From a virus, in IMG/VR virus record IMGVR_UViG_3300018933_000001, positions 32,001 through 96,000 of that record: a stretch of 64,000 bases of DNA; one strand, written 5' to 3'. Under the pieces are notes generated by a model. It worked only from the letters and a program-made list of their open reading frames with translations, searched no databases and was not told where the DNA came from. Position numbers and translations under genes: made by a program. Positions within the stretch are counted from its first letter, which is position 1. Each line of letters opens with the position of its first letter. This document shows positions 1-64,000 of the stretch, one piece after another.

Positions 1-402
1 GCTCAGAAAAACTACTCAAACGACAATACTAGAGTAGCTATTTCTTCCAATGGCGAAGTGATTAAAATAGAGTTGCACGGTCAAACGATAGCTAGTATAG
101 AGAATAACTTCCTATATCTTGACGATTGCGGTTATCAAACTAAAACTACCAAGTCAAGACTAAATCGCTTACTCAATCATTACCATCTACCTACTATCTG
201 CTCTAAAAAAGGTAAATGGTGGATAGGCAGCAGTCTCTGGTTAGGTCATACCAGTTTTATCCTAATTTTAGGTATGAACGGAAACAAAGTAAAAGAATCT
301 CTCCAATATGCAGCAGTGTTAGGGGGACAATCTCAACCACGACCCTATGATGCTGTCTTAGGTGGAAAGACATTAAAGAGTGGTCTAAGTTCTACTTTCT
401 AA
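1..402 (+). CDS. Hypothetical phage protein, 5'-partial
   Basis: Frame is open from base 1 (AQKNYSNDNTRVA...) into the listed ORF 58..402; contains a GYQTKTTKSRLN motif seen in small phage proteins. Confidence 0.7.
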   Translation, partial: AQKNYSNDNTRVAISSNGEVIKIELHGQTIASIENNFLYLDDCGYQTKTTKSRLNRLLNHYHLPTICSKKGKWWIGSSLWLGHTSFILILGMNGNKVKESLQYAAVLGGQSQPRPYDAVLGGKTLKSGLSSTF

Positions 403-409
403 TCTGTTT

Positions 410-458
410 GCTCAGGTTAAAGGTAACTATCTTATCTACGTTCGATTCGTAGCTGAGC
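410..458 (+). ncRNA. Mini-tRNA-like element 1 (acceptor stem + T-arm)
   Basis: GCTCAG(410-415)/CTGAGC(453-458) stem; T-stem CTACG(436-440)/CGTAG(448-452) around TTCGATT; D-like hairpin GTTA-AAGG-TAAC. Confidence 0.75.
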
Positions 459-513
459 TTTTACTTAGTTCATTCTAAGTTATTCGTCAACTAACAACCA
501 AGGAAAACCCATT

Positions 514-810
514 ATGTCTGTAATCAACAAACAAGTCAAGCAAGTATTATCTAATTTCCCTTACTACCTGTCTGATTGTTTGATAGTAGAAAAAAGTGAT
601 TATACTACTCAACTTAACAGAGAGTATGAAATCTATCGAGTTGAAGTGATTGTCAAAGGTAATGTGGGCTACTTAGATTTAATCACTACTATTAGTCAGT
701 CTTTTAAGGCAATAGGAGGATTCTACCGAGATAAGTCATCTACACACTCTATAGCTGAAACAATATGTGAGTCAATAGCCGTTCAAGCTTATATTGAGGA
801 AGCTTACTAA
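514..810 (+). CDS. Hypothetical protein
   Basis: 98-aa ORF with an AAGGA RBS, between mini-tRNA elements 1 and 2. Confidence 0.7.
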   Translation: MSVINKQVKQVLSNFPYYLSDCLIVEKSDYTTQLNREYEIYRVEVIVKGNVGYLDLITTISQSFKAIGGFYRDKSSTHSIAETICESIAVQAYIEEAY

Positions 811-820
811 TCTCTACTCA

Positions 821-905
821 ACTTCTAAAAATTGGTTACTAAGTAACATTAGTCTAGGTTCAATTGCTCTCAGCAAAAGCTTCCGAGCTTATTCCTAGTA
901 GAGGT
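821..905 (+). ncRNA. Mini-tRNA-like element 2, T-loop interrupted by a 28-nt insertion
   Basis: ACTTCTA(821-827)/TAGAGGT(899-905) 7-bp stem; CTAGG(854-858)-TTCAATT-[866-893]-CCTAG(894-898). Removing 866-893 restores a canonical 7+5 tRNA top half. Confidence 0.75.
863..893. mobile_element. Very small dispersed insertion element, copy 1 (25 nt + ATT duplication)
   Basis: ATT-GCTCTCAGCAAAAGCTTCCGAGCTT-ATT, identical to 48423-48453; sits in the T-loop of element 2. Confidence 0.75.
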
Positions 906-946
906 CTAGTTACTCAACAACGGGTAACATTATCAAAGGAGACAAA

Positions 947-1939
947 ATGACTCAAACAGTAACAGCACAAGAACTAATGTCAGAAAGTCCGTCAACAGTT
1001 AAGGACATTATCGACTTAATCCTAGCTGACACCGTAACTATAATAGTAAATACTGAGTTAGGCTACAAACTGCAATTCTCTAACTACTTCTCTCAATGCG
1101 GATTAGATGTAGTAGAACTCTACAAGACTGCTAAAGAAGATTTAGACTTATCTGCTGAATACCTAGCTTTACATCCTTTAGTAGAACAAGTCATTGACAA
1201 TATCGGTGCTGACTTATTCACTGATATGTTAGACACTGATGAAAATTCAGCTTACTCTGAGGTATTGAGATGTTTTGGTCATGGTGTATCTTTCTGGGAC
1301 AATCATGATTACAAAGACTTTGGATTTTTTGAGATGCCTAGATTGAAAACTACTCTAGAACATCCTTATGACATAGCAACTCAAATTCTAGATAAGATTG
1401 CAGAAGCTCATCCCGAGTTAGTAGGAGATGATGAAGAGGAGACGGAACCTGATAACGTAACTACCTACCAAATACCAACAATCTACTTACCTCTGATATT
1501 TAATGCCGATGCAACTGGGTTAGAAGATGAAGACATCGAGTTATTTGATGAGTTCATAGAAAGAGAGGGATTAGCAGACAATAAAGGTTACTGGAGTTAT
1601 CCAGATAATCAAGAGTCTTACTTCTCTCATGTTAACGATGTCACTAGATTAGGTAATGATGTGATTGACCTTCAATGGGCTAACACATCTACTCAAGACA
1701 ATGACTTTGATATTTGGTTATCTCAAAACTATATCCCTGCTGGTGAAGATGCTAGTAACGGTGGACAGTGGTACTTATCAGCTAATCCTAATGAGTTAAG
1801 GCACATATACTACTCAGAAGATAAAGTCCTAATGAGAAGTAGTTCAGGTCATCCAATAACACTGCATATTTCAGAGGAAAGAATCATTGTAGACACTGAG
1901 ACTGACTCTCGTGACTTCTACAATATTATTTACTCCTAA
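947..1939 (+). CDS. Acidic multi-domain hypothetical protein
   Basis: 330-aa ORF with a GGAG RBS; internal IPTIYLPLIFNADATGLEDED motif typical of small phage/plasmid early proteins. Confidence 0.75.
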   Translation: MTQTVTAQELMSESPSTVKDIIDLILADTVTIIVNTELGYKLQFSNYFSQCGLDVVELYKTAKEDLDLSAEYLALHPLVEQVIDNIGADLFTDMLDTDENSAYSEVLRCFGHGVSFWDNHDYKDFGFFEMPRLKTTLEHPYDIATQILDKIAEAHPELVGDDEEETEPDNVTTYQIPTIYLPLIFNADATGLEDEDIELFDEFIEREGLADNKGYWSYPDNQESYFSHVNDVTRLGNDVIDLQWANTSTQDNDFDIWLSQNYIPAGEDASNGGQWYLSANPNELRHIYYSEDKVLMRSSSGHPITLHISEERIIVDTETDSRDFYNIIYS

Positions 1940-1948
1940 TCAACAACA

Positions 1949-2005
1949 AGTCTAAAGTCAATGGTGGCAACTCCTTAGTTACAGAGTTCGATTCTCTGTT
2001 AGGCT
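1949..2005 (+). ncRNA. Mini-tRNA-like element 3 (miniature cloverleaf)
   Basis: AGTCTAA(1949-1955)/TTAGGCT(1999-2005); D-like GTCA-ATGG-TGGC; tiny arm AACT-CCTT-AGTT; CAGAG-TTCGATT-CTCTG (1982-1998). Confidence 0.8.
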
Positions 2006-2269
2006 CTTCCAGGTGTAAGATTAGTACGTATTGAGTACGGAGTAGTAGCTGATTTTACAGAAGCTAGACTTCCTTATACTTGCCCGAATTATCTAATGCT
2101 TGTCTTTAGAAGAGGTACACAAGAAATAAAAGAGGTGTGGAAAGTTGTGGGTGATATGTCCGGTGTTGACCTAACTCCCTTTCTTAATAAAATAGTTGAG
2201 AGAAAAGAAGGGGATTGGGAGTGTTGTAGTTATTATTTTACAGATGGAACAGTCATAAAAGTTACTTAA
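2003..2269 (+). pseudogene. Headless open frame following element 3 (5'-truncated gene, or a short gene from ATG 2096)
   Basis: Stop-free, protein-like frame 2003-2269 (LPGVRLVRIEYGVVADF...TVIKVT*) with no RBS or start codon at its 5' end. Confidence 0.45.
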
Positions 2270-2281
2270 CTACTCACTAAC

Positions 2282-2334
2282 GACTATTAGGTAAATAATA
2301 AGCCTGCTACTAAGGTGCAATGCCTTAGATAGTC
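2282..2334 (+). ncRNA. Mini-tRNA-like element 4
   Basis: GACTATT(2282-2288)/GATAGTC(2328-2334); TAAGG-TGCAATG-CCTTA (2311-2327), a variant T-loop. Confidence 0.7.
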
Positions 2335-2366
2335 TTTGCCCACTAACTACCTTAAGGAGACTTATC

Positions 2367-2699
2367 ATGAATAACGTAAAGATTTGTTCTGAGATAGTTT
2401 ACAATCCTGAAGCTTTTGATAACCGTTACGCAATCTATCTACCTGATTGTATTAACCTTGATATGGTAGACCAACTAGCTATTGAGTTAGATGCAGTTAA
2501 TTACTCTTTAACTAAATCTCATAGCGGAAAACTTTACCTCACAGCCGAGAAGTTTGGGAGATTAGAAAACCAAATTAAGGGAGCTTGGTTACAGCACATG
2601 GTTGATATTTATCCTTCAGTAATAGAGGATAACGAAACTCAACTAATACATATCGAGCATTGGCTATTTACTGAGGTTAGTTACATCAAGGTAGTTTAA
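2367..2699 (+). CDS. Hypothetical protein
   Basis: 110-aa ORF with an AAGGAG RBS. Confidence 0.7.
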   Translation: MNNVKICSEIVYNPEAFDNRYAIYLPDCINLDMVDQLAIELDAVNYSLTKSHSGKLYLTAEKFGRLENQIKGAWLQHMVDIYPSVIEDNETQLIHIEHWLFTEVSYIKVV

Positions 2700-2711
2700 C
2701 CTTTTCTATCA

Positions 2712-2749
2712 GCCCGATTGGTGTAGTAACGTTCGACTCGTTACCGGGC
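2712..2749 (+). ncRNA. Mini-tRNA-like element 5 (minihelix)
   Basis: GCCCG(2712-2716)/CGGGC(2745-2749); GTAACG-TTCGACT-CGTTAC (2726-2744); 9-nt GG-containing linker. Confidence 0.75.
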
Positions 2750-2790
2750 AATTACCTTATACTTCCTTTATCAATAGGGTTTACTTTACC

Positions 2791-5700
2791 ATGACTACTA
2801 ACTTAACAACTGCTCAAATCAAAACCAAAGCACTTTGCTCAGTTAATCTCTTAACTCTGATTGACCTATCTGCTTTCGATACACAAGTAGAGTATGTCAA
2901 GTTCAACATTCTACTAAGTAATACTCCTACTTCTCCTATTGAGGTTACTTATAAAGTAAGCAATGGGACTCCTGAGTTAGTAAATGATGTTAAAGCAAAA
3001 ATTCTTCAAACTATCTGTAAAGAGTTTGATACTGCTTTTGACTTTTCTATCTCTATTTCATCTGTACTTCATTTCTTCCCTGCTAGTAACTTATGGAATA
3101 AAGACAGACAAGTAATGGTACTTACCCCACAATATAAGGACATTAGCTCACAAGTACCTAACATCCCTCAAGAAGTTACTGAGATAGTAGAGCAAGTAGC
3201 AGAGGTCATCACAACATCAGAAGATAAAGATGATAGTGCTTCAATTCAGGAAGTAATATCACAACCTACTGATATTTCTATAACTTCCCCTACTCAGGCA
3301 GAAGACACACATATATCCGAAGTAGTAGAAGAACCTGCACAACCTCTACTCAACAAGACATCTACTAACAAGTCACTCAATATCTATGTGGCTCGGACTA
3401 ACTCTGAAGGGTTAACTCAGAAGATACTAATTGAGGATATGTTCTCATCTGAACTATTTAGTATTATTAAGCCCTGGTTAGTAGCTATTGGTAAGTTGTC
3501 GGAGTTCAAGAAAGAACTACAAGAGACAAAGCACAATAGTATTGTTCTCTACCTTAATCCTTCCTATGAATGGGAGATACGGGAAGTTACAAGAGATGTG
3601 CCTAGCAATTTATTAGAACAGTTTCTTGAGAAGACGAAGGAAGATAGGGAGTTATTGGGGGTAGAAAAGTTTTCTGATGAGCTTTTCCAATACTTAAAAG
3701 ATGTCAAGAAGTGGAGAGCTGAGGAGTTAATACAAGCTTACAGCATTAAGGCATCCGTAGAAGTAAATGGAAACTTTCATCTTCAACCAGTAACTAAGAA
3801 AGAAACAACCTTCAGACCTTTTAAGAAAGATGTCTTATCTGCCTATGTAAGTCGCATTACTAATAGAGCAGGAAGCATTGAAGAAAGAAGGAAAAAAGAT
3901 GCAGTTCCGGAGTTAGGTAGCTTAGAAAATATCTCACCTATCTTAGTAGAAGGTATTTACTTAGCTCAAAGTTATATTCTCTTTAATCCTCTGACATTAG
4001 AACATGAGAGAGTAGTAAGGAAAATAGCAATACAAAATGGTGGTAAATTCTACTATTACTCTGATTTATCTAAGGAAGATAGAGACTTACACAACATCGA
4101 ACCTAGTCTCTACTGTCCTAGTTCTATCCTAGAAACAGATGAAGAAATAGAAGCAGAAAGAAAAAAGGTAGAAGGTAAAGAGGTATTTCCCGACTTGACC
4201 ATCCAAATGGTGCAGTTTGAGTCTCTAGACCCAGATGGAAACACTTTAAAACTACAACACTACCAAAAGACATCAGGTATTTGGGTATTGTCTAACTCTA
4301 TTACCTCAACAGATAATCTTGCTAGAACTCCTGATGGTCAATTAGTTACTGACTTGAGATTTATTGCAGCACCAGTAGCTTTTCTAGGATTCCAACATCC
4401 CAACATTAAGGTCAAGGAATCATTCAGAAATGAAGATGGTAGTTTTGCTATATCTTCTACTATCCAAAGACAACCAACTAAAAAAGCTCGGTTGACTAAC
4501 TTAAGTGATGCTCGATTAGTAGCCCAGAACTCTCTTGAGTGGGTAGGATTTTTAGCTAATGTGCCTTGTATTGTCAACTTAGTTAACTCACATGACCATT
4601 GGCAGTTAGAAGCATTACCAATTCAAGAAATACCTTCTTATCCTCTGTTATATTGCTTAGCTAATAAGGCAATAGAAGGTTATTGGACTGAAGAAGACTT
4701 GCACACCCAGATTATCAGTCCATTAGACAAGGAAATGGAAAGACTAGGGGAGATAGCTGGAAAGACTCAAGATGTGGAAAAGTTAGAAAAGATAGGGAGG
4801 AGGGAAACTAATTTACAAAGATTGAGAAAAGCAGTTCTTAATCGTGAGAAGTTAGATCCTAAAGTGTTAATTGAGTGTACCAAGATAGTGTCTGAGGCGA
4901 TGAAATCTGCTAGTTACAGACCTACTGTAGTAGATAAGTATTACTCTCGTTATATATTGGCTCAAGTCTACTTCATAAGTACAAATGAGTCAGAGATAAC
5001 CTACTTGTTAGATGATCATATGAGTCACAAACGAGTAGCTAGTCAGGTAATTAGTGCTGTCCGATGGCTTAGTTTAGTGCCTAACAACCTACAAAAGCAG
5101 TTCCCCAAGCAAAAACCGACTATTGAGCAGTTGAGAAAGTTTCTTGTTTCTAAATTTAACGAGAAGTTCCGAGAAGTAGAGCTAAAAGTCAGAGAAAGTG
5201 GAGGGAAAATTCTACTAGACATTGTTTATCTCGATAAAATCCAAGTTACTCAGGTACTAACCATCAAAATGCCTGTTTCAGACGCTAAGAATAGAGGAAA
5301 AGTATCAACAAAAGTCAACGCAACCCCTAATTTTAGCGATAGAAGCGTGTTTGAGAAGTTTTTGAGGACTAAAGATGGGAGATTTATAGCTGAATGTCAA
5401 AATAAACTCATTCAATTAGTAGATATCTTCATCTCTCGCAGTTTTAACACTTTAGTAGGAGAAGGAAAAGTCGGAAAACAGCGGAAAGTATCGGAAATTA
5501 TTGGTTTTGAGAAGTCAAAGTCAGGATGGAGTGAGATAAAGAAGGGATTCGTCAAGCATCTAGTACCTTATAGCTCGGATTCAAGAGTAGAAGCAGGCAA
5601 ATTGACTTATTTAGCCACTAATCAAGTGCTTTCTTCTCAAGATTTAGAACATCTTATCATCCTAATAGCTGAAAATTGGAGTAATTGGAGCAGAAAAGAC

Positions 5701-6174
5701 CAACAAAGGATAAAAATTGGCGTTTCTTCTAGTAAGTCTCAAGACCCTGAGATATTAGTCCATGTTCTCACTAAAAAAATCCTCTCTGGTAATTTTGAGG
5801 AAGATAGAGAAGCTTGGCAAGATACTCTAAATTGGGTAGCTGAGGTTTGTAAGTCTTCTCCTAAGTATCGAGCAATAGGTTTCCGCTGTGATAATGGCGT
5901 GATTCTAACTCCGGATTGCGTCTATAACACTGATTTAGAAAAGTGGGAACATAGAATCAAAATAAACCTAAGTAATCTATTTCTTGACTCAAATGCAGGA
6001 AATATTGAGGCTTGGTTGAGCAAGTCAGTGGATAAACTTTACGATTCATTAGAGAAAATAAAACCTAATTGGGAGGAGACTAACAAATCGGTTAAGGAAC
6101 ATTTAGCTAACTTACATGATTCTCACGGTATCTGTATGCAAGTAGAAAGAAGTAAACTGGAGATACTTGTCTAA
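2791..6174 (+). CDS. Large hypothetical protein (1127 aa)
   Basis: Long uninterrupted ORF; no catalytic motif recognised. Confidence 0.85.
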   Translation: MTTNLTTAQIKTKALCSVNLLTLIDLSAFDTQVEYVKFNILLSNTPTSPIEVTYKVSNGTPELVNDVKAKILQTICKEFDTAFDFSISISSVLHFFPASNLWNKDRQVMVLTPQYKDISSQVPNIPQEVTEIVEQVAEVITTSEDKDDSASIQEVISQPTDISITSPTQAEDTHISEVVEEPAQPLLNKTSTNKSLNIYVARTNSEGLTQKILIEDMFSSELFSIIKPWLVAIGKLSEFKKELQETKHNSIVLYLNPSYEWEIREVTRDVPSNLLEQFLEKTKEDRELLGVEKFSDELFQYLKDVKKWRAEELIQAYSIKASVEVNGNFHLQPVTKKETTFRPFKKDVLSAYVSRITNRAGSIEERRKKDAVPELGSLENISPILVEGIYLAQSYILFNPLTLEHERVVRKIAIQNGGKFYYYSDLSKEDRDLHNIEPSLYCPSSILETDEEIEAERKKVEGKEVFPDLTIQMVQFESLDPDGNTLKLQHYQKTSGIWVLSNSITSTDNLARTPDGQLVTDLRFIAAPVAFLGFQHPNIKVKESFRNEDGSFAISSTIQRQPTKKARLTNLSDARLVAQNSLEWVGFLANVPCIVNLVNSHDHWQLEALPIQEIPSYPLLYCLANKAIEGYWTEEDLHTQIISPLDKEMERLGEIAGKTQDVEKLEKIGRRETNLQRLRKAVLNREKLDPKVLIECTKIVSEAMKSASYRPTVVDKYYSRYILAQVYFISTNESEITYLLDDHMSHKRVASQVISAVRWLSLVPNNLQKQFPKQKPTIEQLRKFLVSKFNEKFREVELKVRESGGKILLDIVYLDKIQVTQVLTIKMPVSDAKNRGKVSTKVNATPNFSDRSVFEKFLRTKDGRFIAECQNKLIQLVDIFISRSFNTLVGEGKVGKQRKVSEIIGFEKSKSGWSEIKKGFVKHLVPYSSDSRVEAGKLTYLATNQVLSSQDLEHLIILIAENWSNWSRKDQQRIKIGVSSSKSQDPEILVHVLTKKILSGNFEEDREAWQDTLNWVAEVCKSSPKYRAIGFRCDNGVILTPDCVYNTDLEKWEHRIKINLSNLFLDSNAGNIEAWLSKSVDKLYDSLEKIKPNWEETNKSVKEHLANLHDSHGICMQVERSKLEILV

Positions 6175-7183
6175 TCCTACTGCTCTTAATATGGCTGGTA
6201 ACTGTATTAAGAGCTTAGTACAAATTAATAACCCCTCCTTAAGGTTAAAGGTTTGTACTTGTTCACCAACACAAAATAAGGTCACTATGTCACGTTTAAA
6301 TCTTGAGGAATTGGATGCAGTTTGGGTAGATGAAGCTACAGATATTCTTACTTGGTTCTTCTATCCAGGTGAGAGCAAGAAGGATAAGAAAGGTACGGTT
6401 ACCTTCGATAAGAAGAAAGAGGGTAAGACAACAGTTCCCGAACAGTATCTACAGATTTGTCGGTCGGAAGAATCAGGGAAGCAAAGTCTTGCATTTTTCT
6501 TAAATGAGGAGAAAGTTGCGGTTTTTCAGTTTACTAGCAAAGGGGTTGAGTTTCTACCTACTCCTAAGTGGAGTCAACCTAAAATGTATATCTGCATTCC
6601 CACAGATAGAACTTTTGATGACATAGTAGCTGAGACTTTATCAGGTGTGTTCAAGAAGTGGCTGCAATCACAAAGGTTTGAGCAATACCTGATTAATCAA
6701 GCTACAGACTCTACTTACACTATCGAGTTTGTACTACTAATGCTTTTGTTGTTTGCTTATCTATCTAACCGCGACAAAGTAAACGAGAAAGGCAACGTTG
6801 AAATCATTAAAAAAGGAGTAGATTTAGACGCAGTTGGACGTAGCTACCTAACTCTAGTAACTAAGCTGCACAACAGCAGTCCAAGAGCTAAAAAACTTTT
6901 TCCAATCCGTCCTCTATTATCCCCTGCTGCTGAAGTTCCCAATCAATTAGAAGAAGAAGCAGAGCCTAATACCTCAAGTGAGTCCAAAGAAGAAAAAGAA
7001 ACTGACCCAATTGTTAAAGTAGATTCTGATGAACTCAAGGAAGAAACAGAAGAAAACAAAGAAGCAGATGTAACTCCTCTGGAACCTCTTCCTAATACTT
7101 CTATGCCAATTGATACTACTGCTGTGGAATCGACAGAAGACAAACCAGAAGAGCCATCTACTCAACCAAAGAAGAAGAAATAA
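6167..7183 (+). CDS. Hypothetical protein with acidic/Pro-rich disordered C-terminus
   Basis: 338-aa ORF overlapping the upstream stop; start uncertain. Confidence 0.75.
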   Translation: MSNPTALNMAGNCIKSLVQINNPSLRLKVCTCSPTQNKVTMSRLNLEELDAVWVDEATDILTWFFYPGESKKDKKGTVTFDKKKEGKTTVPEQYLQICRSEESGKQSLAFFLNEEKVAVFQFTSKGVEFLPTPKWSQPKMYICIPTDRTFDDIVAETLSGVFKKWLQSQRFEQYLINQATDSTYTIEFVLLMLLLFAYLSNRDKVNEKGNVEIIKKGVDLDAVGRSYLTLVTKLHNSSPRAKKLFPIRPLLSPAAEVPNQLEEEAEPNTSSESKEEKETDPIVKVDSDELKEETEENKEADVTPLEPLPNTSMPIDTTAVESTEDKPEEPSTQPKKKK

Positions 7184-7221
7184 CTCTCTTCTACTGACCG
7201 CTCATTGATTTTTAGCCTTTA

Positions 7222-7270
7222 GCCTCTGCCTTAATGAGAACTAACACTTCTCTTAGGGTGGAGGTTTTTT
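7222..7270 (+). terminator. Intrinsic terminator closing the first (early) transcription unit
   Basis: GCCTCTGCCTTAA...TTAGGGTGGAGGT long stem with G-U pairs followed by a T-run. Confidence 0.65.
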
Positions 7271-7541
7271 GTGTTTGTACGTTACAAGATTTTGGATTCT
7301 AGGAGAACTTATGGATAGTGAATTTCTTTCTCAAGTAGAAAAATCTAAGTCAAAAATGAAAGAAGCTCAGATGTTAATAGCGGAAGAACAGCAGAAATTA
7401 TACGAGCTAGTACAAAGTAGAGGTTACAAAATGTATGGGAATTTGTACATCCATCCTGATTATTGGGATGAATATGTAAAACATACGTGGAGAGGGAAAT
7501 ATCCAAAAGGAGCTGTCATTTGCTACTATACTATCTAATTA

Positions 7542-7858
7542 ATGAGGAAGATTTTTGTGAATACTTACATTCGTAAATGCAGCCTTGAGTTACTTTTTGT
7601 TTGGTTCTGCGATACTGATTTAGAAGATGAATTAGGTAATCTAAGTAAGCTATTAGAAGATTCGCAAACTATTCAGATTCTAGTTAATTTGGCAAAAGAC
7701 AAGACACTAGACCAAATTCTTAACACGATTGATGAATTGGTAGAAGCTATCTAGTATTTAAATCTGAGAACAACTATCCAGGAGTGTCAGTTTTTAACGA
7801 GATAATTACTGATGAATTAGCTCTTAGTTTCTTGTATCGACTAGCAAAGTTAGTTTAA
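7542..7858 (+). pseudogene. Hypothetical protein, possibly frameshifted near 7752
   Basis: ORF 7542..7754 stops, but another frame continues in protein-like fashion (VFKSENNYPGVSVFNEIITDELALSFLYRLAKLV*). Confidence 0.35.
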
Positions 7859-8057
7859 TTATCTCACAAGTTTGTTTTTAGGAGTTCAAAATGATTCAGT
7901 ATGTTGTCAAATTTGGTTCTTACCGTCAAGAGGTATTAACCCGAGGAATGGTTGAGATACTAGCAAATGAACTAATCTCTCAGAATTTTGAAGGTTGTCG
8001 AGATGAAGGTAAAACTGCTCAAGATTTAATTAGTGTAGAGGAGAGAAAATAATCTAC

Positions 8058-8092
8058 TGCTCATGACTCGTGGGAGCAATAAAAGAACGAGT
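8058..8092 (+). other. Predicted H-type RNA pseudoknot in the 5' leader of ORF 8119
   Basis: TGCTC(8058-62)/GAGCA(8074-78) and ACTCGT(8066-71)/ACGAGT(8087-92), with A-rich loop ATAAAAGA. Confidence 0.45.
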
Positions 8093-8118
8093 AACAACAA
8101 TTACTTAGGAGAAATCTC

Positions 8119-8544
8119 GTGACTATTAAGAGTGACAAGTCGGATGAACAATACTGGTTTCCTGTAACTAGAGAAGGTATTAACTCCTATCTGGTTAATC
8201 AATCAGTAAAGACTAAACAATACTTTGAGTTATTGCTCTCTGATGATATCATACGTAGTATTTTGAAGAGAACATTTATTAAGTTAGAGAAAAAGCAATT
8301 GTCCAAAACTTTAGAAGAGTATAGCTCTATATTTGAAATGGTATTAGATTTTGAAACAACTTCTAAAAAAAGACAAGAGAATAAGAATTGGTTCAGCAAA
8401 CGTTTCGACAAATACTTGATCATACCCTTTGTTGCAGGGTATTTAAATTCAAGATTAGACATTGATTTAGGTTCTCTGAGAGAAAAGAAACAAGAAGAAT
8501 TTGCCAAAGCATTCTTTTTAGCTTCTGTCTACTTACATCTGTAA
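8119..8544 (+). CDS. Hypothetical protein
   Basis: 141-aa ORF, AGGAG RBS, GTG start. Confidence 0.7.
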   Translation: MTIKSDKSDEQYWFPVTREGINSYLVNQSVKTKQYFELLLSDDIIRSILKRTFIKLEKKQLSKTLEEYSSIFEMVLDFETTSKKRQENKNWFSKRFDKYLIIPFVAGYLNSRLDIDLGSLREKKQEEFAKAFFLASVYLHL

Positions 8545-8555
8545 TATTAATTCTA

Positions 8556-8580
8556 TAAGAGGAGGTTACTAAATCTCTTA
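8556..8580 (+). repeat. Conserved-loop hairpin family copy (loop GAGGTTACTAA)
   Basis: TAAGAG-GAGGTTACTAA-AT-CTCTTA; related copies at 12377, 12707, 21153, 55302, 55339. Confidence 0.55.
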
Positions 8581-9586
8581 ACTTAGTAAGGAGAAACAAA
8601 TAATGAACTGGCAAACTAAAGAAGTTAGAGATTGGTTAGATGAAACAGGTATTAAAAACTCTGAAAGAGAAGATATAGCTAAGTTACAAGAGTTAGTAGA
8701 ATCCCGTTTATTAGTTCAAGGAAACATTGGTTATACAGACCGAATAAAAAATCTAGCGGTGTTGTTATTTTTAAAGCACGTCCAATGGAGCCAATTGCTT
8801 CATTATGATTATGTAGTTAAAGGAGGATGAAACTAGACGAGTGTTCGCTACGCTCGTCTTCGAGAACTCTCTATCAACAGTACGGGAAAATAATTATGCT
8901 GCAATCACAAACAATTTCTACTACTGAACTACTAGAATTTTTAAAATCTTTAGTAGATGAAAGAGGTTTTGCTACTAAAACTTTTAGAGATTGGGAAGAA
9001 GAATCCTTTGGAGTTACAAGTATCTTCTTAAAGGATAATGAAAAAATAAAGTATTGCTTTAGAGTGTGTACTCTAGGAGAAACAGTTATGGCTTGTGTAA
9101 AGGGGTCTGAAAATGAATTGGTAGTCAACAAAAACACTCTTTGGGTTACTTTTGAAGAGTTTAAAAAATTAGTAGAAGGAAGCTAAGAAAATGCCTGCTT
9201 ATTCTACATCTACTAATGTCCGATACTCTGAAATCCCACAAGAGGTGATTGACTACTTAAGAATGGTTCCTGTTCGAGATTCTAATGTTGCTAGATGGAA
9301 AACGTACAAAGACTTTGGAGGATTGAGGAAAGGAGAACCAATAGTAGTTCCTCAATGTATTTCTGGCGATTATGCGGAAATTAATTTTTCTATTGCTGGT
9401 AACTCTGCTCTGGTTGGAGGACATACTTGGATTAATATCTATCAATCTATTTCAGATGTATGGACAGATGCTTATTGGGATGGTTGGATAGCTAACGGTA
9501 AAGTAGATTCACCTAAAGCTATTCAAGAAGCAGTTAGTAGAATTAAGTCAGAAAGATGGTGGACTAATTAAGTAGCAGGGAAAACT

Positions 9587-10168
9587 ATGACTCTAAAAAA
9601 GTGGAAAGAGTTAAATAGTGGGGAGGAAACCATGTCAGAAGATTATTATGTCAGTGACTTTGAGACAGTTTCGTTACCTAAAGAGCTTTACGATAAGTTA
9701 AGTAAGATAGCAGAAGAGAGATTTGGTTACACAGGTCGAGGAATAGTTTCTGATTTAATAGGGGGACTTGTTAATGTGGGGTTGGAAGAAGAAAAGATTA
9801 AAAGGAGAAAGAAAATGACTAATTGGGAATATGTTCAAGTAGATATCCCTAAAGGACTTTACGATAGAATTGCAAGATTTGCTGATGTAGAAAGGGTAAT
9901 AGTTCAAGATATGACAGAATGGGTAGAAATAATGGAAGATGAAGAAAGAAGAGTTGAGATAGAAACAAGTAAAGTAAAGTTTCAAATCAGTAAGAAAGGA
10001 GAATGTTATTTTGAAGTAACAGCTCTTAAAGAAGAAGACCAAAATAATGATTTTATAGGTGTGTTTGAAAGTATTTGTACTGAAGAAGCTCTACTAAGAG
10101 TGGCTAAAGACGGTTATGGAATAGAATCAGATGAGATTGAGTTCGTTAAAGGTGCATCTAATGGCTAG
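9587..10168 (+). CDS. Ribbon-helix-helix-like DNA-binding protein fused to a paralogous small domain
   Basis: Two RHH-like units (VSLPKELYDKLSKIAEE; VDIPKGLYDRIARFAD); C-terminus resembles ORFs 10131 and 12981. Confidence 0.55.
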   Translation: MTLKKWKELNSGEETMSEDYYVSDFETVSLPKELYDKLSKIAEERFGYTGRGIVSDLIGGLVNVGLEEEKIKRRKKMTNWEYVQVDIPKGLYDRIARFADVERVIVQDMTEWVEIMEDEERRVEIETSKVKFQISKKGECYFEVTALKEEDQNNDFIGVFESICTEEALLRVAKDGYGIESDEIEFVKGASNG

Positions 10169-10858
10169 ATTTAAAGTAGGTTATCTTTCACGTCCAGGTA
10201 TGGGCAGTTGGTGGTATGTAGAAGGAGTTACCTATGAAGATGAGCAACATCCTTTTGCTAAACAACAGTTATTTGACGGAGACTTGAGTTTTGAGTCTTT
10301 TCTATGGCAAGCTAAAAGACAATTTAATGTAGAGAATCATGAGATTAAACGTTGTCAATAAAGACAGATAATTAAGCAAATTAGTTCTAAGAAGATACTC
10401 GACATCATTTTCTAGTTTAAAGTGTCTTAAACGAGCAAATAAAGGCATCTGAGAGGACATTATGAGTACAACACCTAGGAAAGTTACCGGAACAGTAGTT
10501 TTAACCATAACTTATGGATTTGTAGGTTATTGGGGAAAAGGTTTTGTAAATTCGACAGCAAGTGCTACCTGGCAGTTTGATTTTAAAGACCAAGATATAA
10601 CTATCATGGTTGCGGGATTAAGAGAAAAACTAAAAAGTAAACTTCATGAGGAACTTACACTGGCAGAGCGACAAAAGTTTGGTGCTAATGCTGAGATGAT
10701 TTTTAAATTCTATAATGTGATATCGGAAGCTCAAATGTTTATACCTTAACAATCGGAAAGATACTATGACAGAAGTAGAGCAAACAAGGTCACATTACTT
10801 ATCGGACTCTTTAGAGAAGCAATTTTCTGACAGTTTTTTACATTAGGAGAATAATCAA

Positions 10859-11317
10859 ATGAACTCTGAAAAGCCTCAAAAACTAGAGGAAACTGCTATG
10901 AACCAACTAATTCAAAGCAAACAGTATTTTGAGAAATGGGGAGTAAAGACTTTAAATCTGCAACAGTACCTCGAAAATCAAAAGAAACTGCGACAATCTA
11001 TTCAACAATTAAACAGTATACGTCCTCAGTTAGAGAAATATGTGAAAGATTATATCAAAGATAAAGAGTTGTTATCTCAAGTAAAGGTTTCTCGTATTGC
11101 TGAAATGACTTTTGTTCACATTCTTGAATATAAAGGTTATAGCGGTGTTATAGAGGTAGATGTTGAAGAAAATATGCTTTGTGGTAAAGTGATTGATATT
11201 AAAGACGTTATTACTTTTAAAGCTGAAACCGTAGAACAAGCGAAGATAGAGTTTGCTAAATCTGTAGATGATTATCTTGAGTTCTACCAAGAGTTAAAAA
11301 ATGAAGGTGAGTTATGA
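10859..11317 (+). CDS. Protein with C-terminal HicB-family antitoxin domain
   Basis: LEYKGYSGVIEVDVEENMLCGKVIDIKDVITFKAETVEQAKIEFAKSVDDYLEF closely matches the HicB N-terminal domain pattern. Confidence 0.75.
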   Translation: MNSEKPQKLEETAMNQLIQSKQYFEKWGVKTLNLQQYLENQKKLRQSIQQLNSIRPQLEKYVKDYIKDKELLSQVKVSRIAEMTFVHILEYKGYSGVIEVDVEENMLCGKVIDIKDVITFKAETVEQAKIEFAKSVDDYLEFYQELKNEGEL

Positions 11318-11808
11318 AATTTGAAAAACTGATTAGATGGAAACGAAACTCTTCAGGAAATCTATTCTTAGAAGTTTTGCAGTTATTACCTGACTCGGAT
11401 AAAGCTAGTTGGGTAAATTACACTCAAGCAACTCATAAGCAACCTGATTATCAAATGCCCGGTGTGACTATGAGTAAAGGGTTTGCTACTGCTCAGAAGT
11501 ACCTTAAATTAGGTTATAAGTACATTAGTTATCAAAAAGAGTTTACTATGTCTTACATTGAATTACTCACTGAGTTTGTAGAAGGAACAGTTACAGTAGA
11601 CCAGTTCCAAGAATCATTTCTAAATAAGTTCAAGCAAGAAGAATCTTTTGTATCTGATGAAGAGTTTAAGATATTAGATACATTCTTTGGAGATGTAGAT
11701 TCTTACTGTGATGAAGATACCGAATTGTTTAACCCTGATTTCGATTTAACAGAAGAAGAACTAAGACAATCTGCTCAAGAAACACTTACTTTACTAAAAG
11801 CACTCTAA
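11314..11808 (+). CDS. Fusion: cyanobacterial-type small domain + colicin-D-type immunity domain (internal ATG at 11548)
   Basis: C-terminal YIELLTEFVEGTVTVDQFQESFLNKFK...ILDTFFGDVDSY...LTEEELR fits the colicin-like self-immunity four-helix family. Confidence 0.6.
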   Translation: MKFEKLIRWKRNSSGNLFLEVLQLLPDSDKASWVNYTQATHKQPDYQMPGVTMSKGFATAQKYLKLGYKYISYQKEFTMSYIELLTEFVEGTVTVDQFQESFLNKFKQEESFVSDEEFKILDTFFGDVDSYCDEDTELFNPDFDLTEEELRQSAQETLTLLKAL

Positions 11809-11810
11809 CT

Positions 11811-12368
11811 ATGACAACTCTACTAAACTTATTCAAAAATGTTCAATCTACTGAAGATGCTGGCCTTAAGCATACTTTAGAGGTAATGTTTGCTAAATCT
11901 GCTGCTCAAATACCTGAAGATAGTAATTACTACTATGAAAATCAAGATAAAGTAGTTCTTCAAGGTTCTGCTATTAAGTCACTTGAGCCTCTGAGATACT
12001 TAACTAATGTGAAGATTTTAGTATTAGAAGACAACAGTATTAGTGATATATCTCCTCTCTTTGACTTACCTAATCTACAACATCTCAACTTAATAGGTAA
12101 TGAGATTAGTTCAGTAGATGGGATTGCTAAGCTACAGTCATTAGAAGAGTTGTATTTAGGACTTAATTTAATTAAAGATATTACTCCTCTTAGTACCTTA
12201 ACTAATTTAAGAATGTTAGGACTTAGAGGTAACGTGAGGATATCTGATATAAGTTCCTTAACTAAGCTAACTAATTTAGTAGAAGTAAACTTATCTGGTA
12301 CTTCTGTTAGTCAGGAAGATGCGAATACTTTATTTGGTGCATTACCTGGATGTAAGGTCATAATTTAA
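11811..12368 (+). CDS. Leucine-rich repeat protein (internalin-like repeats)
   Basis: Tandem ~22-aa LxxLxLxxNxIxDIxPL repeats. Confidence 0.85.
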   Translation: MTTLLNLFKNVQSTEDAGLKHTLEVMFAKSAAQIPEDSNYYYENQDKVVLQGSAIKSLEPLRYLTNVKILVLEDNSISDISPLFDLPNLQHLNLIGNEISSVDGIAKLQSLEELYLGLNLIKDITPLSTLTNLRMLGLRGNVRISDISSLTKLTNLVEVNLSGTSVSQEDANTLFGALPGCKVII

Positions 12369-12376
12369 TTGTTTTT

Positions 12377-12399
12377 ACTAGGGAGGAGACTAACCTAGT
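12377..12399 (+). repeat. Conserved-loop hairpin family copy
   Basis: ACTAGG-GAGGAGACTAA-CCTAGT. Confidence 0.6.
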
Positions 12400-12706
12400 T
12401 TTGCTTAACCCATTAGTAAATTAAGGAGTTCATCATGAAACCTAAGTATTCAGCAAGTATTGGTCTTTCTGGAAGCACGTTTGTAGATATCTACTTTGCT
12501 CAACCACTGTCTCCTGAGACTACTAAGTTAATTAAGGAGTTAGAGAGGTTTAATGGTATCAAAATAAAGAATCAACCTAGTGCTATTGGTTTTTGGATTA
12601 CTTTTCCACCTATTTGGGATAAAGATGAAATAGTACAAGAAGTTGTGAATATTCTAGTCTTAGAAGGTTTTGATAGAACTAGCATTTTAGTCAAGTAATA
12701 AGTCGA

Positions 12707-12731
12707 ATAGTAGAAGGTAACTAACTACTAT
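12707..12731 (+). repeat. Conserved-loop hairpin family copy
   Basis: ATAGTAG-AAGGTAACTAA-CTACTAT. Confidence 0.6.
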
Positions 12732-13215
12732 AAGTTAGGAGAAAAATGACTGAACAAAAAGATTTAGAAAAGGTTATGACTTCTTGGAGAGATACACATG
12801 AAAATATTTTCCTTCAAGCTCATATCAATCATGTAATTAGAGTTTTTGGCATATGTCCAAATATTCCATCTGATAAAGTTCAATTAGTAATAGAAAGAGC
12901 TAAGAAACATTATGAGAGATTTCCTGACCAAATAGATATCCTAGAACAAGAGATTGCCAAGTTAGTAGGAACTAATCACTATGACTAGATTCAAAGTAAC
13001 AACATATCCTTGGAATCCAGATGGTTTAAGAGATTGTTCTGAGTTTGATAGTTACCTAGTAGAAGCTATCAGTCTGGAAGATTCTAGTCACGAGTGCTTA
13101 GGAAAATATAATGGATGTGGAAAGATTGAACTACTCAGAAGATTGAAGGAACATTATCAAGTAGAAGAATCTGAATTGTTTTTTACTTAGTTAGTAGTTA
13201 GTTACGAAATTAATA

Positions 13216-13250
13216 GACCTCTGCTCTTTATTGGGTAGAGGTTGTTTTTT
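13216..13250 (+). terminator. Intrinsic terminator
   Basis: GACCTCTGCTC/GGGTAGAGGTT stem followed by GTTTTTT. Confidence 0.6.
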
Positions 13251-13649
13251 ATATTAGTAGGAAAAAATACTATGGGCGGTCAAACTAAAGTAGATTGTAA
13301 TAGTTTAGTAGTAAATACGGAATTAGGTACGCAGTTTATTATTAAAGTCACAGAGTTTTATGCAAGTAATAGTGAAGGTACTTTTTATATAGATAGTTGT
13401 TATAAAGAAACCGAAGACGCAAACTTTAATGGATTTATGGAGTATCTAAAAGTAGATGTATTCACTGAAGAGTGGAAGAGTAGAAAGAGGTTTGCTTTAG
13501 AATATAGAACTCCAGACTTTGGAAAACGAATATACACGTTTAGCTGGACATCTAGAGCAAACAGTCAACGTAGAGTAGAAAAGATAGATTTTATTCCACT
13601 ATCTCTCTACCCTTGTACCATTTAACGTCAGTTCTTCAGGAGTAAATAA

Positions 13650-14243
13650 ATGCTTAAAGTAGTTAAAACTAAGATTACTCAAGAGGAATTTATCAAAGAA
13701 GTAGAAGCACTATTTCCTAGTAAGTTTACTGAAGAAGGTTTAAGAGTTTTATTTGATAAGATTGATGATTGTGGAGAAGGTGAATATGAGTTATCTAAAA
13801 TTGGGGACGATTTTGAGGAGTGGACATTTAAGAGATATCAAGACTATATAGTTGAGAGATATGGAAAAGTAGGAGATGTGTATGATGAACCAATGGGTAA
13901 GAAAGAGTTAGAAAGTTTCTTAAATGAGGAAGTTCATGAAGACGATTGGAGTGATTCAGTAGTGGATTTTACAGATTCTACTATTATATTTTCTACTTAC
14001 TACACTTCTCAGCTAGCTTATGAACTCAAGAAGATGTATGAAAGGATGAGGACTCTATCTATTGAAAAGTTTTGTGAGGAATTTGATTGTACTCAGGATA
14101 CTATTGAAGAGGTATTTAATAGATATAGAGATGGAGGAGCTTTAGATTTTAGTCTTATCAATAATAAGGAGATTCAAATCGTTCATCTAACTTACAGAGG
14201 TAAGACAGATACAGAGATAACTTTTGAACAATTTGAGGTCTAA
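13650..14243 (+). CDS. Hypothetical protein, paralogous to 62238..62555
   Basis: KFTEEGLRVLF vs RFTVEGKNVIF; both have a ...FTDSTII / FTKDTVV segment. Confidence 0.65.
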   Translation: MLKVVKTKITQEEFIKEVEALFPSKFTEEGLRVLFDKIDDCGEGEYELSKIGDDFEEWTFKRYQDYIVERYGKVGDVYDEPMGKKELESFLNEEVHEDDWSDSVVDFTDSTIIFSTYYTSQLAYELKKMYERMRTLSIEKFCEEFDCTQDTIEEVFNRYRDGGALDFSLINNKEIQIVHLTYRGKTDTEITFEQFEV

Positions 14244-15051
14244 CAATGAATCAAGACATTCTATACGTTACTTTTATCTTAGGAATTAAGAGACACGTTT
14301 TCTTATTACCTCTGAAGTCTATTAAGAAGCTAGAAGCAGCAGGGTTAGAAGTAGGTAGAATTTATAAGTTAAATGTTTCTTCTCCTACTTTTTTAGTGTT
14401 CTATAGGTATGTCAGAGAGATTTACGGGTTTTTAGAAAGCACTTTCATTGTAGTTACTGAGAAAGCTTTAAACCCTAATAAAGCGACTATAACTCAGATT
14501 AAAGAGGATGTTATTAGCAGCCATTTATTAACTGTTGAGGAAGATTCGTTAGTAGAAAAGATTGTATTTTTTCCAGATATTTGTGAACTAGAAAATGAAG
14601 AGGAAGATGCTGAGTATCAAGAAGAATTGAAAAGAGCAGAGATGATAGATTCTCTTGTCACCACTTTACCTGAAGAATATAGAGATACAGATATTAAGGA
14701 GTGAGACATGAGTTTCTTTAGTAGATTTTTTAATATTAATAAAGTAGAAACTCCTGATGAAAATATTCTAGATAGATTTGAGAGGTTAGAGAACGAGAAA
14801 GATTGCTATATTTACAACGGTTTTGTCATTAAACTATCTCCTTTAAGAGAACATACTTATCCGGAACAGCAGGTTATCTGGGTATATGACTTATATGAGG
14901 CTAAATACGAAGGTGATAAAGTCAGCAAAGGAACTCATCACCAATATTACTTAGTAAAAGGAGGTAAAGAAGAAGCTATGGTTCGTGCTTGTGAACGAAT
15001 AGAAGAAACTATTTTGAATGAAGCAGGTATAAGAACAATTAAGGAGTAAAA

Positions 15052-15378
15052 ATGAGTAGAAATCTTTGTCAGTCTAGTTGTTGTGATAATGTTCTCCGTA
15101 TATCTGATTTAAGAGGTAAACCTATTGAATTTCGTAGATACTAAAAGAGTCCTCCAGTTATAGGTACTCGCTGGGACTGTCCTACTTGTAAAACTGCTTA
15201 TTTTGCTTGGTGGAGAGAAGGTCGGTGGTATCATTCTACTAATACATACGGAAACTTTGTAATTGACCTTAGTTATTATGAATCTTTTAACGATGAACCG
15301 GGTTGTCCAGAAGAGATGGATAATCCGAGATATTTGTGTTTAGATAATGCTGAAGATGTACAAGATATTTGGGGGTAG
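15052..15378 (+). pseudogene. Cys-rich protein interrupted by in-frame TAA at 15142-15144
   Basis: ATG with AAGGAG RBS; the same frame continues past the stop (KSPPVIGTRWDCPTCKTAYF...) to TAG 15376-15378. Confidence 0.6.
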
Positions 15379-15380
15379 TT

Positions 15381-15913
15381 ATGGAATGGTCAGATATTTC
15401 TAGATTTTCAGCTTGGGGTAGATATACTTGCGATGTGACTTGGAATGACTTAGAATATCAAATCCAGCGATACATTGAAGAGTACAACCTTAACTTAGAC
15501 CCTGATTTTCAAAGAGGTCACGTTTGGTCAGAAGAGAAAAGATTGCTTATATCGAATATGTTCTAAAAGGTGGAAATCAAAATAGACACATTATCTTCAA
15601 TCATCCGGGTTGGTTTACTAACTTCAAAGGAGAGATGACTTTAGTAGATGGAAAGCAAAGATTAGAGTCTACCAGAAGATTTCTCAATAATGAGTTACCA
15701 GTATTTAATGGAATTTATAGAAAAGACTTTACTAGAAATGGGGGACTAAGCAGTAGAATTTCTTCTGATATTTGTTTTAAGTTCTATATCAATGACTTGC
15801 GTACTAGAAAAGAGTTGTTGCAGTTTTACTTAGATTTAAATACTGGTGGAGTTGTTCACACTGATGAAGAGATTAATAGAGTTAAAGAGTTATTAGCAAA
15901 GGAAGGAAGTTAA
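15381..15913 (+). pseudogene. DUF262 (GmrS/ParB-Srx-like) protein split by a frameshift at the A-run 15537-15540
   Basis: LDPDFQRGHVW in ORF 15369 joins KIAYIEYVLKGG...VDGKQRL in ORF 15524 if one A is added. Confidence 0.75.
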
Positions 15914-15915
15914 TT

Positions 15916-16482
15916 ATGGAAGTCATTGGATTAGTAGGACACATTGAAAGCGGAAAGAATCACATTGCAAGTCTATTGGAGAAGCAATATGGTTATAAAT
16001 GCTTGATGATGGCGGGATTGGCTAAATTTATAGTATCTCAAATTGAAGGTATCTCTTTAGAACAGTTAGAAGATAGGAAATATAAAGAAGAATTTCGTCC
16101 TAAAGTTAAAGCTGCTGCTGAATCTCTTAAAAAAGCATTAGGAGAAACTGTTCATTGTAAATATGTTGATAACCTAATCAATCAACTTTGTTTTACTGAA
16201 AATAGATACTCAAGATTTGTTATATCTGATATTCGATGGCCATACGAGTATCTATTTTTTAGAGAACGATTTAGGTTAATAAAAACTCCTATCGATTTCA
16301 AAATTCTAAAAGTAGAAAGCGATTTAATAGATAAGACCAAAGCTAATAAAGTAGAAAGTGAGTCTTATATTGATACTTATTTCTCTCAACATAACGATGG
16401 AATAATCTTTAATGGTGAAGAACAAAGATATGACAGAGATAATTTAGATTTGATTGGTCAATTAGTTAAGTTTGTAAATTAA
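15916..16482 (+). CDS. Deoxynucleoside monophosphate kinase-like P-loop protein
   Basis: VIGLVGHIESGKN P-loop, VISDIRWPYE and ESE motifs. Confidence 0.7.
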   Translation: MEVIGLVGHIESGKNHIASLLEKQYGYKCLMMAGLAKFIVSQIEGISLEQLEDRKYKEEFRPKVKAAAESLKKALGETVHCKYVDNLINQLCFTENRYSRFVISDIRWPYEYLFFRERFRLIKTPIDFKILKVESDLIDKTKANKVESESYIDTYFSQHNDGIIFNGEEQRYDRDNLDLIGQLVKFVN

Positions 16483-16491
16483 TAAGGAGTT

Positions 16492-17385
16492 ATGTATATG
16501 TCTAATAAGCTTACTGGAATCATTTATAGAGCTTATAACATTGTTTCTGGTAAGTCTTACATAGGACAAACAACTGGCTCGTTGGAAATTAGAAGAAGTA
16601 AACATTTGACAAATGCTAAGAGATTTAACTTTAAATTTGCAAATGCTTTAAAAGCTTATCCCAGAGAATGCTGGCAATGGAGTATTTTAATAGAGGTAGA
16701 AGTAGAAAAACTTAATGAATATGAGAGATTCTTTATTGCTGATTTAGATACTCAAAATAATGGATATAACTGCTACTCCGGAGGTTCGGGTAGCCAAAAT
16801 TATGATTTTATAGTTAACTCTACTAAATGCTCTAAAGTCTATGAACTATATCATCCTGATTTTGGGTTAATTTCCGGTACTAGGAGTGAGTTAATTAACC
16901 TAAATCCAGTTTTTCAAGAGATTCATAAATTAGTTAGTGGAAGAAGAATACACCTGACGGGCTGGGTTTTAGCTGAGAATAAAGATAACTATCCTAATCT
17001 TCGTAAAAAACATGACAGAAATAAAGCATACCGTTTTTATCATGTAGATTTTGGTACTATTACTCTCACTTTTAATGAGTTTTGTGAGAAGTATTTAGAT
17101 AAAAAAGAGAACAAGGTGTTTATACGAAGACTTATAAACGGAAGTCGTAAGCAATACCTTGGTTGGATAATGAATGAAAACAAAGAAAACTATGTAGAAT
17201 TAGTGTCTTTACAGTATAAAGTCCCCACAATTTATACTCTTACTCATAAAGAATATGGGACTCATTCTTTAACTAGAGCAGAGTTTGTAGAAAGGTTTGG
17301 AATTAATGGTTTTAAAATTTATGACTTAGCTCGAAAGACTAGAAAAAGTCATAAGGGCTGGATATTAGCAAAGGAAGAAGATTAA
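16492..17385 (+). CDS. Free-standing GIY-YIG homing endonuclease
   Basis: GIIY...SYIGQT, R, E and NGYN motifs; three C-terminal HxxFG...GW DNA-binding repeats. Confidence 0.85.
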   Translation: MYMSNKLTGIIYRAYNIVSGKSYIGQTTGSLEIRRSKHLTNAKRFNFKFANALKAYPRECWQWSILIEVEVEKLNEYERFFIADLDTQNNGYNCYSGGSGSQNYDFIVNSTKCSKVYELYHPDFGLISGTRSELINLNPVFQEIHKLVSGRRIHLTGWVLAENKDNYPNLRKKHDRNKAYRFYHVDFGTITLTFNEFCEKYLDKKENKVFIRRLINGSRKQYLGWIMNENKENYVELVSLQYKVPTIYTLTHKEYGTHSLTRAEFVERFGINGFKIYDLARKTRKSHKGWILAKEED

Positions 17386-17386
17386 T

Positions 17387-18244
17387 ATGCCTACATTAAA
17401 AGAATCATTACAATCAAAAGTAGATACGTTACAGGTAGGTTACATTACTCATTTACATACTTATTCACCAGATAAACTTCAGGCAGTAGCAGCTAGGTCG
17501 ATATGGAATGACCCTAGAATATACAAACCTATCTTCTCATTAGATAATCTAGGCATAAATAAAACACTTAAGTCAGTAGTTCTAGAAGTAAGGGACTCAA
17601 TAGCTAGAATTTACTATATATTAGACTCATCTTGCTTCTTCATTGACTTTGAATGTGACTACCAGACATTAGAATTAATAAAAGAACTACCTACGGAGGT
17701 CATTTACTATTTAAGGATATTGTGTAGTAAGAAAGGTAGATTAGAGTTAATAGGGAGAGAAGATAACTTATATCTACTATTTGAAGATACTTTTCCTTCT
17801 AAGATGAGTACGAAAGAAAGAAAGGAGAAAGAAGTAGATAAGTATGTTCTATCTATCTCACTCAAGGAAGTAAATGAGTTAGATTCCTCAGTTATTGAGT
17901 TTGTTAAGGAAGTAGTCGAGTTAGATGTAGTAAGTCATATAGTTAAAGAGAATCTTAGCTTACCTATAGACCTTAGCACTATATCTATCAACAAAGAACC
18001 TATCGAGTATTGGGGTTCGTTAGTAAGTACACCTAAAGGAGATTTCAAGATAGTAGATACATCAGGTATTAACTCTACTTTAGTGATATGTCCCGTAGAA
18101 GTAAGCATGAGACAATCTACTACCTTAACTAATGAAGTAGTACAGGAACTTAATCTTGAGGAAGGTACATCAGAACCTTTATCTGAACCAACAGAAGATG
18201 AGCTAGAACTATTACACGACATTATGGAAGAAGTATATGAGTAG
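17387..18244 (+). CDS. Hypothetical protein
   Basis: 285-aa ORF. Confidence 0.75.
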   Translation: MPTLKESLQSKVDTLQVGYITHLHTYSPDKLQAVAARSIWNDPRIYKPIFSLDNLGINKTLKSVVLEVRDSIARIYYILDSSCFFIDFECDYQTLELIKELPTEVIYYLRILCSKKGRLELIGREDNLYLLFEDTFPSKMSTKERKEKEVDKYVLSISLKEVNELDSSVIEFVKEVVELDVVSHIVKENLSLPIDLSTISINKEPIEYWGSLVSTPKGDFKIVDTSGINSTLVICPVEVSMRQSTTLTNEVVQELNLEEGTSEPLSEPTEDELELLHDIMEEVYE

Positions 18245-18931
18245 TGAAGATTATCTACCTATTGATATAAGGATAAGCAATCTAATCTCTTCCCTTAAAG
18301 AGGTAGGAATTGATTTAAAAGATGCAAATATTCAGAAAGAGATACAGAGAGTAATTCTAGATATACTGACTTCTTCTAAGGTTGTTGTAGATACTTCAGA
18401 CACAACTAACTATATAACTATAGTAGCAAGAGCCGAGCAATTAGGTTATAAATTTAAAAATGAAAAGCACAAAGAAATGTTAGAGTCATTTGCGGGCAAG
18501 TTGTTTTGGGAAGGTAATATAAATTTAAAATGGAAAAGACCTGAAGATAACTCTCCTATTCCTATTTGGTTAGTAACCCTTGAATTAGACAAGGCTATTC
18601 ATAAATTTTTTACTACTAATGAAGATGAGTAATTTAGATGAAGCACTTTCACATACAAGACTATTAATAGACCAAGATACTTATCATAAAGACATAGATG
18701 AACCTACCCCATTAGCAGATAAAGTAGCATTAGTAGCTGAAGTAAAGCAGATGTTAGTAGATGACCTATTATCTCAAGGAGTACATTTATCAACTATCTT
18801 ATTTGCTTGGGATATGGCTGAAAGTACAGAAGGAGCAGATGAGGCACTTAATAAAGGGTTCTTATATAGTGTACTTAGCAACATTCAAGATTTAGAAGAG
18901 TATTACTCAGAGAGACTAGGGGATGATTTAG

Positions 18932-19129
18932 GTGTACTGTTCTAAATGTAAAGGAGACATCTACTTAACTAAAACTATGTTAACTATCAAAGGAAGTGAT
19001 AAATCTATAACATTAAAAGTTCCTACCTATATGTGTACTGTATGTAAGAAGATGACTTTTAAGAAGAAGGTTATAGATAAGTTAGAAAGAATCAGATTAG
19101 CTTTAACTCATCAAATCTATCCAAGTTAA
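18932..19129 (+). CDS. YgiT/MqsA-type zinc-finger protein (orphan antitoxin-like)
   Basis: CSKC...ITLKVPTYMCTVC...F...VIDKLE pattern of the MqsA N-terminal domain. Confidence 0.65.
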   Translation: MYCSKCKGDIYLTKTMLTIKGSDKSITLKVPTYMCTVCKKMTFKKKVIDKLERIRLALTHQIYPS

Positions 19130-19137
19130 AAAGTTTG

Positions 19138-19146
19138 TGCTATATT
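19138..19146 (+). promoter_or_regulatory. Extended -10 promoter candidate
   Basis: TGCTATATT about 30 nt upstream of ATG 19178. Confidence 0.4.
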
Positions 19147-19177
19147 GTGAATACACGTAGTTTGGGATTAGTGAATA

Positions 19178-19990
19178 ATGACAATTCAAATGGTTCAGAA
19201 GGAAGTAGATGGAATTGAGTTTTATGTATCAGCAGACGGAACTCAAAGTGGAATGAGTGAAAGTGGTTTAGCTAGAATGTCAGGAGTTGACAGGTCTAGT
19301 GTTCACAACCTACTTCAGAAAGCTGCTGCGGATAAAAAGGTTCCGGAAACTCTGAAACCTATATTAGGTAAGGATTTCTACCTACTAATAGGTGCGGATA
19401 AAAACGCTCAAGTAGTGCCAGCAAATATTTGTGCCTTAGTAATTGAGTATTACGCTTTTGAAAGTAAAGCTGCTAATGAAACAGCTAGATTCTCTTTTCG
19501 CAAATTTGCTAGTAAAGGAATTAGTTCTTGGATTAAAGAAATAACAGGTTATAAAGAAGACCAAATTCCAGAGTCTAAAGAAATACTTTCTATCTTGAAA
19601 GAAGTATTAACTAAAGTAGATAGCTTAGAAAAAGACTCAAAAGAATATAGAAATCTTAAAGGTAGAAGTGTCCAAGTTTTTCCTGCTTTAGATAAAACAC
19701 TTGAAGAGTTTGCTATTGAAGGAGAGTCATTACTTGAAGAGAATCCACAGAACTACACTCTTACTGAATGGGTGCATCTAACAAAGAGAGGCATTACTCT
19801 TGATAATTCTACTAAACATAGGTTTGCTTTGTTAGTTAGTGAAACTTATAAGAGCGTAACAGGTAATGAGCCTAAGAAAGAACATAGACAAGATAAAGAA
19901 ACTAAGAAGAGAAATAATAGTGTATCTGTTTATAGTTATACTGAGTTTCCCATTCTTCAGTTAGCTTGGAATAAGTTGTTTAATGTTTAA
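19178..19990 (+). CDS. Antirepressor/KilA-like DNA-binding protein of cyanobacterial type
   Basis: GIEFYVSADG.QSGMSESGLARMSGV HTH-like N-terminus and FASKGISSWIKEITGY, a pattern typical of cyanobacterial mobile-element proteins. Confidence 0.55.
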   Translation: MTIQMVQKEVDGIEFYVSADGTQSGMSESGLARMSGVDRSSVHNLLQKAAADKKVPETLKPILGKDFYLLIGADKNAQVVPANICALVIEYYAFESKAANETARFSFRKFASKGISSWIKEITGYKEDQIPESKEILSILKEVLTKVDSLEKDSKEYRNLKGRSVQVFPALDKTLEEFAIEGESLLEENPQNYTLTEWVHLTKRGITLDNSTKHRFALLVSETYKSVTGNEPKKEHRQDKETKKRNNSVSVYSYTEFPILQLAWNKLFNV

Positions 19991-20013
19991 ATTTAACTAA
20001 GTGGATTATTATC

Positions 20014-21141
20014 ATGACTAAACCAGTTGAAATTGTAACAGTTACTCGTATTATCCCAATCTTCAAAAATTCTGAGCCTGCTAATGCAATTGAGGTAATA
20101 AACTTTAATTTCCTAAACGGAGATGAGTGCGGATTTAATGTAGTTTCTCAGAAAGGTCTTTATCAAGTAGGTGACTCAGCAATCTATATCCAACCAGACT
20201 ATTGTCTTCCGAATACAGAGTTATTTAAATCTTTTACTGCTCCAAACGGTGATCCAAATAAGTCTAAGTTAGGAAAACAGAATCGAATTAAAGCTATTAA
20301 ATTTAATTTTCAGTTTGAAGATTCTTCTGACCCAATCTATTCAAACGGTATTTTATTACCTTTATCTGAAGTTGGATTACCTAATGATAAAGATGAAGAA
20401 TTTAATATAGCAGAGTTCTTAGGAATTACTAAGTACGAAGAACCGGAGAAGTTTAAGACTGGTAATGCTAAGGGAAATTTACCAGGTTTTCTTTATAAAA
20501 CAGATGAGGAAAACGCAGCTAACCTCAAATCTCATATTAATAGAGTTTTAGCAGCAGGTGAAAGAATTGGTTGGTCACTTAAGTATGATGGGAGTTCTCT
20601 TACTTACTATTGTCGAAAAGGAGTAGACGGTTGGGAACGAGGTATTTGCTCTAGAGTTATGGAAAAGAAGATTCCTGAAGACTTATCTACTACCTCGGAC
20701 GGTTGGGTTTCTTTAGCTGTATCATCGGGTTTATTTGAGAGAGGGCTACAGTATTGTCAAGATAATGACAGAGAACTAGCTTTTAGAGGAGAGATTTATG
20801 GCAATGATGTAACAAAAGGCTCAGGTAATAAATTGAACCCCCACAGTAAATGTAAACCGTCTTTGGTTATCTATGGTATTGATACTTTAGAATCTGGATT
20901 TGCTACTAAACTCCTACCTATGGAGGTTGAAGGTATCTGTAAGAGGTTAGAAGTAAACTATGTACCTTACTTACAGATATTTCCCAAGAATTATGATGAA
21001 TTAATTGAAGTAGCTAATAAGGTATTTGAGAACTATAGAGAACAAAAGAACTGGATAATTGAAGGGGTTGTAGTTAGAACTTTAGACTCTAATAAGTTAT
21101 CAGCGAAAGTCATGAATAACGCCTACGATGCTAAGAAGTAA
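20014..21141 (+). CDS. ATP-dependent RNA ligase (DRB0094/Rnl5-like, N-terminal OB domain)
   Basis: Nucleotidyltransferase motifs LKYDGSS (I), RGEIYG (III), EGVVVR (IV), AKVMN (V); N-terminal ANAIEV...KGLYQVGD...YIQPD. Confidence 0.85.
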   Translation: MTKPVEIVTVTRIIPIFKNSEPANAIEVINFNFLNGDECGFNVVSQKGLYQVGDSAIYIQPDYCLPNTELFKSFTAPNGDPNKSKLGKQNRIKAIKFNFQFEDSSDPIYSNGILLPLSEVGLPNDKDEEFNIAEFLGITKYEEPEKFKTGNAKGNLPGFLYKTDEENAANLKSHINRVLAAGERIGWSLKYDGSSLTYYCRKGVDGWERGICSRVMEKKIPEDLSTTSDGWVSLAVSSGLFERGLQYCQDNDRELAFRGEIYGNDVTKGSGNKLNPHSKCKPSLVIYGIDTLESGFATKLLPMEVEGICKRLEVNYVPYLQIFPKNYDELIEVANKVFENYREQKNWIIEGVVVRTLDSNKLSAKVMNNAYDAKK

Positions 21142-21152
21142 GTAATTTATTT

Positions 21153-21175
21153 TAGAGGAAAGTGACTAACCTCTG
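21153..21175 (+). repeat. Conserved-loop hairpin family copy
   Basis: TAGAGG-AAAGTGACTAA-CCTCTG. Confidence 0.6.
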
Positions 21176-21203
21176 TTAACCAACTAATCAAAGGAAGAAA
21201 ACA

Positions 21204-22001
21204 ATGACCAAATACTCTAAGAGAATTGACGAGTTAGAAATTGGGGATATCATACGTTTTTCAAGTAGTAAACAACCTAAGATAGTAGAAACTATAGAGT
21301 TACTGAAAGATAAGCCATACAGAAAGCTAAGTTTCCAAGATATACCTGAAGAACATATGTATTATGATGACATTTATGTTACTTACTTAGGCAATAACAA
21401 AGAAGAGAAAGTAATTACTCACAAAGGATATGTACTTAAAATAGGAAGGTATAACCATGCTCTTTTCAACGGAGAATGTGATGAGTTAAATTATTATGTT
21501 CCTGCAGCACCATTAGAATTCTTACAACAAGATTTTCCTAAATTTGTGGAGAAAAAGATGAAAGAGCTAAACAAAGAAAGACAGCCTCAAAAGGTAAATT
21601 ACTCAGTTCTCTACCCCTACTTCGATTTACTAGCTAATGATGAAGTTAGTTCTACACATACTAATGTTCCTCTTTATGTAAAACAGCAACTTCGATTTAT
21701 TTATGAACTATTTGAAGGAGTTCTTGACCTTACATTAGAAGAAATGAAAACACTTTACTTTGAAAGGAAGATGAGTAAGCAAGAACCTAAAATTGAAAAG
21801 TCACCTAAAACTAAGAAAGCAAAAGATTTATGTCTTGGAGATAGAGTAATACTACCTATAGTTGGAGAAATAACTGTTACTAAACTAACAGAAGTTAGCC
21901 CTGAGTATTATGAGTCTGTTATGAGAGTAGAGTGGTTACAAGAAGATGTAACTAGATTTGACTTAATCAGAAAGGAAGCTGAATTAGTTCTTGTTGGTTA
22001 G
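21204..22001 (+). CDS. Modular hypothetical protein (two SH3/KOW-like units and a HicB-like unit)
   Basis: Repeated DELEIGDII / KDLCLGDRV modules; ITHKGYVLKIG...DFPKFVE. Confidence 0.55.
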   Translation: MTKYSKRIDELEIGDIIRFSSSKQPKIVETIELLKDKPYRKLSFQDIPEEHMYYDDIYVTYLGNNKEEKVITHKGYVLKIGRYNHALFNGECDELNYYVPAAPLEFLQQDFPKFVEKKMKELNKERQPQKVNYSVLYPYFDLLANDEVSSTHTNVPLYVKQQLRFIYELFEGVLDLTLEEMKTLYFERKMSKQEPKIEKSPKTKKAKDLCLGDRVILPIVGEITVTKLTEVSPEYYESVMRVEWLQEDVTRFDLIRKEAELVLVG

Positions 22002-22033
22002 TTCATGCTAAGCTGTAAGTAAAAAACAGCAAC

Positions 22034-22495
22034 ATGAATACAATCTACTTAGATACTGGTTTTTCTAGATTAGGTTGGGCTATAAGTAAGAGAAGTAATC
22101 TCATCACTTACGGAACTTACACTACTTCACCTAAACAAGATAATGGAGAAAGGTTAGACAGTATCTACAAATATTTATCTAGCCTTATCCTTACTCATGA
22201 GATTAAAGATTGTCTAGTTGAGTTACCTGTATTAGCAGGAGTTAATGGGTCTAACCTATCTAAAGTAGTTGGATTAGTAGAGATGCTTTGTTACTTACAT
22301 TCTATTAAGTATAGATGTATCTCTCCTAAATCAATGAAGTTACAGCTTACTGGTAAAGGTAATGCTAGTAAGGAGGAAGTCAGGTTTTGGGTTGCTAAAG
22401 AGATAGATGTGTCTAAGATTCCTAAGAAAGAGTTAGATACAATAGATGCTATTGGGCTATTTGTAGTAGATAGGAGAAATCAGAGTGAAGTATGA
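22034..22495 (+). CDS. ruvC: Holliday junction resolvase
   Basis: LDTGFSRLGWA, LVE, PKSMKLQLTGKGNASKEEV, DTIDAIG motifs. Confidence 0.85.
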   Translation: MNTIYLDTGFSRLGWAISKRSNLITYGTYTTSPKQDNGERLDSIYKYLSSLILTHEIKDCLVELPVLAGVNGSNLSKVVGLVEMLCYLHSIKYRCISPKSMKLQLTGKGNASKEEVRFWVAKEIDVSKIPKKELDTIDAIGLFVVDRRNQSEV

Positions 22496-22976
22496 ATATA
22501 TTTTGGTAGTAGCAGATTATGGTAAAGAGTCTGTTTTCGTAGATTCTAAAAATATAGAATTAAACCAGAGAGAAATAAATTTACTTTCGGAAGGACTTTG
22601 GTTCTATAGTTGGCTGCTAGATATTCCTTTAGAAGTTAAAGGTAGAAGAGAACCAAAAGAGTGGGAATTTATTATAGACGAGAAACTAGATAATAAACCT
22701 TTAATAGAATCTGTTGCTAAAAAATTAATAGAAAAGATTAAAGAGTTGTTTCCTGATAAGGGACTTGAGTTTAGTGAGGAAAATAAATATGACTAAATTA
22801 CAAGCTTGGAAATTAGTAATAGTTAGTTTAATATTTGGTATTAGTGACAGAACGATTAACACTATTACTCATGACTATTCAGTAGATAGTTTACTTCAAG
22901 TAGTTTTAGGAGTAGTTCTACTTGCATTAGTGTATCAACTTTATCCCTATAATCATTAGTCACCTCCAAGAAATTT

Positions 22977-23408
22977 ATGTCTTATCATGAACTGAAAGAA
23001 CGATTTGAGAAGTTACAAGATATTGATTTTGACGAGTATCCTGATAAGAGAGTATCACTAATTACTGACTTAGCAGAAGATATGCTATTTGAGTTAGGTA
23101 GATTAGAACGAGCTTGGTATTTATTTAAGAATAATGTTCCATCTGAAATACGTTCTTTCTATCCAAGAATAACTAAAGACCCTACTGTTAGTTGTTACAA
23201 AAATAATCATCAATTAGTAGGTACTCAATCTTTAAAGAATCTAGACTTTATTAAGTTACATGAGTTAGGACTTTATGTTCTGAGTAGTTATGAAGTTTAC
23301 TATATTAGGACAAGAGAACAAATAGGTTATATCTCTAATTTTTTAGAAGGAGAGCTAAAAGAAGTTGTAGCTTTTGAAGATTATCATTACGAAATAAACT
23401 TTGATTAA
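22977..23408 (+). CDS. Hypothetical protein of the shuffled-module family
   Basis: N-terminal LAEDMLFELGRLE helix shared with 51248, 52775, 54709, 63247. Confidence 0.55.
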   Translation: MSYHELKERFEKLQDIDFDEYPDKRVSLITDLAEDMLFELGRLERAWYLFKNNVPSEIRSFYPRITKDPTVSCYKNNHQLVGTQSLKNLDFIKLHELGLYVLSSYEVYYIRTREQIGYISNFLEGELKEVVAFEDYHYEINFD

Positions 23409-24360
23409 GGGGCTGAAATGAACAACCTTACTAATACATCTAGTGTTTTATGGAAGTTAAGAGATAAGTACCCTCAGTACGAGTTATCTGATGTAACTTT
23501 AGAAACTGCTGAGAAGTTAGTAGATAAATTATACATAACAGCTAGGAAGCAAAAGTTATGGTGGTTCCCTCCTAGAGTAGGTGGAGATTATTATCAAGTA
23601 GACTTGTATTGGGAACATAATAGAAAGAGGTATGACATATTTATAGAAGAGAATGAAATAAATTATATTGCTTATTGGGGAAACAAAACTGATGCAGAAA
23701 GAGAGCATGGAGACATAAATATAAAGAATGATTTAACTGATTTTTGGGAATGGATAGCTGAGTAATTAAATTAATAACATCTACTAATAAGGAGACTACT
23801 ATGAATAGAAAGACATTACCAAGATTTCTCAACAGACGGAAAATAGTAATAGAAGCTTTAGTTAAGGCTAGGGGTAATGGGGGTAACTCAGGAGATATAT
23901 TATACAATCCTAAATCTCTAGTTATAAGTAATAAGTTGTTTAAAAACTCTCCTTCATCTATCATTTCTACTGGTGATAAACCTAAGAACTACAAATATTC
24001 TAGTAAATCCAGAGGTAATAAGAAGTTAGGAGATAAAGCCAGAGACATTTATGAAGATGATTGGGATAAACTAGAAACACCTTCTATTAAGAAAAGGAGA
24101 TATTAATGAAGAAAGTAATACCTCAAAAAGTAGCTAATAAGGTTTATATCTTACTCCAACCAAAGAATCAGAGAAGATTAGGAATAGCAAATAATTGGAT
24201 AGAAGAGAAAGCTTATAAATCTGGAACTACTGAACTATCTAATAGGTTATACAAAATTCAGTAGGTTTTCTTTCTTTAGTAGATAAGAGGCATAAACCAC
24301 AAGTTGACCTAAAACGTCATAAACTCAATAAGCTATTAATCCAGTCACAAGAGAAACTAA

Positions 24361-24834
24361 ATGATTATCTACAAGAGAAATAAAAGTATTTTTGATAGTT
24401 CTGCTGCTTTTTTGGTTAACCCAGTTAATACTAAAGGAGTTAGTGGAGCTGGATTAGCCTTGGAAATGAAAAAGAAGTTTCCAGAGAACTTCAAATATTA
24501 CCATGAGTATTGTTCTAAGTCTTCTCCAAAAGGAGGGGATTTGATTTGGTATATTCCAGAAGCTTCTCAAGTAATTAACGGTGAACGTGCAATCATTAAC
24601 TTTTGTACTAAGGAAGATTGGAAGAAACCTTCTAAATTGGAATGGATTGAGAAAGGTATTAAACAGATAATTAGTATATTTGAAGAGAAATATCTTGATG
24701 GCAAATATCCAACTCCATTATTATCTCTACCAATGTTGGGATGTGGAAAAGGAGGATTAGAAGTAGATAAAGTTTTGGGTGTATTTACTAATGAATTTAA
24801 AAGTTGTAAATATGATGTGGAGATTTATTTATGA
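24361..24834 (+). CDS. Macrodomain ADP-ribosylhydrolase, DarG/Poa1p-like
   Basis: LVNPVNTKGVSGAGLALEMKKKFP, IINFCTKEDWKKPSK, LPMLGCGKGGL. Confidence 0.85.
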   Translation: MIIYKRNKSIFDSSAAFLVNPVNTKGVSGAGLALEMKKKFPENFKYYHEYCSKSSPKGGDLIWYIPEASQVINGERAIINFCTKEDWKKPSKLEWIEKGIKQIISIFEEKYLDGKYPTPLLSLPMLGCGKGGLEVDKVLGVFTNEFKSCKYDVEIYL

Positions 24835-25199
24835 TGACTATTTATCCTTTAACTTTTGTAGAATTTAAAACCTGGTTAGAGTCTAAGAAAGAAGATGCGA
24901 TAGTAGGAAGAATAAAAGATGGAAATCGCTGTCCAATAGCTAGAGCTTTAAAAGAAAACAATAGATTAAGATTAGTTTTCGTAGATGATATTGATACTCA
25001 GATTAGTTATGAAAGAATAATAAATCCACTTTGGGTACATTATTTCACAAGAGGAGTAGACTCTAATTGGCAAACTGAAAAAGTAGTAACAGCTAAGAAA
25101 GCGTTAGAAGTTCTTAACAACCTCTATATTTGTACAGTTTGCAATCAATATAACCCAGAAGGAACTAACTGCGGAAAGAAAGATAATTGTCCTTGGTAG
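24831..25199 (+). CDS. Paralogous family member (EFxxWLESK...CPIA...AKxALEVL)
   Basis: Aligns with the N-terminus of 25953 and with 26850. Confidence 0.65.
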   Translation: MMTIYPLTFVEFKTWLESKKEDAIVGRIKDGNRCPIARALKENNRLRLVFVDDIDTQISYERIINPLWVHYFTRGVDSNWQTEKVVTAKKALEVLNNLYICTVCNQYNPEGTNCGKKDNCPW

Positions 25200-25952
25200 C
25201 TAATAAAGAGGTAGAGTAGATGGGTATTTCAACTACAGGATTTGTATTAACCGAGAATAAGGATGTCTTTGCAGTATTAACTACGATTGAAGATACTTTA
25301 ATTGAATTGGTAAAGAAGTATTCTACCGGAGAGATTATATTTCTAGATAAGACAAGTAGATTTCCAAAAATTGTATGTAGTCCTCGTTCTATATCTTTTC
25401 ATATCCATTTTAAAGTTAATGATGAAAATAGAATACTCGGTGTCTACTTTGATTGCGATTGTGATTACAAAGAATATGGAGATTCTAAGATTATCTGGAA
25501 CGTTACTAAGTGGGGGATGGCTGAAGAAATAATACTAGCTGTCTGTAAAGCTATGAAACAATACGGTCAAGTCTTTTACGAAGCTAATGATTGTGATGGT
25601 GAAGTAGTAGAAGTTTAAGGTTGGTTAATCATGAAATATTCACTAGACTTTACTGATTTAGACCAAATGAAGAAGTGGTTAGATGAAATTCAAGAAGATA
25701 TAGAGTGGACGGGAAAGATATGGACTGCTACTACTCTTGAAGCGTTAATGAAGTACAAGGAGTATTTTGAAGTAAACGTGTCTGTAGATGATACTCAGGA
25801 CTTATTTCACTTACGTCAGATAAATGATTTAGTTCTTGCTTACACACAGCGACTTATTGAGTTTACTTTAGGTAAAATAGCAGATTTACCTAGCTAATTA
25901 AGAAACTAAGAGTGCTTGTATTGGAGAACTGATATGAGCATTTCTTTTTATT

Positions 25953-26831
25953 ATGGAGATTATTAATATGACTTATATTAGTGAGAAAGAGTCAGAACAG
26001 TGGTATCAAATATCTAGGAAAGAGTTTAGAGCTTGGCTGGAGTCTAAAGAGGATAATGTAATAGTCGGTCAAAGTATTGTTTACGGGAATGACCCAATTG
26101 CAACAGCTATCAATGAAAAAGAAAATGAATGGGAAACAGCAATAATAGACTCAGAAATGAGTATGACAACCTTTGATGGATGGATGAAAGTGGATAATCC
26201 TCGTTGGATAAATAGATTTATAGAAAAGATAGACAGAGACACTTTAGGAGATGAACCTGTAAATATTACAGCTAAACAAGCATTAAAAGTGCTAACTGAA
26301 GTAGAGGAGGAGCGAGGGAAAACTATAGATACAGAACGTCTCCAAGAAATTGAGAAAGCTAAAGGAATGTTTCTAACAGATTCTTATAATATGTCTGTTG
26401 GAGAACTACTTTCTTTACACGCAGATGGGGGGTTAACTCTTTCTAGCAATAATGTTTATAACTCAATTAGTTATCTCTCAGTTACTCAGCAAAATGAGTT
26501 TATAGAATCTATTTTTCTAGGTTTACCTTCTCAACCATTATTTGTGAAACAAGATAGTAACGGGAAATGGAAAGTATTATCTGGAAGTTGGATGCTAAAA
26601 ACCGTTCTAAACTTCTTAGATAAAAATGAAGGGGGTAGATTAGTGTTAAGAGCTACCGACTTACTACCTTGTTTATACGGTTTAACCTGGGATGATTTAT
26701 CAGATAGAGAGAGGTTTCAGTTTAAGAGATACAGGTTTCAAGTTCATATCTTAGCTGAGAACACAGAAGATAGGTATTTGAGAGATAGAGTACAGTCAAT
26801 TTTTTGGAGGTATAGCTCTTATGATTATTAA
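25953..26831 (+). CDS. Fusion of the paralogous domain with a degenerate DUF262 domain
   Basis: MSVGELL...FIESIFLGLP..PLFVKQDSNGKWKVL; SGSWML replaces the DGxQRL motif. Confidence 0.65.
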   Translation: MEIINMTYISEKESEQWYQISRKEFRAWLESKEDNVIVGQSIVYGNDPIATAINEKENEWETAIIDSEMSMTTFDGWMKVDNPRWINRFIEKIDRDTLGDEPVNITAKQALKVLTEVEEERGKTIDTERLQEIEKAKGMFLTDSYNMSVGELLSLHADGGLTLSSNNVYNSISYLSVTQQNEFIESIFLGLPSQPLFVKQDSNGKWKVLSGSWMLKTVLNFLDKNEGGRLVLRATDLLPCLYGLTWDDLSDRERFQFKRYRFQVHILAENTEDRYLRDRVQSIFWRYSSYDY

Positions 26832-26849
26832 CTTTAGGAGGTTACTGAG

Positions 26850-27194
26850 ATGACAGAATATCAAATAGACATTAACGAATTCAGAGCCTGGTTAGAAACT
26901 AAAAATAATGACGATGTAGTAGGAGTTATAAAGCTATGTCGCTCATGCCCGATAGCTAATTTTTTAGAAGAGACTCAAAAAATTACTAATGTACTCATTT
27001 CCCCTTGGGGGATAGAGGTAGTAGAACCCGTGATTAAGCTAAAAAGAAAAGTTACAAGTTTCAATCATACTCCTTGGGTAGCAAAGTTTATAGAAAAAAT
27101 TGACGCTATAGATGCAGCTTTTACCCCAGTAGTTGCAAAACAAGCATTAGAAGTATTAGAGGAAGTAGAAGGGAAACATGACTTACTTAACTAG
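26850..27194 (+). CDS. Paralogous family member
   Basis: EFRAWLETK...CPIA...PWVAKFIEKID...AKQALEVL. Confidence 0.65.
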   Translation: MTEYQIDINEFRAWLETKNNDDVVGVIKLCRSCPIANFLEETQKITNVLISPWGIEVVEPVIKLKRKVTSFNHTPWVAKFIEKIDAIDAAFTPVVAKQALEVLEEVEGKHDLLN

Positions 27195-27636
27195 AACTAA
27201 ACATTTGTTACGCGACTTAGAAGTAGTAGAATGTTCTATTCCAGAGATAGTAGATTTAGAGAAAGAGCTAAATATCTTTCTTCCAGAAGCTTATCGGGAA
27301 TTTCTGCTATGGATGGGTAAAGATACTGGTAAATTTCTACAAGGTTCAGAAGTTACTTACAAACATTTAGTCAAAATTCAAAGTTGGTCTAATGAGCTGT
27401 TAGAAGAAAGAAAATTACCACTTTTACCTACAGATGCTTTTGTTTTCTACATTCATGGAGGTTATCAATTTGCTTACTTTCTACTAAATGGAGAGGATGA
27501 CCCTAAAGTTTACTTCTTTGATGAGTGTATAACTAAAGGAGTTGAGTTACTAAGAGAATCTTACTCTGAATGGTTAACTACTGAAGCTGAAATCTTTTGT
27601 CAGTATCAAAGAGCTGAAAATTATGAAGAGAATTAA
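27178..27636 (+). CDS. SMI1/KNR4 (SUKH) family immunity-like protein
   Basis: CSIPEIVDLEKELNIFLPEAYREFL...HGGYQFAYF...DDPKVY...SYSEWL. Confidence 0.85.
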   Translation: MTYLTRTKHLLRDLEVVECSIPEIVDLEKELNIFLPEAYREFLLWMGKDTGKFLQGSEVTYKHLVKIQSWSNELLEERKLPLLPTDAFVFYIHGGYQFAYFLLNGEDDPKVYFFDECITKGVELLRESYSEWLTTEAEIFCQYQRAENYEEN

Positions 27637-27973
27637 GTTATCTATTTCTGGTGATTCTGGTAATATTCCTGTTAGTGGGAGTCCTTTTTGGAGATACTCT
27701 TTAAATCTTAGTTGGGAAGAAGTTATTGGAGTTTTAGGTTTAGATGACAGTCTCATATCTAGACTCAAAAACTGGAAAGATAGTGTATTACAAGCTGACA
27801 ATCTTTATAGTTGGGAAGGTAAACGAGAAGAATTAGTTAAATGTGAAATAGAAGGTTTAGCTATTTTACTAGAACTAAGAAAAAAATTACCTGATTATCA
27901 GATTACTTATTCTAGTAATTTTAATAGTTATAATTGTGTACTCAATGAGGAGCAAGTTGATGACAGTTACTAA
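27623..27973 (+). CDS. Immunity-like small protein, paralog of 27936
   Basis: ISRLKNW...GLAILLELRKKLPDYQITYSS. Confidence 0.5.
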   Translation: MKRIKLSISGDSGNIPVSGSPFWRYSLNLSWEEVIGVLGLDDSLISRLKNWKDSVLQADNLYSWEGKREELVKCEIEGLAILLELRKKLPDYQITYSSNFNSYNCVLNEEQVDDSY

Positions 27974-28328
27974 AAAACTTATACTATCTCCTGAGTATAA
28001 ATGTCTTAGTCCAGTTTGGGAAGATAAAGAAACAGAAAAGAGAAATTTTGAATTTGAGGAGTTGTTTGATTTAGGGATAGATGGTTGTGTTATTTCTAAA
28101 CTACGGACTTGGCAAAATATGTCTAACTCTGTTTTTGAGAAAATAAAAAACTGTTCTTTTACCGAGAGATTCTACACAAAAGAAGAGGCACTAGAATTTG
28201 ATAAGTTAGGGATAACTATTCTACTAGAACTAAGAGAACAACTACCTAACTGCTTAATTAGTTACTACAGCTCTTTTTTCAAGCAAAGAATTATTTTAGG
28301 AGGTTCAGATGTCTACTACTATCACTGA
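27936..28328 (+). CDS. Immunity-like small protein, paralog of 27623
   Basis: LSPEYKCLSPVW...ISKLRTW...FDKLGITILLELREQLP. Confidence 0.5.
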   Translation: MYSMRSKLMTVTKKLILSPEYKCLSPVWEDKETEKRNFEFEELFDLGIDGCVISKLRTWQNMSNSVFEKIKNCSFTERFYTKEEALEFDKLGITILLELREQLPNCLISYYSSFFKQRIILGGSDVYYYH

Positions 28329-29140
28329 AGTTCAACAAGCACTAATCAAGTCACAAGTGACTCAGCAGTATTGGGTAGATGGAGGTTGGGAAGCTTTATC
28401 CAATCAACTAGAAGAAGAACTAGCAAAGGAGAACCAGATAGTAGACGTGTATCCTTATGTTGAGATAGATATTAGTGTAGATATAACCATTGTTCTTCCT
28501 GATAAAGTTTACAGGGTTCCACTAGAGGATGTTTCTAATATTCATGTTAACGACTCTTTAGTTATTAGCGTTGAGGATTTATATCCGGATTGGGAAGAAA
28601 GAGTTAGAGCAAAAATCGAGAAGAGTTCAATAGGTATTAGAAAGATGAGTATAGATAGGGTGTTTATTGTAACTTCTTTTCTTGGTACTGATGATAAAGT
28701 TCGTATTCTGAAAGAGAAGGTAAAGTAGTAAGGTGCATCTATTCAAGTAAGCTAAGTAGAGGACTTCTCATGAACATCATAAGAGTTGAGTATAGATTCC
28801 TTCGACTATCTGCTAATCTACTTGCTTTAGTAGAGTTACTACCAGGATGTAATATTCCTCAACCTACTACTTGTCTTTATCCTGAATTTCCTTATTTGAC
28901 AGATAGTAGAAAATCCAAAGCTAACAACATCTTTGAGAATCTAGAAGAGTGGATAGAAGACCAAAGTTTAGCTCTAGAATTGGCAGTAGAAGAAGCTAAG
29001 AGAAAATCAATAATAGAGTTTAACTGCAATCATCCAGAATATAGAGAAGTTTGTCTTTGGGTTTATCGTGACCCATTAGTATATTGGGATGAGTATTGCC
29101 CGATATTTGACAATGAGTTTAATTATGTATTAAGGTAAGA

Positions 29141-29404
29141 GTGATGGACTTAGCTAAAGAATTTGCACGAGCTATTAGAGTAATTAAAGAACAGACTAAA
29201 GAACAGGACAGAAAAGCAATAGAGGATTGGATTACTAACTGTTCAAAAGAAGATTTACCTGAGTTAAAGAGGCAGGCACTACAACTATTTAAAGCTTACA
29301 ATCATCAACAAGCAATGTTAGAGATTTCCATGATGCAGAATTTGATAGGTACTTATCCTCCACAGGATTCTACTATCTCTTTTCCAATTATTGAAGAAGA
29401 ATAA
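29141..29404 (+). CDS. Small helical protein, possibly NblA-like
   Basis: Two-helix pattern RKAIEDWITNCSKEDLPELKRQALQLFKAYNHQQAML; weak resemblance only. Confidence 0.3.
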   Translation: MMDLAKEFARAIRVIKEQTKEQDRKAIEDWITNCSKEDLPELKRQALQLFKAYNHQQAMLEISMMQNLIGTYPPQDSTISFPIIEEE

Positions 29405-30154
29405 TCACGTAGGTCAAACTCTGCTACCTGGTTAACCTTAAAAGTAGCAACTTTTTCAACCAATAGGAGTCCTCATCATGAGTCACTATAGCATCTTGGC
29501 AATCTTCAATGAAGGTAATTTAAATGAAGTTGAAACAGTTCTCAACCAACTAACTCTATTGAGACAAGGGGAAAAAAACTCTTTGATTAAGGCAGTTGAA
29601 GATTATCACTTCCTTAAGTCATTAGCAGTAAGAGGGTTTACTCAGCAAATTGTACTCTTCCTACTTAACCCCGATTCTATTAGTTCTGAAGAAGTTGTAG
29701 AACAGTTTCTATCGAGGCTAGAAATTTGGTTGATGATAGTAGAAAGTAAAGATGAGCAACGGAAATACGCAGAAATTGTCAATCGGTACCGAGATATTGT
29801 CTACTGTTTTAATGATGATGAGATTCTAGCTTTACGTTTCAGCTTACTAGATGTTCTTCGAGAGTTAGAAGAGTCTAAAGCTGCTAAGAAAGAAAAGAAA
29901 AGACATGATTTGTGGGAAAGGTACAATTTCTTAACTCAGTTTGAAGCACCTATGCAGTCTCAACCTGGTTATGAAGCTTATGAAACAGTAATGGAAGAAT
30001 ATGGTAAGCTCTTTGATTTAGAAAGTCAAGTTCCAAACATAAAAGGAACTATGAGCGAAGAACAACCTGACTTTATTGAAGCTTTCATGGGTACTTGGAA
30101 AATACCTGAAGGTTATGTAAGCCCTGTTCTCTATCAAGATAACTAAAAAGATAA

Positions 30155-30187
30155 GAAGGCTTAGTAGATGTCTGCTAGGTCTTTTTG
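30155..30187 (+). terminator. Intrinsic terminator
   Basis: AGGCTTAGTAGA-TG-TCTGCTAGGTCT followed by a T-run. Confidence 0.6.
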
Positions 30188-32523
30188 CTGTCTTGGTGTA
30201 TCTACTTTTTAACTCCGGAGGAAAAACATGGTCAGCTTTGGATTTTACCACAAACCTACAGTTATCAGTCAAGAAGAGTTTAGGATTCTTTCATCTATTG
30301 GATTAGAGGAAGATGGGGCTATCTCTAACAACTATGTACCTCAAGATGATTATTTCATGTTCTTAGGAAGAGAAGTAGGTACTAAACAAGGTCTACGTAC
30401 TGAAAAGCAAATACTTAATGCTTGTAGATTGCTTCAAGTAGATAAGGTACTGAGAACACCTAAAAACTCAATACTAAGACTCCGACTCCGAGCTAATCTA
30501 GTAGTTCAAATAGGAGATAGTGTAGTCTACTTTCAGACTAAAGCAGGGGAAGTAGCAGCTAATGAGTATGTAAATAATTGTGTAGGTAGAAAGGTAGGAA
30601 TCTATCATCGCCGAGACAATAAGGAGGATAAACCAGAAGGCATTGAAGACTGTTACTTAGCGCCGGGAGTAATTTACCTCAACACTACTTATGGAGAAGA
30701 TACTTTAGCTCTATTTCTTTCAGAGTTATCTACTTGGCTCAAATGTCCTGTAAAAAAAGAATATCGAGAGTTATTAGCTTACTTAAGGACTAAAGCTACT
30801 AAGAAACATATCACTTCTCAAGCACTAGAGTCTATCTTTGGTAGAAAAGTGATGGAAAGAGTTTCTACTTTGAATGTTTTTTATCCAATAGAAATGGGAG
30901 GTGGTTATGTCAGACTCAACTCAGAAACCCAGATGCAACCAAACTACAGATAAGGATATCGTGATTCTTGTCCTAAATGGCAAAACTCAAAAGCCTTGTA
31001 GTAGAGATGAAGCTTTAACTACTGTGGCTAATTTAGATGACCAAACAACTACTTGGAGCATAATCTCATGACTGTTACTACTTTGACCGTTTTACCGTAT
31101 ATTTTCCCAATCGTTGAATTAGCTATTTCTGATAGACAAACAGATGTAGTAGAAAGAAACAATCTACTTGAAGACTTCCTTCTCTCTAAATTTGACGAGA
31201 TGAAAGAGCTACCTGAGTCATTCAACATTAATGATTTAGCTACTTACTGTTTTGGGAATCAGTATCAAGCCAGTTATCTGCAAGTACGAAACTTCATTAT
31301 CCGAACTAAAGAAGATTTGAAGATTTGTAATAAGGATGTTTTATCTACTGGACTTGCATTAGTATTCGATGAAGGTCTTGAGCTAAAAGAAGCTTGTAAG
31401 AAAGTTCATAAACATTACCGTTCAGGAGGAGCTTATCTCTTTAGTAGAAAGTTTCTGTTCATGCTTTTACTAACTAAGTCTGTTGATTTTCGGATGTTCA
31501 TTCGTAATATTCTAGATGATGAGGGAAAACAAGTCTATGATGTTCCTCATAATTTAGAGGAAAAGTACAACCGAATCACTGATGCAATGTTAGCTGCTTA
31601 GTAGTAATCTAATCTTAGGAGGTGGGATAAAACTCATCTCCTACACTTATTTAACTTATGGAAGAAGAAAAGCTTCACGTTTACTTAATGGCTATGGGGT
31701 TATTAAAAGCTAATAGTCATCTAAGTAGAAAACAATTAGAACTTCTACTAAAAACTGATTCTGATAAATATAGTTTAATGTTCTTTCCTACTGAACCAGG
31801 AATAGACAATCAAGTAAATGCTAGAGTTACTCATATCCAAGATATATTTCTAGCTTATCAAATCTGCTATACTCATTTGCTTTCCTTATATGAAAGACCT
31901 ATTACCTCTATCTGAAGAGTTAAAAGAAAAACTAATAAATGTTCTTAGAGAAACAGTCCAAGAGCTATCTCAGCATAAAGATATTTACTCTACTGCTTTC
32001 CGACTTTACTTTACTGAGTTAGGAAAGATACTAAACAATACTGAGGGATTGGATAGTGAAGAGCTAGTGGATGAGGCAAATATACTTATGGGTGTAATAT
32101 CTGAATACATATTAAATGAAGGAACTATGTACGAGCTAGTAGACTTAGATGAAGATGTTGTAGAATTAGATTAGATGTCTCAGCTTAACCGTTATGACTC
32201 CTGGTATTACTCTACCAACTAAAGAAATCCGAGATATGTTTGAGGATATCTACCCGAGAGAAGTAGATAGCTGGCTATTTGCGTCTTACAGGTTAGGGCT
32301 TCTAACAGTTCTAGTAGAAGGAACTTTTCACATGGAAATTCCTAACAAAGACCCGGAAACTGTAACTGCTTTTAATTCTGGTTATTTAGATGGAATAGCT
32401 CTTAAAAAAAGAAGAAAAGATTTACAGAAGTCTATACCTGTGTCTACTAAACCTACTTATAGTTATCCTCCTACAAAAGAATATCACTCTCCTTTTTAAT
32501 AGTTTTCCACTCAACAACTCTAT

Positions 32524-32558
32524 AGCTATCTAGTAATTCATCTAGGTAGCTTTTATTT
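32524..32558 (+). terminator. Intrinsic terminator
   Basis: AGCTATCTAG/CTAGGTAGCT followed by TTTATTT. Confidence 0.6.
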
Positions 32559-33127
32559 ACTTAATCCCTTTTAACAATAATCTATGAAGAAAACACGCGC
32601 TCAGACTATTTACGATACTTTTAAACCTAAGAACCGTACTTTTGAAGAACACAGACAGATTTTAATTGATTCGGGAGCTTATGATGAAGAAACTTTAGAT
32701 ACTGTTGTAGAAGTAGAAATAGAAGATAGACGTAGAAAGATGTCTTCTTCTATTACTCCTAGAGTAGCAAATTGGGCGGGTCATGACCAAATAAGAGACA
32801 TGATAAAGAGTGATGCTAGAATATCAGACATTCTCACATTTTTAGCAACTATCTTATATGAAAGAATGCAAAAAGCGGGAGGGCAGTTAAGTGCAGAATT
32901 AGTAGAAAAGTGGAGAAATAAAGTTGACCCTCTTTTAGATGAGTTACATTTAGATGAAGCAGTTAAAGTAAGTCTTGAATGGTTTAAAAAAGCAACAACT
33001 TTAGGAGAACTAAATTCCAAAGCAATGAAAGCTTATCTAAATACTAAAACGAGAGGTTCTAAGTCTGAAGAAGTAGATTCTGATAATTTCTTCAAAGAAG
33101 ATGACGATAAACCTAACTAATAAAACT

Positions 33128-33379
33128 ATGAAACTTTACTTAGTATCTAGAACAGATAGATGGTCTTGGGATGATTACGACTCTTTTGTAGTAGCTGCTG
33201 AGAATGAAGAGAGTGTTCTAGATTTTCATCCTAAAGGACAGTATTATCTAACTGAAAGGGATGTAAGAAACGGAATCTACCATGGTTGGACATCTAAACA
33301 AAACATAAATATAGAATGTATAGGAGAATCTAATAGCTTAGTCGAAAAAGTTATTATTTCCTCATTTAACGCTGGGTAA
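33128..33379 (+). CDS. Conserved small phage protein
   Basis: MKLYLVSR...YDSFVVAAENEE...VIISSFNAG pattern common in phages. Confidence 0.65.
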   Translation: MKLYLVSRTDRWSWDDYDSFVVAAENEESVLDFHPKGQYYLTERDVRNGIYHGWTSKQNINIECIGESNSLVEKVIISSFNAG

Positions 33380-33436
33380 TTCAAGACCAAGACAAAGTTA
33401 CAATATAACAACTACTTAGAAAACGAGAAAACAAAT

Positions 33437-33961
33437 ATGTCTAATTCTACTTCTTACGTTACAACTGTCACAGGTGCTTTAATCGGTAATCCTAAAAAGA
33501 CTGTAGTTGAGGGAAAGAAAGGTAAAATCACTATCTGGAATTTAGCAATGGCAAAAGATGCTAAAGATGGTGGGAGAAAAGGCGAAGAAAAAGGAGATGC
33601 TAAAGCTACTTACTGGTTTAATATTACTTATCGTGGGGATAATGAGATATTAGAGAATGCTAAGAAAGGTACAGTTCTAACCCTAACGTGTACTAAACCT
33701 TATCTAATGGATGAGTATACTTACTCTCCTTACAGTTTTAACTCTGAAAAAGGCTATGCTAGTGCGAGTGAAAAGTTAGATGCTTTTGGTATTACTTATG
33801 GTTCTTATGTAACTAAGAAAGAAGGGGATAGCAAGCCAGTTGAAGAAAAAGAAGAAGATGCAGATGCTTTCTTTACTGAAGATGATGGTTTAGTTCCTAC
33901 TACACCTAAATCCGCTAAAATGGCAGAAATAGAAAGTGAATTTCTTGGTGAAGATGAGTAA
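33437..33961 (+). CDS. Single-stranded DNA-binding protein (putative)
   Basis: OB-like TVTGALIGNP...TYWFNITY...KKGTVLTL plus acidic C-terminal tail; lies in the replication cluster. Confidence 0.6.
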   Translation: MSNSTSYVTTVTGALIGNPKKTVVEGKKGKITIWNLAMAKDAKDGGRKGEEKGDAKATYWFNITYRGDNEILENAKKGTVLTLTCTKPYLMDEYTYSPYSFNSEKGYASASEKLDAFGITYGSYVTKKEGDSKPVEEKEEDADAFFTEDDGLVPTTPKSAKMAEIESEFLGEDE

Positions 33962-34005
33962 ATAGATAATAGATTCTAGTACAGTAGGGTTAGGATTAAA
34001 GGGTT

Positions 34006-34040
34006 TAGGGCTGGTTGCTTAGGTAGCTAGCTCTATTTTA
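34006..34040 (+). terminator. Intrinsic terminator
   Basis: TAGGGCTGGTTGC/GTAGCTAGCTCTA followed by TTTTT. Confidence 0.6.
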
Positions 34041-34405
34041 TTGTTCACAAGTATAGTTGTAAAAATGAAAGAGATTAGCGAATATAGAAAATCTGCAACT
34101 ATTTACTTTGTCCCAAATCTAAGGAATGGCAACAGTCTTAAGATAGAGTTTGGTAACTTTGATGTAGATATTTTCAACAACGTACTTAAGAAGTTGAGAA
34201 ATTTAGGTTTTAGCTGTAGTGAAGCCGTAAGTCACAGTAATTGTATTGGACGACCTAACATAATAGATATCTCTCTTGATTTATGTGTAGATGAGAAAGA
34301 AGTAGCACACGACCTGTTCAATTATTTAGAAACTAAACTAGGTAAAGACCAAGTAATTGACCGTATCAGAAGTACAATAAGGAAGGAGAATAATAATATG
34401 AAAAA

Positions 34406-35257
34406 ATGAAGATAGAGCTAGTAAAGACTGCTAACGAAAGATATTATAAAGTAGATGGTGAGAAATGTCCTAGTGTCACGCAAGTTATCTCTTACCACGA
34501 AGATAAGAAGTTTCTTGAGGATTGGAAAGCTAGAAATCCTTTAAAAGCTGATACAACTTCTTCTTCTGCTCGGATGAGAGGGACTAAAATACATCAAGCT
34601 CTGTTCTATTATCATACTAATAGACCTAAATATCTCTCTTTTGCTGAGAAGCTTTGTACTGAGGATAAAAAGTATTTAGCTCAATATGCAGACCTAATGA
34701 GGATAACTCTTAGAGCAGAATTTAAAGAGCAGAAAGTAGGTTATTTAGAACCTAAGTCATCTCAAGGTTTTGGTGGAAAGCTAGATAACATTTCTCTATT
34801 AGATACTAAAGAGTTCGTTTATTATAAATCTACTAAACCAGTCTTTACTAACCCACAAGAATATTTCGTAATAGATTATAAGAATCCAAATAAAGCTAAG
34901 AAACCTGAGCATCTTATAAGCTATTGTCTTCAGTTAGCTGCTTATTGTGCTGCTTTTAACTTTGGAAGTCTCTTAACTTATAGATTGAACAAAGCCCTTT
35001 TAGTAATAGTAAGTCCGAAGATGACTACTTATTACTATCTATCTCCTGAGAAGTTGAGTAAATATTGGGGATTATACAAACAGTTATTAGACGGATATTA
35101 CTCAAAGAAGAAAGTTAACTGGACAAAGCTAAAAGAAGAGTTGGGAATCTTTGAAGATGAAAGAGGTTATCCGAGTATAGCTAAATTTAACTTTCTACCA
35201 GAACGTATTGAGTTGAGAAAGAGTCAAGTAGAAGTAGAGGAAGAGGTACTATTCTAA
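34406..35257 (+). CDS. PD-(D/E)XK exonuclease (Cas4/MGME1-like phage exonuclease)
   Basis: PSVTQVI, RGTKIH, GGKLD, VIDYKN, LQLAAY motifs. Confidence 0.85.
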   Translation: MKIELVKTANERYYKVDGEKCPSVTQVISYHEDKKFLEDWKARNPLKADTTSSSARMRGTKIHQALFYYHTNRPKYLSFAEKLCTEDKKYLAQYADLMRITLRAEFKEQKVGYLEPKSSQGFGGKLDNISLLDTKEFVYYKSTKPVFTNPQEYFVIDYKNPNKAKKPEHLISYCLQLAAYCAAFNFGSLLTYRLNKALLVIVSPKMTTYYYLSPEKLSKYWGLYKQLLDGYYSKKKVNWTKLKEELGIFEDERGYPSIAKFNFLPERIELRKSQVEVEEEVLF

Positions 35258-35258
35258 A

Positions 35259-35870
35259 ATGGAAGATACAGTTACTCTAGAAGTTAAGTTACGTGGTGGG
35301 GAAGCTCTTTTTGTAACACCTATAAGTCGTAATTGGTGTGATAAGAATAATAAGTTTCACATTTACGATACTTTAGAATTTTCACCTACTATACCTTGGC
35401 AGTTAAAAATAGGTAACTATGGAGAACGGACTCCTTACTTAAGATTCTGGTTTACTAAAATTACAAGAGCTATCAAAGCTTTTTTAGAGACGTTTCCTGA
35501 CAATATTAAAGAATTTACTGGTTCAAATGTTTTTAATTCTTGGTTTTCAAATAGAACTTGGTATTGGGGAAAATATCACATTGAAAAAGAACTAAGCAAT
35601 GACTGGTTTTATGCAGTAGATATTTTTAAACCCGAACCATTACATATCAACGGAAATATAGAAGTAGGTTCATCAGAGTATATTGATTGGAGTAGCAGCT
35701 ATCCACCTCCTAGTTCTTTATGGATAGAAGAGAGATTGAGAGAAAGATTTCATGTTTGGACATTTGACAAAGAAGAAGATAAGATAGCAGAAGAGAAGTT
35801 CTGGAAGTGGAGACAAGAGCAAATAGATAAAGGTTACAAAGTCTACTATATTACATCACTGGAGACATAA
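35259..35870 (+). CDS. Hypothetical protein, tandem paralog of 35872
   Basis: Both begin MED..T..VKL and end YITSLET. Confidence 0.75.
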   Translation: MEDTVTLEVKLRGGEALFVTPISRNWCDKNNKFHIYDTLEFSPTIPWQLKIGNYGERTPYLRFWFTKITRAIKAFLETFPDNIKEFTGSNVFNSWFSNRTWYWGKYHIEKELSNDWFYAVDIFKPEPLHINGNIEVGSSEYIDWSSSYPPPSSLWIEERLRERFHVWTFDKEEDKIAEEKFWKWRQEQIDKGYKVYYITSLET

Positions 35871-35871
35871 A

Positions 35872-36507
35872 ATGGAAGATATTATAACTACTCAAGTTAA
35901 GCTAAAAAGTTTTAATGGTGAAGGTTTATGGGTAACTCCTGTAAGTTATATGTCTTGTGATTATTGGGGAGAAAACAAACTGAGGCTATACCATACTTTA
36001 GAATTTCCTCCAGATATCGACAGAGGAAGTGTACTAAAAGATTCTGCACATAATAATTTTTCTCATTTTCCTAAGTTATTTTGGTTATACTCTTGTGATG
36101 TAATTAAGTCCGTTACTCAGCAGTTATTTTCTAATTGTGAAAACTTCTTTGGAGTTGCTGTGTTTGACAGAGTGTTTTCTAGAAGAAGTTGGTGGAATAA
36201 TGTCTACTATTCTATTCAAAGTTCTTTAGAGAAAGATTGGTTTTATTGTAAAGAAGTATACCCTGTAAACTTTCATATAGAAGGAAACATAGAATTAGTT
36301 AGAGAGTTGGGTGAGGGTTATTGGGATGAGATATACTTAACACCTACAGATAGGTGGGTTGAAGAGAGGTTAGCTGAAAAACATTTATATACCTTAAATG
36401 ATAACAAAGACCAAGTAATAGAATCGTTAGAAAACTTCTATCAGTGGAAGAAAGAACAGGAAGATAAAGGTTTAAGTATTTCTTACATTACTTCCTTAGA
36501 AACTTAA
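35872..36507 (+). CDS. Hypothetical protein, tandem paralog of 35259
   Basis: Collinear similarity with 35259 over the full length. Confidence 0.75.
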   Translation: MEDIITTQVKLKSFNGEGLWVTPVSYMSCDYWGENKLRLYHTLEFPPDIDRGSVLKDSAHNNFSHFPKLFWLYSCDVIKSVTQQLFSNCENFFGVAVFDRVFSRRSWWNNVYYSIQSSLEKDWFYCKEVYPVNFHIEGNIELVRELGEGYWDEIYLTPTDRWVEERLAEKHLYTLNDNKDQVIESLENFYQWKKEQEDKGLSISYITSLET

Positions 36508-36603
36508 GTAACTTAGATAAGTAGTTTAGTTCCGTATGTTGTGTTTGATATATGGAACTAATTTAGCATCTACTAATATATTAATTACTTTTGGAGGTTA
36601 TAT

Positions 36604-37497
36604 GTGGATATATTAGATTTATTTAAGCAACGATTCGACTATATAAGAGAAGTTCCTTCTGAATTAGAGTATAGATGTCCCTTTTGTAATAATGAAGGAC
36701 TTAAGATAAATAAATTTACAGGTAAATATGACCTTTATAACTGTAGATGTGATGTCAAGAGAATATATCCTTACTTAACTAAGGATTCTGATACTCCTTA
36801 TGTACCTAAACTGAGACAAGTACCTAAGATAATAGAACCAGTACCTAATCTACTAGACGTTAAGCTAGCTACTATTACTAATTCATCTTCAGTAACAGAC
36901 CTCAATGACAAGTATAGGAACTTAGATGGTGAAGTAGTGTACAAGCATTCTAACTACCAAAGAGCTAAGAGGATTAATAGAGTTAGGTCTACTGGTAAGA
37001 AAATAGTCATACCCCAAGTCCTTATTAAAGGTAGTTGGGTTAATGGTATAGGAGAAGGTACATTTCCACTATTTACTAATCAAAGAACATTATTAGGAGA
37101 ACTAATAATAGTAGTGGAGGGGCAGAAGTGTGTTGAGTACCTTAACTATAAGCAGATAGAAGCAATTAGTTTATTGGGTAGTTACACAACATCTATTACT
37201 AAGATACAAGAAGTAATAGATATAAGTAGGAGTTTAGTACCTAATGTTAAACAGTTTCTTTATCTACCTGACCTAGATGCAGTTGGATTAAACAAAGCGC
37301 TTATATTTCAAAAAGCAGTATGGGAGATGAAATTACCTTGCAAGATATTTGATTTAAGAACTAAGTTGTTAGAACCTAAAGGGTGTGGACTAGATTTTAA
37401 AAGAGGTTATGACGTGGCAGATTATATATTAGAGTTTCCTGATAGTAACCTAGTGAGTGTATTGGAAGATGAGTTCAGAGATACAAGTAGATATTAA
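36604..37497 (+). CDS. DNA primase (Zn finger + TOPRIM)
   Basis: CPFC...CRC; IIVVEGQK; PDLDAVG; DVADY. Confidence 0.8.
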   Translation: MDILDLFKQRFDYIREVPSELEYRCPFCNNEGLKINKFTGKYDLYNCRCDVKRIYPYLTKDSDTPYVPKLRQVPKIIEPVPNLLDVKLATITNSSSVTDLNDKYRNLDGEVVYKHSNYQRAKRINRVRSTGKKIVIPQVLIKGSWVNGIGEGTFPLFTNQRTLLGELIIVVEGQKCVEYLNYKQIEAISLLGSYTTSITKIQEVIDISRSLVPNVKQFLYLPDLDAVGLNKALIFQKAVWEMKLPCKIFDLRTKLLEPKGCGLDFKRGYDVADYILEFPDSNLVSVLEDEFRDTSRY

Positions 37498-38872
37498 GAT
37501 AAGTGAGATAAAAGAACAGTATCTTCAAGCATTAGATAACTTACATCTAAAAGCGGAAGAAGAAATTCTTGATGAAGTAGATTTAGAATACGCATTAGAT
37601 AAGATACACAAGGTATATGGAGTTAATCTAGGAGTCAAAGATACTCAGACGGTCACAAGACATTATCTTAGTAGAAGGAACACTACTCTAGATGTTAAGA
37701 AATACTACACTATTAAGGAAGTAATCAACTTTAAGAACAATGAGCTTACTGGTTCTATTGTTCCTAGATTAGTTCCTACTGGAGTAACTATTATAAGAGC
37801 GCCTGCTAAGCAAGGTAAAAGTAGATTAATATATGCTCTACTTAAGTCTATCTATATTACTAAGGAGTTTCTAGGTCTTCCTACTAGGAGATGTGGGATT
37901 ACTATTGTCTATCAAGCTGAAGAACCTATGACTATAGTAAGAAATAGATTCCTTAGTAATAGATTTGATGATGATGATAATCCAGATGTACGTGACTTAA
38001 TAGAAAACGATAAGATAATTATTGTTAGACAAATTAACATTGCTAAAGGTATTGACCAGATAAAGAGAGATGTCAGGAAGTTCTCTAAGAAACACAAAGT
38101 AGATTTAATAGTAGTAGATACGCTAAGAGCTGCTATGAGGTCTGCTAGTGTATCTGAGAACAGTGCAGATTGGGCTAATCCTTCTGGACTTCTGCAAGAT
38201 TATGCTAATGGACAAAATATAGCTATTATATTACTACATCACCATAACAAGAACGGTAAATCCTCAGGTACATCTGCTCTTGACGGTAATGCTAATATGC
38301 TTTGGGATGTTACTTACTATGAAGGTGAGAAATATTCTAAGAAGTCTCTAGTAATAAAGACTACTCCTAGAGATGGTACAGGAGCTAGCTTTGTAGTTGA
38401 TTTTAAGAAAGACCTTAAGTTGTTAGAAGAGGAAGGAGTAACACCTGACCTTACCACATTAGAAGTTAAGATAATCAACTTATTAAAGCAAGAGGAGAAC
38501 AGAGAAGGAGTAGTGGACTTAGGTTTATCAGTGGAGGAATTAGCAGAACAACTAGGAGTAGAAAGTATTGAGAAGCTAGAGTTAGCCTTAGATAGACTAC
38601 TTGAGAGTTCTTTCTTAGAGAGTAATAGAAGTAAAGGTAGGAACTTCTACTATATTCCTAACTACATCCTAGAGTTATATGGTGACTTAGGTATATTAGG
38701 TAAAGCAGAAGAACTAGACTTAAGACTTCAGGATATCTCAGTTCAAGTACAGTCAGCTACTACTAAGCAAGAGTTTTTAGATGCTTTTAAAGGAATGACT
38801 GTTAGAGATAAAGAAGTTGTGTTCAGACTTCTACCAGTTGAAGAACAAGAACGTTTAAAATCACTAACATAA
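37457..38872 (+). CDS. RepA/AAA_25-type replicative helicase
   Basis: Walker A APAKQGKS, YQAEE, Walker B LIVVDT, LLHHHNK, SGTSA; likely start ATG 37469. Confidence 0.85.
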   Translation: MYWKMSSEIQVDIKISEIKEQYLQALDNLHLKAEEEILDEVDLEYALDKIHKVYGVNLGVKDTQTVTRHYLSRRNTTLDVKKYYTIKEVINFKNNELTGSIVPRLVPTGVTIIRAPAKQGKSRLIYALLKSIYITKEFLGLPTRRCGITIVYQAEEPMTIVRNRFLSNRFDDDDNPDVRDLIENDKIIIVRQINIAKGIDQIKRDVRKFSKKHKVDLIVVDTLRAAMRSASVSENSADWANPSGLLQDYANGQNIAIILLHHHNKNGKSSGTSALDGNANMLWDVTYYEGEKYSKKSLVIKTTPRDGTGASFVVDFKKDLKLLEEEGVTPDLTTLEVKIINLLKQEENREGVVDLGLSVEELAEQLGVESIEKLELALDRLLESSFLESNRSKGRNFYYIPNYILELYGDLGILGKAEELDLRLQDISVQVQSATTKQEFLDAFKGMTVRDKEVVFRLLPVEEQERLKSLT

Positions 38873-38883
38873 AATATAAAAAC

Positions 38884-39726
38884 ATGGAAAAGATAAATGA
38901 AATGAGTCAAACCAAATATTTAAGCATTTCTTCAGAACAATTTGTTGCTTGTTATTATGACTATGACTTTGCATATGAAATTGAGTGGAAAGGCCCAAAA
39001 GATAAACCGGAGAAACAATTAGAATACCTCAAATGGGGAGCTGCTAAATATCTATTAACTAAGCATTTTCCTACTTTTCATGTTGAATTACTAGAAGATA
39101 ATCAAGGTCTACCAGCTTTTAGAACACCTAATAACTTACTTAAAGAGGATGCTAGAGAGGCTTTCTTTGAACGTATAGCTAAGATTAAAACTTCCCTTGA
39201 AGAAGATAGAGTTACTTATGAAAAAACTCCACAAAGAGACCAGTGGAAAGTACAAAAAGAAATAGATAAAAAAGAGAAAGAGATAGTTAGTATCCAGAAC
39301 CAGTTATTCTACGACAATAGCGGTTATTATCTTAAACCTTATTTAGTAGACTCAGAAACAGGATTGAGAACTCCTTATCTCTTCTTTCCTTTGATGGATT
39401 ACAATAATGATCCAATCTATCAAGCTGATTCTAGAGATATATCTGATAACATTCAAAGAGCTTTGGTTAAATGTATTGCTTATTACACTGGGATTGGACT
39501 TCTACTTTATACTCGTGGAGTCGGAATTGGTAAAGATAAAGTTTGCGACAGTGAGAAATTTAAGAAGATAGACGAGATTGTTAGAAAGTCAGCAAGATTG
39601 GGAAGACAAGTAGATAGGAGTATAGTTAATTTCGGTACTTCTACTATAATGCTTGATAAAGTGATTAAGGATTTAGATAAAGAAGTAGCGGAAAAACTAG
39701 CAGCTAGACAAGCTAAAGTTCAGTAG
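38884..39726 (+). CDS. Single-strand annealing protein, Sak3/DUF1071-like
   Basis: YLKWG...FPLMDYNN...DISDNIQRALVKCIA...GIGLLLY. Confidence 0.75.
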   Translation: MEKINEMSQTKYLSISSEQFVACYYDYDFAYEIEWKGPKDKPEKQLEYLKWGAAKYLLTKHFPTFHVELLEDNQGLPAFRTPNNLLKEDAREAFFERIAKIKTSLEEDRVTYEKTPQRDQWKVQKEIDKKEKEIVSIQNQLFYDNSGYYLKPYLVDSETGLRTPYLFFPLMDYNNDPIYQADSRDISDNIQRALVKCIAYYTGIGLLLYTRGVGIGKDKVCDSEKFKKIDEIVRKSARLGRQVDRSIVNFGTSTIMLDKVIKDLDKEVAEKLAARQAKVQ

Positions 39727-40468
39727 TTCTTATGAGTGGATGTAGTTATTCTATGTCCACTTCTACTTATTAATTAAAGGAGTCTCTTATGTTTGCAAGA
39801 TGTTTAGATGAGTTTATTAGTAAAGTAGTTAAGTTCACTCACGGAGCTAAAGAGGAAAGAGATTTTGAATTAATTCAGTATGATAAGTATGAAATCTATT
39901 TAGTACCAAGACAAGAAGGTGTTTGGGATTGTTCTATTTATAACTACGGAAAACAAGTTAAGATAGTTCAAGACATTCATTTATCTAAAGATGAAATAGC
40001 TAAATTAGCTAAAGAGTGGATTGATGAGTTATGAATCTATTAGAAAAATGTTCCCGAAGTTTCAGTCTTTGGTTGATGAAGATGGCTTATCGTGGGATGA
40101 ATGAAGCAGAAAAACTACAAGCACAAAACGATGCAACTCTTAGAATTCGTCACTTGAGAATGGATTTTGATTTTGAGTTAGCTGATATGTGGGTTGATTT
40201 CTACATTTGGACAACTACTTATAAGGACTAGATATGACTGTTTTACAATTTTTAGCTTTACATATTGTAGGTTCTGCTCTAAAAGTATCTTGGTTCTTTT
40301 TTAATGAGATACAAAAAGACAGAACACTTAAAGTAATAGAACAAGAGTTACATGATTTATTAGTTATAGGTACTTATAGTGAACTAGCCTCAGAGGTACA
40401 AGAACTCTATATCTGGTTGTTAGAGCATTAGTTAAGGAGGTTATTTATTACTTACCTTAATTAGAACT

Positions 40469-40861
40469 ATGAATAAAGAATTAGTTAGACAATGGGTAGA
40501 AGCTTTAAGAAGCGGTAAATACAAGCAAGGAAGACTGTCACTAAGAGATATTAATGATAAATTTTGTTGTTTAGGGGTTCTTTGTGATATTGCTAAAGGT
40601 AATTTAAATCTAGATTGGAGGTTAGGTACTTCTGAAGATATCTGTTACGAGATAGAAGACACTACAACAGTAGTTCCCGAATCAATATTAGAATTCTTAG
40701 GAGTAAACATTCATAAAGCTTTCATAAATGCAGGAGACTTGCGTTATGACCTAGGAATACCTTCAAATGAATCAAAGATGTCTTTAATAGACTTAAATGA
40801 CTACTATAAAGTATCTTTTAACGAAATAGCAGACATTATAGAAGAAGAGTTCCTTAAGTAG
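40469..40861 (+). CDS. Conserved phage protein
   Basis: WVEALRSGKYKQG...FCCLGVLCD...LND...SFNEIADIIE. Confidence 0.7.
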   Translation: MNKELVRQWVEALRSGKYKQGRLSLRDINDKFCCLGVLCDIAKGNLNLDWRLGTSEDICYEIEDTTTVVPESILEFLGVNIHKAFINAGDLRYDLGIPSNESKMSLIDLNDYYKVSFNEIADIIEEEFLK

Positions 40862-40867
40862 ATAGCA

Positions 40868-40906
40868 AGAAGAATCCTCTAAAGTTATTAGCTCTAGAGG
40901 ACTTCT
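40868..40906. terminator. Hairpin between convergent genes (possible bidirectional terminator)
   Basis: AGAAG.ATCCTCTA / TAGAGGACTTCT inverted repeat. Confidence 0.5.
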
Positions 40907-40924
40907 ACTACTTATCAACTAACT

Positions 40925-41179
40925 CTAATAAGAAAACAAATCTCGGTAACTAAGACCTACTCGCTCATAACAAACAGCAGCATTTGCTAACATTCTTATT
41001 TTCTGAATCTCACGCAAAATAGTAGTCAATTCAGCAGGATTTTTAACTACTTCTGCTAATTGTTTTGCATATTCAATAGAAGCTTGGTTTACTTTGTTAT
41101 GTAGTTCCTTATCTTCTTCAGTATTAGGAGGATGGTAGCTAAATAAATCTTCTAACTTGGTCAGGAATTCTTGAGTCAT
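40925..41179 (-). CDS. Acb2/Tad1-like helical-hairpin protein (candidate immune-signal sponge)
   Basis: FSYHPP...helix...LREIQKIRMLANAAV resembles the FTYHxP...KLEEAxMWANAAIA family; has its own extended -10 (TGTTAAACT, minus strand, ~41202-41210). Confidence 0.5.
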   Translation of the reverse strand: MTQEFLTKLEDLFSYHPPNTEEDKELHNKVNQASIEYAKQLAEVVKNPAELTTILREIQKIRMLANAAVCYERVGLSYRDLFSY

Positions 41180-41526
41180 GTCTGTTAATTAAGTACATCT
41201 ATTAGAGTTTAACACAAAGTAATATGGATATAATTACGGATGTTCGTTGTCAAAATAGCAGAGTATTTATCACTGTTTCAGATGGTTCTTTAATACAGTT
41301 TGGACTTGATGACAACTTTATTTCTCAAATAGAACAAGAGAAAGTTTTTCTAATTGGTGCAGAGATTACAAGTTTTACAAATGATACTGAGAAAGGTTTT
41401 TTTCAGTTAAAGTTTAAGTCTTTAGAAGGTAGAAGCAGATTTTTAGAGTTTTCTTATGATACCTTGGCTCAGAAAGAGTTTGAACAACGTTTAAGGGAAA
41501 TGAATTAGCTCTCTTTATAAGTAGAT

Positions 41527-43695
41527 ATGAAAACACTACAGCTCAAGTGGAGTGATATATTAGCTCCTGAAGTAGAACTTAATCCTAACATCATAGTAGA
41601 AGGTAAAGTAGGAAAGGAAATATGGGATAACTGGGTAGAAGTATTCTCTAAAGCTAAGATGTTCTCTCTTGACCTTGAGACTCATGGGGATGAAGAATAT
41701 TCTGCTCTATATTTCAGATTTGGGTTGATAAGACTAATATCAGTTGGGATAAAGGTAGATGGTAACTATTATGCTCTTATTTATGACTTAGGAGGAAATT
41801 TAGATGATATAGATGAGAGAAAGAAAGAGTTCCTTAATAGTAGGTTTTATCAGGTACTTAAAGAGAGATGTGAGAACCTAAAAGTACCAGTAGTAGGAGT
41901 TAACCTAAAGTTTGATGGTAACTTTCTACTTTATCATTTAGGTATTAAGATTCTTACTTGCCGAGATTTAATGCTATGTTCTCAAGTTATCTGGGCAGGT
42001 ATCGAAGTAATATCTACTAAAGAGAAAACTGATAGTGGAAGTAGTAGAGTTAAAGATAGAAAAGATAGGTGTCTCCTAGGTCATTCACTTAAAGGGATAA
42101 CAGAAAGAATCAATATACTTTACAACACTTCTTTTACTATTGATAAGACAGAGCAGAAAGAAGATTGGGGTTGGAGAATATCAAATGCTAAACTTAACTA
42201 CTCAGGAAATGACAGTATCTTACCTCTTCAACTATTTCCTTATATCCAGCAGTTAGTAGTAGAAAATGGACTTTACTATTCGGTAATGGCGGAGTGTCTC
42301 GCTTTACCTGCATTTATAGAGATGGAAGTATTTGGTTTTCCTATTGATAAAGAGTTGTTAGAGAAGAATCTTAGTATTTATAGAGCTAAATTTGATGAAT
42401 ATAACACTCTAGTATCTACTACATTTCCTGGGGTTAACTGGTCGCAAACAGAACAACTAAGACAAGCTTTTAATACGAAATGGGAAGACTTAAAGTTATT
42501 GTCGATGAATGATGAAGCTTTAAAGTCAGTAGAACATCCAGAAGCACAAGCATTACTCAAAATGCGTACTTTAAACGTACTCATTAATTACATGGAAGGT
42601 ATTAACAACACAGCTTGGAAAAATGAAGGAGAAGATTTCTACTCTGTTAGAACTATCTACAATCAGATATCTGCTAGTGGAAGTGGTAGAAGTTCCTGTA
42701 CTGGTGCATTAAGTTATAAAAGCAGTAAAGGTAGTAGAAAGAAGATTGATGTAGGAACTCAGTTACAAAATCCAGCTAAGACTCCTGCTTGGTTTACTGA
42801 TGAAGGTTTACCCGAGTTTAGGACGTTCTTTGCAGCTCCAGAAAGTTACTCATTAGGAATTATTGACTTATCTGCCAGTCACTACCGAATATGTACTGAA
42901 CTAAGTCAAGACCCTGTTCTATTAGATATTTACTTAAATGATAGAGATGCTCATTTAATTATGGCTCATACCATTGTCAAATTAGATGGTGCAGATGTAA
43001 CTTTTGATGAGTTTCAGAAATTATATAAAAAAGAGAAAGAAGCTAAAACAGAAGGTTGGGTTTCTGATAATAGAAAGAAAGGTAAAATAACCAATTATAG
43101 TGGACTCAATCAGGCAGGTGCATTTAAGTTACAGCAGACATTTAAAGGTTGGGGAGTAATAATATCTCTGGAAGAAGCTAAGAAACTTAAGAAGGCTTAT
43201 AAAGAAACATATAAGAGATTAGACCAGTTTATCCAGAATTATATAAAAGAATCTAATAGTTATAATATCGAGTTTCCTTTTTATAACCTTTACGGACAAC
43301 CAACTACTGGACATTACGGTAAATGCAAAACTTTTACTAACCGAACTGTTCATTTAAAGAAACAAGAGAAGCACAGTGAATGGGGAACTAAATATGAGAT
43401 TCCTTATACTGAATCTATTTCTTTAATTTGGCTTTGTGGAGAAGCTGATATTATCAAGTTCTCGCAGGGAATAGCCGTTATCCAATTCTTTTTACATCCG
43501 GAATGGAAAGCAAGATTTATCAATAATTGTCATGATGAGTTGGATTGGATGAATAAATGTGAGTTTTCTTTTGAAGCTAATAGTGTGGTGATGAGTAGCG
43601 TCCACGAACAAATGGGTACTTGGATTAAGTCTATTCCCGTAGATACTGATTTTGATCCAAATAAACTAACCGTTCAAAACTGGAATGAGAAATAA
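41527..43695 (+). CDS. polA: DNA polymerase, family A, with 3'-5' exonuclease
   Basis: Exo DLET, NLKFD, YSGND; GR..C, QLQNPA, motif A DLSASHYR, motif B RKKGKITNY, motif C CHDE. Confidence 0.9.
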   Translation: MKTLQLKWSDILAPEVELNPNIIVEGKVGKEIWDNWVEVFSKAKMFSLDLETHGDEEYSALYFRFGLIRLISVGIKVDGNYYALIYDLGGNLDDIDERKKEFLNSRFYQVLKERCENLKVPVVGVNLKFDGNFLLYHLGIKILTCRDLMLCSQVIWAGIEVISTKEKTDSGSSRVKDRKDRCLLGHSLKGITERINILYNTSFTIDKTEQKEDWGWRISNAKLNYSGNDSILPLQLFPYIQQLVVENGLYYSVMAECLALPAFIEMEVFGFPIDKELLEKNLSIYRAKFDEYNTLVSTTFPGVNWSQTEQLRQAFNTKWEDLKLLSMNDEALKSVEHPEAQALLKMRTLNVLINYMEGINNTAWKNEGEDFYSVRTIYNQISASGSGRSSCTGALSYKSSKGSRKKIDVGTQLQNPAKTPAWFTDEGLPEFRTFFAAPESYSLGIIDLSASHYRICTELSQDPVLLDIYLNDRDAHLIMAHTIVKLDGADVTFDEFQKLYKKEKEAKTEGWVSDNRKKGKITNYSGLNQAGAFKLQQTFKGWGVIISLEEAKKLKKAYKETYKRLDQFIQNYIKESNSYNIEFPFYNLYGQPTTGHYGKCKTFTNRTVHLKKQEKHSEWGTKYEIPYTESISLIWLCGEADIIKFSQGIAVIQFFLHPEWKARFINNCHDELDWMNKCEFSFEANSVVMSSVHEQMGTWIKSIPVDTDFDPNKLTVQNWNEK

Positions 43696-44700
43696 TGAAA
43701 AATCTAACTGAGTTTCTACAAAATGAAGGATTTTATAATATGACATTTGAAGAGAAAGAGGAAATAATGAGTAATCCAAGAGTTTGGGTAGATTTTCATA
43801 ATGCCGACCAGTACGGAAATGTGAGACTTAATTGTGCAGGAACACAAAAAGATTTACAAGAACAAGAGATAGAATTAAGCGAGGGACTTCAACTAATTCT
43901 TTATGATGAGGAATTAGAAGTTGAAGGAATAGTAGTCTACTCAGAAATTGAAAATGATTGGGTTGCTCAAATAGATTGGTCGCTCTTAATATATAAGAGT
44001 CTTGGAAAAGAAAAGAGTTTGTTTGAAAGAATTAAGGATAGGTTAAAAGGATGATTTATAAGAATTATTCAATCTGGATTCAAAGAAACACATATAAAAA
44101 AGACCCAGATGAAGGAGATTGGGAAGGATTTATTAATCAAAACTTTTATCACTTAAACGACGATAATTTGTTTAATAGCTGGGCTTTGTGTATTAGTGAT
44201 AATTCTCCTAACAGTGTTTATGAGTTAGCAAAGATGGAAATTGAATTGCAGGAGATGAAAGTGTTAAAGAAAAGAATGACTAGAAGTGTTGCTAAAATTC
44301 TAAAGTTAGATTATCTCACAAGCTCGATTTAGGGAGAAATAATCGTCATAAACAAATCTAATAGAAGAACTTGGAGAATAATGAATGACTTATCAGTCTG
44401 TATTTACTAATTTATCAGCGTTAGAATATCAAAATCACTTAAGAGATGAATGATGGGTAGTGCGACAACTGCTTTCTTTTCTGGTCAGTATGAGGGAATT
44501 TGGTTAGTTCTAGAAGCTTTATACGAGTGGGAGAACAATCAATTTGAAGCACCTTATGAACCAAAGATGAGTAGAGAATACGCAAAAGAAAAATTAATAC
44601 AGCTAGGTTTGACTGATTTTACAGACGGAATTTTAGTCGAGGCACGAGACCTCGCCATCGAGAAACACTTACTTACCAATTAAAGAAGAGAAATAGAAAT

Positions 44701-47700
44701 ATGATTAAATTGACTCAACATATTGGTTTTGATGCTGCTACTGCCCTTTCCGTAATGTTTAGGACTTATTGCCGGACAAACGTTGTAGATGATGAAACAG
44801 GTGAGTTAGAACGAGAGTCCCCTCAACAAGCACTAGATAGGTCTATAAATGGATTAGATGTTTTTAATCTCTTAACTAAAGAACAATTAGAATTAATAAG
44901 GCAATACTGTTATAGAAATATAGTGTTTCCATCAGGTAGATGGTTATGGATTGGGGGAACTGATTGGATTGAGAAACAGAAGAATTACATTGGTGCTTAT
45001 AACTGTGCATCTGTACCAGTAGTAGATTGGGAGGCTTTTAGGTTTAATTTCCGCGCTCTATTAATGGGATGTGGAGTAGGAACGGTAGTTGAGTTAGATA
45101 AGATTTCTCAATTACCTAGTATTAAATATCCAATTAATTTAGTAGAAGTTACAGAGTTAGGTAGTAATTGGGTAGAAGGAAACCCAGAAAATGATAATAG
45201 CTGTTTTACTGCTTATAGGATAGACAAAGATACTTTAGGAATTATTTATACAGTAGGAGATAGTAAAGAAGGTTGGGTAGATGTAGCCACAGATATATTA
45301 GTATTTAGTTCTACTAATTTAAGTAATAGCGGGATTTGGGGAAATTTTCATTTACCTGAAAATTTTGATTATAAACAGATTAATTTAAGTATTGACCTCT
45401 CTTATGTAAGACCTAAAGGCAAGCAACTAAAAGGATTTGGTGGACTTTCTAATCCAGAAAAATTAGAAGAAGGTTTAAGAGCTGTAATAACTATTCTCAA
45501 TAAAGCAGTCGGGAAGCAGTTAAATAGTTTAGAAGTATGCAAGATACTAGGAATTGCTGGTGTTATAACAGTTAGTGGAAATGTGCGTAGAAGTGCAAGA
45601 ATAAATCAAGGCAGTCCAGAAGATGACCTTTTTACCACTTCTAAAGATAATCTTTGGGTGGAAATTGATGGGGATTGGGTAATAGACCCTGAACGAGATA
45701 TGCTTCGTATGAGCAACCACTCGAACGTTTATCACACTAAACCTACACTTGAAACTTTAGTAGCAGCAATTAGAAAGCAGTTTTATTCTGGTGAAGGTGC
45801 TATTCAATATGCTCCTGAAGCAGTTAGTAGAGCTAATGTAGACTTACTAGATACAGAAAATAAGAGGAAAAAATTCTTAAATCTTTATTGTGAAGATAGA
45901 AATTTAGCTAAAGATTACCTTCAGGAACTATCTAAGAATACCTTAGATGAGCGTGAATTAGAACATAGAATGAACCGACTAGGATTAAATCCTTGTGGTA
46001 GATAATTTTGCCTCAAGTAAAAAACCTTGCAAAAACGGGGAAAGCTGAGATGTTAATCCCGTGGTAATCAAAAGGGGTAATATGCTTTTGACACCGTACA
46101 GCGTAGGAAGTGAAACTAGGTTACAATAAAAAGAGTAATCGAGAATATAATCTTCCCAAGAGTGCAAGGGTACATAAATGACAAGTGCTTATTACGGATA
46201 CTCCGGTTTTTATAAAGAATCTTATCTAAGGTCGTGTCTTGAATATATTTACGCTAGATATCTAGACTACATGGAAATTAGTTGGGGTGTACGAACCTAA
46301 AACATTTACTCTTACTAATGGTGAACGATATAAACCTGACTTTTTATTAGAGACAGGGGAGTATACAGAAATTAAAGGCTCTTTCAACTATAAAAAGTGT
46401 CTGCCTAAAGTTAAGTGTTTTGAATCTGATTTTCAAGTAAAGGTAAATATAATTCAGGAACCAGACTTAAGAGTTCTTATTAGAAACACTCCATTAGTAT
46501 TTGAGCATCTAAAGAATGAGTGGAAAAAGGTAGCTAAAGTTAGAGGTATGAATATCTCTGGTACTAAAAATCCAATGTACGGAATCGTACAAACAGATAG
46601 TACCAAAGCTAAAATCTCAGCTAGAGCGAAAGAAAGGTTTAACGACCCGGTTTACAGAGAAAAGTGGAAAAATAGTCCTAAGCGAAAAGCATACCACGTT
46701 AATCGCACAGGTATTAAAACGGGAGAAGTAGTCCCTAGATATACCTTACAATGTGAGTTTTGTAGTTCTGGTTTCCTAGTTATCCAAGGTGCAGCTAAGA
46801 TAAGACGTTTCTGTTCAAAGAGATGTGCTATTCAAACTAATCGTGGTAAAACTATAACTACAGACTTAAAAATACGTGAATTAGCCCACAACTTCGCTTT
46901 AAATAATTCGGATAAACTTTTCACTACTAAATTAAACAAGTTAAAACCACTCTTTCAACCACTTTATGATGAAGTGTTAGCAGCTCACAATATTATGGAT
47001 ACTAGAACTATTGCTCTGATAACAATGGGAAAATCAGCTAGTAGAAAAGAGTTTCTGTACTATTTACGAGATTATGTACAAAAGGTACGCGGAACTATAG
47101 AGAATTCAGAATCTATAGAACTAGAGGATAAAAAGCCTTTAGGATAACAAAATGGAAATTATAGGCACTAACTTTCAATGTAACTTGGCAGATGTCCATG
47201 CTAATCTACTAGACCCCCTTGATTTTAAGCAGCAAGAAGAAGCATTTACAGCATCTACTTTAGCAGCTCTGCCTCTTTTAAAACATGAATTTGATATAGA
47301 ACAGTTTAAATATTCTAGGGATACTGACCCTATTATAGGTATTTGCATTACTGGACTCTTTGACTTTTTTGTACATCTGTTTGGTGAAGATTGGTTACTT
47401 TGGTGGAAAGAAGGTAGGAGTAAAACATACAAAAATGCTGACTATTTTCTATCTATTGAAAAAGCTTATTTAGAGCGATGGAGAAATATAGTTAAAGAAA
47501 CTGTTACTGAATTCTGCCAAAAACACAATATCAAAGTTCCTAACAGATATACAGCTATTGCTCCTTCAGGTACAAAGTCTCTTCTTACTGGCGCATCCCC
47601 GGGCTGGCATCCTCCGAAAGATACTCGATTCATCAGACGTGTTACATTCGCTAAAGATAATCCAGTAGCTCTAGCTTGTGTTGATTATGGTTATACTGTA

Positions 47701-48231
47701 GTTCCTTCTCAGTCATGTAAAGACGAATTTGGCAGCCTACTAAAGGATATTAATGACCCGAGAGTTACAGAGGTTTTAGTAGCAATTCCTGTTGAAGTTT
47801 CTTGGGTTAGTTTGGCGGATAAGGTAAACTTCCGTACTAAAGATATTTCTGCTTTAGCTCAACTAGATTTCTATATGCAGGTTCAAACCCACTGGACTGG
47901 ACATAACACTTCAGGTACTTTCGAGCTTTTTGAAAGAGAGATTGAGCCATTAGCAGAAGCTCTTCATAAAATTATTCAAAATGATGAAGGCTATGTAAGT
48001 GTAGCTATGATGCCTAAAGAAGAGGAAGGTGTAAATACTCATCCTCTTCTACCCTTTGAACCTATCAGTAAAGAACGCTATATCCAAGAATGTCAAGATG
48101 TCTTATCTCGAAGAACTAATGACAACTTCTTAGAGTTAGTAAATTTTCATACTACTATGATGGAGTTTACTTCTGAAGCTGGTTCTGCTGGATGTGACTC
48201 AGATAAATGTTTAATGCCGGAGAAAGGATGA
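44701..48231 (+). CDS. nrdJ: Class II (AdoCbl) ribonucleotide reductase; exons 44701-45999 and 47155-48231
   Basis: PSGRWLW, AYNC, LMGCGVG, GNVRRSA, MSNH; spliced NPCG|EII; CNL; TAIAPSGTKSLL; C-terminal CDSDKC. Confidence 0.92.
46000..47154 (+). mobile_element. Group I intron in nrdJ
   Basis: 5' exon ends in U within P1 GGT|AGA/TTTGCC (U-G pair); P3 CCTTGCA/TGCAAGG; P4 AAAACGGGG...AATCCCGTG; P7 GCGTA/TACGC; ends at omega-G 47154; splicing restores NPCGEI. Confidence 0.9.
46178..47147 (+). pseudogene. Intron-encoded PD-(D/E)XK endonuclease with NUMOD3 and Zn-finger, +1 frameshift at GGGG 46284-46287
   Basis: ATG 46178 frame (YLRSCLEYIYARYLD...ISW) joins YEPKTF...YKPDF...EIKG after removing one G; NPMYG...TKAKIS; CEFC...FCSKRC. 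Confidence 0.75.
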
Positions 48232-49523
48232 TGGAAATACTATTTTGGACAACTATTATTATCTCTACTGTCTGTGATTATATAATCTGGGGCTATTTAC
48301 ATCCTTGGATTTTTGTAATTATAACTTGTGTAATCTGGACAGCTTGGTACTTTATCTACTATATGGATATTGATGACTAAGCTTCATTTAGATTAGGAAA
48401 ACTTATCAAGAGGGGTTATTAGATTGCTCTCAGCAAAAGCTTCCGAGCTTATTAGCTCCTCTTATATTTAATTATGATTAGTAATGAATATGCGTTTTGG
48501 AAATGGTTTAAGAAAAATAAAAGTAGTTCTTTTAAACTGGAGCAGTTCGAGGAAGGCTATATTTGGTCTTCTTTAAATAGTAAAGGTGAATGGGAGGGGT
48601 CTGATATGTGGTTTGATACTCCTTACGATGCAATGATAGACTTCTTTTCTAACTTAATTTGTTGTGAAGTAGTTGAGAAGAACTCATGAAAAATAATTGG
48701 TACATTTCTATCCCAGGATTGTTAACAGGTTCCGTAATGTCTGTTTTACTAATAATACTTCCTTTTGAAATTGCAATATCTATTATCTTCTCATTTTTTG
48801 TTGGATTAGTTGTGGGTCATTATTTATTAAATCAGAACTAAATATATGTCATTACTAAAAGTTACGATTCATTTATTTTTAGTTGCGTTAATATTAACGG
48901 TTGTTATAGGAACATTCTCACCTATTCTTGCGGTAGCTTTTATAGTCTCTTACGTTATCGGTTTCAGTGTTGGGTTTATACTTGATAAGAACTAAAATTA
49001 TGGATTTCTTTGTTTGGGTTGGATTTTTCTTCTTTTTAGTATTTGGAATCTTGATGCTGATAGAGTTTATAGAAGGTAGCTGATTCCATATCAGCTATTG
49101 TAGTCCCTTTCATGCTTTGTCTAATTTATGCTGTTCTAGTGACAATTTTACTTAGATTCTATGATTAAAGTTTACTTATTACTAGGACTTATCTGTTTTG
49201 TGTATATCATAAGTTTTGCTTATTTGTTGTTTTTATTAATTGTATGAATGCAATAGATTTACTTACCTTAGGATTTACAGCTACTATCTATGCTGTGGCT
49301 TTAGGATTCCTGATTTCTTTATTGGTGAGTAAAGATGACTTATTTTGAATTAATAATCGTAGGAATTTTAGCAACAGCCATCTACTCCCTTCTTTTTGCT
49401 TTTACTTTAGATTGGATAGCTAAAACAGACTATAATATTTCACCTTTCCTAATAGCTGGATTTTTTGGAATAGTTATCTCTGTGATTTTAGTTTCTCTCA
49501 AAGTTCTCTTAGTGGTAATTTAG
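48228..49523 (+). other. Cluster of tiny hydrophobic (membrane) ORFs
   Basis: ORFs 48228-48380, 48686-48841, 48846-48995, 49000-49083, 49161-49247, 49244-49348, 49335-49523, each essentially 1-2 TM helices, closely spaced or overlapping. Confidence 0.6.
48423..48453. mobile_element. Very small dispersed insertion element, copy 2
   Basis: Identical 31 nt to 863-893; sits in the loop of hairpin AAGAGGGGTTA(48408-18)/TAGCTCCTCTT(48453-63). Confidence 0.75.
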
Positions 49524-50484
49524 ATAAAACAACCAATCTATTTCGGTAATATAGTTTTTCAAGCTAGAACTCAGCATTGTATGAGTATTGGTGATTTAAT
49601 TAAAGTATTAAGAGAGACTCATGGGATAACTTTAACTCCTCAAGATGTAATCAAAACGGAAGCAAATAGAGGAAACTACTGTTGGTTAATTCCTACTTTG
49701 GCTCAAGTCTACAACTGTGACCAAGATTGGCTTCATACTTTACATGAACAGACTCCAAGAAACTATGGATAAGATAGTTGTATTTTCTTACAAGCGAGAC
49801 AGTTTACCTCACTCAGAATATCAAGTAAGGAAACAGTTAAAAAAGTTCTTAGTAGATGATAGTAGTTCTTTTATAATTACTACTTCTACTGCTTCTATAT
49901 TAGATATTGTGAGAGTTTTCTGTTTAAAAAATAAGTTTAAATTAGTAGCTCTTTACGAAGAAGAAAAAATACCTTTTGATAGAAAAATGAGATTGAATGA
50001 TTGGAGCAAATATCCAGATTTTACAGCTTCAGAGGATGACCTAGAAGAACTAATAGATATAGGATTATCAGAACCATGACAGAAACACTAATAACAGTTG
50101 TAGCTTCTGTAGTTCTATTACTTTTGTTCATTATCTTTGTATTGGAGTTGAGTAGATGAACAATTATATTTTCAACGAAAAAAAGTTGTACTGGGAAATA
50201 AAAGCAACTAAAGAAAAGTACAAAGAAATTTACTGGGTATTACATAAGGTAGAATATAATCCAGCAACTACACAGCTAGAAATAACCTTAGTAAATCAAA
50301 ATAATAGTAAAGGTGAAGTAGAAATATACTATTTGGATGTGGCAAGTATTAAGTGCTTGAGAGGTAAAACAGAAGAAGAAATAGTAAAAGTTAGTTTATT
50401 AGGAGAGAGAGATATCCAGTGGAAAGAATTAGATATTAAGCTAGGACTTGAAAAACTATTAATGTCTGTTCAACTTTTAGAAGA

Positions 50485-51255
50485 GTGGGTAAAAAGTCTA
50501 AAATGATTAATTTAGCTCAATATTTCTATAAACTACCTTTTTTAAGAGGTAAAAGCGTTCACAATCCAACTACTCTAACATTATCTACTAAGATACCTAG
50601 GATTAAATCTGGTACTCGACATTACAGTAGAGGAGATGATGGAACTAGCGAGTTTATCAAAGGTATTCGATTACCTAAACATTCTCCTGCTCACTTAGTT
50701 TACTCAGCTTTAGAGTTTAGTAAATGGTGTTGTAGTAAGATTTTACTGAATAATACTAAATTCCCGTTCCTAGAAGAATTTGAGGTTTATCAATTACAGT
50801 GGTTTATTGAGAATCTACATTCATTAGGAGCATTTTGTTTTAACTGGGGAAGTGACGACTCTATTCACCACATCTTTCCTATTGAGGTGTTAGATACTAT
50901 TGAAAAACGAATTGAATATCTGCAAACTACAGAAGTCAATGGGAAAACTTTAGGAGATTGTCAAGATTTTCTTTCTTTTACAGATGGAAAGTTACTGAGT
51001 TTAGATTTAGCCAGACTAGCTTTTCGGATTCTAGAAACTACTTATACTCTTTGGCATTTCACTCTTTATGGGTTAAAGAAGATGGAAGGAGCAAGATTAG
51101 ATACATCTGCTCTTATTAACAGAACTAGCACTTATCTATTTTGGGTTAGTAGATATTCTACCCTTAAGCTCAATTTAGATGAGAACATTTGGGAGTCTAA
51201 AGTAGGTAATTATAATCCGCCTGAGTTTAAACTTAAGGAGAAAGATAATGAGTAA
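50485..51255 (+). CDS. PduO-type ATP:cob(I)alamin adenosyltransferase-like protein
   Basis: YSRGDDGTS...RLPKHSP, LARLAFRILE, INRTSTYLFWVSR correspond to PduO motifs (TRTGDxG, ARxxxRRAER, LNRLSDxLF); likely start ATG 50503. Confidence 0.65.
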   Translation: MGKKSKMINLAQYFYKLPFLRGKSVHNPTTLTLSTKIPRIKSGTRHYSRGDDGTSEFIKGIRLPKHSPAHLVYSALEFSKWCCSKILLNNTKFPFLEEFEVYQLQWFIENLHSLGAFCFNWGSDDSIHHIFPIEVLDTIEKRIEYLQTTEVNGKTLGDCQDFLSFTDGKLLSLDLARLAFRILETTYTLWHFTLYGLKKMEGARLDTSALINRTSTYLFWVSRYSTLKLNLDENIWESKVGNYNPPEFKLKEKDNE

Positions 51256-51449
51256 AGCTACGGAATATAGATTGCAGTATCATCAAGTATTTCAAGTAAT
51301 GAATGCTACACAAGATGACATTATAAATTCTTTAGGAAATTTAATAGAAGATATGTTATCTGAAATGGAAAGTTTAGAAGAATATGCCTCAAAAGAGCAT
51401 CAAGCAAAAAGACTAAGACAAGAAGCTTCTGCTAGAACAGGTATTAAAC

Positions 51450-51926
51450 TTGAAAAATAATATGACACAACAAATACACAATATCGGCATCAAACTTCTT
51501 CATCCAAATGCTCAAGTACCTAAGAAAGCTAATCCTACAGATTCTTGTTACGATGTTGTAGCTGTTAGAAGAGAAGAGTTATGGACAGATGATGTTTATT
51601 ATGGGGGTAGAATTTACGGGTATGAGTACCATTTAGGTTTTGCTTTAGATTTACCTTCAAATACTGAATTACAAGTAAGAGCAAGAAGTTCTATATTCAA
51701 AACTGGTCTTATCTTAAGTAATGGGATAGGGACAGGGGATGAAGGTTATACAGGAGAATATAGTGTAGTGTTCTACCATGTTGTACCTGAATTACCTCCT
51801 TATGAAGTTGGAGATAGAGTAGCTCAGATTATGTGTAGCAATAGAGCAGATATAGATTTCAATTTAGTAGAAGAGTTGCCAGATAAAGATAGAGGCTCAA
51901 AAGGCTGGGGAAGCACAGGTAATTAG
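51450..51926 (+). CDS. dut: dUTPase (trimeric)
   Basis: CYDV, ARSS, GTGDEGYTGE, GDRVAQI, RGSKGWGSTG. Confidence 0.9.
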   Translation: MKNNMTQQIHNIGIKLLHPNAQVPKKANPTDSCYDVVAVRREELWTDDVYYGGRIYGYEYHLGFALDLPSNTELQVRARSSIFKTGLILSNGIGTGDEGYTGEYSVVFYHVVPELPPYEVGDRVAQIMCSNRADIDFNLVEELPDKDRGSKGWGSTGN

Positions 51927-52199
51927 TAATCAAAACAGGAGAATAATTATGGGAGTTAGACAAGCTATTGTTCGTGGATTTCTTAAACTAAACATTTTTG
52001 CTAGAACACCTCATGTAAAAGAAGAATCAGGGTTTATCTCAGAAGAAGAAGCTCTAGAAGAAATAATTGAGAAAGCTAAAAATACTGAAGAATACAAGGA
52101 ACATCAAAGAAAGAAAGATAAGAAGTATAATCCTTTTAACTTCTAACTGAGTTACTAGCAAACCTATAGGCTCTCTACTAATACTGGGGAGCTTTTCTT

Positions 52200-52775
52200 A
52201 TGAACTCCACAACCTACAATTTACCCAACGCAGACATTATCTACTTCCCAGAATTCTTTGATAAAGATGACAGTTTCTATTTCTATACTAAACTCTTCAA
52301 CAGCATTAAATGGGAAACTAAAATTCTTAACTTTTCAGGTAGAGAAGTACCAATTCCTCGACTAACAGCTTGGTACGGAGAGAAACCTTATACTTATTCT
52401 GGGATGAAACTAGAACCTAATCCTTGGACATCTACTTTACTCGCTCTCAAATCTGCTCTTGAAAAAGAAGCAAATCATTCATTTAACAGTGTTCTACTAA
52501 ATCTCTATAGGGATGGTAAAGATTCTGTTGCTTGGCATTCTGACGATGAAAAAGAATTAGGTATAAATCCAGTAATTGCGTCTATTAGTTTCGGTGGTAC
52601 AAGGGACTTTAAGTTAAAACACAAATATGAAAATATCAAAGAAACAATAGAACTTACAAATGGTAGTCTTCTAATAATGAAAGGAGAAACACAACATTAT
52701 TGGCAACATTCAATCCCTAAGACTACGAAGAAAGTAGAACCAAGAATTAATCTTACTTTTAGGACTATTTACTAA
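52200..52775 (+). CDS. alkB: AlkB-family 2OG-Fe(II) dioxygenase (ALKBH2/3-like)
   Basis: PRLTAWYG, NSVLLNLYRDGKDSVAWHSDDE, WQHSIPK, RINLTFR. Confidence 0.92.
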   Translation: MNSTTYNLPNADIIYFPEFFDKDDSFYFYTKLFNSIKWETKILNFSGREVPIPRLTAWYGEKPYTYSGMKLEPNPWTSTLLALKSALEKEANHSFNSVLLNLYRDGKDSVAWHSDDEKELGINPVIASISFGGTRDFKLKHKYENIKETIELTNGSLLIMKGETQHYWQHSIPKTTKKVEPRINLTFRTIY

Positions 52776-53263
52776 TGAAAACTTATAAACAGCACGAAAG
52801 TAGACTTGAATCAATAAGGTTATATATCAAAAGAGAAAGAGAAGATTATAGTCTTTATTCACCAGAAATGATAGATGAATACGACCAATTTGCTCAAGAG
52901 ATGTTAGAAACTATTCAAGAATTAGAGAAACAAACTAAGAGAACTAATAAGTTAATCTACAAGAAAAGAAAAAAAGATAGGTCAGATATTCCAATTATCC
53001 AAGAAGATTTTGTTAATGTTGGCTATTTAGATATTGATGAAGAGATAGTTTTTAATGAAGTTAGCTCCGAGTTTTTCTATTTAAATGATAGATTTAGCTT
53101 GACTTTTTATGTTAAGGAAAACAGAGAATTTGTTCCTTTCTATCCAAAGAGTTTAGTGTTAGAAGTGATTCAATCTCCTTCACAATTCAGTGATAAAGAC
53201 TTCTGTGCAGTGGGATTTATTGCAGATAATAACTACATTCCTTACGACCGAATTATTGAGTAG
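52775..53263 (+). CDS. Shuffled-module family protein
   Basis: EMLETIQELE helix plus VNVGYLD...IVFNE...VGFI...YD domain. Confidence 0.6.
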   Translation: MKTYKQHESRLESIRLYIKREREDYSLYSPEMIDEYDQFAQEMLETIQELEKQTKRTNKLIYKKRKKDRSDIPIIQEDFVNVGYLDIDEEIVFNEVSSEFFYLNDRFSLTFYVKENREFVPFYPKSLVLEVIQSPSQFSDKDFCAVGFIADNNYIPYDRIIE

Positions 53264-53271
53264 GAGGTTTT

Positions 53272-54687
53272 ATGCCAGATATATCCCAACAACTACTACA
53301 GTTAAGAAAAGAATTAGGATTTACACAAAAAGAATTAGCTAATTTAGTTGGTATTGACCAAACAATGATTTCTGATTACGAGCGAGGAAAGTTTATTCCT
53401 ACTCAGAAGACTATTAATAAATTTGCTAAGCAAGGAATAGTTATAGATTTAGACTCAAATCAAGTAGCACAAGTGAAAAATTATCAAACCAGAGAAAGTA
53501 ATAAGGAGCAAGAAATGATAAACATCCCAAAACAAATCATAAACCTAAGAGAAAACTTATGTCTTAATCAAAGTTCTTTTGCTCGAAAGATTGGAGTTAG
53601 CCCAACAACTTTATGCGAGATTGAGTCTGGTAAAAGAGATATATCTGCTACAACTTTGAAAAAGATAAAAGATAAGGTAGGGGTAGATTTAGAGGTAAAC
53701 GTCCCAACTAACATCCAAATACAAACTGCTGCAAAAGAAATATCTGATAAGTTTGGGATTACTTGGTTTGACAATAAGGAAGAAGAAACAATGAGTCAAG
53801 AAATAGGTCACGTAAGATTTACTTTCAATATTGAGAATGAAATCTTTGAACTAATCTACTCTTCTTATAAAGAGACAAGGGAAACTACTCACATTTATAA
53901 TCTTATTCTCAATCAAGAATACTTTGACTTTACTAAGTTTCTATCTAAGAAATATCCAAATCAAATTAGAAATCTAGAAATACAAAACATCCAAAAGGTT
54001 TTGTTATTAGTCTCTAGTAATAAAACTAACTATTTCTACACTCTAAAAATTGTAGGAGCTGGTATGACAGGAATTGTTACTTTTAAACCTTCTAAATTTG
54101 AAGACGTGATAGAGAAACCAGATATGAGAGAAGAACCTATTATAAGAGCAGTAGTAGAGAAGAAAAAAGAAGAATCAAATCCTGAACGAAACATCCTTAT
54201 TCTCTGTCAAAAAATTATTCAAATCCGCGACGTATTCAACGAGTTGCTAGAACAAGCAGAAGCAGTAGTTCAGCCAATTGCAGATAAACAAATCGAAGAT
54301 AAAGTTAAAAAAGAACAAGAGAAGAAAGAACCTAAAATAGTAGAAGTAGTTCACAAAGCTTTTAAACAAGAAGTAGGGACTATTAATTATATCCAAGTAG
54401 GAACAGTTAATGATAAGAATCAAGTAATATTTAACACTCCTCCATTATCAGAAGCTAAATGTAAAGAGAAACAAAAATATCAATGGAAAACTTATCACTT
54501 AGCTTTTATTTATCAAACTGTCTGGACTTATAATAGTGGGGAAACTAAAGCAGGACAATTTAAAGAGTTTGTCCCTACTAATAAGATTCAAGAAATTGAG
54601 TCTACGGATGGCAGAGGAGTTATTGGTTATGTAGAATACAAAGCCGGAATAGTAGAAGTTATCTATTACGATAGATTTGTTGATTAA
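53272..54687 (+). CDS. Double XRE-HTH protein fused to a C-terminal shuffled module
   Basis: LRKELGFTQKELANLVGIDQTMISDYERG and LRENLCLNQSSFARKIGVSPTTLCEIESG; C-terminal IQVGTVND...IGYVEY...YYD. Confidence 0.75.
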   Translation: MPDISQQLLQLRKELGFTQKELANLVGIDQTMISDYERGKFIPTQKTINKFAKQGIVIDLDSNQVAQVKNYQTRESNKEQEMINIPKQIINLRENLCLNQSSFARKIGVSPTTLCEIESGKRDISATTLKKIKDKVGVDLEVNVPTNIQIQTAAKEISDKFGITWFDNKEEETMSQEIGHVRFTFNIENEIFELIYSSYKETRETTHIYNLILNQEYFDFTKFLSKKYPNQIRNLEIQNIQKVLLLVSSNKTNYFYTLKIVGAGMTGIVTFKPSKFEDVIEKPDMREEPIIRAVVEKKKEESNPERNILILCQKIIQIRDVFNELLEQAEAVVQPIADKQIEDKVKKEQEKKEPKIVEVVHKAFKQEVGTINYIQVGTVNDKNQVIFNTPPLSEAKCKEKQKYQWKTYHLAFIYQTVWTYNSGETKAGQFKEFVPTNKIQEIESTDGRGVIGYVEYKAGIVEVIYYDRFVD

Positions 54688-54708
54688 TTACTAGAAGGGG
54701 AGAAGTAA

Positions 54709-55290
54709 ATGACATATAAACACTTTGAGTATGAAAAGCAACAGATAGCGAATAGTTGGAGTGCTGATGCTAATAATCAAGAACTCTGGAAATTAGTTCA
54801 AGATATGTTGACTTATATCAAAGAAAAGGAATCTGGGACTATTATAACTGAGAAAGAAGTACAGAAGAAAATGGAACAAGAAATCCTAATGAAAACAAGA
54901 GGGGTATACAAATATGTAACTTCTTGCTATTACAAAGATAATACATCTACTAAGAATGCTTTGGTTCAAGTAGGTTACTTAGATTTAGATGACAACATTG
55001 TTTTCAATGAGCCAGATAAAGAATTTGTAGGTAAGCCAGACACATTAGTTAGATATCTCCCGGGTTTCATGGTTAGAGGATATCGTAGTTGTGAGGAATG
55101 CGTACCGATTACCAACTCTCATAACGGTAAAGATACTAGAGAAATTAATGAAGTGATTAGTAATAGTAGCGTTATTCATTACTCTCCTTCTACTTATGGT
55201 AGCTCTCCTAAAGTAACTTATGCCATTATTGGTTACTTGAACGAAGACGGGGAACTTGTCTACTACAACCAAATAGCTAACAAAGAGTAA
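54709..55290 (+). CDS. Shuffled-module family protein
   Basis: LVQDMLTYIKE helix; VQVGYLDLDDNIVFNEP...IGYLNEDGELVYY. Confidence 0.6.
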   Translation: MTYKHFEYEKQQIANSWSADANNQELWKLVQDMLTYIKEKESGTIITEKEVQKKMEQEILMKTRGVYKYVTSCYYKDNTSTKNALVQVGYLDLDDNIVFNEPDKEFVGKPDTLVRYLPGFMVRGYRSCEECVPITNSHNGKDTREINEVISNSSVIHYSPSTYGSSPKVTYAIIGYLNEDGELVYYNQIANKE

Positions 55291-55301
55291 TTAGTAGTTT
55301 A

Positions 55302-55355
55302 AGAGAGGAGGTTACTAACTCTCTATTAGAAAAAGGAAGGAATAGTGACTAATCC
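55302..55355 (+). repeat. Two tandem copies of the conserved-loop hairpin family
   Basis: AGAGAG-GAGGTTACTAA-CTCTCT (55302-24) and GGA-ATAGTGACTAA-TCC (55339-55). Confidence 0.6.
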
Positions 55356-55393
55356 AAACAATCCACTTAACTTAATAGAGTTCGATTTAGGGA

Positions 55394-55861
55394 GTGAAGA
55401 AGATGAATAATAAAGAAAGACTAAGAATCCACAAACTGCATTATGCTAGTTTAGCCGAAAAAATTAAAGATGATAAAGACTTAACTAATCTCATAGAATG
55501 GTTAATTTCTGACCTTGAATCTTATGTTAAAAGAGAAGAAGAGTTATTCGACATTGAGAATCACATTCTTCGGATTGATTATAGAGATTACAAGTTCAAG
55601 ATTTATTTAGACGCTGAAAGAAATACTTTAGTTGGAGATGTTCTACTAAATGATGAAATAGATGTAATTGGGTTGGAATCTGATTCTCTTACTAATTTAC
55701 TAAACGAACTGGAAAGCGAAGTAGACGAACAAATTAATTACAGATACCAAAGTCAACTAGCAAAAGAGATTATTCAATATCAAGACAGAATAAAAGAGTT
55801 AGAACAAGAGATAAAAAAGAAACAGTATTCTGAACCAATGTGGATTTATTGTGGAGGTTAA
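55394..55861 (+). CDS. HicB-like domain protein
   Basis: IDYRDYKFKIYLDAERNTLVGDVL...GLESDSLTNLLNELESEVDE. Confidence 0.55.
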   Translation: MKKMNNKERLRIHKLHYASLAEKIKDDKDLTNLIEWLISDLESYVKREEELFDIENHILRIDYRDYKFKIYLDAERNTLVGDVLLNDEIDVIGLESDSLTNLLNELESEVDEQINYRYQSQLAKEIIQYQDRIKELEQEIKKKQYSEPMWIYCGG

Positions 55862-56909
55862 ATAATGATTACTAAGATAATGAAATTCAAATGTGAATGT
55901 AACGGTTACGTCTTAGTTCTTGAAGAAATAGAGAAAAACTGTTATAAAACTTTCTGCTATGAAATACCTTATTTCTGTGAAGAACTCTGGAAAGCAGATT
56001 TAAACACTATCATTGGTAGCTTTGTTCTAAAAGTATCAGGAATTAAAAGAAACGAAGAAAAAACAATCCGCATAGTTACTAGAGATTAGTCTTGTACCTT
56101 TCTTTTTAAGAAACACTATGAGAAAACCTACTTTGCCTGAAGCTGCATTTTTAGCTGTTACTTCTACTACAGCGGTAGTATCTAGTGCAATTTTAGTACC
56201 AGAAATAGCTGAAGAAGTTGGACAAGCTATGCAACAAGCTGCTCAATCTTCAACTCCTGAAAATGATTTTAATAACGGGTATTTAGCTGGAGGTATTACA
56301 GTTGCTTCTGGTGTTGGAGCTGTAATGTATAAAAAAGCTAACGAACCTTAAGTAAATAGTCAAGGGTGCATATATTAATCAATTAACTTAAGAGGATAAA
56401 TGGATTTCTGTAAAAAATAGTCGCTACAGAAGCTAGAAAAGGAATACTGAGGAGAAAACAGAATGACTAAATATCAAGAGTTTCAAGAAAAAATGAAAAA
56501 TGTCCCTACTGTCTGTGGTTATGATTCCAAAGATGTAGTAGCACTAAAATATAAACAGTTATTAGAAAAAGTCTTAGAAGAATTCAAACTATTAGAAGAC
56601 AATTTAGAGTGGAGAAGAAAAGTTGAAGCTAAAGAATGGGGAGATGATGATATTGATTACTTTGAGTCAGGTGAAGAAAGAAAAGTATGGGATGAACTGA
56701 TGAAACAGAAAATAGAAGAAACTAAGACTAATCCACCTTGCCACAATCTAGTATCAAAAATACTCAAGAACAATCCTCAAGTAGTTGATGAGCTTTTTCA
56801 ACTGTTATCTGATTTCAAATTCAAAGTAGAAGAAGGTATTGGTGAGGAAGAATAGAAAGAGTTATTAGGGTGCTTTTACTAAACTAACCAAAACAAGAGA
56901 TAGAAAATT

Positions 56910-57539
56910 ATGAAACCTCAAGAGCGACTAGAAAAACTTACAGAATCTATTGAAAAGACAAAAGAAATTATTAGACTAAATAAAAATATAGATGATTCTA
57001 CACCAATAGATTACTGGGAACTATGGTTAGACCAACAAGAATATGCAAGAAAAGATTTAGTACAAGAGATAGCAAAAGAGAGTAAAGAAATGAAAGAAGG
57101 ACTCAGAACCCTAAATACCTTAATTACTTACAAAGGCTACGAACTATTAGTAGAAGTAGTACATTTTATTCCTGAGAAATCTTATAACTTAGAGAAAAGA
57201 CATATTCCTAGTGGTTATACTACTTATGGTGGAAAATGCAAAGAGATTAATTTTGTTAAAGGTCTTTGTTTAGAACTTCATGAATTAGCAGATGAATTTA
57301 AGAAAGCTGTCAACGAGAAGCTGAAGCTAGACAAAGAAAAGATAGAAGAACCTAAAAATAAAACTGTTAACCATCTTAGAACACAATTAGATAGATTAGC
57401 TCAAAGAGATAAAGAAGTTAACTTTACACCGTTTGAGTTAAGAGGACAGTTAATAGAGATATATCATTTGTTTGGTAAGATTCTAGGTATAACTTTAGAT
57501 GATATTTATAGATACTACTTTGAGAGAGCTGAGAAATAA
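56910..57539 (+). CDS. Protein with central HicB-like domain
   Basis: ITYKGYELLVE...GKC...ELADEFKKAVNE. Confidence 0.5.
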   Translation: MKPQERLEKLTESIEKTKEIIRLNKNIDDSTPIDYWELWLDQQEYARKDLVQEIAKESKEMKEGLRTLNTLITYKGYELLVEVVHFIPEKSYNLEKRHIPSGYTTYGGKCKEINFVKGLCLELHELADEFKKAVNEKLKLDKEKIEEPKNKTVNHLRTQLDRLAQRDKEVNFTPFELRGQLIEIYHLFGKILGITLDDIYRYYFERAEK

Positions 57540-57601
57540 ATAAGTAAAAGAGGGAGCTATTAAACTCCCTTAAACATCTTAAAAACTAAGAGGAATAAAT
57601 A

Positions 57602-57895
57602 ATGGCTAAGAAAGTATTTAAATATAGTGATGATAACGGCAAGTTTGTAGAAGTAGGAGTATTAACAGATAGCGAAGAAGTAATATTCCACGAACCAATT
57701 AGAGGAAGAATGACTTGTATTGCTCTGTATTATCCAGATTTCTACATTCAAAAAGAAGACGGAGAATATGATGAAGTATTACCTACTAAAATTAGAAGAG
57801 AGATTATTACTAATATAGAGGGGCTGAATTATACCCTTGGTTATATTGACCATAACGATAAAGTTGTATTTTATGACCAATATCTAGCTAACTAA
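57602..57895 (+). CDS. Stand-alone shuffled-module domain protein
   Basis: VEVGVL...VIFHEP...LGYIDHNDKVVFYD. Confidence 0.6.
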   Translation: MAKKVFKYSDDNGKFVEVGVLTDSEEVIFHEPIRGRMTCIALYYPDFYIQKEDGEYDEVLPTKIRREIITNIEGLNYTLGYIDHNDKVVFYDQYLAN

Positions 57896-57908
57896 TAGGA
57901 CAAAACTT

Positions 57909-58298
57909 ATGACTCTGGAATCTCTCACTGCTAAGTTACTTACAGACCCTGAAGTTAAGAGACATTACGAGGAGATGAAGATGGAATTTAACATTGCTAA
58001 AGAAATCATTAAACTTAGAACCAAGTTCGGATTAACCCAAAGACAATTAGCAGAGAAAGTAGGTATTAAACAACCTCAATTGGCTAGGATTGAAACAGGT
58101 AAACAGTTAGCTAGATTGGATACTTTGAAATTGATAGCTGAAAGTATGGGTTATTCAGTAGAAATCAGATTGGTTCCTCAAGAAACAGAACAAACAGCAG
58201 AAGAATTTGAAGAAGAGTATCATCGCAGAATAACTAGAGTAGAAAATGGAGAGGATGATGAGAATTGTTGGATTGAATATCCTACTAGAGAAGAATAA
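57909..58298 (+). CDS. XRE-HTH protein, HigA-like orphan antitoxin
   Basis: LLTDPEVKRHYEE...IIKLRTKFGLTQRQLAEKVGIKQPQLARIETG. Confidence 0.75.
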   Translation: MTLESLTAKLLTDPEVKRHYEEMKMEFNIAKEIIKLRTKFGLTQRQLAEKVGIKQPQLARIETGKQLARLDTLKLIAESMGYSVEIRLVPQETEQTAEEFEEEYHRRITRVENGEDDENCWIEYPTREE

Positions 58299-58667
58299 CT
58301 TATTAGGAGAAAATAAATGGTTGCTAGTTATATCAACGGTCAGAATGAGAGATTTTTTGTTATAGAAGACTACACTATTAATGGATTTAATATCCAAATA
58401 GATAAGAAAGAAGCTACTGAAGAGTTCTATGGTAAAATATATAACTCTTATGAGCCTTATGATTTAATCAAGACTATGAAAGATTTAGATTTAGAGAATC
58501 TAAAAAATAGTATTAAGGATTATACTTATAAGCTAATTTTATTAGGGAACTCTTTAATAATGAGTAATTACTAATTTTTAAATAACTAATAGGAAGAGGT
58601 AGATTATTATTCAAGATATTTTTAGATTCTTTTCTAAATTTAACTGAAATAATAACTTACCATCCTC

Positions 58668-58730
58668 ACTGCTACTTTTTTATTAATCTCTGGGTATACC
58701 GACTTTAGAGATTCTAAAAAATTACCGCAA
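58668..58730. repeat. 63-bp bipartite site abutting the helicase stop codon (inverted partner of 60590-60652)
   Basis: ACTGCTACTTTTTTATTA...AAAAAATTACCGCAA vs reverse complement of 60590-60652, ACTGTTACTTTTTTATTA...ATAAAAAGTTCCGCAA; same length. Confidence 0.65.
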
Positions 58731-60518
58731 TTATTCTTCTAAGATTTCCATAACTTTAACTGTCTTTCCATCTATCCGGATACTCTTAGTTCTAGTAGAG
58801 CAATACTGAGTAACATCGCTAGCCTTACCTTTCTTGCTTAGATGTAATCGAGTATAAACGTCATTAACTACAGTTTTGAGATGAGGTAGAGTATAAACCT
58901 CTCCTACTACTAACAATCTGTTTAACTCAGATTTGATACACTGTTGAATATCTACGTTTTTAAACTTGAGTTCGTTCTTAAGTCTATCAGGTAGATAGTT
59001 AACAGCTTTCATTCTCTCAGCACCTAGCTGCTCATAACTTTCTTTGATGAGGGGGAATCTATCTCCTAAATAGACCCTCTCATTTTCATTTTCTATATAA
59101 CTAATGCAATTAGACTTAAAAGACTTACTGCTCAATCTATGAATAAAGCTATTCTCATTCTGAACGTTAACAAAGTCTTGGTCGTTAGCTAGTTCAAATC
59201 CAGCTTCAACATAAGCTTCTCTAACACTCAGACCATCATGATAAACGTTACTAGAGACTTCCCATCTTCTCTTATCATTGAGCATCATATACTTATTGAA
59301 GTAGAGTTCTCCATCTGTTCCTTTACTAATATAATTGTCATCAGAATAGCCGTATCTAGTATTGCTTTCCCAGTCTATTAAAAAAGCTTTCTGTTCAGAC
59401 TCATTACCTTTATGATAGAGAGATAGTAGATTAGTAGTTTGCTCTACTTTGGTTTTAATTAATTCATCAAACTCTTCTTGAGATAGCAAGCTAGCATCAG
59501 TATTATAAAGATGATAAATTTCCTTTCTGAACGGATTAGTAAGAGTTCTGATTCTACCAGCTATCTGTCTAATATCTGTATCAATACTAATTAAAGTGTT
59601 CTTATTTTGAGTGTTACTAACGACGTAGATAACTCCAGTTTCAGAATAGAAGTCGCATCCTTTAAATGCAGTAGATGTAATAAAGTTGAATTTCTTCTCT
59701 GGGTCAAGTGCTTTCTCTATCTGAAATATATCCATCTTGCTTTGGTTGACTTTGTTGTTAGCACAAATAACTCTAACTTCACTAGGACGTAAATCAGCAG
59801 CTTCAATGATGTTTAGAATAGAGTTAACTGAATTAACAAAGAAATAAGCAGATTTTGAATAATGACCGTTAGGCATTTTAATACCTTCATCACCAGCAGC
59901 TTTATAAGCTTCAATAATATTACAAGCTAACTGGTAAGGTTTATTAGTTTTCTTGCGTTCTACTTTGACTTTGGTGTATTCTCCCCAGTTAATCTGATAC
60001 TCATCTAATCCTTTCAAACATTCAGGATAATACTCAGACTTAATAGGAGTAGCAGAAATATAAGTAACATAATCAAATTCTTGAACTGAATTTAACAATC
60101 TATCTATTGCAGCATCTCTATATGAGTAAGCGTCTAGCAAATCAGAAAACTCATCTACTAAAACTCTGTATTTATCTTTGTTATTAGAAGATAACAGTCT
60201 CGAAACTCTATCAAAACTATCATAAGTAACCATTATCTTTGGGACTTTAGTAGTGTTGATATAGCTAACTAAATCTCTCTCTTTAATACCACCATAAAAA
60301 CCAAATATCTTCTCAGCTCTCCTTTTATTTGGATACTGGTCTACTTTGTTTCTAATTATCTCAATAGTGGGAACTGCTAAGATATAGGGGTTTTGGTCTT
60401 CAAGAGCTAATACTGATGCTCCTACACCAGTTTCGTGTTTATCAATTATACCTTTTGGTAGTTCAGTCATAAACTCTGAACAGTAACGGGAATTAGGAGG
60501 TGCGTCGATGATTATCAT
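58731..60518 (-). CDS. SF2 (DExx) helicase-like / origin-binding-type protein
   Basis: Degenerate Walker A ETGVGAS, VPT, TYDS, LVDEF, SATP, FVNSV, TSTAFKGCDF, QIAGRIR. Confidence 0.8.
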   Translation of the reverse strand: MIIIDAPPNSRYCSEFMTELPKGIIDKHETGVGASVLALEDQNPYILAVPTIEIIRNKVDQYPNKRRAEKIFGFYGGIKERDLVSYINTTKVPKIMVTYDSFDRVSRLLSSNNKDKYRVLVDEFSDLLDAYSYRDAAIDRLLNSVQEFDYVTYISATPIKSEYYPECLKGLDEYQINWGEYTKVKVERKKTNKPYQLACNIIEAYKAAGDEGIKMPNGHYSKSAYFFVNSVNSILNIIEAADLRPSEVRVICANNKVNQSKMDIFQIEKALDPEKKFNFITSTAFKGCDFYSETGVIYVVSNTQNKNTLISIDTDIRQIAGRIRTLTNPFRKEIYHLYNTDASLLSQEEFDELIKTKVEQTTNLLSLYHKGNESEQKAFLIDWESNTRYGYSDDNYISKGTDGELYFNKYMMLNDKRRWEVSSNVYHDGLSVREAYVEAGFELANDQDFVNVQNENSFIHRLSSKSFKSNCISYIENENERVYLGDRFPLIKESYEQLGAERMKAVNYLPDRLKNELKFKNVDIQQCIKSELNRLLVVGEVYTLPHLKTVVNDVYTRLHLSKKGKASDVTQYCSTRTKSIRIDGKTVKVMEILEE

Positions 60519-60522
60519 TGAG

Positions 60523-60652
60523 TTGCGGAAGTTTTGTTTACAACTCTATTGTATCAGAGATTATTTAAAAAGTAGCATCTTAAGAGAATTTGCGGAACTT
60601 TTTATTAATCTGTGGGTTTAGTGGATTTAGCCAGTAATAAAAAAGTAACAGT
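60523..60652. repeat. Two bipartite sites (60523-60577, 60590-60652) upstream of the helicase; the first overlaps its extended -10
   Basis: TTGCGGAAGTTTT...AAAAAGTAGCA and TTGCGGAACTTTTT...AAAAAAGTAACAGT; minus-strand TGATACAAT at 60548-60556. Confidence 0.6.
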
Positions 60653-60682
60653 AAAAAGGAAACAGAATCTATTAATAATGAA

Positions 60683-60985
60683 ATGGAATACAGAGACTTT
60701 ACCTTACAAATTACAGTAGACTCAGATGATGAGTGTGTAATTGGAGAAATAAAACAGTTAGTAGGTTTAAATGAAAGTAAGTATAAGTTCTCAGCTAAAA
60801 CGATATCTGAATTAAAGAAAAAATTTTATCAGCTAATAGATGAAAGAATTGAGGAATTAGGGCAAGATGTCTTTGGAGATATTTACAGTGGAGGAGACGA
60901 TAAAGTTCCCCAGAAGTTATTAGATATTTTAAAGACTGACTACGACGAGTATATGATGATGAATCCTAAATTCTATTTATTTTAA
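60683..60985 (+). CDS. HicB-like domain protein
   Basis: MEYRDFTLQITVDSDDECVIGEI...FSAKTISELKKKFYQLIDE. Confidence 0.6.
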   Translation: MEYRDFTLQITVDSDDECVIGEIKQLVGLNESKYKFSAKTISELKKKFYQLIDERIEELGQDVFGDIYSGGDDKVPQKLLDILKTDYDEYMMMNPKFYLF

Positions 60986-61256
60986 ACAATAGTGGAGTGT
61001 AGACTTTTTCTAAAATTTGTACTTACATATAGTCCGCAGATTTCAAGAAATGTCTACATTCTATTTTTGACCCGAAAGTTAAAATAAATAGCTTATAAGT
61101 GAGGTACGAGCTAAATACAGAGTAGAGGATTAATAAATTGTGTCAGTCCTTAGAAATTTATTCTAAAGTGGTAGAAATAAAATGAATTATTATAGCCAAT
61201 AGTCAAGTAGAAAACAGTCTCGAAACGAGTTCTTACGAGTTAAAAAACTTCTACCA

Positions 61257-61265
61257 TGCTATAAT
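61257..61265 (+). promoter_or_regulatory. Extended -10 promoter for tRNA-Lys
   Basis: TGCTATAAT ending 11 nt before the tRNA. Confidence 0.65.
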
Positions 61266-61276
61266 TTAAATAACTA

Positions 61277-61348
61277 GGAACCTTGACATAGTGGTTGTGT
61301 AGCTGGCTTTTAACCAGTGTTAGGAAGGTTCGATTCCTTCAGGTTCCA
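61277..61348 (+). tRNA. trnK: tRNA-Lys(UUU), no encoded CCA
   Basis: GGAACCT/AGGTTCC acceptor, D-arm ACAT/GTGT, anticodon GCTGG-CTTTTAA-CCAGT, T-arm GAAGG-TTCGATT-CCTTC, discriminator A. Confidence 0.92.
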
Positions 61349-61376
61349 TTTTTTAATTGAATAAGAGGAAAAGTTC

Positions 61377-61784
61377 ATGCACAAAGGTAAACATAGATTT
61401 TCTTACCGAAATTCAGCTATCCAAATAGTAGAGTTTATCGATTTTGATAGTGAAGAGATTAGATATGTTACAGATGTCCTTCCTCATAGCTACGATAGTT
61501 TAGACTCTTTAATTTCTGATTACAAGAGGTTGATAGATAAGAGATTAGAACCTAAAAGAAGAAAGGAAGAAGATGATTTTGATGAAAGGTCAATCTACTA
61601 TAAAGACCAAGAATTAGAACTAGAAAGAGATATTGTTACAGGAAAGGTAGTAGGAGGTAAAACTTATGATTTGTATTCTGAGAGAATGTTTAGACCTTTA
61701 GTTAGATTTAAAGGTAAATTAAAAGATTTACGCAGACAGTTTGAGAAATACGTAGATGATTATGAGAAGTATTTAATCAAGTAG
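61377..61784 (+). CDS. Tandem HicB-like domain protein
   Basis: Two YRN/YKD-strand...helix-(I/V)D units. Confidence 0.5.
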   Translation: MHKGKHRFSYRNSAIQIVEFIDFDSEEIRYVTDVLPHSYDSLDSLISDYKRLIDKRLEPKRRKEEDDFDERSIYYKDQELELERDIVTGKVVGGKTYDLYSERMFRPLVRFKGKLKDLRRQFEKYVDDYEKYLIK

Positions 61785-62237
61785 AGACAAACAAAAAAGT
61801 CACATCTATTGAGGGAGAGATAAATGATTACAGAAACTTTAGTTATCTTACACGAAAGTAAAGAATGTCCTTGGTCAGATGCTAGAGAATATAGTTGGTA
61901 CACTAAACATCCAGTAATTAAACGAGTAGGATTTACTTATAAATCAGATTCTATATTTGGAGGTTCTTATGTTAGAAGTTACTCAAAAACTCATGGAAAA
62001 GAAAGTGGTTATATCCCTACTCCAGTATTAGAGAAACTTAATTGTGTTTATGAGGAAGAAAAAGAAAAATCTGTTGAAGAACAAGTTAGATACGGACAAA
62101 AAATATTAGCTCAAGATTTATTTAACGCTATGCTTCGTTATTATCCAGAAGCTTTACCAGAAGTAATTAAGTTGTTAGCAAATTTGAAAGCCCGGCTTGA
62201 AAAATAGATTACACAATCAATACCGAGGAAGAATAAG

Positions 62238-62555
62238 ATGACTAACTTAGATATAACTTTACCACAGTTCCATTTACTACTAGATCATTACTTAATATCT
62301 AAAGACTTAAAGAATAGATTTACTGTTGAAGGGAAAAATGTAATATTCAAAGCATTAGTAGAAAAACATTCACACATGATTTGGACAATAGAAGAGATAT
62401 GTAATGAATATACTGAATTATCTTTAGTTGATTTTTCTAATAAGTATGCTATAGAAGCAGATGAAGAAGTTATTGACAATTATTTATGTCAAGAAAGTAG
62501 TTATGCTTTAGGTTTTACTAAAGATACAGTAGTATTTCAAGATGTTATTGAGTAA
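62238..62555 (+). CDS. Hypothetical protein, paralog of the 13650 N-terminus
   Basis: See 13650. Confidence 0.6.
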   Translation: MTNLDITLPQFHLLLDHYLISKDLKNRFTVEGKNVIFKALVEKHSHMIWTIEEICNEYTELSLVDFSNKYAIEADEEVIDNYLCQESSYALGFTKDTVVFQDVIE

Positions 62556-62610
62556 AATAAATGATTGTCCGGGATTTTTAGAAGAAGTGAGTTAGGAGAG
62601 GAAAGTAGAG

Positions 62611-63237
62611 ATGCTAAAAAAATACTGTGATATTAACTATCGCGGACATTTATTAGAGATTGAAGAAAATGAGTATGTACCAGGAAAATTTAATTATAAA
62701 GGTAGTTCCAGAGATAAAATTTTATTTCTAGTTTATCCATATACATTAGAACAAGTTATCAATAGGTTTAGAAGCGCAGTAGATGATATCTTAGGAGAAA
62801 GAATTAGAGAAGGAGATAGTCAATTAGTTCTTACTCTTATCTATAAAAAGTATGAATTGGAGATTTATCAAAGTAATGCACAAAGAACTTATTCAGCTTT
62901 TTTACAAAGTTTAGATTTTGCTACTTGGAGTAATTTAGGTTATGTTTCTATAATTAAAGCTTTTATACAAAGAGTTGAGGATAGATTAAATGGTTTAGAT
63001 GATGCTCCTATTCAGACTATTTATAATTATAAACAGCATCAATTAGTAATTAGAAAACAAGGACTACTATATACTGGTATCTCTTGTGTTCATGGAGAAT
63101 CTTGGAGACATCAAAGTCATGATTGGGATTTTTTAATCAGATGGTTTAAGTCAGATATTGGTGAATTCTCAGATGAGGAGGAAGAGCCACAATTAGTTGA
63201 AATGGCTGAGAATTTAGGACTTTACGAATATTTTTAG
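62611..63237 (+). CDS. Triple HicB-like domain protein
   Basis: INYRGHLLEI...FRSAVDD; IYKKYELEI...FIQRVED; NYKQHQLVI...FKSDI. Confidence 0.55.
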   Translation: MLKKYCDINYRGHLLEIEENEYVPGKFNYKGSSRDKILFLVYPYTLEQVINRFRSAVDDILGERIREGDSQLVLTLIYKKYELEIYQSNAQRTYSAFLQSLDFATWSNLGYVSIIKAFIQRVEDRLNGLDDAPIQTIYNYKQHQLVIRKQGLLYTGISCVHGESWRHQSHDWDFLIRWFKSDIGEFSDEEEEPQLVEMAENLGLYEYF

Positions 63238-63246
63238 GAGAAGTTA

Positions 63247-63780
63247 ATGAGTAAGTATCAGCACTATAAAAAAGAATTAGAAGATGCCGTTGAATTTATA
63301 AATGATATAGGATGTTATGGCTGGTTAGGTGATGGAGCAAAAAGTTTAGAGAAAATAGCTAAAGAAATGCTATCTACTATTCGAGAGCTAGAACCAGTAG
63401 AGATTGACCCAGAGTTCTTTGATTGGCAAAGTAGAAAGTTTACTCTATATCCTTTAAGCACTAGCATTAGAGAAGTGTATAAAGAGAAATCTGACGGTAC
63501 AAGAGTTCAAGTAGGGTTATTTTATAATAATGAAAATTTAGCTCTTTACAAACCTAGTAAGTTAAGAAGTCCTACAGGTAATCCTAGTTACATTGAAGGA
63601 TTAAATTGGTCTACTTATTGGTTTTATTTAGATGAGACTAATAAGAAAGTAAAATTTACACCTTCTAATAGAATCCATGAGATATTTGAAGACCCTTGGA
63701 GTACCTATGAGTTTAATGCTTTAGGTTATAAGACTCCTAACGGTACTATTGTTCACTATGATTCTTATATTGAGGAATGA
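63247..63780 (+). CDS. Shuffled-module family protein
   Basis: IAKEMLSTIRELE helix; VQVGLF...LGYKTPNGTIVHYD. Confidence 0.6.
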   Translation: MSKYQHYKKELEDAVEFINDIGCYGWLGDGAKSLEKIAKEMLSTIRELEPVEIDPEFFDWQSRKFTLYPLSTSIREVYKEKSDGTRVQVGLFYNNENLALYKPSKLRSPTGNPSYIEGLNWSTYWFYLDETNKKVKFTPSNRIHEIFEDPWSTYEFNALGYKTPNGTIVHYDSYIEE

Positions 63781-63783
63781 GAA

Positions 63784-64000
63784 ATGAAAATAAGTGCTGA
63801 GTATGAAGGCTTCACTCTAAATATCGAGGAATATTCTGATAAAGAAGGTGGAATTTACTGGAAAGCTACTTGTAACGAATTAAATAGTTATACCTTTTGT
63901 TTTTATCCTAGGCTTTATAGGAGTTTAGATGGTGGCATTTCTACATTCAAACGAGAAGTAGTTTTAGCTAAGAAACAGTTAGAGGAACAACACCAAATAT
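63784..64000 (+). CDS. HicB-like domain protein, 3'-partial
   Basis: MKISAEYEGFTLNIEE...WKATC...ISTFKREV, open to the window end. Confidence 0.5.
   Translation, partial: MKISAEYEGFTLNIEEYSDKEGGIYWKATCNELNSYTFCFYPRLYRSLDGGISTFKREVVLAKKQLEEQHQI

Follow-up and report, generated by a model that had tools for sequence, protein, structure and literature searches.

What are the small tRNA-like folds that lie between the first genes of this phage's early operon, and what do they do there? The window, that is, the whole 64-kb stretch of DNA analysed, comes from the 146.5-kb genome of an uncultured, probably cyanobacterial phage, and carries five such elements in the early operon (409–2750), each composed of an acceptor stem stacked on a T arm and devoid of an anticodon arm. 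A sixth, the leader element, lies 116 nt 5' of the window start, and the start of the first gene likewise lies just outside the window on that side. The features of the array are the following.

Genome 31884–31900 (window -116): T arm of element 6, the leader element, 5' of the operon's first gene; from reading the sequence.
1..402, plus strand: 3' part of the first operon gene, Kyano_Gp96-like (Pfam PF23790, E 6e-17).
409..459, plus strand: element 1 (N73 = 460, U74 = 461); from its fold and a covariance-model match of 30.6 bits.
463..480, plus strand: hairpin after element 1, 6 bp, starting 2 nt past U74.
514..810, plus strand: 98-aa gene; the early operons of the relatives contain homologues.
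821..905, plus strand: element 2 (N73 = 906, U74 = 907); model match of 24.8 bits.
863..890, plus strand: insertion in the element 2 T-loop, 28 nt, made of a 25-nt core and an ATT duplication.
909..928, plus strand: hairpin after element 2, 7 bp, starting 2 nt past U74.
947..1939, plus strand: 330-aa gene (DUF6926), which served as marker in the search for relatives.
1949..2005, plus strand: element 3 (N73 = 2006, U74 = 2007); model match of 44.4 bits.
2096..2269, plus strand: 57-aa ORF, putatively coding, with no homologue in the relatives.
2282..2334, plus strand: element 4 (N73 = 2335, U74 = 2336); model match of 35.6 bits.
2367..2699, plus strand: 110-aa gene, from the ORF listing and comparison with the relatives.
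2711..2750, plus strand: element 5 (N73 = 2751, U74 = 2752); from its fold.
2754..2780, plus strand: hairpin after element 5, 7 bp (one G.U), starting 2 nt past U74, with a similar arrangement in relative L011.
2791..6174, plus strand: 1127-aa gene, the end point of the array in all ten genomes compared; its protein gave no Pfam, PHROG or Atlas lead.

A check of the sequence found the five elements at the places given by the first-pass annotation, with the T-loops and T-stems that it listed, each closed by G-C, and starting, as it had said, 7–12 nt after the upstream stop. Their geometry needed some revision. Element 1, originally placed at 410–458, is present, with a 6-bp acceptor (7 bp only if a terminal U.U is counted) on the 5-bp T stem, a T-loop TTCGATT and a D-like hairpin of 4 bp whose loop is AAGG. 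The T arm of element 2, with a 7-bp acceptor and a GG-containing linker, is also real, but its T-loop TTCAATT is not continuous, being split by the 28-nt insertion, whose 25-nt core (866–890) has one exact second copy at 48426–48450; these are the only two copies in the genome, and none is expected by chance. Orthologues of this element with an intact T-loop occur in four relatives (L003, L006, L008 and L009), and wherever its type occurs it precedes a member of the 330-aa gene family. Element 3 (7+5 bp, T-loop TTCGATT) has a 4-bp D-like hairpin with an ATGG loop and a second small hairpin, and its type is always found downstream of the 330-aa gene. Element 4 (7+5 bp) has a T-loop of the G55 class, TGCAATG, and a D-like stem with a long A/U loop; its type is kept in 9 of the ten genomes, where it is the final or penultimate element ahead of the large gene. 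Element 5, first delimited as 2712–2749, is best read as 2711–2750, with 12 stacked positions made of a terminal A.A mismatch, a 5-bp acceptor and a 6-bp T stem (6+6), a T-loop TTCGACT, and a 9-nt linker with GG and no D stem; this reading brings a U to position 74, as in all other elements.

These structures are restricted to one place in the genome. A strict scan of the 64-kb window for T[TG]C[GA]ANN loops closed by 5-bp stems returned five sites, elements 1, 3, 4 and 5 plus a real tRNA-Lys, and none on the minus strand of the window. A looser motif is not enriched genome-wide (14 sites versus 12.4 +/- 3.4 in shuffled sequence) and clusters locally, with five sites on one strand within 2.9 kb where about 0.12 would be expected. 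Elsewhere in the genome no tRNA-like element was found, the covariance model described below giving only weak matches on two true tRNAs, so that the mimics are confined to the early operon and to its coding strand.

Their conservation could be followed in a set of ten genomes, this phage and nine related metagenomic phages, one retrieved via IMG/VR and the other eight via exact look-ups of homologues. Neither a near-identity search of a phage collection, using 6.2 kb, nor a protein search based on the 330-aa gene gave any match. Judged by DNA polymerase, the closest cultured relatives are Nodularia siphophages (23% identity); the model found no element in two of these, a negative result that carries little weight. 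The covariance model was built from the relatives on a 24-sequence seed, which replaced a MAFFT alignment of 41 elements that was out of register at the 5' strand. It matches 58 copies in the ten genomes, every one of them on the plus strand and located after the leader and before the gene of ~1150 aa, including 409–459, 821–905, 1949–2005 and 2282–2334 in this window; element 5 falls below its threshold. The nine relatives have the same array layout as this phage, with up to eleven elements per operon. The first-pass annotation had placed an element at every gene boundary, and this holds for the gaps between the first genes of this genome but not for the relatives, where about half of the gaps carry a recognisable element; the elements are therefore not needed at each boundary.

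The idea that pairing, G.U pairs included, is kept while stem sequences differ found strong support in the covariation among the ten genomes. Stem cells are paired in 96.5% of cases, against 60% in shuffles and 25–57% in slid controls, and 11 of the 12 stem pairs vary on both sides among copies, the twelfth, G53-C61, being invariant in all 57 distinct copies; these copies belong to about 20 sequence types and are not phylogenetically independent, so that raw counts overstate the statistics. Homologous loci, examined with the model and with RNAalifold, do show compensatory changes, and RNAalifold run on plain MAFFT alignments of orthologues finds the same helices as the model. On seven orthologues of element 1 it recovers three helices, with three compensatory pairs; for element 3, 7 of 16 pairs are compensatory; and the element 5 orthologues in L003 and L013 have compensatory T-stem changes.

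Are these then degenerate tRNAs? Phages often have tRNA clusters with small ORFs interspersed, and the T arms are certainly tRNA-like, so the elements might be what is left of an earlier tRNA cluster whose genes have decayed and no longer serve any function. We regard this as scarcely credible and contradicted by the covariation: across ten diverged genomes, none of the 58 copies has an anticodon arm, while compensatory changes have preserved the acceptor, the T arm and the elbow. Neutral decay would produce no such pattern, nor would it preserve the U at position 74 in 57 of 57 copies. The absence of an anticodon arm noted at first reading applies throughout, with linkers of 9–52 nt and no arm with a 7-nt loop. 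Known RNA models do not recognise the elements either. ARAGORN detected no tRNA in positions 1–3000; Rfam gave no match of the five elements to tRNA (RF00005), even at E up to 10, or to any other family; and searches of the window, its first 6.5 kb and the leader at gathering and permissive thresholds returned only the real tRNA-Lys and chance-level snoRNA and miRNA matches. In agreement with the suspected novelty, no Rfam family, tRNA, Y RNA and tmRNA among them, matches these structures.

They nonetheless retain the upper half of a tRNA. In the model alignment, 12 stacked pairs form a 7-bp acceptor on a 5-bp T stem, the stack typical of RF00005, and T-loop positions 1, 3 and 5 are T, C and A, invariant in the seed sets; three element 3 orthologues found later by the model have G at position 3. 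D-like GG hairpins occur in 27 of 58 copies, versus 10.4 +/- 2.9 with shuffled linkers, and are mostly missing where the T-loop belongs to the G55 class. The elbow pairing seems to be kept even through a change of partners, the D-loop GG facing T-loop C56 in 14 of 14 cases and GC facing G56 in 3 of 3, a swap that may be a single event. In tRNAs the elbow is gripped by RNase P, RNase Z and the CCA-adding enzyme alike (PMC4810234).

Such an elaborate elbow raises the possibility that the main product is the excised RNA itself. Every operon transcript would then give rise to several CCA-tailed look-alikes without anticodon, able to bind or titrate host factors that recognise tRNA by its acceptor and elbow: defence toxins directed at the tRNA 3' end, modification enzymes or the CCA-adding enzyme. 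An apparently complete elbow with its tertiary pair swap exceeds a minimal substrate of RNase P and RNase Z, several linker sequences (for instance that of the element 4 type) are kept beyond the needs of pairing, and the earliest expressed region is the usual home of anti-defence functions. Still, we think this unlikely: acceptor and T-stem sequences vary freely over ~20 types, which argues against a single specific partner; neither G3:U70 nor any other charging mark was seen in the stems; and processing alone explains the strict placement in gaps, U74 and the adjoining mRNA hairpin. The look-alikes would, moreover, still have to be released by RNase P and RNase Z. Anticodon nucleases are not among the conceivable targets, since the elements have no anticodon loop and cannot mimic their substrates.

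Conserved marks also lie just outside the modelled structure. Position 74, which the model does not include, is U in 57 of 57 distinct copies, which also bears out the observation that no CCA is encoded; a further U follows at position 75 in 42 of 57, position 73 is often C and hardly ever G, and U is nearly absent from position 76. RNase E has a consensus of the type RN|WUU, and a reading of the U74 motif as such a site was dropped in view of the nearly absent U at position 76 and the frequent C at position 73. The phage's three true tRNAs likewise lack an encoded CCA and have U74 and the same U-rich trailer. For B. subtilis RNase Z, the passage of PMC10100781 that cites Pellegrini 2012 describes ~200-fold stimulation by a U located ≤2 nt after the discriminator of CCA-less precursors. 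The elements conform to this rule, with no CCA at positions 74–76 and U74 in 57 of 57 copies, although it is documented for the B. subtilis enzyme and may not apply to a cyanobacterial RNase Z. Furthermore, a hairpin begins 0–2 nt after position 74 in 43 of 57 copies, or, by a looser criterion, in 49 of 57 copies versus 33–35% of random windows; element 4 and its orthologues have none. The hairpin at 463..480 is predicted to be the 5'-terminal protective hairpin of the next mRNA, and that of element 5 precedes the start codon at 2791.

Taken with the folds, these features lead us to favour, as rather probable on sequence grounds, that the elements are cut sites for host RNase Z, and probably RNase P, releasing mRNAs with protected 5' ends; the cleavage steps, the enzymes and the host are what we infer. 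The early genes would be transcribed from sigma-70-type promoters into one long RNA, via a leader with a boxA of the cyanobacterial rrn type, and each gap would fold as a tRNA top half, an acceptor on a T arm, usually with a D-like hairpin and with GG docking on the T-loop. Host RNase Z would cut 3' of the discriminator, aided by the invariant U74, and the next mRNA would then start with one or two unpaired nucleotides followed by a hairpin, which should keep RNase E and RNase J away from its 5'-monophosphate end. Host RNase P would probably cut on the 5' side too, producing a 38–85-nt mimic RNA that may receive CCA. Cyanobacteria possess RNase P, a single RNase Z, RNase E and RNase J (PMC10989914), and the phage genome contains no CCA-adding enzyme and no RNase Z-type metallo-beta-lactamase, in searches whose positive controls worked. 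The earlier proposal that host tRNA enzymes chop the early RNA thus gains from the covarying stems and elbow, U74, the hairpin after the predicted cut and the lack of phage enzymes. It is weaker on the RNase P side, where no specific mark identifies the site, the nucleotide at position -1 being C, U or A and the first pair mostly A-U. The T-loop of element 2, which tolerates a 28-nt insertion, and the element 4 type without downstream hairpin also count against this model.

Alternatively, the folds might remain uncut and act as 3' caps or insulators that block 3' exonucleases, separate the translation of neighbours or bind a phage protein, with no role for host tRNA enzymes. Their start 7–20 nt after the stop codon is the right spot for a 3' stabiliser, and an RNase P cut would strip the upstream mRNA of its 3' protective structure, which also counts against the processing model. 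However, a plain hairpin would suffice for such a function, which leaves unexplained G53-C61, the T-loop consensus, the G19:C56-type pair, the 12 stacked pairs, U74 and the likeness to real tRNA trailers, and we hold it to be quite unlikely. A variant with an RNase Z cut and no RNase P cut would be a form of the processing model that we favour.

The great variation in gene content between the elements (6–19 genes among the ten genomes), together with the linkage of element types to a gene on one side and a variable neighbour on the other, might suggest joints for the shuffling of gene cassettes, through either short homologies, as in the promoter/stem-loop cassettes of T4-type phages, or attC-like structure-specific sites. 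The idea of recombination sites, raised at first reading, fared poorly: no tyrosine recombinase (PF00589) was found in the whole genome, while all control genomes gave matches; selection acts on pairing of the RNA type, including G.U, and on a single strand; and the tRNA features and U74 would go unexplained. We consider this very unlikely; where conserved modules lie between genes, shuffling at them may arise as a side effect.

Upstream of the array, the leader contains an exact cyanobacterial rrn boxA, kept in 10 of 10 leaders and matching the boxA of cyanobacterial ITS regions (PMC8461337). The ~290-nt leader RNA located 5' of the window has a tmRNA-like topology, its two acceptor strands being widely separated. 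It also contains a 7-codon ORF after a Shine-Dalgarno-like motif, but the relatives do not share this ORF, which makes a tmRNA-like tag improbable. The divergent upstream gene gives only a weak HTH hint. In the gaps, no enrichment of promoters or terminators was found, in favour of a single transcript, intrinsic terminators amounting to 4 sites versus 4.0 expected, with only the T arm of element 4 flagged, weakly. A more speculative extension of the processing model, which we advance tentatively, is that the early unit of this lineage is, as a whole, a copy of a cyanobacterial rRNA operon, with a boxB/boxA antitermination leader and a ~290-nt structured leader RNA that a tRNA-type end closes. 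As many as 19 genes would follow, with anticodon-less tRNA spacers in about half of the gaps; each spacer would couple an RNase Z-activating U74 with a ready 5' hairpin for the next mRNA, and the host rRNA/tRNA machinery would both make and mature the early messages. The CCA-tailed mimics could form an abundant small-RNA pool, for example absorbing toxins that attack tRNA 3' ends.

Several known systems resemble parts of this arrangement. In phage T7, host RNase III cuts between the early genes of a polycistronic transcript and leaves stable ends; structured RNAs occupy the gaps there as they do here, but those are long double-stranded hairpins, whereas 12-bp tRNA-type stacks with a T-loop would imply different enzymes and recognition. 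RNase P also has non-tRNA substrates, namely the C4 RNA of P1/P7, tmRNA and 4.5S precursors and intergenic sites in E. coli operons, which share acceptor/T-arm-like helices outside tRNA but are single sites, not arrays, with no RNase Z signature, and whose Rfam models do not match here. The tRNA-like domain of tmRNA and YrlA resemble the phage elements in joining acceptor stem, T arm and D-loop analogue while lacking an anticodon arm; the phage elements differ in having no Rfam or ARAGORN model match to either, no G3:U70, no conserved tag reading frame among relatives and no Ro partner. The suggested link to Ro/Y-RNA machinery has consequently lost ground, the phage genome containing no TROVE gene (positive controls worked) and the elements no Rfam Y RNA match. 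In MALAT1 (mascRNA), MEN-beta and murine gammaherpesvirus 68, tRNA-shaped units are cut by RNase P and/or RNase Z and yield a non-translational small RNA; these are eukaryotic or animal-virus cases, with one module per transcript and a full cloverleaf. A comparable plant case of a tRNA-like module in a long transcript exists (PMC6152437).

The closest parallels are the t-elements of plant mitochondria (Forner et al. 2007, PMC1920247) and mitochondrial tRNA punctuation, which likewise involve non-canonical tRNA-like folds with a conserved T arm. Like t-elements as defined there, the phage elements sit within longer transcripts beside mRNA ends, judging from fold and gap position; for t-elements, cuts by RNase P and RNase Z have been proposed and partly shown, and non-encoded C/A is added after release (PMC1920247). 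Unlike them, the phage elements belong to a phage operon with a probable cyanobacterial host, have the anticodon arm deleted throughout, reach up to eleven per operon, possess the additional module of U74 and 5' hairpin, and are known from sequence alone. The likeness that we claim is one of function, not homology. As the first-pass annotation had supposed, no phage system of such layout was found in the literature on phage precedents or in Rfam: the array of anticodon-less tRNA mimics in phages appears to be new, although kindred systems, t-elements and tRNA punctuation, are known.

If the cuts are real, tRNA punctuation is not limited to organelles: in this phage lineage, evolution would have produced a small modular element that serves both as a cleavage signal and as protection for the resulting mRNA end, and that depends on no more than two universal host enzymes. 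The invariant U74 provides a single-nucleotide handle on this model. The elements would also represent a class of structured RNA overlooked by genome annotation, invisible to tRNA finders and Rfam, and a natural bacterial counterpart to the tRNA-spaced polycistrons of synthetic biology. For the phages themselves, such a system would account for how long antiterminated early transcripts become individually stable mRNAs in hosts such as cyanobacteria.

The virus record, of which the window covers bases 32001-96000, is 146.5 kb long with direct terminal repeats at its ends, has a G+C content of 33% and carries nearly all of its genes on the plus strand. The first 2.8 kb of the window contain five small genes plus the beginning of a gene for a protein of 1127 aa, and the first-pass annotation had placed an element in each gap between these early genes. 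They are present in every gap of this region, as tRNA-like folds made of an acceptor stem and a T arm without an anticodon arm:

409-459, plus strand: element 1
821-905, plus strand: element 2
1949-2005, plus strand: element 3
2282-2334, plus strand: element 4
2711-2750, plus strand: element 5

None of the five was recognised by ARAGORN or Rfam. A strict scan of the 64 kb (5-bp stem, 7-nt T-loop-like loop, 5-bp stem) returned five sites, four of them being elements 1, 3, 4 and 5 and the other the genuine tRNA-Lys (61277), with no site on the minus strand of the window; element 2 was missed because a 28-nt insertion interrupts its T-loop. This motif is a loose one and was not in excess genome-wide (14 sites vs 12.4 ± 3.4 in shuffled sequences). 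Its sites are nevertheless clustered, five of them falling inside 2.9 kb of one strand vs about 0.12 expected, and the fifth is a leader element 116 nt before the window, preceding the first gene. The 25-nt core of the insertion in element 2 has one further copy in the genome, likewise in a hairpin loop and with a flanking 3-nt duplication. This self-pairing mini-element, flanked by an ATT duplication and present in only two copies (863-893, in the T-loop of element 2, and 48423-48453, in a terminator-like hairpin), looks like a very small mobile insertion.

No close relative was found in the phage collection, and the DNA polymerase is 23% identical to its Nodularia siphophage counterpart. Homologues of the 330-aa gene between elements 2 and 3 (947-1939, plus strand, DUF6926) occur in one contig from IMG/VR and in eight from metagenome or SRA data, in which the following order is kept:

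first: minus-strand gene of about 240 aa
second: non-coding leader of 1.3-1.7 kb
third: 6-19 small genes on the plus strand, spaced about 100 nt apart
fourth: gene of about 1150 aa

The last of these corresponds to the 1127-aa protein (2791-6174), with which the array closes in all relatives; it shares 73% identity with its IMG/VR counterpart and gave no lead in Pfam, PHROG or Atlas. In each related contig the early region has 3-12 T-arm hairpins on its plus strand, most of them directly adjoined by an acceptor stem, and hardly any on its minus strand. A covariance model seeded with 24 of these elements (7-bp acceptor stem, free linker, 5-bp T arm) had 58 matches in 258 kb, all 58 on the plus strand and all 58 in early regions. 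Within the complete genome of the window it matched elements 1-4 only, plus two true tRNAs weakly, and it found no match in two Nodularia phages.

The elements are real and under selection. In the model-fitted alignment, which is biased towards its own model, 96.5% of stem cells form standard pairs, vs 60% with partners shuffled and 25-57% with partners slid, and both partners change in 11 of 12 pairs. Because of that bias, RNAalifold was run on plain MAFFT alignments built from element 1 and element 3 orthologues, where it recovered the acceptor stem, an adjacent 4-bp hairpin and the T arm, with compensatory changes in 3 of 15 and 7 of 16 pairs, respectively. Stem pairing, two-sided changes and these compensatory pairs uphold the earlier proposal of selection on RNA structure. 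The pair closing the T-loop is G-C, as in tRNA, in all 57 distinct sequences. In some related contigs (L010, 7272-7499, and L008, 9376-9442), extra hairpins sit in the linker or beside the T-loop of otherwise orthologous elements, so that the regions outside the two stems tolerate insertions.

A small D-like hairpin, with a 4-5-nt loop ending in GG, is found in 27 of 58 elements (10.4 ± 2.9 with shuffled linkers). In three orthologues of element 3, T-loop position 56 is G instead of C and the D-like loop terminates in GC, not GG, whereas the remaining compact GG hairpins have C56 in 14/14 cases. This is the Watson-Crick pair G19:C56 from the elbow of tRNA with G and C exchanged, possibly by a single evolutionary event, and it is consistent with a real L-shaped fold. 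In a second class, to which element 4 belongs, T-loop position 55 is G and the compact GG hairpin is mostly missing. The tRNA elbow is gripped by RNase Z, RNase P and the CCA-adding enzyme (PMC4810234).

Two further features, U74 (the nucleotide after the discriminator in tRNA numbering) and a downstream hairpin, both lie outside the covariance-modelled region. Among the 57 distinct elements, position 74 is always U, position 75 is mostly U (42 elements) or A (13 elements), and position 73 is G in one only; element 5 conforms to the U74 rule when read as 2711-2750 with a terminal A.A. The three true tRNAs of the phage (Lys-UUU, Met-CAU and Pro-UGG; window 61277-61348 and genome 109635-109783) encode no CCA and have a U-rich trailer as the elements do, which fits a host that matures tRNA 3' ends by RNase Z. 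In B. subtilis, as related in a passage of PMC10100781 that cites Pellegrini et al. 2012 for the stimulation, CCA-less precursors are RNase Z substrates and the enzyme is stimulated about 200-fold by a U at most 2 nt past the discriminator. Cyanobacteria possess RNase E and RNase J, plus one RNase Z (PMC10989914).

The downstream hairpin starts 0-2 nt beyond position 74 in 43/57 elements and, by a looser criterion, is found in 49/57, vs 33-35% of 40-nt windows drawn at random within those regions. Its stems vary among element types, and in the window it follows elements 1, 2 and 5, as well as the leader element, and is absent at elements 3 and 4. Bacterial mRNAs that begin with a hairpin, preceded by very few unpaired nucleotides, are shielded from 5'-end-dependent decay. 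The resulting order (tRNA mimic, discriminator, U74, hairpin, ribosome-binding site, start codon) is what design would give for a cut after the discriminator, if the cut falls there. Between elements 3 and 4, a 57-aa ORF (2096-2269) without homologue in any relative starts 90 nt past element 3, where the hairpin seen after element 3 orthologues in other genomes is absent; it may be a recent replacement or non-coding.

No excess of promoter-like or terminator-like sites was detected in the gaps, which makes it plausible that the early genes are carried on one long transcript. Promoters of sigma-70 type are readable near genome positions 30.75 and 30.84 kb. Farther along, in a stretch of this genome (L023) that includes the region upstream of the window, the leader contains:

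genome 31592-31603 (L023, 3592-3603): boxA 12-mer, exact cyanobacterial rrn match, with a boxB-like hairpin before it whose stem covaries
genome 31616-31907 (L023, 3616-3907): structured leader RNA, situated after boxA and ahead of the first gene, a short way upstream of the window

The 12-mer GAACCTTGAAAA, exact here, about 300 nt before the first gene and preceded by the hairpin, is the boxA of cyanobacterial 16S-23S spacers (PMC8461337). Exact or with one base changed, it occurs in the leaders of 10/10 genomes. Together with the Kyanoviridae-type domain of the first gene, boxA points to a predicted cyanobacterial host and putative rrn-type antitermination. The leader RNA is conserved, with 228-329 nt among genomes, and has no Rfam match. 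Its modelled topology is tmRNA-like, a 6-bp acceptor-like stem joining both ends and stacking on a T arm, followed by U74 and a hairpin; RNAalifold, applied to seven relatives, gave 52 pairs, 14 of them compensatory. Three relatives have another leader RNA with identical end architecture.

The phage genome was searched for an integrase, a CCA-adding enzyme, an RNase Z-type enzyme and a Ro protein, and none was found; lacking its own RNase Z-type or CCA-adding enzyme, it would leave any processing to the host. The best explanation, which we consider fairly probable, is the one proposed at first reading, that the tRNA mimics in the early transcript would be cut by host tRNA-processing enzymes. 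All cleavage is something that we infer, and its two steps fared differently: a predicted cut by RNase Z after the discriminator is specifically supported by U74 and the downstream hairpin, whereas a cut by RNase P is only plausible. Single RNase P substrates exist in phages, and the RNase III sites between the early genes of phage T7 are a functional parallel. Among described systems the nearest is the plant mitochondrial t-element, a tRNA-like but non-canonical fold that has a conserved T arm and lies at the ends of mRNAs; its own ends have been mapped, with CCA-like additions, and assigned to RNase P and RNase Z (PMC1920247). It shares the tRNA-like fold and conserved T arm with our elements but has mapped ends, whereas cleavage here is predicted. 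Full-text literature searches aimed at phage precedents turned up no account of anticodon-less tRNA mimics arrayed between phage genes, and Rfam has no family for them; the initial view that no phage system with this layout had been described held up in these searches.

Element types recur across genomes while the genes between them differ. The element 2 type is invariably upstream, and the element 3 type invariably downstream, of the 330-aa gene. The element 4 type comes last or next-to-last ahead of the large gene, and the hairpin downstream of the element 1 type is kept although the following gene varies. An element at every boundary, as first claimed, holds for this genome and not for its relatives, where only about half of the gaps contain a recognisable one. 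These recurring types with variable genes between them indicate that the elements mark cassette borders, and recombination may often take place at them. Their linkage to one neighbour could even suggest that serving as recombination sites is their function, but the phage has no recombinase and the selection is RNA-specific, for which reasons we take the shuffling of early genes to be a consequence of the elements and not what they are for.

What the first reader, a model, noticed from the sequence alone, without database searches (positions are those of the whole stretch)
863..893. 25-nt mobile mini-element with ATT target duplication, inserted twice into hairpin loops 47.5 kb apart
Seen: ATT-GCTCTCAGCAAAAGCTTCCGAGCTT-ATT occurs identically at 863-893 and 48423-48453. 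Removing 28 nt restores a perfect T-loop (CTAGG-TTCAATT-CCTAG) at the first site and a tidy hairpin (AAGAGGGGTTA-TTAGAT-TAGCTCCTCTT) at the second, so both empty sites can be reconstructed. The element folds on itself (GCTC/GAGC, AGC-AAAA-GCT). Established: Nostocales carry very small dispersed repeats (SDRs) of this size range with unclear mobilisation. Inference: a recently active non-coding element that targets ATT in stem-loops, possibly via RNA or ssDNA, caught in a phage. The insertion also supports the mini-tRNA being a real, pre-existing unit.
Basis: partly seen in the sequence, partly recalled or inferred. Interest (0 to 1): 0.75.

Follow-up and report, generated by a model that had tools for sequence, protein, structure and literature searches.

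The report
Orphan 28-base hairpin insert, two copies
An uncultured 146-kb cyanophage carries the same 28-base, self-folding piece of DNA in the loops of two unrelated conserved hairpins; related phages have both hairpins without it, so these are real recent insertions, but no third copy exists in any collection searched, so a mobile element is likely and not proven.

Summary
A 31-nt string, ATT plus a 25-nt core plus ATT, is identical at window 863-893 and 48423-48453. It is the longest dispersed exact repeat in the 146.5-kb phage genome.

Relatives show both empty sites. Three related phages have site 1 as an intact tRNA-like T-arm, with an exact 28-column gap. Three have site 2 as the same terminator-like stem with a short loop. 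Both copies are therefore genuine insertions into hairpin loops, at the 3' edge of the loop, in the same orientation.

The insert is an orphan. The exact 25-mer gave no hit in IMG/VR, JGI metagenomes or 185,579 species genomes, and loosened patterns gave only chance hits. No match with up to 3 mismatches was found in 401 cyanobacterial genomes. The phage encodes no Y1 transposase and no reverse transcriptase.

It is not a demonstrable member of the Nostocaceae SDR families, and SDR5 targets HIP1, not ATT loops.

Best reading (about 0.4): a tiny non-autonomous insertion element moved in trans into single-stranded loops. Main rival (about 0.3): microhomology-mediated template switching that copied one captured fragment from one loop to the other. 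The scan had already noted the host mini-tRNA array on this genome.

The parts
863..893 (+). Copy 1 of the shared 31-nt string. The 25-nt core is 866-890. The inserted 28 nt is 866-893, or equally 863-890, because ATT stands on both sides.
   Evidence: An exact 28-column gap in three relatives in alignment A1.
48423..48453 (+). Copy 2 of the shared 31-nt string, with the 25-nt core at 48426-48450.
   Evidence: Gaps of 28 columns in L004, L024 and L010 in alignment A2.
821..905 (+). Host structure of copy 1, an anticodon-less tRNA-like unit. Acceptor-like stem 821-827/899-905, variable middle hairpin 835-847, T-stem 854-858/894-898, T-loop TTCAATT 859-865. The insert sits at the 3' edge of the T-loop.
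   Evidence: Folds. Intact homologues in L003, L005 and L012/L013.
48408..48463 (+). Host structure of copy 2, a terminator-like hairpin AAGAGGGGTTA...TAGCTCCTCTT followed by ATATTT. The insert sits at the 3' edge of its loop.
   Evidence: Folds. The same stem with a short loop in L004, L024 and L010.
947..1939 (+). Gene downstream of site 1 (330 aa, DUF6926/PF21977), used to find relatives.
47152..48231 (+). C-terminal part of class II ribonucleotide reductase upstream of site 2, used to find relatives.
48474..48689 (+). 71-aa ORF directly downstream of site 2. It is weakly similar to the ORF downstream of the empty hairpin in L004, which supports synteny.

Best explanation
The 25-nt hairpin-forming sequence GCTCTCAGCAAAAGCTTCCGAGCTT is a very small, non-coding, non-autonomous insertion element. 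It entered this cyanophage lineage recently and now sits at two places.

Shown:
- Each copy is a 28-nt gain relative to related phages.
- Each is bounded by ATT on both sides.
- Each lies at the 3' edge of the loop of a conserved hairpin, in the same orientation.

Inferred:
- Insertion happens when the hairpin is extruded as single-stranded DNA, for example at a replication fork, where the loop is the only unpaired target.
- An enzyme supplied in trans by the host or a co-infecting element cuts at or around ATT and joins the element. This either duplicates ATT or places an element that itself ends in ATT just after a target ATT.
- Because the insert folds on itself, it merely extends the host hairpin. 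The tRNA-like unit and the terminator-like hairpin probably still work, so the copies persist as near-neutral passengers.
For: - Two identical copies, far beyond chance.
- Empty sites for both in relatives.
- ATT on both sides of both copies. ATT frequency is 0.0315 per position, so a given trinucleotide position is ATT at both sites by chance with probability of about 1e-3.
- Both copies sit at the same relative position of a hairpin loop. Only 2.0% of non-coding bases lie in such loops, so two random non-coding hits would both be in loops with p of about 4e-4.
- The insert is 52% G+C in a 32.8% G+C genome (p = 0.036), which hints at foreign origin.
- The insert forms its own stem inside the host loop without disturbing the host stems.
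- Six other loops ending in ATT are unoccupied, including mini-tRNA and true tRNA T-loops. This fits rare, recent events.
Against: - There are only two copies, both in one genome known from one assembly.
- The exact 25-mer is absent from IMG/VR, JGI metagenome contigs and 185,579 species genomes.
- Loosened patterns gave only chance hits in unrelated G+C-rich or coding contexts.
- No match with up to 3 mismatches was found in 401 cyanobacterial genomes of the sampled order.
- The terminal inverted repeat is only 4 nt (GCTC/GAGC).
- The phage has no Y1 (HUH) transposase and no reverse transcriptase.
- The preference for loops could reflect survival of harmless insertions rather than targeting. 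The same site-2 loop carries an unrelated expansion of about 26 nt in another phage (L011).
Confidence: 0.4

Rival explanations
1. Template switching without a dedicated element. A short foreign fragment was captured once in one hairpin loop by illegitimate recombination. During replication, a nascent strand stalled at the other hairpin, paired through ATT microhomology with the first site on a sister genome, copied 28 nt, and returned through the second ATT. The result looks like a target duplication, but no transposase is involved.
For: - There are exactly two copies and no family anywhere.
- ATT at both junctions is what microhomology-mediated copying leaves.
- Hairpins are natural stall and indel sites. 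An unrelated expansion of about 26 nt sits in the same site-2 loop of L011.
- No mobilising enzyme is encoded in the phage.
Against: - The first capture must itself have landed in a hairpin loop (about 2% of non-coding bases).
- It must also have ended up bracketed by ATT on both sides (about 3% per side).
- Both sites are insertions relative to relatives, so the original source is still missing.
- The two insertions sit at the same relative loop position, which a dedicated mechanism explains more simply.
Confidence: 0.3
2. A selected RNA module. The hairpin is a binding or processing site, for example for a phage or host RNA-binding protein or a ribonuclease. It was recruited twice because it changes processing or stability of the transcripts at these two gene junctions.
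For: - Both copies are in transcribed intergenic spacers, in the sense orientation, just upstream of genes.
- The insert forms a defined small hairpin.
Against: - It is absent from all relatives at both sites and elsewhere.
- There are no further copies at the many other junctions of the same operon, which carry plain T-arms.
- The fold is only modestly better than shuffles.
- No promoter-like site is created at either copy. The only terminator-like call at a copy (48445-48458) pairs the insert's GAGCT with the host stem's AGCTC and is weak, 5 pairs.
- This reading does not explain how the sequence was inserted.
Confidence: 0.1
3. Assembly or library artefact. The 28 nt is not in the phage DNA but was introduced during library construction or assembly.
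For: - The genome is known from one assembly only. The 100%-identical proteins occur on a single contig.
- Reads could not be inspected.
Against: - The insert is embedded in continuous sequence that is syntenic with relatives on both sides at two loci 47.5 kb apart.
- It sits precisely at hairpin loops with a 3-nt direct repeat.
- From my own recollection, it does not match common sequencing adapters.
- A 31-nt repeat cannot confuse an assembly whose 127-bp end overlap points to a k-mer of 127.
Confidence: 0.05
4. An RNA-level intervening sequence. The insert is an intron-like segment removed from the tRNA-like RNA and from the terminator hairpin after transcription, in the manner of archaeal T-loop introns.
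For: - It lies in a T-loop near position 59/60, a place where archaeal tRNA introns are known to occur (my own knowledge).
- It is in the sense orientation at both sites.
Against: - The fold shows no bulge-helix-bulge geometry.
- The phage is cyanobacterial in character. Its ribonucleotide reductase is closest to filamentous cyanobacteria, and bacteria lack the splicing endonuclease (established knowledge).
- It is far too short for a group I or group II intron.
- No Rfam family matched anywhere near it.
Confidence: 0.03

Closest known systems
Small dispersed repeats (SDR1-SDR8) of Nostocaceae (Elhai et al. 2008, Genome Res 18:1484; seen here only through PMC4390886 and PMC5861425)
   Same: The size class is the same (21-27 nt by my recollection of the abstract). 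Both are non-coding, insert precisely into short defined targets, have no known mobilising enzyme, and belong to the cyanobacterial world.
   Different: SDR5 inserts between the 3rd and 4th base of HIP1 (GCGATCGC), not at ATT in hairpin loops. SDRs are high-copy chromosomal repeats confined to Nostocaceae. This sequence has two copies, in a phage, and no match in 401 cyanobacterial genomes at up to 3 mismatches or in any species genome. The SDR consensus sequences themselves could not be read because the paper is not held.
REP/REPIN elements mobilised by RAYT (TnpA-REP, Y1 HUH) enzymes (PMC3116915, PMC3733652)
   Same: Both are short (20-40 nt) imperfect palindromes in intergenic DNA, thought to move as single-stranded hairpins through an enzyme acting in trans.
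   Different: REPs carry a conserved GTAG or CGTC head, have longer G+C-rich stems, and occur in tens to hundreds of copies next to a RAYT gene. Here there is no such head, only a 4+3-bp stem and two copies, and no Y1 enzyme in the genome.
IS1397/ISKpn1 (IS3 family), which insert into the loops of palindromic units (reference 41 in PMC3116915)
   Same: Both insert specifically into the loop of an intergenic hairpin. IS3-family elements make a duplication of 3-4 bp (my own knowledge).
   Different: Those are protein-coding insertion sequences of about 1.4 kb with TG...CA inverted ends. This is 25 nt with no coding capacity and no such ends.
Templated insertions from microhomology-mediated template switching or end joining
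   Same: A short patch of about 5-30 nt is copied from elsewhere and bounded by 2-4 nt of microhomology at both junctions.
   Different: Such patches are normally unique events copied from nearby sequence. Here both instances are insertions relative to relatives, and the ultimate source is not in the genome.

Membership tests
Nostocaceae SDR families (Elhai 2008) | Sequence belongs to one of the eight 21-27-nt consensus families present in many copies in Nostocaceae genomes | tested here: not met
   The exact 25-mer gave 0 hits and an internal-loop-free pattern gave no cyanobacterial hit in 185,579 species genomes. With up to 3 mismatches there were 0 hits in 401 genomes of the order containing a Nostocales-type centre. 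The published consensus sequences could not be read, so this test is indirect.
Nostocaceae SDR families (Elhai 2008) | Characteristic target (SDR5: inside HIP1, GCG|ATCGC) | tested here: not met
   Both targets are ATT at the 3' edge of hairpin loops, with no GCGATCGC at either site. The target rule is taken from PMC4390886.
Nostocaceae SDR families (Elhai 2008) | Presence/absence polymorphism between related genomes, i.e. precise insertion | tested here: met
   Empty sites in relatives for both copies.
REP/REPIN-RAYT | Conserved GTAG or CGTC tetranucleotide at one end of the palindrome | tested here: not met
   Neither tetranucleotide is present in or beside the 31-nt string. The rule is from PMC3733652.
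REP/REPIN-RAYT | Cognate Y1 transposase (PF01797) in the genome and high copy number | tested here: not met
   No PF01797 match in six frames of the phage genome. Copy number is 2. The host genome is unknown, so a host enzyme is not excluded.
MITE (miniature inverted-repeat transposable element) | Terminal inverted repeats matching a parent insertion sequence, plus a target-site duplication | tested here: inconclusive
   An ATT direct repeat is present at both copies. The inverted ends are only GCTC/GAGC (4 nt), and no parent element was found in any collection.
IS200/IS605-derived elements (PATEs) | Sub-terminal hairpins at both ends with guide tetranucleotides; insertion 3' of a fixed tetra- or pentanucleotide without duplication | tested here: not met
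   There is a single hairpin that starts directly at the left junction, which leaves no room for a left guide. No Y1 enzyme was found. Insertion just after (A/G)ATT with an element ending in TATT would fit the last criterion only.

The most novel reading that the evidence does not exclude
This is the first sighting of a class of 'nano-elements': roughly 25-nt hairpins that copy themselves into the single-stranded loops of other hairpins, including tRNA-type T-loops, with a 3-nt duplication. They would be active in a virus and mobilised by an enzyme not yet linked to transposition. That would make it the smallest element with both empty and filled sites documented outside the Nostocaceae SDRs, and a tractable entry to how such tiny repeats move.
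Probability: 0.25. Interest if true: 0.7.

Novelty: new variant of a known kind. Interest (0 to 1): 0.45.

Why it matters
How repeats of only 20-30 nt spread is unsolved. The cyanobacterial SDRs have had no mechanism since 2008. Here both the filled and the empty states of two insertions can be read base by base in a small genome. The targets are well-defined RNA/DNA hairpins, one of them a tRNA-type T-loop, and six equivalent targets are still empty. If more copies turn up, for example in the host, this gives a clean system to test loop-targeted insertion. If none do, it is a textbook-quality example of microhomology-mediated templated insertion in a phage. Either way it gives independent support that the anticodon-less tRNA-like units between the early genes are conserved structures.

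Tried and rejected
Searches that led nowhere:
- The exact 25-mer gave no hit in viral, metagenome or genome collections.
- The loop-free pattern and the two half-element patterns in IMG/VR gave either no hit or hits in one unrelated gene family and one coding region.
- The loop-free pattern in metagenomes gave 12 hits, all in unrelated contexts and mostly G+C-rich. The internal-loop-free pattern in genomes gave 5 hits, all in non-cyanobacterial genomes. Both counts are in the range expected by chance.
- A search with up to 3 mismatches found nothing in 401 cyanobacterial genomes or in the 30.8-kb relative record.
- A search for degenerate copies in the genome and the loci found none with 7 or fewer mismatches.
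- Flank-anchored patterns, meant to catch any insert at the homologous sites, found only empty relatives and true tRNAs.
- A scan of about 35 T-arm hairpins in relatives for expanded loops found no second clear hairpin insert like this one.

Tools that could not be used:
- The phage GenBank collection gave no DNA match for the region.
- The Elhai 2008 paper is not held.
- The records behind L004 and L005 are not held for whole-record searches.

Ideas rejected:
- A mobile promoter or terminator. No promoter-like site at either copy, and the only terminator-like call is a weak 5-pair one at 48445-48458.
- A CRISPR-repeat mimic. No arrays with this sequence exist in any genome.
- A remnant of a longer MITE. 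The two ends are not inverted repeats.
- Local duplication of neighbouring sequence. Only 7-nt similarities are present.

Full report
**The observation.** The string ATTGCTCTCAGCAAAAGCTTCCGAGCTTATT stands at window 863-893 and again at 48423-48453, both on the + strand. A search allowing up to 3 mismatches finds these two places only, and no shuffle of the window gives any match. The window is bases 32001-96000 of a 146,537-bp virus record with a 127-bp terminal overlap and 32.8% G+C. Across that genome the 31-mer is the longest dispersed exact repeat; the next longest dispersed one is 23 nt. No degenerate copy with 7 or fewer mismatches exists. Identity stops exactly at the two ATT triplets. 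The 25-nt core folds as GCTC/GAGC around AGC-AAAA-GCU at -7.2 kcal/mol, only modestly better than shuffles.

**Where the copies sit.** Both are intergenic. Copy 1 lies between a 98-aa ORF (514-810) and a 330-aa DUF6926 gene (947-1939). Copy 2 lies between a 57-aa ORF downstream of the ribonucleotide reductase gene and a 71-aa ORF (48474-48689).

Copy 1 interrupts a tRNA-like unit:
- a 7-bp acceptor-like stem at 821-827/899-905;
- a variable middle hairpin;
- a 5-bp T-stem at 854-858/894-898;
- a 7-nt loop TTCAATT.

Copy 2 interrupts the loop of an 11-bp terminator-like hairpin, AAGAGGGGTTA...TAGCTCCTCTT. In both cases the insert follows an ATT at the 3' edge of the loop and is followed by a second ATT and then the descending strand of the stem. 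In both predicted folds the host stems are kept and the insert forms its own small stem inside the loop.

**Empty sites in relatives.** Relatives were found with the flanking proteins.

Site 1:
- L003 (IMG/VR, 30.8 kb; 63% identity in the downstream protein) reads CTAGGTTCGATTCCTAGTAGAGG.
- L005 (JGI, 80.9 kb; 76% identity) reads CTAGGTTCGATCCCTAGTAGAGG.
- L012/L013 carry the same unit with entirely different but still paired stems (GCTCAG/CTGAGC, CTTAG/CTAAG) and the loop TTCGATT.
- The alignment shows one clean 28-column gap in all three.

Site 2:
- L004, a 146.5-kb relative (69% identity in the reductase), has AAGAGGGGTTTTCTATAAGCTCCTCTTATATT at the syntenic place.
- L024 (150 kb) has AGAGGGGTTTCTTATAAGCTCCTCT.
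- L010 has a covarying version, GAGGGAGGTTC...GAGCTTCCCTT.
- All three have short loops, with gaps of 28 columns in the alignment.

So both copies are real gains of 28 nt in pre-existing conserved hairpins. At site 1 the ancestral loop already ended in ATT (L003) or ATC (L005), so one ATT is old and one came with the insertion. At site 2 the relatives' loops have diverged, so the junction cannot be checked to the base.

**Is the loop position meaningful?** With a simple ORF mask, 7.9% of the genome is non-coding. Only 2.0% of non-coding bases, or 0.64% of all bases, lie in loops of hairpins with at least 5 pairs. Two random non-coding insertions would both fall in such loops with p of about 4e-4. 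ATT occurs at 3.15% of positions, so the same triplet on the far side of both copies is also unlikely by chance. Either the mechanism prefers loops and ATT, or only such insertions survive. Six other loops ending in ATT are unoccupied, among them two mini-tRNA T-loops and two true tRNA T-loops. Insertion is therefore rare or recent.

**Search for a family.**
- The exact 25-mer is absent from IMG/VR, from JGI metagenome contigs and from one genome of each of 185,579 species. Records of this genome itself may be hidden in those scans.
- A pattern with a free loop, a pattern with free internal loops, and two half-element patterns gave only chance hits, in coding regions or G+C-rich contigs of unrelated organisms.
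- Through a Nostocales-type genome reached by the reductase homologue, 401 genomes of its order were searched with up to 3 mismatches. None had a match.
- Flank-anchored patterns, which would catch any insert at the homologous hairpins, found only empty relatives.
- A scan of about 35 T-arm hairpins in relatives showed plain 7-nt loops.
- The phage encodes no Y1 transposase and no reverse transcriptase.

The insert is therefore an orphan: two copies in one genome from one assembly. The proteins that are 100% identical occur on a single contig.

**What it most likely is.** I commit, at about 0.4, to a tiny non-autonomous insertion element that is moved in trans and lands at ATT in single-stranded hairpin loops. 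The two insertion events, their identical ends and their identical geometry are shown. The single-stranded DNA stage, the enzyme and the duplication-versus-target distinction are inferred. The insert's 52% G+C against 32.8% (p = 0.036) hints at a foreign source.

The main rival, at about 0.3, needs no element. One captured fragment was copied from one loop into the other by template switching at ATT microhomology during replication. It explains the lack of any family and of any enzyme, and it fits the unrelated expansion of about 26 nt in the same site-2 loop of L011. However, it requires the first capture also to have landed in a loop and between two ATTs.

The remaining readings are less likely:
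- A selected RNA module (0.1) is disfavoured by absence from all relatives and from the neighbouring junctions.
- An artefact (0.05) is disfavoured by the precise, syntenic, duplicated junctions, but reads could not be checked.
- An RNA intron (0.03) is disfavoured by the fold and the bacterial setting.

**Comparison with known systems.** The closest described things are the small dispersed repeats of Nostocaceae. What I could read about them says that SDR5 inserts between the third and fourth base of HIP1 and that no SDR occurs outside Nostocaceae (PMC4390886, PMC5861425). The original paper is not held. The present sequence fails the indirect sequence test and the target test, so it should not be filed as an SDR, although it may work in a similar way. 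It also lacks:
- the GTAG/CGTC head, the copy number and the RAYT gene of REP elements (PMC3733652, PMC3116915);
- the two guided hairpins of IS200/IS605 derivatives;
- the inverted ends of a MITE.

Loop-specific insertion with a 3-4-bp duplication is known for IS1397 in palindromic units, but that is a full insertion sequence.

**Context and verdict.** The reductase is closest to those of filamentous cyanobacteria, and a neighbouring gene in a relative hits a cyanophage family, so the phage is probably a cyanophage. Earlier notes of this scan on the same genome had already listed the array of anticodon-less tRNA-like units. My folds and the relatives' covarying stems agree with that, and the clean insertion into one T-loop is independent support that the unit is older than the insert.

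The link to SDRs is not supported, and the mobile-element reading is plausible but rests on two copies. Interest is moderate.

Noticed in passing
window 410-458, 821-905, 1949-2005, 2282-2334, 2712-2749; also L003, L005, L012, L080, L081, L082: Anticodon-less tRNA-like units (acceptor-like stem stacked on a T-arm, loops TTCGATT or TTCGACT) lie between consecutive early genes. They recur in every related phage locus fetched, with covarying stems. This looks like a conserved punctuation or processing signal.
   Followed up: partly
window 44701-48231: The class II ribonucleotide reductase gene is in two parts (434 aa and 359 aa), separated by a 286-aa ORF (46287-47147) with a weak, sub-threshold NUMOD3 hit. 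This suggests a homing-endonuclease-type insertion. In relative L010 the N-terminal part instead carries a LAGLIDADG domain, and L004 has a 260-nt gap.
   Followed up: partly
L011:2025-2075: In a related phage the same terminator-like hairpin as at site 2 carries a different, A+T-rich expansion of about 26 nt in its loop, with an extra TTATCT/AGATAA stem. This loop has therefore changed length more than once.
   Followed up: partly
genome 140412-140504 (outside the window): A 30-nt exact direct repeat with copies 63 nt apart (TTGCTTTACTCTTATCAGTAAAGATATTAG). It is the second-longest repeat in the genome.
   Followed up: no
L081:9714-9765: A T-arm-like half (ATAGGTTCAAT) is followed directly by a complete T-arm-like hairpin (CTAGGG-TTTAACT-CCCTAG) and a distant closing CCTAT. 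This could be a nested or duplicated tRNA-like unit, or chance.
   Followed up: no
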